Source of the DNA: Paramicrosporidium saccamoebae KSL3
Lineage: Eukaryota; Fungi; Cryptomycota
Direction: 5' to 3'
Length of the DNA stretch: 32,000 bases
NCBI GenBank assembly: GCA_002794465.1
Contig: MTSL01000101.1
Location: forward strand, 40,793-72,792
Shown one piece after another: positions 1 to 32,000 of this stretch. The position numbers were made by a program, and so were the translations under genes. Below the pieces are notes generated by a model, which saw only the letters and a program-made list of their open reading frames with translations, did not search any database and was not told the DNA's origin. Within the stretch, counting starts at the first letter, position 1. Each line of letters begins with the position of its first letter.

Positions 1-252
1 CTTGGCCAATTTAGAGTAGCTTGTTCGTGTTTCCTGTAGTTGCTTCCATAAAGCCATCTTCTGTGCGCTTTCAATGGCCTGCAACTAATATATATGAGCA
101 CGGACACGACCAAGTACAATGCTTTCGGGTGCAAAACTAAACTCATCGGCCCCGATGGGCTTTTCAAACTTTATCCTCTTAGCCGGTGCAATAGACTCTG
201 TGTTATTATCGTTCATTTGAGTTTCGGGCAGAGATCTTTGAGCGTCATCCAT
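1..252 (-). CDS. 5' part of a gene running off the window start; N-terminus resembles Bre1/RNF20-type H2B E3 ubiquitin ligase
   Basis: Not in ORF track. ATG at 252, exon 252-118, 33-nt GT-AG intron 117-85, exon 84-1 open to the edge: MDDAQRSLPETQMNDNNTESIAPAKRIKFEKPIGADEFSFAPESI|LQAIESAQKMALWKQLQETRTSYSKLAK. The PAKRIK basic motif plus QKxALWKQLQE resembles the Bre1 N-terminal QKxAIxRQMxEY motif (from memory; only 73 aa visible). Confidence 0.5.
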
Positions 253-314
253 TATGACGGTGCCTCGACCCCCTGGTGTCGACGAAGAGTTCTCGCAAAC
301 CGGTAGACCTCGAC

Positions 315-509
315 ATGAATCAACAAGAATTGGAGGAATTCGCGCAATTCCTGCGCATGGCAGAAATGTCTAATCGTGGGGCTGCTTCAGGAGCGTCCCG
401 TGAAGGACCCTCGTGGTGGGGAACATACCAAGCAAAATCATTTCTGAGTATCGGAATGTTCAGTTTGTCAGTCTTCCTTTTCCGGAACTTTGGTCATACT
501 TTGGCATAG
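315..509 (+). CDS. Small tail-anchored protein (64 aa), TOM6-like subunit of the mitochondrial outer-membrane translocase
   Basis: First ATG in ORF 276..509 is at 315. C-terminal KSFLSIGMFSLSVFLFRNFGHTLA resembles the TM segment of animal Tom6 (LNLGLFAAGVWLARNL) and plant small Tom (KLLRALGMFAGGVVLMRSYGDLM). Alternative start: ATG 254 with a 25-nt intron 303-327 keeps the frame. Confidence 0.5.
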   Translation: MNQQELEEFAQFLRMAEMSNRGAASGASREGPSWWGTYQAKSFLSIGMFSLSVFLFRNFGHTLA

Positions 510-605
510 TCAATTGGCGGGCATTTATCTATGTAACGTGTGAAGATCGGTAGTTGGCAATACACGATGCATTATTTATTTCTGGCTAAACTAGCATGCT
601 TTGTT

Positions 606-1733
606 CTACTGCGATTTGCATTCCTCGGGGTTTGCCTTGTGCGCGCCGCCCGAGCGATTCTGACGATGCTGTCCAGGTCTCGAAGGGTTGCGCGGAGGGA
701 GATCATCACTGCTGTCATCTTCGTCCTCCTCGTCTTCGTCCTCATCGTCTTCGTCGTCATCTTCGTCGTAGTCATCCTCGTCTTCAAAGTAGTCGTCCTC
801 GTCCTCAAGTTCGGCATATTCCAAGGCTCTTCCGGTGAACCAGTCGACAGCATTGGGGACAATTTGATCTTTTAAGACTTCTCCAATCTCGTAATCAACT
901 TGCAAGCGGGCTTCCAATTCGTTAATGTCCTCGCTATCTTCTTCGTCGTCTGCATTCTCAGGAAGAACGGGTGGGATGAAGAAGTGGAAGAACGAGCTTT
1001 GGGGCTCCTCGCGTTTGACGGTGCGTGTTGAATTGTTAGTACGATGACGCTGCGTTCTAACAATTGTCTTGAAACACAGATTCTTATCACCCTTCCAGTT
1101 GATCTCAGTGCCTACTGCATGATCATACACAAAGTCATCGTAGTCGCCCTCATTCTCATCAGGGTTGGCCAAGTGGTATTCTTTAGAGAGTAATGTGTTG
1201 GAGAAGAAATCGTTCGGTGCAAACTCAAAGTCAATCTTGAATCCCGGCTTGCCCGGTAAATAGGAGACGCGGATATCCAATAGTGACGACAATACCTCAG
1301 AGTCGACCTCAGTAATGAGAGCGTTGATATTAGGGTGGGTCTGTAGCGCAGTTAGCCAAAAGTTTGGAATCCCAGTCTTGTCCGATACAGGCTTGGAAGA
1401 CTCTCCAAGTTCCTCCACTCCAGACTCGGTAAAGTTGGCAAGCTCTTCGGCAGTTGGCTCGCGTTTGCCGTTGACAAGCATGTAACGCTCCTCGTTTAAA
1501 GGAACATATTTCGCCAAATACTTTCGCTCAAGCTCTAAGAGTTCTTCACGGAAAGCGTTGGCGATTCCGGAACGTTTTGAGTGCAGATGCTCAAGTGCAT
1601 ACACGCGCTTACGAATAGAAAGCGGCAGGTCACTAAGATAGTCATGATTGTCGCAGCAGCCATGTTCTTCGTCGTGCTCCATTTCAGATATTTTCTTCTT
1701 TAGCATTCCCATATCAAACGTCTCGCGCTTCAT
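606..1733 (-). CDS. NAP1: Nucleosome assembly protein 1 (NAP family histone chaperone)
   Basis: GIPNFWLTAL, FEFAPNDFFSNTLLSKEY, GTEINWK and SFFHFF motifs; long acidic tail; C-terminal ECKSQ like the conserved ECKQQ/S CaaX end of Nap1. Confidence 0.95.
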   Translation of the reverse strand: MKRETFDMGMLKKKISEMEHDEEHGCCDNHDYLSDLPLSIRKRVYALEHLHSKRSGIANAFREELLELERKYLAKYVPLNEERYMLVNGKREPTAEELANFTESGVEELGESSKPVSDKTGIPNFWLTALQTHPNINALITEVDSEVLSSLLDIRVSYLPGKPGFKIDFEFAPNDFFSNTLLSKEYHLANPDENEGDYDDFVYDHAVGTEINWKGDKNLCFKTIVRTQRHRTNNSTRTVKREEPQSSFFHFFIPPVLPENADDEEDSEDINELEARLQVDYEIGEVLKDQIVPNAVDWFTGRALEYAELEDEDDYFEDEDDYDEDDDEDDEDEDEEDEDDSSDDLPPRNPSRPGQHRQNRSGGAHKANPEECKSQ

Positions 1734-1855
1734 GCTTCTAAATGTCGTTGGTCACTCCTGAAAAATGACCCTCGGCTACAAGGGTCTTGTAAGGCCGATA
1801 GAGACCGGGGTAGCTGAGCATCAAGCCAATAACGACCCTTCTGGGATATTACATC

Positions 1856-2923
1856 ATGGCCAACAGCCATAGAAGGAATCTAGGCAATCTCGAATCATTC
1901 CCCTTCGCAGTTCAAGAAGAGCTGGGGGGCATGGCCTCTCCCATGTTTGCGGATACAACTATCGGCTCATCCTGGGTAACGACGGTCGAAGATCCGATAG
2001 ACTCGCTGTCTCGACCAGCCGCGTCAAATCGAGCGGTGCGCACCGATCGCGAAGGACAGACTAGCGGGGGATATTTTGATGCTAGTAATTCCTCATTCCA
2101 ACCAAGCCAGTACCGGAATTCTTTCATAGTAGACCAGACAGCAAATACAAATATGAGCGAGGCCGAGCAACGTCCACATCACATGTTTACGTCCGCAGTG
2201 GCCAATCATGTGCCCACCAGCATGCGGCACACTCATCCCTCGGGGGTTTATTATAGATCACTTGCAGCTCGCACAGAAGCTAGTAACGGGCTTGACAGAG
2301 ACACCCGAAGTGCTATAGAGGCATACGACAAGATGCTCCTGGACGATTCTACCCAGCAATGGCTCGGATTTGACATTTGTGAGTCTAATGGTGGCGAATA
2401 CTCAGAAGAGTATCGGCTTGGAAACATATTGGAAGACGACCGATCAGTATACTGCAGCCGTTTAAAAAAGAATGTAAACATCTTAATGTCCCACAAGTCA
2501 TCTCTTTCTTCCATGAGAGCCGCGCCGTTTTGGCTTGATGAGTTATACATAAGAGTACCTGCGATTGGCTTTACTGCTCCGTTAAAAAACGGATTCATTT
2601 TTGTATGTACTGAAGATGTTCCAATTAATACCTTTGACAACTATGATGAGATCGACACAACAACGCTCCTAGATTGTAACCAAGAAAGTAACGGTCCGGC
2701 TCTCCCTTTAGTTCCCGCCTGTGTTAAGACTGTGCTCTTTTTCCAGTTTGATAGAAATGCCACCACTTTTCATTATCGCTTCCAGTCGGCTGTCAAGGAT
2801 GCACGCTATATATTTGTGAAAATGTTAGGTTCTTTTGGTTCGCGAGACAACATTGATGTCGAGTTTGTTGGATTCAGGGGCAAAGATGGGAAACTGAGCT
2901 TTCCATCTGCAGATCTGTTCTAA
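1856..2923 (+). CDS. Uncharacterised protein: disordered N-half plus C-terminal globular domain (probable galactose-binding-like beta-sandwich)
   Basis: 355-aa uninterrupted ORF. The C-half (CESNGGEYSEEYRLGNILEDDRSVYCS...NILMSH...LYIRVP...YIFVKMLGSFGSRDNIDVEFVGFRG) resembles a conserved uncharacterised fungal family recalled as xDGGxY...NxLxxDxSVYC...NIDI. Confidence 0.6.
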   Translation: MANSHRRNLGNLESFPFAVQEELGGMASPMFADTTIGSSWVTTVEDPIDSLSRPAASNRAVRTDREGQTSGGYFDASNSSFQPSQYRNSFIVDQTANTNMSEAEQRPHHMFTSAVANHVPTSMRHTHPSGVYYRSLAARTEASNGLDRDTRSAIEAYDKMLLDDSTQQWLGFDICESNGGEYSEEYRLGNILEDDRSVYCSRLKKNVNILMSHKSSLSSMRAAPFWLDELYIRVPAIGFTAPLKNGFIFVCTEDVPINTFDNYDEIDTTTLLDCNQESNGPALPLVPACVKTVLFFQFDRNATTFHYRFQSAVKDARYIFVKMLGSFGSRDNIDVEFVGFRGKDGKLSFPSADLF

Positions 2924-3046
2924 GTTCTGACTAGATAAGCTATTTTATAAAGCTTGTGTTTATTGATTTTAAAAGCCCGGCATAGCCTGTATATATGTAG
3001 TTTCGATACTCACGACCGTGCGCCCGTATCCCTGGCGTAGTTGGAC

Positions 3047-4760
3047 ATGACAGATTCTAATCGCACAAAAGTCATACTATTTGCATCCATAAGCGCAATG
3101 GCAGCAGTGGCCGTAGGTTCTTTGGTATGGAATTACTACAAAAGCAAAAAGAGGAACGACATTTCCGTACCCTCTCAGGACGTCCCGGAGACAAATTCCG
3201 AGAACGTATGCCTCATTGTAGCAAATGAATATTTTAGGCCGCCGTATCTCGAGCAGCTGCTTATCGTACACGTGGAAACAAGTATTTTAATGCGGGACGC
3301 TTTAACGAGGCCATCGATTGTTACTCGGATGCAATTCTGAATTATCCGGCAGGCCATTCTGATTTGTCCCTTGCATACGCAAATCGTGCTGCATGCCATT
3401 TGTCCACTAAGAACTATTCTACAGCCCTCGAAGATTGCAATTCGGGTATTGGTAATTTGCATAATATTAATCTTGCCAGCTCTCGAAATCAACCCGAAGT
3501 TCTTAAAAGCAATTGATAGAAGATCTCGGGTGCTGGAGAATCTTGGCCGCCTTGAAGAAGCCCTTGTAGACGCTTTGGCGGCTGCAGCTGTTGACAGCTT
3601 CAAAACTAAGAGCTTCTTCGATCACGTTGAGGATCTTTTGAAGAAATTCAGCGAAGTGAAAGCAAAAGAACTATACAAGGTATTCCTATTGTGTTAGAGT
3701 CGGTACTCATTTGCACTAGGCTCGAAAGCCATCACTGTCCTCGGCATGGATGATCACCCACTTTCTCTCGACATTTCCTAGGGAATGGAACAAGGTCCAG
3801 AAATATGAATCTGGCGAACTAAAAGACTTTTTCTGTAAAGTTTTGTCGCAGAATTATGGTGATGCCTATGCAGAGATCGTTTCACTAGCCAAGAAGAATC
3901 CAGAGTCCCAGAGCTCCGATCTCTATAACTGGCTCGGGACGATGCATTTCTTGGCAGGCGACTTTGAAAATGCCCAACAAGCTTTAACAAAAGCCATCGA
4001 TCTTAATGAAAGCTCCGTCTCTGCTCGTGTCAAGCTGGCGCTGGTCTCGATGGAGCTTGGGCAATATGCTGAAATGACGATGCAGTTGGAGAAGGCTATA
4101 AAAATTGACCCATCAGATGCCTCCTGTTTTTATCATCGAGGTGAGATCTTTGCTTTGAGCAACAACCTGGAATCTGCAGTATCCGAGTTTGCCAGAGCCA
4201 TCCAGTTGGAGCCAGAGTTCATACCTGCATATGTGCATCAGGCTCGAGCCTATATGACGATGAACATGTCATCATCGGCAAGGGATTTTATTCAAAAGGC
4301 TCTGAAACTATTTCCAGAAAACCCAGAGCTCCTTCATGTAATGGGTGAATGCTGGGCAATCGAAGGGCAGTACAATAGAAGTCTGGAATTATTCAGCAAA
4401 GTAGAATTGATGGCCCCTGATTTTCCCCAGGTCTTGTTGAACAAGGCCCTGATCATGAGCAGTATCGAAAATAATGTCGATATGCTGGGACAGAAATTGA
4501 AAGAAATAGTTGCACAATTTCCTTATTTCGACGCTGCACATGTTCAGTTGGCCGGGTTCTACATTGAGAAAAAAGAAACATCCCTTGCTTTAAAACACTA
4601 TGATATTGCTGCTGAACATGCACGTTCTTATCAAGAGCTTGTAACAATTTATTCCATGCGCGCAATTTCTTCGTCCCAAGCTATGGTTGTCGAGAGATTC
4701 CCTGATCTTGCTGCTTCTATTCAGGATCTCTTGCGTTATTCCCCCGTTGGAACTAGTTAG
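3047..4760 (+). CDS. TOM70: Mitochondrial import receptor Tom70 (N-terminal anchor + TPRs), about 535 aa
   Basis: Exons 3047-3205, 3238-3445, 3480-3679, 3720-4760 (introns 32, 34, 40 nt). N-terminal TM AMAAVAVGSLVWNYY, clamp TPR RGNKYFNAGRFNEAIDCYSDAI...YANRAAC, then further TPRs. Confidence 0.92.
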
Positions 4761-4822
4761 TTATTAAGTAGAAGCGTCGATGAAATATTACAAGTGTCAT
4801 TTAGAATCACATGCCATATATA

Positions 4823-5089
4823 TTAAGATTTCTGAACTAATGGAAAATGCCACAGAATGAATAGAAATCGTACCGGGATAAGCTTCGGGAAGAGGAAGAG
4901 AATAAGGATATCCCAGTTTGACAAGTACAGGGCGTCCGACCAGGAATCCAACCGGTCCTAGTATGCATTAAAATCTCTTATAAATGAGGGATTACCTAAG
5001 ATTGCGAGAAAGACAGAAGCTGCAATGACAGGTTCTCTCCGACACGCTAATGTGAATTTATCAAACAGAAGTCGGGTCTGAGACGACAT
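4823..5089 (-). CDS. NDUFA3: NADH:ubiquinone oxidoreductase (complex I) accessory subunit NDUFA3/B9 (fungal 9.5-kDa type), 63 aa
   Basis: Not in ORF track. Exons 5089-4996, 4957-4874, 4836-4823 (introns 38, 37 nt): MSSQTRLLFDKFTLACRREPVIAASVFLAILGPVGFLVGRPVLVKLGYPYSLPLPEAYPVQKS. The A-x-R-E-P...S...G-P...P...LP-x-x-YP pattern matches NUO-9.5/NDUFA3. Confidence 0.8.
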
Positions 5090-5119
5090 GCCGGGGAGCC
5101 TTTCCCAGAGGCGGAATTT

Positions 5120-5470
5120 ATGATTGGGGTGCGGCATTTTACGGTCCTCTCTAGACCCTCTTCGCTAGCATTGAGACTTTTACCGAGTAATCTGTATCAA
5201 GATTCATGTGAACTACTACATGCGGCGATTCGAAATGTGCAACAATTTGCAACTAGTCTGCAGGATTCTCTCCTACTAGCCGTACCGAAGCAAAAGGTCA
5301 CACATGCACGAAAGCGAGAACGCATGGCCACAAAATGGCCTCAGAACATACAGAACATAGTGCGTTGCCATACATGTGGATCGCCAAAATTCATGCATCA
5401 TATTTGCTGGATGTGTTTTAAACGTTTTAGACTGCATGTGAAAGCCAAACTATCAACCAAAGATATTTAA
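5120..5470 (+). CDS. MRPL32: Mitochondrial ribosomal protein bL32m
   Basis: Presequence-like N-terminus, then LLAVPKQKVTHARKRER and zinc ribbon CHTCGSPKFMHHICWMC. Confidence 0.92.
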   Translation: MIGVRHFTVLSRPSSLALRLLPSNLYQDSCELLHAAIRNVQQFATSLQDSLLLAVPKQKVTHARKRERMATKWPQNIQNIVRCHTCGSPKFMHHICWMCFKRFRLHVKAKLSTKDI

Positions 5471-5493
5471 ATCTATAAACGGCGAGCGGATTG

Positions 5494-6222
5494 TTAGCGA
5501 CTAAAATAATGTGAAGATTCGTGCACTCGAGCACACACGCGCCAGCTCGGATTGTAAATGTCGGGACAATATTCGAAAACAACAAACTCTGTGATGGTGT
5601 CACCCTTCGAGTCACAATCGCTACGATGGGAATAGGAAAGCTTAGCAGTCGCCTGGAAGACTCTGATCTTCGAAGGTCCCTGTATTTCAACTGGTGCAAT
5701 TGAGATTAACGATGGGGGCTCTGAAATACAGATTTCGTTAGAAATTCCGGCTGCTTTCTTATTTTTGCGGAGTAGGGGCTTGATCTCCTACACCCGTTAA
5801 TAAAGTGTGCGGAACGCTACAGCGAATAAGCCTTCGGAAACGAATTTGTGCAATTCTTGCTCGCTTCCCCTATCAATATTAAGGGTCCGCACAAATTATT
5901 ACTTTGCCATGGCCTTGACAAATTGAACATATGAAGCAGTCAAGTCTCTGGCGAGATTTGCAACAGAAAAACCGGGAATAACTTTCCACATACGATACAG
6001 ACTAAACTATCAAGCAGGTTCTACTAGCAAATACCCAAATGCAGTTTTGACGCTCTGGACAAGTCGAAACCAGCGCTCTTTGACTCCGCTGCGAGACAGC
6101 AATCTTGGTCGCTTCTCCTTTGATACAGGGACAAAGTCGATAACCGGCTTACTGATAGTGCCGAGGTATATAGGTCGCCTCATTGGGCGAAAAACAGCTG
6201 GCGTGCATTTTCTGAGGATCAT
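5494..6222 (-). CDS. MRPL45: Tim44-like domain mitoribosome-associated protein mL45/Mba1, about 209 aa
   Basis: Exons 6222-6035, 6001-5903, 5869-5821, 5787-5494 (three 33-nt introns). Basic presequence MILRKCTPAVFRPMRR. C-terminal TEFVVFEYCPDIYNPSWRVCARV matches the Tim44-domain end motif (EYVVFE...WR) of mL45/Mba1. Confidence 0.75.
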
Positions 6223-6304
6223 ACAAATATTGGAACTTGACCTAGGCCGTGGTCGCACAGGTTATGAAATATTTAAAAGCTATATACTTGAAGCCCCCCC
6301 CCCT

Positions 6305-6359
6305 ATTAGCCTGGGTGGCTGTGCTGTCCACCTGGCACGGCCACTCGGAATTAGCTAAT
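6305..6359 (+). other. Strong stem-loop in the largest intergenic gap, preceded by a C10 run; possible structured RNA
   Basis: 6311-6324 pairs with 6335-6348 (14 bp, 3 G-U), 10-nt loop. After a 5-nt bulge, 6305-6310 pairs with 6354-6359. C10 at 6294-6303. Confidence 0.4.
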
Positions 6360-6935
6360 TATAAGATTGATATCTCATTGACATCCACTTAGAACGTTCT
6401 TGGTTACATGACTATGCTTTCGCACCTTTCTAAGCAAATCTCCTTAAAATTCACAATGGTAAAGCGCGGATTGCTAGCTATCGGTTATAAATACAAAATT
6501 CTCCTTGTTCAACATCGTATTGATCAACTAGACCCATGTTTTTAATTCTGAGCGTAGGCTGATAGTAGTACAAATCCGTATATTTTTTTTAGAAATATTG
6601 CCATAATATACATCGCGCCATGTCAGGTTTGCCATTCAATACTGAAAGAATATTATAGCAAACTTTATAATGGGGATCGCACGTTATCAACTACCATGCT
6701 TTTGTTAATTGTGCAGACATTTGAGCGTTGGCTGTGCTGGCATCTAGTAACTCGCGATTGGATATACGTACTATGCACTAATAGACAGCCAACAAGTGGA
6801 TAAGTATTCTTGTAGTTGAGGAGAGTAGTGATTAAATCACGCTGTAATGGCCTGATCTACATCCAACGGCATAATGCTACCTGCAAAACCAGCCATTCAA
6901 TATTAATACGATTTATCGGCTATTTGGAATTAAAA

Positions 6936-8249
6936 ATGACAGTTTGCATTATTGGTGCTGGCCCCGCTGGTCTGACCGTTGCGACAAGGATACTGAAAAA
7001 ATGCCCATCGACAGTTATAAATATAGTGGACGCTAGAGCCACTCCCTTCGGTCTACTGAAATACGGAGTAGCACCAGACCACCCGGAAATTAAGGTATCC
7101 ATAACTCGGAAATGCCACATCTCATATAAAGTCTGGAGTGCCATACTTGCATGAGACCTTGCGAGACAATCGCGTCAATTTTTTCGGGAGCGTGCAGGTA
7201 AATCGTGATATTTCGCTCGCCAAACTATTGGAAATGCACGATTCTGTGGTGATTGCGACAGGGATGACAAAGCCGAGGCTCCTTGGTATACCAGGCGAAG
7301 GTTTGCTTGGCTCCTTCAACGCAGCACAGGTTGTTGGCTGGTATAACGGCGATTCTCAGTATAAAGATATAACCCTGAATCTGAACTGCGTTCGACGCGT
7401 TGCGATCATCGGACATGGGAACGTGGCTCTGGACATAGCCAGGATTTTTCTAAAGACTCCAAATCTCTTGGAGTCCACAGATATTTCAGAAAATGCTCTT
7501 CGAGCGCTTAGAAATTCTAAAGTTGAAGAGATTGATATTATCGGGCGCAGGGGGCCACTTCAGGTAAGCATAGCCAATGTCCTGATAAATAGGTATCATT
7601 CACAACTGCTGAGTTGCGTGAGATGAGAGACCTTGATGTAAATTTCAAAACCGATCGGACGACCGTGCAAGAATGCCTCGAAAAATACAGTAATATTTGG
7701 GAAACTCAGCGCCCCATGAATCGGCTCTTTACACTACTAAAAGACCTGTCAGGTAGATCACCTCAAGTCAAAAATCCTATGCCTTCTAAGACTTGGAGCC
7801 TGCAGTACTTTCTTAGGCCGCAAGCCATATTGGGCAGAAATTGTGTAGAATCTCTCGAGCTTGTGAAGACTTCTCTCTCCAATGGCGAGGTAAAATTACC
7901 CGAAGATCTTAAACGGATGCCAGTTCATGATACATCGCAGGTAGTCCGTATTCCATATGACATGATAATATCGTGTCTGGGATTTATTACTGATCAGAAT
8001 TTTGGGCTGCCATCCAAACCTAGTGGTGCAGTTCTCCAAGATGGTGGTCGAGTTACAGGCTATCCAGGCCTTTACGTATGCGGTTGGGCATCTGTCGGTG
8101 CGGTTGGAGAGTTGGCCTCGACAATACAAAACGCCAGAAATTTAGCCGATGGAATTATTTCGGATTTCGAATCTCGCACACTGAGTTTGACAAAGAACCC
8201 CGGAGAACTAGCATCCTATTTTTCTAAGAATCATATTAAGCACACTTGA
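6936..8249 (+). CDS. ARH1: NADPH:adrenodoxin/ferredoxin oxidoreductase, about 415 aa
   Basis: Exons 6936-7094, 7132-7563, 7593-8249 (introns 37, 29 nt). IIGAGPAG, PFGLLKYGVAPDHPEIK, IIGHGNVALDIAR, GRRGPLQVSFTTAELRE and GLYVCGWA motifs. Confidence 0.95.
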
Positions 8250-8302
8250 AATATAAATTCCGGGCGATGGAGCAAATTAGTTTGTTTTTAGGAAAAAGGG
8301 AT

Positions 8303-9589
8303 CTATGAGCCTCCTCTAAAAAATCGTGATTTCAGTTCGCGCCACATTAAATTGGCGTCCGATTTGGCTAGCTGAAATACACTTGAATTTTCTTGAGATC
8401 GACGTATCAAGTAGGGTACTACTTCTTTGACCGGACCATAGGGCAAGTACTTGAATACAGGATATCCGGCCTTCGCCAGCGATATAGAGTTTACATCGCT
8501 CATCCCATAGAGCTGAGCAAAGCATATCTGCATCCTACTTAACAAGGAAAAATCCCTTTGGTATAATTCAGTGGCTTTCTTAATTGATGCTTCGTTGTGC
8601 GTCGCGAAGATGAAGAGGAACCGCCGATGGTCCGAGTCTGGGAGATCTTGAACGTAGTTGAGTACCAGATCAATAGCACTGTCGTAACTAGAATGAGTTT
8701 CCTGAATTGTGTCAAAAATCGGACAGGTTATTTTCCTCTCCTCGGCCCAAATACGCTCCCCAATAACGTATGCTCCTCTTACAAGTTTCGCACCAAAGTG
8801 GAATCCCGTGGATTTTGACCTATCCAAGTGGGACTTCAACCGATCAATGCCGTCTTTTCTATACAATTGATAGGTATTTACTATCAAGGGCTCTGGGGAA
8901 TTATTCATGCCGTTGTATTGTTGCATGGCACTTAACGCGATATCGTCGATAGCATCCTGAACAAAAGATTGTTCGGCATCGATCGCAAGTCGGACATTAC
9001 TTTCTTTTGCAATTTCGCAGATCGACACGAGTCTATTCCAACCATTTTCATAAGATATTACCAAATCATCCGAGAGCGCGAGTTTGCCATTTCCATTCGT
9101 GTTACTCTTCGCCAAAGCCTCCAATGTTGTATTTTCAAATAGGCCTGTAAGTTTGATCGCCACAAAAGGGTTTGCGGACGATTTAGCAGTGGTTATGGCC
9201 CGAATGATGTTGTCACGAACCCCATCATGATACGAATTTGCTTCGTCTCGACTTTCAGGAGCAGAGGTTTTGAGTGGTGATAAATCAATCTCTGCAGCAT
9301 AATCCAGAATAACCCCGATGCCCTTATTCTGCAAGGACTCCATCGCTTGTTTGACATCTTCGGAATTTTCACCACCACAGAATTGTCTGAATAATGTGCG
9401 CCTGATCACGGCATAGAGTGGTGTTCCAAGATGGACGGCTGAGGCCGCCTTAATAATGCTTGGGGTGCAATTTGCTAGCCAACTATATGAACACGCCTTG
9501 TAGACCGCCAGGTTTCGCAAAAGCTCACTAGAAGAACGGTCCGCAAAAAGTGCACTCATTTCTGGAGGCCAATTGTCAGGAACCTGCAT
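8303..9589 (-). CDS. PUT1: Proline dehydrogenase (proline oxidase), mitochondrial
   Basis: QFCGGE, GVILDYAAE, LAIDAEQS, NTYQLYRKD, GAKLVRGAY, FATHN, FAQLYGM, KYLPYGPVKEVVPYLIRRSQEN. A possible upstream exon lies at 9683-9642. Confidence 0.95.
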   Translation of the reverse strand: MQVPDNWPPEMSALFADRSSSELLRNLAVYKACSYSWLANCTPSIIKAASAVHLGTPLYAVIRRTLFRQFCGGENSEDVKQAMESLQNKGIGVILDYAAEIDLSPLKTSAPESRDEANSYHDGVRDNIIRAITTAKSSANPFVAIKLTGLFENTTLEALAKSNTNGNGKLALSDDLVISYENGWNRLVSICEIAKESNVRLAIDAEQSFVQDAIDDIALSAMQQYNGMNNSPEPLIVNTYQLYRKDGIDRLKSHLDRSKSTGFHFGAKLVRGAYVIGERIWAEERKITCPIFDTIQETHSSYDSAIDLVLNYVQDLPDSDHRRFLFIFATHNEASIKKATELYQRDFSLLSRMQICFAQLYGMSDVNSISLAKAGYPVFKYLPYGPVKEVVPYLIRRSQENSSVFQLAKSDANLMWRELKSRFFRGGS

Positions 9590-9781
9590 ATTCTTTTCAA
9601 TCAGTCTAGAATAAAGATTCTAGATATAATGGAGTTATTACTGAGAGTAAGGAGCCGCGCTTAAGAACTGATTTCGAATCCATTGGGGCCTCGATAGAGC
9701 CCGTAAACGAAGGGTCATTTGAGCGTGGCCAATTGAAACACGGTATTTATTAGGTTGCTTCACTAATAACGCACGCAATTA

Positions 9782-11308
9782 CTAGAAAAACATAGCTTCC
9801 AATCCACCCTGCTCTGCTTGCTCCTTCACAAACATTTCAAAGTATTGATAAATAATGGTGACAGCGAGGAGAATACCAGTACCAGAACCAATGGCTCCCA
9901 TAAGATCAGCAGCGACAGTGAGCGCTCCAACAAGTAGACCTCCTAGGTAAGCTGCAACAGGAATAATGCGCTTGAGTTCTTTGTACATGGAACCTTCACG
10001 ATGGCCACGCATTATCATTTGTTGATCCTTCAACATTTTGGCGACGTCACGGGGAGAAGATCCAGAGACCTCAATCCAAGCCTTTGCAAAGAGGGCGCTG
10101 GCCGTTAAGACGAAAGCAACATATAGAACGAAGTGGACTGGGTCGCGGATAGCGTCATAAAGTCCGTGAGGCGGCGAGACATAGTACGCTATTCCACTTG
10201 TCGCAACAAACTGGCTGGATCCCTCGTATGGCTCCCAAACACCAAAGAGACGAACAAGGAAGTTGTTGGGGAATTTGGAGTATAGTAGCTGGGATACGAG
10301 GTAGATCTGCGACACCAAAGCGGATTGAAGCATGATGGGCATGTTCGAAGTGTAGAAAAGTTTGATCGGATAAGTTCCTTGTTGTCCACGGAAACGGGCC
10401 GATTTGACAGGCAGTTCAACACGGAAGCCTTGAAGATATATGACCAAAAGGAACACCAGAAGAGTCGCAAGCAGGTTCATCATGTTGGGCAAATTGCTTC
10501 GATAGAATGCCTCCTTTAATGCCCTAGTCTTGTCAGATCTGGTGAGCAACAGATGGAAGAGCGCAATCACGGCGCCCTCGAATTCAGTTCCCTTGCCAGT
10601 GTTGTAAGTAGTGGGCGAAAAGGCTTTCCAAATGACATTTTCACAAGTGTTCGTCGCAATAAAGAGAGATATACCCGAGCCAAGACCATAGCCCTTTTGC
10701 AAAAGCTCATCCAGAAGAATGACAATAACTCCAGCAAGGAAAAGCTGGAGAATCAAGATGAGACAGATACCAGCTCCGAGGTCCGATGGATCGCCATAGA
10801 ATCCACTAACCACTTGTACAACGGCATGACCCAAAGTCATAAGCATAGCAAACACTAAGGATCAGACAAAGCTCGAAATTATACGCTTCTGGGCTCCATT
10901 GAAGAGAATACGATCTTCTTTGACGTTTTGGTCGACAGTAATAATGTTGGCACCTGCCAAGAGCTGCATTATGGTACCAGAGGTGATGATGGGAGAAATA
11001 CCAAGTTCCATGAGCGTTCCGCGATTCGATGCGAGGATGGCACGCATCCAGTACAAAGGGTCTGAAGACCCCGAGGACATGATTCCAAAGAGAGGAACCT
11101 GCGAGCACACCAGAAAGATGAAAAGAGTCACGGCCGTCCACAAAATTTTTTCGCGGAATTGAACCTACCACATGTCATACTTGAGATAGCGCAAGTACCT
11201 TTCGGTCAGGAGCCGTTACTTCTGGCAAAATCGCCATGAAGGGCCGTATCAGGTTGAGGAAACGAACTATACAATTGGATTAGACAAGGCGGCGGCTGTA
11301 CATCCCAT
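9782..11308 (-). CDS. SEC61: Sec61 translocon alpha subunit, about 475 aa
   Basis: Exons 11308-11302, 11266-11199, 11164-10885, 10854-9782 (introns 35, 34, 30 nt). [12 protein letters not shown]...[10 protein letters not shown]...[11 protein letters not shown]...[19 protein letters not shown]...[14 protein letters not shown]. Confidence 0.98.
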
Positions 11309-11421
11309 TAGTAAGTGATTTCAGAAAACTTTGGATGGATGGACGCTGTTTAGTTATGCCCGGGAGCTACAGTAAGAGTGAGTGACCACAGCAATAGCAA
11401 ACCTTTGGAACGGCCCGAGAA

Positions 11422-11435
11422 TTAATTGGTCCAGC
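11422..11435. promoter_or_regulatory. Perfect 14-bp GC-rich palindrome in the SEC61/ARPC4 divergent promoter
   Basis: CAGCCCCGGGGCTG is self-complementary; function not demonstrable from sequence. Confidence 0.25.
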
Positions 11436-11482
11436 CCCGGGGCTGTCACCGTGTACACTTGTAGACACTATAGGGATTCATA

Positions 11483-12060
11483 ATGGTAACACTCTGCTGA
11501 TTTAGCAATCAATTATTAGTCCAATTCCCTGAGACCTTATCTGGATAATGTGCGACTTGAGTTAACTAGAGCTCTTTGTTTGAGCTACTTTCCGTCGCCT
11601 GTAGTGGAGCGCCACTCCCGACCGGAAATTGAAGTTCAGTATGCGCCCGCTTTATGGCACCTAATATGATAGGGATACGGAAAAGGCCCTTTTGACACCC
11701 ATTTCAATTGTAAGAAGCCCAAGTGAGGCCGTTTTTATCGAACCTTCAATTAATTCTGTACGTATCAATATCAAAGTCAAGCAGGCCGATGAGCTGGAAG
11801 AGCTTCTTTGCCATAAATTTTCCAATTTTATGATGCAGCGAGCCGAAAACTTTTCTGTATTACGCCGAAAACCGATTGCTGGATACGATTTGAGTTTCCT
11901 TGTTACTAACGAACACATCGAAAGCTCTTGTCCCTCTAAACTGGTCGACTTTATTGTTTCGTTCTTGGAGGAGGTGGACAAGGAAATCAGCCAAATGAAG
12001 ATTGGCGTCAATGCTCGTGCGCGTCTTGTTGCCGAGTCATTCCTACGCGAGCTGGCCTAG
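11483..12060 (+). CDS. ARPC4: Arp2/3 complex subunit 4 (p20/Arc19), 169 aa
   Basis: Exons 11483-11485, 11520-11638, 11673-12060 (two 34-nt introns). MSNSLRPYL...[10 protein letters not shown]...IEPSINSVR...[16 protein letters not shown]...GYDLSFL. Confidence 0.97.
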
Positions 12061-12075
12061 CGCAACAAAAATATT

Positions 12076-13030
12076 TTATTTCCTGATTCTTCTGGCTGCG
12101 AAAACCTTGAATATTATGTACAATAAAGCGACACCCCCTATTCCTGAAGAGATTTTCAATATCAGCGTCCGTAGATATACATGCCTTCGTCTAGAGACTT
12201 CCATTGCCTCTAATCGTTGCTGGATCTGCAAAGTAGCTTCCTCTAAAGAGTCCAATCGCCGAAGTGCCGCGAGAATCATCTCATAGAGCTCAGTGCTGAT
12301 GGGCGACCTGCGCGCCGATGCATCCGTCGAGCCCTCTGCTATTCTCGGCTCCTTTACATGCAAAGGATCGTCCTCGCCTTCGACATCAGAATCATCACTA
12401 GATAGGCTGTCCGAAACACACTCAGTTTGGTCAGTCTTTGACTGTAGCAAACTTGTAATATGCCCAGGTATTGCTAGTCCCAGCTCATCTGACAGGACCA
12501 ATGGTGTCCCAAATGACGAATTTTCGCGATCTCCGAAGCTAGCAACTTCTCTACAAGTTAAAATTACGAAGAAAATACTCTCTTTCATAGACTTCTCCGA
12601 CTTCATTGACACCAGGTGATCGCAAATGAGCATACCTCTGAGGCCAATAGAGTGCGCACTCTTGTTTTAGTTCGTTAATTCGTCCTTCAAATTCTTTGGC
12701 CCTCCTAAGTTCAGAGGCAGAAACAGCGGACAGGTCACCCAGACCGGCGTGGCTGCTCATAGCGTATTCAACAACATGTTCTACATACAGAGTTATTGCT
12801 GCCGAGCGGGACATTTCCCCCAATTCCCTCCAGGCGTCATACTTGTATTTTCCTTGAATGTCAAAGAACGATGGCCGAGGGCCAACACAGGGCCCAACGG
12901 TGGCCTGCTTAAACAGCGCATAAAGTTTTAGCTTCTCTTCATTGCTGATGGGGCTGATAAAGGAGAAGCCATCAAATTCACTCAAACTACGTACAAAGGC
13001 GACGACTTTGTCAAAGAGACACGGGTCCAT
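12076..13030 (-). CDS. Acyl-CoA-binding domain protein with coiled coil and C-terminal TM anchor (ACBD4/5- or Atg37-like architecture)
   Basis: ACB motifs KLKLYALFKQATVGPC and GKYKYDAW. Joined to ORF 12076..12633 by a 28-nt intron 12578-12551 (or 85-nt intron 12635-12551; both keep frame). Ends with heptad-like LRRLDSLEEATLQIQQRLEAME and TM ISSGIGGVALLYIIF followed by RRIRK. Confidence 0.75.
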
Positions 13031-13130
13031 AGTAATCAAAATCCTTAATGAGCCCGCCTATGGGATAATCAGGGGCCACCATTATTAGATTGCACCCAAT
13101 TTTAGTAGCTATGCGTTGTGCATGTGGGAG

Positions 13131-13697
13131 CTATTCTCTTGCTCGGTTGCGTAAAACGGCGAACAGAATTCCAGCAGCGGCAGCGGCAACACCACCTACC
13201 AAAGCCATCCCGATGATGCCCTCTGCAGGTTAGTCGATACCGTTATCATTTACCTTGACTTGCCTTGTTTTCAATCAGTTTTTCCAAAGATAATGCTTGC
13301 TGGTTTTTGGGCTCGTCATTCAAGAGCTCACTTATGCTTTTTCTAGCTTCCTGATACTGTCCGAGGCGATAGTGACCTACTGCCAAATAATAAAGACACT
13401 CGCGTCTCCGTGATGGCCATCTAACCATAGTGTCTACAATGGAGTTACTTTCAAGCGCGAAAGTTACCTCGTAGTAGAGTAATACCAAGAGTCTTGTCAT
13501 CTTGATATTTGCTTCGAATCAATCCCCATGCGTACAGAAACTGAGTATCCACAGAGGCGCTGCCGTCCTCCTTCTCTGCCGTATATTTCGCCTCCAGGTA
13601 CTAGGGAAGGTAAGAGCAGTAAAGACAGTACTTCAAGCTCTTCCACAGTTATTTCCTGCTCTGCCTCAGCTGCGTAGGGCAATGTTTTGGAGGACAT
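13131..13697 (-). CDS. FIS1: Mitochondrial/peroxisomal fission protein Fis1, 156 aa
   Basis: Exons 13697-13632, 13600-13468, 13433-13254, 13222-13131 (introns 31, 34, 31 nt). [36 protein letters not shown], tail anchor [21 protein letters not shown]. Confidence 0.95.
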
Positions 13698-13761
13698 TGC
13701 AGAAGTGAGGGGAAGAGTAATCCGGACAGGGGATATTGGTGCCAATCAACACTCTGCACGA

Positions 13762-16193
13762 ATGTATAAAGCTCTGTTCGGGTAGAAATTTGGTGAGAGA
13801 TGCTGAAAATCTCTAGCCTGAAATCACAGAAAGGAAGATTGTTTTCCAGTGGTTCAGACAAGGTAGAGATAGTCGCAACACTTTGACAAATAGCCCCTTT
13901 TTGATAAGATTCTCGTGGCAAATCGCGGCGAGATTGCTTGCCGTGTTTTTCGGACAACTAGGCAGCTTGGAATCCGGTCGGTGGCAGTCTTCAGTGAAGC
14001 TGATAAGGAATCATTACACACTTCAATGGTCGACTCTTTACGCGATTAAACTAATTTATATAGGCCGATGAGGCAGTTTGCATAGGACCGGCGCCCAGCC
14101 AAGACAGCTATTTGGCGATCCAAAAAGTCATAAGAGCTGCAAAGAAGACGGGCTCGCAAGTAAAACCCCATGGATCTACTTCCACCATATTAGGCAGTTC
14201 ATCCAGGTTATGGGTTTTTGTCAGAGAATTCCCAGTTTGCGTCTGAGCTCGAAAAAGCTGGAATAACATTCATTGGCCCACCAATCCAGGCCTTAAGAGA
14301 CATGGGATCTAAAAGGTCCATCCAGACAAAGAGTTGACCTGTAGTGCGTCAAAAGAAATCATGACTGCGGCTGGAGTACCGGTTGTTCCCGGGTATCACG
14401 GAGAAGGACAAGAAGCAGAATTTTTGAAGAAACAAGCGGATCAGATCGGGTAGATGTCAGATGGGCTTATGCATAATCTTGACAGATATCCTCTGATGAT
14501 AAAAGCTGTTTTGGGAGGAGGCGGTAAAGGTATGCGAATTGTACAACAACGTGAAGAGTTTGACGAAATGCTCGAGTCGTCGCGTCGGGAGGCGCGAAAG
14601 TCTTTCAATGACGATCGTGTTCTCCTAGAACGATATATCGAACGTCCTCGCCACATTGAGGTACAGGTGTTCGGCGATCAATTTGGAAACGCAGTGTATT
14701 TATTTGAACGAGACTGTTCGGTCCAACGGAGACACCAAAAAGTCTTGGAAGAGGCCCCAGCTGTATATTACTCGATTTTCAGACGCTCAGATTGTAGCCG
14801 GGACTTTCAGAAGGTCAACGACACGAGCTTGGAGAGATGGCCGTAGCCGCAGCAAAAGCTGTCAAATATGTTGGAGCTGGCACTGTGGAATTTATATTTG
14901 ACTGCGACACGGGCAAGTTTTATTTCATGGAGATGAACACGCGACTGCAAGTAGAGCATCCTGTCACAGAGATGATTACTGGTTTGGATTTGGTTCATTG
15001 GCAGATTCACGTACCCGATTCTCAGCCATTTTAATATTATGCCAGGTTGCGTCGGGAAATAGACTTCCTTTAACCCAGAATCATATAAACCGCACCGGAC
15101 ATGCAATTGAAGCCCGAATCTACGCCGAAAATCCTGAAAAGTACTAGTCGACGCTGTCTAACGGACGTAGTAATTTCATGCCGGATACGGGGAGACTCAA
15201 GTTTTTAAGAATGCCAAACAACAATGCAAACGTACGTATAGAGACGGGAGTACGTGAAGATGATGAGATCAGCGTATACTATGATCCAATGATAGCCAAG
15301 GTCGTAGTTCATGGGGAGACACGCCTAGAGTCGCTTCGTCGGTTGGATCAAACTCTTGGCGAATTCCATGTTGCAGGAGTCCGAACAAACATTTCTTTAA
15401 TTAGGAAAATTCTTGCCGAAGACCAATTCAAGTCTGGCTTAGTGGACACGAGTTTTATTAAGCAGCATCATGATCGACTCTTCGCCAAGACATCTCCTAA
15501 CACAAACCATCTGGCACTCTCAGCAGTGCTGCATGTTATCTCAAATCAGACGGGCAACAACATGCACGATCCTTGGCTCCAGAATGATGGATATTCTGGA
15601 TTTATCGAGCGCACGACTTTGCTCAAAATTAAGGCTTACAATAACGTTTACTCATGCAACGTAAGTGTTGAGAGCAAATCAGAATTCATGGTGAGAGTGG
15701 TAAGACTAGTTTTTTGCGTATCATTTAGTAGACCGATCAGAGCGGAGCACAGGAAACATTTTCTGTTTGTGCCAATGTCAGCGACGGAAAGGTTGAAGCA
15801 ACGGTCAATGATTTGCGTTTGCCGCAACTTTACTTTTACAAAGATAGCTGCGTGACGCACATCTTCTTCCCGGTAGACTATCCCCTTAGCCAGTCTTACT
15901 TTTAGGAGGGGCCGCAACTGTTTGAATTTGTAAGCGAAGGATCAGAGGGTTTAAATAAGGGGCCTTCAGAAAATTCAGTACTCAGTCCAATGCCATGTAG
16001 AGTGAGCCAGGTCCCCATCAAAGTCGGAGATCGGGTCAAGAAGGGTGGCGTTCTAATGATAGTTGAGGCTATGAAGATGGAGCATATTATCAAGGCTCCT
16101 ATGGATGTAAAGATTGCAAAGATAAACTATTCCGAAGGCCAGCTTGTTGGTGAAAAGAAGCAGCTAATCGAATTCTCCGATTCATGTGAATAA
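13762..16193 (+). CDS. MCCC1: 3-methylcrotonoyl-CoA carboxylase alpha (biotin carboxylase + BCCP), about 688 aa, 11 introns
   Basis: Introns 13782-13816, 13863-13893, 14029-14063, 14160-14193, 14316-14344, 14450-14485, 14763-14797, 15011-15045, 15141-15170, 15700-15731, 15873-15905 give one open frame. [50 protein letters not shown] and EAMKMEH biotin site. [17 protein letters not shown] favours MCC over PCC. Confidence 0.88.
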
Positions 16194-16299
16194 ATACGCC
16201 GGCTTGCCTTTCATTGGTCGGTCTAAAATTAGCTCTAGACAGTTCGGAGAATGTAGTATTAGTACTCCGTGGGGCATTCCGACGAAACACCTTGACGTA

Positions 16300-16758
16300 A
16301 TGTTCTTGTGGCAGCTTATAGTAAGCTATCTTGCTTTGAATGCCGGACGGAAGAGTCGTACTGGTCCTCGATCATTAGAAAAGTCCGACCCACGACTCTA
16401 CGAACCGCGGAACGGGATACAGCCCACTGTGAGCCTCCATGATAAGGACCCTTCGGAACTTTTCAGTGCAGAATATCTAGTTAAAGACGACAAGACTCTT
16501 ACACCTATCGATGCTGTTGATGAGGTAGCGTCTCATACTCGTCTTGCCCAGAATACCAAGACCCGGGCCGACAAGGATAGAAGAGAGCACTCAAAAATAC
16601 GGAGATGGAACAAGGAGAAGTTGCAAAAGGGCCAAGACAGATTCAGGAAGAAAAACCACACTAACGCACGTCGCATTCGTGTGATCGGACATTCTGAAGA
16701 CGACGGTACTGTTGTCATCGGAGAGTCCATTGAGTGGGGAGACCTTGTAACTGAATAA
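16300..16758 (+). CDS. Orphan hypothetical protein (152 aa) with hydrophobic N-terminus and basic cluster
   Basis: Open frame 16186..16758. ATG 16300 gives MFLWQLIVSYLALNAG (signal/anchor-like), then a hydrophilic body with KIRRWNKEKLQKGQDRFRKK. No family recognised; start uncertain. Confidence 0.5.
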   Translation: MFLWQLIVSYLALNAGRKSRTGPRSLEKSDPRLYEPRNGIQPTVSLHDKDPSELFSAEYLVKDDKTLTPIDAVDEVASHTRLAQNTKTRADKDRREHSKIRRWNKEKLQKGQDRFRKKNHTNARRIRVIGHSEDDGTVVIGESIEWGDLVTE

Positions 16759-16825
16759 AAACAAATTCGAGATGCTCAATAAACTGGGAATTTATTGAGG
16801 GTTCTACAAAATAGTTGTTTGCAAT

Positions 16826-18018
16826 TTAGTTGGTTTTGCCCATTGCTGTTTTCTGACGCAGCTTTCTTTCCGCATGGAAAACAAAGGCATCAACAATTGC
16901 GGCAACGGTGTAAACACCACCGATGATGGCACAAACACCAGTGAGGAATGAAGTCAAAGGCTTCTTATACTCGGTGTAGATGACAATCATTGGCGAGATT
17001 TCATAGTTAAAGAAGACACTGGGGAACGCAGCCTTGTCGCCTTTTGTTTCGTTCTCGTTCTGGGTCACGGCAAATTGATTTGTGTGCAGAACCCTGCCGT
17101 CTCTAAGTTTAAAGTCGGTTGCAACGATCTTTGTGTGATATTTGAACGAACGTTCGGCCGACGAGGCCTTATTCTCCGTATTGTCCAAAGGATTGACAAT
17201 CTTTTCATGATGCTCTCCGAAGGACAGATAATGGATTCGATGAGAAAAGTCGAGATGCAACCCATCCAAAAACCGAATGTCATGAAGGTGATAATTATTG
17301 GCGTCAAAACTTCGGCCAGGTGCAAAATGAAAGTTGCCCGAGACTTTGTTCACTTCAAAATGCCCAGAAATTCGACATCCCTCATTTGCATGATCACGAA
17401 TCTTTTCTGGCCAGTCTTCAGCAACACATTGTTCAATTTGATTCATTTCTGGAGGTGACAAATTTCGATGTTCGTAAGCCGCAAAAACTGCTGAGCAGCT
17501 ATTACAGCAGTACGGCTTTCCATCAGGCCCGTTTGCTGCAGCTTTGTAGCAGCTTCCACAATAGTCTTCGGGACGCTTGAGGTCTTTTTCCTTGTATTCA
17601 CCCAGGGGGGTCGCATTTGAACTTTGGCATACTTTTCGAATGTTTTCAACCATATTGTTTTGATACTGCCCGGCAGAATCCATGACGTCGAGTGTCAGAG
17701 CTAATGGTTAGAGCACAAGCTCAAAGATGTACCGAAACAGGGAACCTTGGGAAACGTGATATCGAAATTAATGTTCATCATTTCCTTCCGACTTGTATCC
17801 ACGATAAGCTCAGTTTTCCATGTAGTCGTCCGGAAATTGAGGTATTCGAAAAAGATGAGCCCGAAGATTAGCGTGCCGCTGGCAATGGTCACTATAAGAT
17901 AAAAGCCGTCTGTCGGAATATGCATACCGAGCCCTCCAAAGAATGTCTTTGTTCGAAATTCATCATGCGTCTTGGCAAATGAATCCAAGCTCTGAATTCT
18001 TTCAGTAAGAGCAGACAT
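16826..18018 (-). CDS. ERV46: ER-Golgi intermediate compartment protein Erv46/ERGIC3, about 374 aa
   Basis: Introns 17927-17892 and 17732-17701. LDSFAKT, INFDITFPKVPC, YCGSCY, CCNSC, EGCRISGHFEVNKVSGNFHFAPG, FFNYEISPM, CAIIGGVYTVA, dilysine end GKTN. Confidence 0.93.
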
Positions 18019-18147
18019 GTCGGCAACAGAAGCGTTCCGGCAGCCCTTGGTCTAGATGTATGAAGCACGGGTAGACCTATCAAACCCACGGTGAGATACT
18101 TTTCATTGGGCCGCTGAAATTAGTCGACCAATTAGGAAAACAACCAA

Positions 18148-19467
18148 TCATTTGCCTTTACTGGCTTTTTGAAATAAAGCAGATTTGAACTTGCTGTTTT
18201 CATGGATCTTATTCTCAATGCTCTCAGTAACTGAATGTTGCTTATTTGAACCAGTTGGGGCAGGTGCGTCTTTCAACCATGCATCAGCCATTTTTTTTGA
18301 TGCCCCAATTGTTTCAGTGCCGCCAGAGGATGGCCTCATCGAATCGACCGCTATTATCGATGGAATGCGGGTCCGAACATGCGTTTTCTTAAATCTCTTA
18401 AAGTCCACTGGTCCGTTTGACTCGTCATTCTCAGAGACATTGATCCGGTCTGGCTTGCGGAGGATATCAGCCGAAATTGACCAGCACATTAAGGGAGCAG
18501 AATCTATGACATTTGCACGTGCAGGCGTCTTGTATATGAGCTCTTTATCATCAAGAGGATCCAATTCGATGGGACTGTTGGAAATTTGAGCAGCAGGGAG
18601 CTCAAATAAGTCCTCTAGGCTTATGCACCGTGCTAATGTGGTGTGTGCCGAAATGATTCGAGCTTTTCCGTCGTCACTGCCTAGGATCACCCCACCGGCA
18701 GACTTTATCATGGATTCAATTACATTGCAAGATCCCGATAGCCAAGAGTCGCGATCAATTAGATAGCTCTGATTGCGGAACCTATGGGCCCCTCCAAAGC
18801 ACGTATAGTCCGGCATAATGATGTGGCCGGCTAGAAGGCCATACACAAAGTTGGGCTCACAGATGTACTTTCCCGCATAAAGCGCTCTTGCAAGCTGTGA
18901 ACATGGCGAAAGATCTGACGATTGAAAGACGACGTGAGTTGATCTCTCCCAATCCATGCATCTTTCCGTGCTGAATTTTTGCAGACACTCTGTTACTTGT
19001 GCCTCTGCATCTGTAGACAAATTATGCAGAAATGGACGGAACTCGAAGAGGGAGCACCTAGGCACTGGATTAGCAAGGTGTAGTAAAATACCGCAGTTCC
19101 AGTTGAGAGGCGCCAAATTTTATAACATTCCCAGCGACGAGAACAGTTTCTGTATCAATTCTCCGTCCATCGACAAATGTACCATATTTTGAGTTTTCAT
19201 CTACTATGCATAACATTCCGTCGTTGCTCTAAAAACGGTTAAATGGTGCTCAAGCACAACACCTGTATCGTTGCGTGTTTTCGGCTCACTGACATATCCG
19301 AGATAACTAAATCGGCGTCTTAGGATTCAGTAGAAGTAGCATTTAAGTATACCTTGCCGGCCCACCGAGATTGTATCGCCCGGAAATATAACATGCCCCG
19401 TACAATTCGGCAGTTTCTGTGAGCAATGGCCCCGAAGAGCCCATAACTTCATCGAGAGCCCTTGCAT
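18148..19467 (-). CDS. NBS1: Nibrin/Nbs1 (FHA-BRCT, Mre11-binding motif), about 400-405 aa
   Basis: Three 34-nt introns (19352-19319, 19262-19229, 19091-19058) join an FHA domain (SVGRQ, DMSVSRKHA, SKYGTFVDG) to ORF 18148..19116, which has a BRCT-like segment and DFKRFKK. Start is ATG 19467 or 19452. Confidence 0.82.
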
Positions 19468-19491
19468 CTAGGCAGGTGTCGGGCTGTACAT

Positions 19492-19891
19492 ATGAATTTC
19501 CAGACAATTTGGAATCACCCTGCAGGTATCGCTTTTATGCCGTTGTGCTATTCACTGTAGGACCTAAAACGGTTCATTTTTGGGCGCCCGCATTCAAATG
19601 GGGACTGGTTATTGCAGGACTAGGGGATTTGAAGCGACCTGCTGAGCAAGTCAGCGTTTTCCAATCTACAGGTTTCCGTTGCATAATTTAATGAGATTAT
19701 CTAGCTCTTGCATTGACTGGAATCATCTGGTCCCGCTATTCTACACAGATCAAGCCTGTAAACTACTCATTGCTCAGTGTAAATGCCTTTGTGGCCGCCA
19801 CTGGGTTGTATCAGTTATGGCGTGTTTGGCAGTATATTATCATCATTGATTTATGAGGCTTTGTAGATATACTACATACTATGCGGAATGA
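19492..19891 (+). CDS. MPC2: Mitochondrial pyruvate carrier subunit 2, 98 aa
   Basis: Introns 19526-19560, 19672-19704, 19832-19866. WNHPAGPKTVHFWAPAFKWGLVIAGLGDLKRP...IWSRYS...YQLWR. Confidence 0.95.
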
Positions 19892-19929
19892 AGAACTTTT
19901 GCTTAATAAATTTTATTGCCATTTGTATC

Positions 19930-20279
19930 ATGCTGGCCGAAGACTGTCCGTGGTCATTCCATGAAATTGTATCAGGGAATACGTCGGTTTTATTTGCATA
20001 GAGCGCCGTCCTCAAAGACACTCTGAAGGCGAAATTCATCGACTCCAAGACCAAAGGTGAAGCCGTATTCCTGTGGTTACAACTGTGTCAGTTAGTGCAG
20101 AGGCAATGATTGCGGTTTCTGAGTACATGAATCTATTTGCCCAAGGTATTCACTGCCGAATTCTCCAGTTTGTAGAATTGGCCATGAGAACTGTGGCAGT
20201 CGCAAAGGCCCACAACTGCAGTTTTGTTGAAATTGAGCACATTGAAAGAGTTTTAGCCCAATTACTTCTTGATTTCTAA
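19930..20279 (+). CDS. CENPX: CENP-X/Mhf2 histone-fold protein, 83 aa
   Basis: Introns 19969-20001, 20057-20091, 20156-20185. KTKVSAEAMIAVSEYMNLFAQE...VEIEHIERVLAQLLLDF, the characteristic CENP-X C-terminus. Confidence 0.88.
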
Positions 20280-20305
20280 TTATGGTGTAACAATATATAT
20301 AGAGC

Positions 20306-21343
20306 ATGATAGGTTATATAAATGCCGGTCCTTTTGCGGATTGGTCAGTCGCTACAGCGGAAATGCTTTATGCAATAGCTCCTATACTGGCAACCATTGT
20401 CATCAGTGTTGTTCCCATTAGTGTCCTACTGTTTCTTCCCACCATAATATCCTCTCCTCCCCGTCGCAAGAGTACGGGCGAGCGAGGCTCTATGATTAGT
20501 AGTGCAGCTCTCAACCTCATGCTTTGTTTTGCGTCTGGCTCGTTAGTGGCTGACGCCCTGCTGCATCTACTTGCTGATAGCATTTTCGGTGATTTTCCGT
20601 CTGAGGAAAACACAAAGAAGCAAGCGCTTGCCACAGTTATCGGAATCTTTGTGTTCTTTGCAATGGACGTTATTACTCGATCCTTTCAGCATCATGATCC
20701 CCTTGACCACGACGACACGGGCCATTCCGAGCATCAAGGTTCCATTCTGTTGGCTCCATCAGGATCTTCCAATGTGAGCCGACGCAAAAGAGCAAATGGC
20801 GCCTCTCCTGACCTGCAGATGCTGAGCACAGGAAAGCCCAGTCCGTCGCCCGAGAGACATGCTGTCAGCGGTCATGCCTGTACTGGGAACGGCCTCTTGA
20901 GTCTTGTTGCCGATGCAATCCACAATTTTACTGATGGCCTAGCATTAGCTGCTGCTTTTGGGAAGGATTTTCGTCTCGGATGTAAAACGACATTGGCAAT
21001 CTTCCTCCATGAAGTACCACATGAACTCGGCGATTATGCAATTCTGGCAAAGGCGGGATTTAGCCACCGAAGAATTATCTTTATGCAATTTTTGACCGCC
21101 ACAGCCGCCTTTTTGGGAGTGTTTTGTGGGGTCGCTATCCACAATGGATGGTTATCGATGGGCCACTTTATCAAAGAGGACAATCTCTTGCCTTTTGCTG
21201 CCGGAGGTTTCCTGTACGTTGCGCTCTGTACAATACTGCCCGAGGTGCTGACTGATACCAGGACACCGCGTACATTCCTATCAAGCATATCCCAAATAGT
21301 TGTATTTCTGGCCGGCGTTTTATTGATGGTGATCTTAGAATAA
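20306..21343 (+). CDS. ZIP zinc transporter, LIV-1 subfamily (Yke4/ZIP7-like)
   Basis: CFASGSLVADALLHLL, His-rich loop, ADAIHNFTDG, HEVPHELGDYAIL, PFAAGGFLYVA. Confidence 0.92.
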   Translation: MIGYINAGPFADWSVATAEMLYAIAPILATIVISVVPISVLLFLPTIISSPPRRKSTGERGSMISSAALNLMLCFASGSLVADALLHLLADSIFGDFPSEENTKKQALATVIGIFVFFAMDVITRSFQHHDPLDHDDTGHSEHQGSILLAPSGSSNVSRRKRANGASPDLQMLSTGKPSPSPERHAVSGHACTGNGLLSLVADAIHNFTDGLALAAAFGKDFRLGCKTTLAIFLHEVPHELGDYAILAKAGFSHRRIIFMQFLTATAAFLGVFCGVAIHNGWLSMGHFIKEDNLLPFAAGGFLYVALCTILPEVLTDTRTPRTFLSSISQIVVFLAGVLLMVILE

Positions 21344-21429
21344 ATCGACTGAACAATTGCTTATAGGTGTACTGATACTCACACTGCTACACACCACTCA
21401 TATGTCGATTCAATTAGACTTGCTAGCGT

Positions 21430-22391
<962 letters not shown>

Positions 22392-22557
22392 TTATTAATT
22401 ACTGTCCTAGTGTGATGGTGAGGGCATAAAGACTCTTTATCGAAAGACTCGATCTTCTATATGCACACCGGCACCCAAAGCTATAGTAGACGGCTTAAGC
22501 CAAATGTATGATGATGGACACAATTTATTATAGAGAGAAGCACAGTATAAGAACGCT

Positions 22558-22994
22558 CTACTTCTTGCCAGCAGCCGACTTCTTGTGCTTCAGAGAACCA
22601 CGGACCTTCTTGGCACGGTTCTTCTTCTCCTTGCGCTGCTTACGTCCAGACTTGGTCACGGTAATCAGTCCTTGGCGAGCAAGACGATACTTGGGCTCAA
22701 ACTTCTTTGCCGCAACAACAGTGTCGTAGATGAGCGCAAAGCCAGTGCTCTTGCCACCACCGAATGCCAGCTTGAATCCGAAGACAACGATGGCATCCTT
22801 GTCACACTTGTACATGGTAGCGAGCTTCTCACGAAGAGCAACCTTGGCGACGGAAGCAGAGTTGGGGTGGACAACGTCCAAGACCATTTGCTTGCGCATG
22901 AGCAGGCGGTTGGTCATGAATTTGCGTGTACGGATGGTCACAGTGGATGCGTCAGCCTATAGGTTTCCAGTTGGACAGAAAAAATTTTTACCAT
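22558..22994 (-). CDS. RPS24: 40S ribosomal protein eS24, 133 aa
   Basis: ATG followed by 35-nt intron 22991-22957. [35 protein letters not shown]. Confidence 0.98.
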
Positions 22995-23071
22995 AGTGGA
23001 CAGTCCTTTGACGAAGTGAGAGGCCGACCCTGGTCACGGCGGATATTATATTCCTTCCTCGTTCAGATACT

Positions 23072-23626
23072 ATGAAGAATATCCGCAAGACTGCGCTAAC
23101 AGCTGATTCAGATACTGAGATAGTTGACTTGGATGCTGAGACGGTTAACTCGGTCGCTGACATGAACTATTCAAAGATCGAAGAGCTGGCCAAGAAAGTC
23201 AAACCCGTCAGGGTGAGTTCAAAGAAGGGAAAGAAATTTGCAGACAAGTCCTTCATGATGTCTCTGGTGGATTCTGTGAACAAAGTGCAAGAGGAAAAGA
23301 TTCAAAGCACTCTTGAGCGTGAATCTGAGATTCTTAAGAGGCTTACACAGAGAGAAAATAACAAGTCCAAGAAGCGGGAGACGAAGAGTGACAAGGTAAA
23401 GAGGATGAAGGACAGGCTTCAAAAAGGCGGAAAAGGGAAGGGAAAGGGACAGGATAAAGAGAAAGGAAGGGGGCAGGATAAAGGGAAAGGAAAGGGAGAT
23501 CATAGGAACTTTGACGGCCCAAAAGGGGCCTCTAAAGACGCGACGCGACCGGGTGCCAAAGGGGGCTCGGGAGTGGGCAAAGGCAAGTTTGGCGACAAGC
23601 CTAGAAAGAAGGTATCCTTCAAGTAG
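23072..23626 (+). CDS. LOC1: Loc1-like 60S assembly/export nucleolar protein with GK-rich tail
   Basis: KKGKKFADKSFMMSLVDSVNKVQEEKIQSTLERE resembles the Loc1 core (KKGKxFxDD...M...I...E..IESK). Lys-rich helix and low-complexity GKGKG repeats. Confidence 0.62.
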   Translation: MKNIRKTALTADSDTEIVDLDAETVNSVADMNYSKIEELAKKVKPVRVSSKKGKKFADKSFMMSLVDSVNKVQEEKIQSTLERESEILKRLTQRENNKSKKRETKSDKVKRMKDRLQKGGKGKGKGQDKEKGRGQDKGKGKGDHRNFDGPKGASKDATRPGAKGGSGVGKGKFGDKPRKKVSFK

Positions 23627-23692
23627 TGTCGAGAAGGGTTGCATAGATGTAGAGTAGTAAAATTCTATTATGTGTGTGTATGCGCGGCACGA

Positions 23693-24031
23693 CTATAGGT
23701 TAAACTTACTGGTCCATTGTTCGAGCAGGGCGGTTAACGAGTCTCGGTACTGCATGCCGACAAAAGCAACTCCCAAGAAAAAGACCAACTGCATGAGGAA
23801 GGAAGAGACTGACCAAATCATTCGACCAAAGCGCCAGATTGACGAAAAAAAGACGTACGCGCAGACGACACCGGCGAGGATTACCGAGTAACGGGTGGTT
23901 GTATCCAGTCCCAAAAGGTACTTCCATGGAACCCACTGGGAAAGCTGAAAAGCTTTGTCGTTTAGCACCTTGGAAAGCAAAAACTGCTTCCAGGATAAAA
24001 GTTGCGCGAGGATTTGCTCTTGAGAGGGCAT
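23693..24031 (-). CDS. Small two-TM membrane protein (112 aa), Apq12-like
   Basis: ATG 24031. Two hydrophobic helices linked by an amphipathic basic segment (SVILAGVVCAYVFF-SSIWRFGRMIWSVSSFLMQ-LVFFLGVAFVG), the layout of nuclear-envelope Apq12. Confidence 0.5.
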   Translation of the reverse strand: MPSQEQILAQLLSWKQFLLSKVLNDKAFQLSQWVPWKYLLGLDTTTRYSVILAGVVCAYVFFSSIWRFGRMIWSVSSFLMQLVFFLGVAFVGMQYRDSLTALLEQWTSKFNL

Positions 24032-24097
24032 CAGGACCAACGTAGTGGTTAAAGGAATATGTATTTATCGTTTAATTTGATTTTATGCGTTCATTGA

Positions 24098-26016
24098 TCA
24101 ATCAATATGTTTCTCCTCACCAGTTGACCTCGAATCGCTCGTAATTACGTTGATATTCTTGGCTGACTCGATTAAGAAGGTCCCTGGAAGCTTTCCCTCT
24201 TCAATCAAACTGCGAGGCAGGCGTAAAATGGCATCCTCAATGATCAAGTTGACGGCATGAATTTGGACTAATTCTTCGTCGCCATCCTGCTCAGAAGCAA
24301 TTGTTACACGAAGAGGCCCGACCAAAGAAAAGTGCTTCTTGCCTACCTCAGTTTCATTCTGATTCTTCTCCGCACTCTGATTTTTTTCTTCCTCTTTGTT
24401 CTGACCTTCGTCTTCACTCGGATCCTCCTCTTCACTGAACAAGGTTTTAATAGGTTCGACGACAGGCGATGTTGTGGTTATGGGATTTTCTTCAATAATG
24501 TCCTGAGAGTTCTGGCTGTTACCTTCAGTGGCAAGTTCGATCACATTCTCCTCACTATTCTCCACAGCCGTCTGTTTAGCACTTTCAGTTTCTGTACCGG
24601 TCTCCGCGTTCACGACTGGAGGAATTTGGGTAGTAATGTCAGTTGCGTCAGTCTCGGGCGACACATCATCAGACTTTGACGAGTGCGACTCAGTCTTTGC
24701 AAGGTCTTCAGAGAATTCGGGCGCCTCGTTCTCAAAACTTCTGTAGGAAGGCCCTTCAGGACTTTCAGCGACTTTGAAATGTCTTGTCCTGGTCGATCTG
24801 GAACTTGAAGAAGCGGGAACTATGGTACTTTGGGGATTGGCAGATCCATGCAAGCCATCCTCTACACCGGCAGCCTCTAAAGCGGGGACCAAACTGCGTG
24901 CTTGTGCAGAATCATCCTCGTCAGAGTCCTGGCTATCATCCTCCCAGTCTTGAACGAAATTTGACTCACGAGGTTCTGGACTACGACTCTTGCTAGCGCG
25001 GGGAGATTGGGCTTTATCAACTTTGTGAACTAGGCTGGGACTCACACTAACACGGGGCGATTTGGCTGCTTCGTGATGGGGACTGGGGCTCTTGCTAGCA
25101 CGAGGAGATTTAGCTTCATCTGTTCCGCGAGCTGGACTGGGACTCTTGCTAGCATGAGGAGATTTAGCTGCTTCGTGATGGGGACTGGGGCTTTTGCTAG
25201 CATGGGGAGATTTAACTGCTCCACGATCGGGGCTGGGACTTTTGCCGGCACGAAGAGATTCGGCTTCATTGACTTTATGGACTGAACTGGGACTCACACT
25301 GATACGGGGAGATTTGGCTGTTTCGCGATCGGGGCTGGGACTCTTGCTACCAAGGGGAGACTTGACTTTATCTGTTCCGCGGACTGGGCTGGGGCTCTTG
25401 CTAGCACGAGGAAATTCAGCTATTTCGCGAGCTAGGCTGAGACTCTCGCTAGAATGAGAAGACTCAGATTCCTTCGACTTGCGATCTGGGCTGGGACTCT
25501 TTCTAATATGGGGAGATTCAGATCCCTTCGTTTCGCGGGTCGGACTGCGGCTAAAGCGGAGGGCACTATTTAGGGGCCCTTCAACGGGGACCACCAATTC
25601 ACGCGATTCTGGACTATCTGGGTAATCCACGATGCACGGAGAAACGGCTATTACGTAAAGTTAACACGTGCTTTGAGTACCATCGGTAGTGCATACACGG
25701 ACATCACCAGTAGGAGGGCCGCTCAGAACGCTGCATGTTTGGCCTTCTTCATTCTGCTCAACTGCCTTGCACCGATTAAAGGGAACATCGCTGATTAGAT
25801 TTCCGTCAGAATCGTACTAATGAATTGTTAGTAAATTCCAGACAGGCATACAATGAGGACACCGTCTTCGGTACGCTCAATTCGGCACTTAAAGGTCCCC
25901 TCTTTCACAAAGGACGTAAAAGTACAAGTAATGTACGATACGTTGGATTCAGAAGCATGGACTACAAACGCCCCTAGAGCACAGAGGACAAGCGACACAA
26001 GCGATCCACCCCACAT
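24098..26016 (-). CDS. Secreted/surface orphan protein (about 616 aa): signal peptide, 6-Cys domain, KSPSP tandem repeats, acidic Thr/Glu region, C-terminal globular segment
   Basis: Exons 26016-25852, 25816-25681, 25647-24098. Intron 25851-25817 carries a perfect TACTAAC; intron 25680-25648. Links ORFs 25828..26016 and 24098..25630 in frame. Confidence 0.8.
24985..25555 (-). repeat. Degenerate coding tandem repeats encoding KSP(H/R)ASKSPSP units
   Basis: Recurring plus-strand unit GGGACTGGG(G/A)CT(C/T)TTGCTAGCA(C/T)G(A/G)GGAGATTT near 25080, 25133, 25180 and variants; peptide spacing about 15-18 aa. Confidence 0.9.
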
Positions 26017-26199
26017 ATTTCACTGACTATCGTTGTGGCTTTTAGTAGCTGTTTTAATGATGTGCTAATTTTCCTAATCGGGGAGATCCTATCTACGGCA
26101 GTACGATAATTCAAATGGCCTGGACCAATCACATCAAGAAGATGGTATCTAGATCGGGTAATTTTCCTTTATTTTACAAGTTCACGGATATGCCGCGCC

Positions 26200-26880
26200 T
26201 CATTTTTTTCCGGTCTGAATGATACTTAACAAGTCCTTCCAGACATTGTCGGGAGCCTTGGAGGCGTCCAGACGCGACCAAATCCCCTTATTGCGGTAAT
26301 AGTCTATGACTGGTGTAGTCTGCTGGTGATACGTCTCCAGACGTTTGCGGAGGGTCTCTTCATTGTCGTCGGAACGACGAATCAACGGGTCTCCGGTGAC
26401 ATCATCTTTTCCAATTACCTTTGGGGGCTGGAATTCCTCGTGGTAGGTGCGTCCGCTTGGTGGATGAACCAGCCGCCCACAGATACGACGGACAAGTAAA
26501 GAGTCGTCGACTTTAAACTCAATGGCATGGTCCAAGGTCTGCTTATTTCTCGTCATCATTTCATCAAGCTTCTGGGCTTGGCCAACAGTACGTGGGAAGC
26601 CGTCAAGAATGAACCCATCACGACATTCAGGTGCCTTAATGGCCTCACTGATAAGGTCGACCATCACCTCGTCAGGAACCAGCTTTCCCTCATCCATAAT
26701 AGCTTTTGCCTTCTTTCCAACGTCGGTTCCGTTGGCCACGGCAGCGCGCAGCATATCTCCTGTCGCCAGGTGGCAAATACGATAATTGTCCTTGAGCCGT
26801 GGAGACTGAGTGCCCTTACCAGAGCCCGGAGGCCCAAGAAACACTAACCGAAGTCCGCCGTTGGGAGTAAAGTTGCTCAT
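26200..26880 (-). CDS. ADK1: Adenylate kinase (Adk1/AK2 type), 226 aa
   Basis: [61 protein letters not shown]. First ATG at 26880. Confidence 0.97.
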
Positions 26881-27294
26881 TCTGCCTTGTTGTGACGCCA
26901 CGGGCTGGTTCGTCGGAGTCGTAAATAGCCGTCAACAGACCAGGGCAACAATATCTTATTTTTTATCGCATGACTCGTTCCGTGCAACGCCCCGCCCTGG
27001 AGTACAATATGCTTTGTTGTTAGCCGTGCAGATAAGCGCTCCAGTCTCGACTATTGGACTGCCTGCAGAAACACAAAGAGTCTCTATATCTCACAATATT
27101 ACAATCTTTCTCGACCACAATCCTGGTGGCACACAACCACTATGGATCGGTGCAGTGGAATAAATGCATTCTCATTATCTGTCATGTTCGCATCTGTATT
27201 CGGATTGAATAACGGTCGACGCCTATTGGCGGGAATCGAGATAAACGAAAAATGGCGGCATTTCTTTTATCGGCCGCACTTCTTCACGACTTAC

Positions 27295-28287
27295 ATGGCG
27301 CGGCGTAGTAAAAGCTCCATTATGCCTCGAAAGAATCGGGGCCGGCCCGGCACCGCCATTGCCCGCAAACAGACGGAAAATGAGTCTCCGTTGAAGGGTC
27401 GGGGAAACAAAGGTAGATAGTCTGGACCAGCCTTTGAGAATGTAGCATTTAGTACTAGCGACACGGAGGCGGCCATGGAAGATACATTTGGCGAGAATTT
27501 GGAAAATTCCAAGAAGCCAGAGCAGAAGAGTCCCGTAAAATGTACTGTTGAAAGAATTCTACCGTAATCTCTAGCCTCTCGAACTGCGACGAGGAAATTA
27601 ACATCAAGTCCAAGAACAAAATCCTCTCCTCGTACTGCCACTCTGGCCAGCTCGCCGTCCCCTCGACCTGTCAAAAGAGCGACCCAGAAATCCACTTCGC
27701 CAGTCAAGCGGAAGCTTCCACTGAATCCATCATCATCCGAGATAATTGACGAACTGCGGGAAAAGTTCCAGCAACTCAATATGCTCCGCACGACCGCCGC
27801 CGAAGCTTTACTGGAGGAGTACAAGAAATCTGCCGAGGATCGCATTAAGGCTGCCGAGCGGGTCATTGAAGGACTTCGAAAAGAAAACGAGTCGTTGCGG
27901 AGGAAGGCAGAGAGTGGGCCAGCGAGGTCGGCGCGGGTTTCAGATGTTTCAGCAGTGTCTGCAGATCAGACAAGCGGGCTGAGGCCGATTGTGGATTTGT
28001 ATGGGCGTCTTTCCGGGCTCGAAATTTTGTCTGATCTTGAGACGGAAAATCTGTGGCATTGTTCAATTAGTGGTCGGCAAGGAGATTTCACCTTTGATCT
28101 TTCCTTGGAGGAGGAAGAGCGCCAGTATAGCTATGTTCCCACATTCTCCACCAAAACGCCGATCTCCTCTCGTCTACCGGCATATCTGCAGGAAGAGATT
28201 GTCTTTGACTGCGATCAGTTGCAGCTTTTCTTTTGGCGCGCACTTAATTTTTTGATGTCTACTCCCGTTGCCTCTAATAACAAGTAA
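27295..28287 (+). CDS. CSM1: Monopolin/cohibin subunit Csm1/Pcs1, about 308 aa
   Basis: Exons 27295-27412, 27446-27541, 27575-28287 (two 33-nt introns). Coiled coil LRTTAAEALLEEYKKSAEDRIKAAERVI, then RWD-like end DLYGRLSGL...YSYVP...LPAYLQEEIVF...FFWR. Confidence 0.78.
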
Positions 28288-28291
28288 ATCT

Positions 28292-28510
28292 GTACTGTTT
28301 GGTTTCAGAATGCTCTATTTTTTTGCTCCTCGGACGCTCATTGCTTGGTCTCAAAATGATCTATTGTTTGGTTTCAGAGTGCTCTATTTTTTAGTTCCTG
28401 AATGCCCTATTGTTTGGTTTTAGAGTGGCCTCACTCTAGTTTAACTTTAAATGACCTCACTATTGTTTGGCCTCGTCCTATAGCTCAACTTTAAATGACC
28501 TCCCTCTATT
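28292..28510. repeat. Degenerate 22-24-bp minisatellite between convergent CSM1 and EFL1
   Basis: Units such as ctattgtttggtttcagagtgct (28361), ctattttttagttcctgaatgcc (28384), ctattgtttggttttagagtggc (28407), related units at 28292, 28315, 28339, 28460; AACTTTAAATGACCTC occurs twice (28443, 28487). Confidence 0.8.
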
Positions 28511-28520
28511 TGTCTAATCG

Positions 28521-31497
28521 CTACTTTTTAAGAGTGCGTTGCTTTTCAGCAAACTGTACAACTCGTCGTTCTATAAAAAGCCCCTTTCTCTCTCGTATCT
28601 TGATTAAATGGCGCATGGCCAAATTGTCCAGTCCGTCGCCATGGGAGCCATAATCTTCCAGTTCCTCTTCAGTCACAGGTATCCAATACGGATCTTCAGG
28701 GAGCGTTTCGAATCCAGCAAACATTAACTGAGGAATCGCAACTCCAGCCGTTCTTCCTCGGAGATCGTCGGCGAAACCAAAACTCTCTGCTACGGGAAGG
28801 AGTGAATTTACGGTGAAAAACCCAGTTCCTTCATGGTATTCTTCATCTAGCACTCGGCCGTGTCTCCGTCCCAAGGCAGAATAGACTTTGCCGAGCATTT
28901 CAGCAGTTGTTTGAATTGCGCAACGATAGACTGCAAGCATCATCCGAGGGGACCAAAACAAAAAGGAGGCTTCAAACAGCGTTCGACTCAGAGAGATTAG
29001 CTGAGCCGCCAATTGAGTTCGAGCCCTGCATCTCTCCTCTTCGTCATCTGGAAGATCAATCAACTCAAAAGTCTCGACCAAAAAAGCCACCCCCATCATG
29101 GGCTCATGTGCTAGAGGCCCCTTTTCTGTAATGACTTGAAATCCTGTCAAGATGCTCGACTGAAATGGCTTGAGATCAGTACCAGGGACAAAAAACGTCC
29201 CTGGATCGGTACTGCAGAAACGTGTACTACACATTAGCATATTGGGGCCCTCCCTTCTAGGTCCAAAGGCCCAAATATTTTTTGGCGAAAAATCTATATA
29301 TAAGACAGCTGAAGATGGTCTTACCAGGCCAAGGAGCAGGACAAGAGTCAAGAATTGCTCTAATTTCATCCTCAATTTTGTGCAATTCTTCGAGTTCAAG
29401 ACGAGCAATTTCTTTGAGGATTTGACGATGCTGGACGATATAGTCTAAAAGCGATTCCGGGATTGGCATGGCTCTGGCACCAATTCGACAATTCCCTTCA
29501 ATTGTAGTCAAAGTGATCATACCATCATCCTCTCTTACTGAATCACTGAACCCAACATGAACCTTCCACAAGTCTTCATTACGACTCTTCTCACAAGAAA
29601 TAGTTTCTCTGTAAGGAACCATCGGAGACGACACGATTATGTCAACACCAGTTTTCGTGTATTTTTCAGAAAGATCTTTCAGGCACTGTTCCAAGTGCAG
29701 CTCGCCAGCAGTGGCCAAGATATGTTCACCATTTTCTTCTTGTAAAAATGTTTCTGCGCATGGATCTGCTTGGCAGAGCAATTCAAGACCCGCAACCACT
29801 TCGGCAAGATTTTCAAGTTGAGCAGGACGAACCGCGACTTGCACAATTGGAGCAATCTCACCTCGAGGCGTCTCCAATAGGGGACAATCGGGATCCGAGG
29901 AAAGGGTAGCAGACTTTTTAATATATTGACCAATTCCGCCGATTCCAAAAATGGTCCCGGTGTGAACTTGGTCAACTGGCTCCAGGTCGCGGCCCATCAG
30001 GAGAAATAGCTCGGATATCACAATTTCTGTGACCTGGCGATTCTTTCCAGGCAAGTGTTTAGGCTCAAGAATGTAAATCTTTTGCCCAACTGAAAGCGTT
30101 CCGTGGAAAATCCGAGCCATCCCAACAAGCTTTTCAGTAGATTCTTCGGAAGATGCATCGAGATTAAACATGGCTTCAGCGAGATCTTCAACTGATGGAT
30201 TACGAGACGGCATTCCCGAGGATCGCCCTTTCTGCATGGTTACTGAGAAAAACTTTGAAACGAATGCAACCATAGGTGCTTCTTCAGGATGTTCTGGAGA
30301 CGCCAACTTGTCAATGATAGCGCGGGAAGCGGTGGGGAGCTGATCATTGTTTTTGATGATTGAGGAGAGTCGGATTCGATTGGATTCCAGGGGAGATGGG
30401 ATGTGCTTGATAATCACGTTAAAGACAGTCTCTGCCAGGGGAAGCCATTGGCCCAGAACTGACCGCAAGACTGCTTTGCCATCCTTTGCCTTTAACTCTC
30501 TCGCTGATAATTTGGCACGGGTCTGCGACGAAATCTTTTCAATCTTTGATTCATTCCAGTTCAAAACTGATGCATCGTAAACTGCCCAAATAGCATCAAG
30601 AACAAACTGAGCAAACATGGTCTTTGTCAATCCTTGAGGCTCTGCAGCCTTCTTGGGGAGCACCTTTTTCGTCTTGGCATCAAAGTAGAATTCTCCCCAC
30701 AGGGTCTGTCGAAGGGCAGATGCTTTCATGTCAAGTTTCTGAGAGTATATCTGGACAAATTGTTCAATTGTACAAGCCCATCCATCTGTGCTGCTGGCAA
30801 AAATGACATTTCCAACGAGTGGATCGAATACATTTGTATTGGCTGTGCCCAACGCATCGTCCAAGGCCTCCTCAGTCTCTTCTTCATCCTCTTTTAATGT
30901 GGCTTGCGCAGCATTAACCTGTTCCAACAGTCTGAACAGCCAATTTGCAGCGTCAGCCGTCGACATTTTCAACTCAGTGACTAGCCGATCGATCTTGTTG
31001 ATCACTAGACACGGCGTTAACCGCTCCCTCTTGGCCTGCCGAAGGACAGCCATAGTCTGGGTGCAAATCCCTTCGACAGCATCTACCAGTACTAGACAGC
31101 CATCTACAAGTCTCGCGGCTGTAACAACTTGGCGTGAAAAATCCACATGGCCGGGCGAGTCTATGAGGTTGATAGCATGTCTCTGTACATTATCCGGCGA
31201 AATTGGGGCATCGTACAGCAGTGTAATAGCGCTCGCCTGCATCGTAATTCCCCTCTGTTGTTCATCTTCACGACTATCCATATACCTCAGACTGCCTGCC
31301 TGTTTAAAGGAAATAATCCCGTTGGATGCTAACAACGTATCTGTCAGCGTGGTTTTCCCGTGATCGACATGCGCCAGGATACACACATTCCTTATCCGTT
31401 TCGGGTGCGCCAAAACGGGCTCTATCAGCGCCCTGTTGACGCGGAGACTTCCCATAACGGGAGTTCCGGAGGGACTGGAGACGCGACTAAAGCTCAT
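28521..31497 (-). CDS. EFL1: Elongation factor-like GTPase Efl1/Ria1 (60S maturation), about 970-980 aa
   Basis: IRNVCILAHVDHGKTTL, RGITM, NLIDSPGHVDF, INKIDRL. A 31-nt intron 29324-29294 joins the two ORFs. IWAFGP, GFQVITEKGPLAHEPM, LPVAESFGF and C-terminal KQRTLKK distinguish it from eEF2. Start is ATG 31497 or 31455. Confidence 0.95.
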
Positions 31498-31515
31498 TTA
31501 GCGGGCTCCCTGGTC

Positions 31516-31881
31516 ATGGTGCCAGTGAAAGAAACAAACGAACTTTCCAAAGCGGAAATCGAATATTTGTTGCAGCAGAGCGCGCATAATTCCCTTTTTA
31601 AGTGTAATGTCAGATGTCCAGTGGATAGTGATCATATTATCGACATTTCTCATCTAGCATCCCACGTGAGCAATTGCCGCCGAGTATAAGCTGACCTGCT
31701 GTTTTGTTCATCAGTTTAGAGAAATGCCCATTTGGGCCACAGAAAGTGTCCAAATAATGAATTTCACTACACAACACCAGACAAGCTGAAGGAACATGTC
31801 CAAACATGTCCAGATGAAGCAGTGACAACTAAATCCGATGACAAGACCATTGCAATCGTATCTTATTCGATGAACAGCTAA
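31516..31881 (+). CDS. Small protein with two tandem CHHC (U11-48K-type) zinc fingers, GTSF1/Asterix-like
   Basis: Exon 31516-31683, 36-nt intron 31684-31719 (GTATAA, CTGAC branch-like, TTTAG), exon 31720-31881. Fingers CPVDSDH-IIDISHLAS-H-VSN-C and CPNNEFH-YTTPDKLKE-H-VQT-C, both C-x5-H-x9-H-x3-C. The 3' end may extend via further introns. Confidence 0.75.
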
Positions 31882-32000
31882 AGTGTAGATTAACATGGTA
31901 GAGTTAAAGCTTCAGTGCGGTCTTTTTGTGTCACAGGAAGACATGGAAGTGTACAATAGTCGGGTTTAAAAAAGAGGATAACAGATCTGGTGTAAGGATT

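What the first reader, a model, noticed from the sequence alone, without database searches (positions are those of the whole stretch)
31516..32000. Hidden GTSF1/Asterix-like tandem CHHC zinc-finger gene in a fungal-lineage genome: hint of a PIWI- or RdRP-type small-RNA system
Seen: the ORF track shows only one finger before a stop. Removing a 36-nt intron of the size typical of this window gives MVPVKE...RCPVDSDHIIDISHLASHVSNCRRRNAHLGHRKCPNNEFHYTTPDKLKEHVQTCPD..., two exact C-x5-H-x9-H-x3-C motifs separated by an 11-residue linker starting CRRRN (GTSF1: CRKNH). Known: this finger occurs singly in Trm13 and U11-48K/SNRNP48, but as a tandem pair in small GTSF1/Asterix proteins. These activate PIWI slicing in animals, support the RRF-3 RdRP complex in C. 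elegans and act in the ciliate scnRNA pathway. Fungi are generally described as lacking PIWI-clade Argonautes. Inference: an early-diverging fungal relative may keep an ancestral GTSF-dependent silencing module, or has repurposed the protein. Candidate extra introns (31858-31888, 31949-31984) could extend it to an acidic/aromatic ...EDMEIWCKD at the window edge, reminiscent of the GTSF1 DEDWDKD region.
Basis: partly seen in the sequence, partly recalled or inferred. Interest (0 to 1): 0.85.

Follow-up and report, generated by a model that had tools for sequence, protein, structure and literature searches.

The report
Unannotated GTSF1-like zinc-finger gene, Paramicrosporidium
A small gene missed by the published annotation of the amoeba parasite Paramicrosporidium saccamoebae encodes a protein whose two zinc fingers match those of GTSF1, a helper of small-RNA silencing enzymes that reviews describe as absent from fungi; what it works with in this organism is unknown.

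Summary
The core observation holds. The window is contig MTSL01000101.1 of Paramicrosporidium saccamoebae (Rozellomycota). No gene is annotated between the EFL1-like GTPase and a mitochondrial-carrier gene. A complete three-exon gene lies there (31516-31683, 31720-31857, 31889-31969). It encodes 128 aa with two exact C-x5-H-x9-H-x3-C fingers.

Six relatives from environmental assemblies share the synteny and, in most cases, both intron positions. The gene ends inside the window, which rules out a Trm13 or SNRNP48 body.

The best sequence, profile and fold matches are GTSF1:
- PDB profile search: E = 8e-9 for GTSF1, against 6e-3 for U11-48K.
- Foldseek: 2.0 Å to silk-moth GTSF1 bound to SIWI.
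- Each finger matches its own GTSF1 counterpart.

It differs from animal GTSF1 in four ways. It has a conserved N-terminal helix. Its C-terminus (ELKLQCGLP motif) is predicted helical. It has no Trp-rich PIWI-binding tail. Only two of the four RNA-binding basic residues are kept.

I could not test whether this genome has a PIWI, Argonaute or RdRP partner, so a small-RNA role is inferred only. I rate it a new variant of a known kind, of moderate interest.

The parts
31516..31683 (+). Exon 1 (aa 1-56): start codon, conserved N-terminal helix (LSKAEIEYLLQQSAHNSLF) and the first CHHC finger, ending ...NCRR.
   Evidence: The start is supported by relatives that begin MP... at the same place. The helix at residues 12-24 is an AF2 prediction.
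31615..31677 (+). First CHHC zinc finger, CPVDSDHIIDISHLASHVSNC (ligands C34, H40, H50, C54).
   Evidence: These four residues are invariant in 8 of 8 family members. It prefers the GTSF ZnF1 model over the ZnF2 model.
31684..31719 (+). Intron 1, 36 nt, phase 0, GTATAA...TTTAG, with a CTGAC branch-like motif.
   Evidence: The same position holds an intron of 47-49 nt in L004, L005, L006, L007 and L009. It is absent in L003.
31720..31857 (+). Exon 2 (aa 57-102): linker RNAHLGHRK, the second CHHC finger and a variable spacer.
31747..31809 (+). Second CHHC zinc finger, CPNNEFHYTTPDKLKEHVQTC (C66, H72, H82, C86), followed by PD.
   Evidence: It prefers the GTSF ZnF2 model by 30 bits.
31858..31888 (+). 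Intron 2, 31 nt, GTATCT...GTGTAG.
   Evidence: Removing it gives ...KTIAI|INMVELKLQCGLFVSQED, which matches P0004, P0052 and the spliced relatives. The same position holds an intron of 43-74 nt in L004, L005, L006 and L009.
31889..31969 (+). Exon 3 (aa 103-128 plus TAA): the family-specific C-terminal motif INMVELKLQCGLFVSQEDMEVYNSRV.
   Evidence: AF2 predicts helices at 94-111 and 118-127 with pLDDT above 90.
28521..31497 (-). Neighbouring EFL1-like GTPase gene, transcribed divergently. Its annotated ATG (31497) is 18 nt from the ATG of the zinc-finger gene.
   Evidence: The same divergent neighbour is present in L004-L007.

Best explanation
Positions 31516-31969 (+) hold a real, complete protein-coding gene under selection, missing from the public annotation. 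It has three exons and introns of 36 and 31 nt. It encodes a 128-aa protein made of an N-terminal helix, two CHHC zinc fingers that should each hold one zinc ion (C34/H40/H50/C54 and C66/H72/H82/C86), a short variable spacer and a conserved C-terminal motif (ELKLQCGLP...Y) predicted to be helical.

The two-finger module shares ancestry, finger for finger, with that of GTSF1/Asterix. The protein belongs to a Paramicrosporidium-clade family that is a divergent relative of GTSF1 in the fungal lineage.

By analogy, and only by inference, the fingers dock on a large RNA-silencing enzyme, on structured RNA, or on both, and the protein acts as a small cofactor. Relatives of this organism are reported to carry AGO-clade Argonaute, Dicer and RdRP but no PIWI. 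The tail lacks the Trp residues that bind PIWI. An RdRP partner (as in nematodes) or an AGO-clade partner is therefore more likely than PIWI.

My estimates: real gene about 0.95; two-finger module homologous to that of GTSF1 about 0.8; role in small-RNA silencing about 0.35.
For: Gene reality:
- Two adjacent exact CHHC motifs, against 0.033 expected per shuffled window.
- Seven full-length family members with 40-48% identity to the window protein.
- Conserved synteny, GTPase(-) / this gene(+) / Mito_carr(-).
- Both intron positions conserved while the intron sequences and lengths differ.
- pN of 0.21-0.46 against pS of 0.74-1.0 in all 21 pairs.
- A validated 29-nt intron nearby that the annotation also missed.

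GTSF1 relationship:
- Exhaustive phmmer over 1.84 billion representatives gave 48 hits. Six are family members. All 42 others carry tandem CHHC fingers.
- Every named hit among the 20 looked up is an arthropod protein, three of them named GTSF1 or GTSF1 homolog.
- The family profile against PDB gives E = 8e-9 for GTSF1 entries 9nhb_E and 6x46_A across both fingers, against 6e-3 for U11-48K on one finger.
- In 14 of 14 comparisons, finger 1 prefers the GTSF ZnF1 model and finger 2 the ZnF2 model.
- The AF2 model (pLDDT 94.6) has as best Foldseek hits silk-moth GTSF1 in the SIWI complex (E = 1.7e-4, rmsd 2.0 Å over 65 columns) and mouse GTSF1.
- Pfam finds only PF05253, in 8 of 8 members.

Partner reasoning: Rozella has AGO and Dicer, and many microsporidia keep AGO, Dicer and RdRP. 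C. elegans GTSF-1 binds an RdRP and also lacks the basic RNA-binding residues.
Against: - There is no expression or splicing data, so the junctions rest on homology and frame alone.
- No Argonaute, PIWI or RdRP of P. saccamoebae could be examined, so the functional step is pure analogy.
- The tail differs from GTSF1. It has no Trp, and it is predicted to be folded rather than disordered. That prediction rests on only three sequences covering the C-terminus.
- Mouse RNA-binding residues R26 and K36 correspond to Asp43 and Asn/Asp53 here.
- Two-finger proteins outscore one-finger proteins automatically in whole-protein searches. Part of the E-value gap to U11-48K reflects architecture, not descent.
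- The GTSF finger models were built from hits selected by similarity to this protein.
- The family was found only in a handful of Paramicrosporidium-like assemblies. No Rozella or microsporidian member was seen.
Confidence: 0.5

Rival explanations
1. The protein is a lineage-specific RNA-binding CHHC protein unrelated to small-RNA silencing. It keeps the ancestral two-finger module but uses it, with its own N- and C-terminal helices, for another task such as binding tRNA, rRNA or snRNA, or acting as an RNA chaperone.
For: CHHC fingers in all three known groups bind structured RNA, and mouse GTSF1 binds tRNA. The parts of GTSF1 that contact PIWI have no counterpart here, and the termini are family-specific and predicted to be folded. 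No silencing partner has been shown for this genome.
Against: Every characterised tandem-CHHC small protein (animals, nematodes, ciliates) works with a PIWI or an RdRP. Half of the GTSF1 basic RNA-binding ridge is lost, which argues against RNA binding of the GTSF1 type as the main activity.
Confidence: 0.35
2. It is a reduced orthologue of the minor-spliceosome protein U11-48K (SNRNP48).
For: It belongs to the same Pfam family, PF05253. The first finger aligns with the U11-48K finger at E = 6e-3 to 1e-2.
Against: It has two fingers where U11-48K has one. It is 128 aa against 339 and has no U11-48K C-terminal body. Foldseek gives E >= 0.66 and probability about 0.1 to U11-48K chains in U11 snRNP structures. 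No U11-48K-like protein appears among the 48 significant hits. All introns seen here are GT-AG of 29-74 nt.
Confidence: 0.03
3. It is the N-terminal exon set of a Trm13 tRNA methyltransferase that continues beyond the window or the scaffold gap.
For: Trm13 carries one CHHC finger. The window ends 31 nt after the proposed stop, at a 194-N gap.
Against: The in-frame stop at 31967-31969 is matched by stops at the equivalent place in six relatives on gap-free contigs. There the convergent Mito_carr gene ends 16-41 bp downstream. No CCCH finger or methyltransferase domain was found in any member.
Confidence: 0.01
4. It is a chance ORF or a decaying pseudogene.
For: It is not annotated in the public record, and there is no expression evidence.
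Against: See the conservation, synteny, conserved intron positions and pN much lower than pS.
Confidence: 0.02

Closest known systems
GTSF1 / Asterix (animals; UPF0224/FAM112 family; PDB 6x46, 9nhb-9nhs)
   Same: - Small protein with two tandem CHHC fingers. The spacing is identical and the inter-finger linker is 11 residues, as in silk-moth GTSF1.
- Shared position-specific signatures: CP-x-D in finger 1, then C-R-(R/K)-x-N/H; CP-(Y/F)-N in finger 2, then CPD(R/K).
- Best hits by sequence, profile and fold.
   Different: - It has an added conserved N-terminal helix.
- Its C-terminus is a conserved ELKLQCGLP...Y motif, predicted helical, not a disordered tail.
- It has no counterpart of the PIWI-binding W98/W107/W112.
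- The positions of R26 and K36 hold Asp and Asn/Asp.
- The organism belongs to a lineage reported to lack PIWI.
C. elegans / nematode GTSF-1 (cofactor of the RdRP RRF-3)
   Same: It has tandem CHHC fingers and lacks the basic RNA-binding residues of finger 1. Its partner is an RdRP, an enzyme class present in relatives of this organism.
   Different: There is no evidence of an RdRP with an RRF-3-type GTSF-1-interaction domain in Paramicrosporidium. The sequence is no closer to nematode than to arthropod proteins.
Ciliate Gtsf1 (Paramecium; partner Ptiwi09)
   Same: It is a non-animal protein with the double CHHC domain at the N-terminus. This shows the module is older than animals.
   Different: The ciliate protein has an unstructured C-terminus and a PIWI partner. 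It was not compared directly here.
U11-48K (SNRNP48) and Trm13
   Same: They share the CHHC finger fold and the Pfam family PF05253.
   Different: Each has a single CHHC finger and is much larger, with other domains. Neither is among the significant hits.

Membership tests
GTSF1/Asterix family | Two tandem CHHC (C-x5-H-x9-H-x3-C type) zinc fingers near the N-terminus. | tested here: met
   Exact motifs at aa 34-54 and 66-86. Pfam PF05253 matches two stretches. The ligands of finger 1 are invariant in 8 of 8 members, and finger 2 is intact in all 7 full-length members.
GTSF1/Asterix family | Small protein (under about 20-30 kDa) with no other domain. | tested here: met
   128 aa here and 140-155 aa in relatives. 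PF05253 is the only Pfam family. The stop codon and the convergent neighbour bound the gene.
GTSF1/Asterix family | Sequence and fold closest to GTSF1, with finger 1 matching ZnF1 and finger 2 matching ZnF2. | tested here: met
   PDB profile search gives E = 8e-9 to 9nhb_E and 6x46_A. Finger-specific preference holds in 14 of 14 comparisons. Foldseek top hits are 9nhc_E and 6x46. All 42 non-family hits carry tandem CHHC fingers.
GTSF1/Asterix family | Basic RNA-binding ridge on ZnF1 (mouse R26, R29, K36, K39). | tested here: not met
   The aligned positions are D43, H46, N53 and R56. In the family, the first is D/E/Q, the second H/R/K, the third D/N and the fourth invariant R. The same loss is reported for C. 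elegans GTSF-1.
GTSF1/Asterix family | Disordered central/C-terminal region with conserved aromatic (Trp) residues that bind PIWI. | tested here: not met
   There is no Trp after finger 2 in any member. The conserved ELKLQCGLP...(Y/F) region is predicted helical with pLDDT above 90. That prediction rests on few sequences.
GTSF1/Asterix family | Physical and functional partnership with a PIWI-clade Argonaute or an RdRP. | not testable with these tools
   No tool gave access to the rest of the P. saccamoebae genome or proteome, and no paper reports its RNAi genes. Relatives have AGO, Dicer and RdRP.
U11-48K (SNRNP48) | Single CHHC finger followed by a long C-terminal body that binds U11-59K, in an organism with a minor spliceosome. 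| tested here: not met
   It has two fingers, is 128 aa and has no such body. Foldseek gives E >= 0.66 to U11-48K chains. Whether the organism has a minor spliceosome was not tested.
Trm13 | CCCH finger, one CHHC finger and a TRM13 methyltransferase domain. | tested here: not met
   No PF11722 or PF05206 match in any member. The gene ends at 31969, and relatives end at the same place on gap-free contigs.

The most novel reading that the evidence does not exclude
The Paramicrosporidium clade has kept an ancestral GTSF-type cofactor that works with a non-PIWI silencing enzyme, either an AGO-clade Argonaute or an RdRP. It would use lineage-specific N- and C-terminal helices in place of the Trp-rich tail. 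That would mean the partnership between GTSF and silencing enzymes predates the animal-fungal split and is not tied to PIWI. It would also overturn the statement that fungi lack GTSF1.
Probability: 0.25. Interest if true: 0.8.

Novelty: new variant of a known kind. Interest (0 to 1): 0.55.

Why it matters
[quoted passage not shown] This gene shows that a GTSF-type two-finger protein survives in at least one deep branch of the fungal lineage. It was hidden from annotation by introns of 29-36 nt.

If it serves an Argonaute or RdRP, it would widen the known partners of GTSF cofactors beyond PIWI and nematode RRF-3. It would also push the partnership back to the opisthokont ancestor.

There is a practical point too. 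The P. saccamoebae gene set misses or splits genes that have very short introns; thymidylate synthase is an example in the same window. Gene-loss claims for this genome therefore need rechecking.

Tried and rejected
- The word-indexed homologue search with the 109-aa product found nothing. The exhaustive search was needed.
- Exact look-up of the 746-aa ORF failed because the real gene has an intron.
- I tried to recover the annotated intron structures from gene range and product length. The result was hopelessly ambiguous, with more than 50 solutions per gene. One intron was validated by homology instead.
- JGI metagenome scans found nothing.
- Literature searches for RNAi genes of Paramicrosporidium gave nothing specific.
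- Rfam finds nothing on either strand in 31300-32000.
- Antisense ORFs here are at most 63 aa. I did not search them against any database.
- I ran no further search on an Argonaute query. Hits are not filtered by organism, so the P. saccamoebae protein would not be visible among thousands of closer matches.

Full report
**Where the window comes from.** Three intronless ORF products of the window are exact matches to NCBI proteins on one 147,562-bp contig. The contig is MTSL01000101.1 of assembly GCA_002794465.1. MTSL00000000 is the genome of Paramicrosporidium saccamoebae KSL3, an intranuclear parasite of amoebae placed in Rozellomycota. It was annotated with Maker and with Augustus trained on Rhizopus.

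In the public record no gene is called between the EFL1-like GTPase (window 28521-31497, minus strand) and a mitochondrial-carrier gene beyond the window. The window end at 32000 abuts a 194-N scaffold gap.

**The observation.** The ORF from ATG 31516 runs to a stop just after ...NCRR. Removing 31684-31719 (36 nt, GTATAA...TTTAG, with a CTGAC inside) keeps the frame. The product then has two exact C-x5-H-x9-H-x3-C motifs, at residues 34-54 and 66-86.

- These are the only two matches to that pattern in all six frames of the 32-kb window. Shuffled windows average 0.033.
- Pfam zf-U11-48K passes its gathering score, 26.7 against 21.1 bits, with two matched stretches.

Introns this short are real in this genome. 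The thymidylate synthase gene of the window is annotated as two separate models. Removing a 29-nt GT..AG segment (21822-21850, minus strand) gives a product that aligns without a gap across the junction to solved TS structures, at E = 7.6e-115. The annotation pipeline evidently failed on such introns, which explains why this gene is missing.

**Relatives and the full gene model.** The word-indexed search found nothing. An exhaustive phmmer search of 1.84 billion representative proteins gave 48 hits at E <= 1e-3.

- The best hit, P0004 (155 aa, E = 1.7e-15), is a full-length intronless relative from an ENA metagenome.
- Five short hits (P0005-P0008, P0033) are exon-1 ORF calls. All end in '...DCRRV', which is read-through into the GT of an intron at exactly the position proposed here.
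- A profile search added P0052, an exon 2-3 product.

Fetching the contigs and splicing by hand gave seven full-length members: the window, L003, L004, L005, L006, L007 and L009.

- Intron 1 (phase 0 after CRR) is present in six of the seven, at 36-49 nt.
- Intron 2 is present in five of the seven, at 31-74 nt.
- Intron sequences are unrelated between members, while the exons are conserved.

All members share one layout:
- an N-terminal LSxxEIxxLLxxSxxSSLFR segment;
- finger 1, CP(I/V)DxDH...H..(D/N)C, followed by RRRNAHLG;
- finger 2, CP(Y/F)N..H(Y/F)...H...CPD(R/K);
- 15-25 variable residues;
- A-x-(V/I)-Q-M-V-E-L-K-L-Q-C-G-L-P, then acidic residues, an (L/V/I)-(Y/F) pair and a stop.

The unspliced reading QEDMEVYNSRV* aligns with EDLQLYQSYCSKQ*, EETTLYQQYSSEQ* and EEMETYRLAKQ* in relatives. 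The gene therefore ends at TAA 31967-31969, and the protein has 128 residues.

**Evidence for selection and synteny.** L004 is a 128.9-kb contig from a Logan assembly. It is collinear with the window over the region retrieved, about 11 kb: TS, S24e, ADK, Csm1, the EFL1-like GTPase, this gene, then Mito_carr. The divergent GTPase and the convergent carrier gene also flank the gene in L005, L006 and L007. By eye, the carrier gene also follows in L003. The carrier stop lies 16-41 bp from this gene's stop in the relatives. That leaves no room for a Trm13 or SNRNP48 body.

Between P. saccamoebae and L004, the GTPase is 60% identical and the carrier 58%. The zinc-finger protein is 42% identical. It evolves faster than its neighbours but keeps its motifs. 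The non-synonymous difference (pN 0.21-0.46) is far below the saturated synonymous difference (pS 0.74-1.0) in all 21 pairs.

**What it resembles.**
- All 42 non-family hits of the exhaustive search carry a tandem CHHC pair.
- All eight named hits among the 20 looked up are arthropod proteins. Three of them are labelled GTSF1 or GTSF1 homolog, including Drosophila obscura and Nymphon striatum.
- A profile of the family hits GTSF1 entries 9nhb_E and 6x46_A at E = 8e-9 across both fingers. It hits U11-48K (2vy4) at 6e-3 on one finger.
- I built separate models from the first and second fingers of 32 of the GTSF-like hits. In 14 of 14 comparisons the family's finger 1 scores higher on the ZnF1 model and finger 2 on the ZnF2 model. 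This favours common descent of the whole two-finger module over an independent duplication. One caveat applies: those hits were selected by similarity to this protein.
- An AlphaFold2 model built on a 40-sequence alignment has mean pLDDT 94.6 and pTM 0.71.
- Its only significant Foldseek matches in the PDB are silk-moth GTSF1 in the SIWI-piRNA-target-Maelstrom complex (E = 1.7e-4, rmsd 2.0 Å over 65 columns) and mouse GTSF1. U11-48K chains score E >= 0.66.

**How it differs from GTSF1.**
- Mouse GTSF1 needs R26, R29, K36 and K39 for RNA binding and W98, W107 and W112 for PIWI binding.
- In the alignment the four basic residues correspond to D43, H46, N53 and R56. Across the family the first is acidic or Gln, the third is Asp or Asn, the second is His/Arg/Lys and the fourth is an invariant Arg. 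Only half of the ridge is kept. A review notes the same loss for C. elegans GTSF-1, which serves an RdRP rather than a PIWI.
- No member has a tryptophan after finger 2.
- The tail is a conserved motif predicted as two helices (94-111 and 118-127), together with an N-terminal helix (12-24), all at high confidence. Only three sequences cover the C-terminus in that alignment, so this is a prediction and not a finding.

**Function.** Shown here: a conserved, selected gene with a GTSF-type two-finger module. Inferred: the protein acts as a zinc-dependent adaptor or cofactor.

Every characterised tandem-CHHC small protein works with a PIWI (animals, Paramecium) or an RdRP (nematodes). Papers report Argonaute and Dicer in Rozella allomycis, and Argonaute, Dicer and RdRP in many microsporidia, but no PIWI clade in fungi.

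I found no statement about P. saccamoebae itself and had no tool to search the rest of its genome. If the protein serves silencing, an AGO-clade or RdRP partner is more likely than PIWI. I put the silencing role at about 0.35. The main rival, a lineage-specific RNA-binding role unrelated to small RNAs, I also put at about 0.35. The U11-48K, Trm13 and pseudogene readings are effectively excluded.

[quoted passage not shown] The family found here is restricted, in the data searched, to seven Paramicrosporidium-like sequences. JGI metagenomes gave none.

It passes the architectural and similarity tests for GTSF1 but fails the two tests tied to the known mechanism, the basic ridge and the Trp tail. 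I therefore file it as a new variant of a known kind rather than as a plain member.

Interest is moderate. It is a clean, unreported occurrence that makes a question testable, but the exciting part, a GTSF-dependent silencing module in the fungal lineage, has no direct evidence yet.

Noticed in passing
window 21430-22376 (-), intron at 21822-21850: Thymidylate synthase is annotated in the public record as two separate gene models (104 and 177 aa). Removing a 29-nt GT..AG intron gives one product that aligns without gaps to solved TS structures. The annotation of this genome seems to miss very short introns in general.
   Followed up: yes
window 31497-31516: The annotated start codon of the EFL1-like GTPase (31497, minus strand) and the start of the zinc-finger gene (31516, plus strand) are only 18 nt apart. 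In the L004 orthologue the GTPase alignment begins at residue 28 of the window ORF, so its true start may be Met15 (31455). Either way the two transcripts must share or overlap their 5' regions.
   Followed up: partly
L001 18930-19276 (just beyond window end 32000): A 194-N scaffold gap is followed by two copies of a 62-nt direct repeat, 77 nt apart and 84% identical. Here the stop codons of this gene and the carrier gene are 542 bp apart (gap included), against 16-41 bp in relatives. A repeat insertion probably caused the assembly gap.
   Followed up: partly
window 14469-16193 (L001 1398-3122, +): Two adjacent small gene models carry pieces of a biotin carboxylase (CPSase_L_D2; Biotin_carb_C plus Biotin_lipoyl). 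This may be another gene fragmented by missed short introns, or a decaying gene.
   Followed up: no
L004 (Logan SRR21707646 contig, 128.9 kb): This is a long contig from an unsequenced relative of Paramicrosporidium. Its EFL1 is 60% identical and the gene order is collinear over the region retrieved, about 11 kb. It would be useful for comparative re-annotation of P. saccamoebae.
   Followed up: partly
P0020 (hit): An unnamed 235-aa NCBI protein combines a tandem CHHC pair with what looks, by eye, like a Tudor-type C-terminal segment. This architecture is not part of the finding.
   Followed up: no
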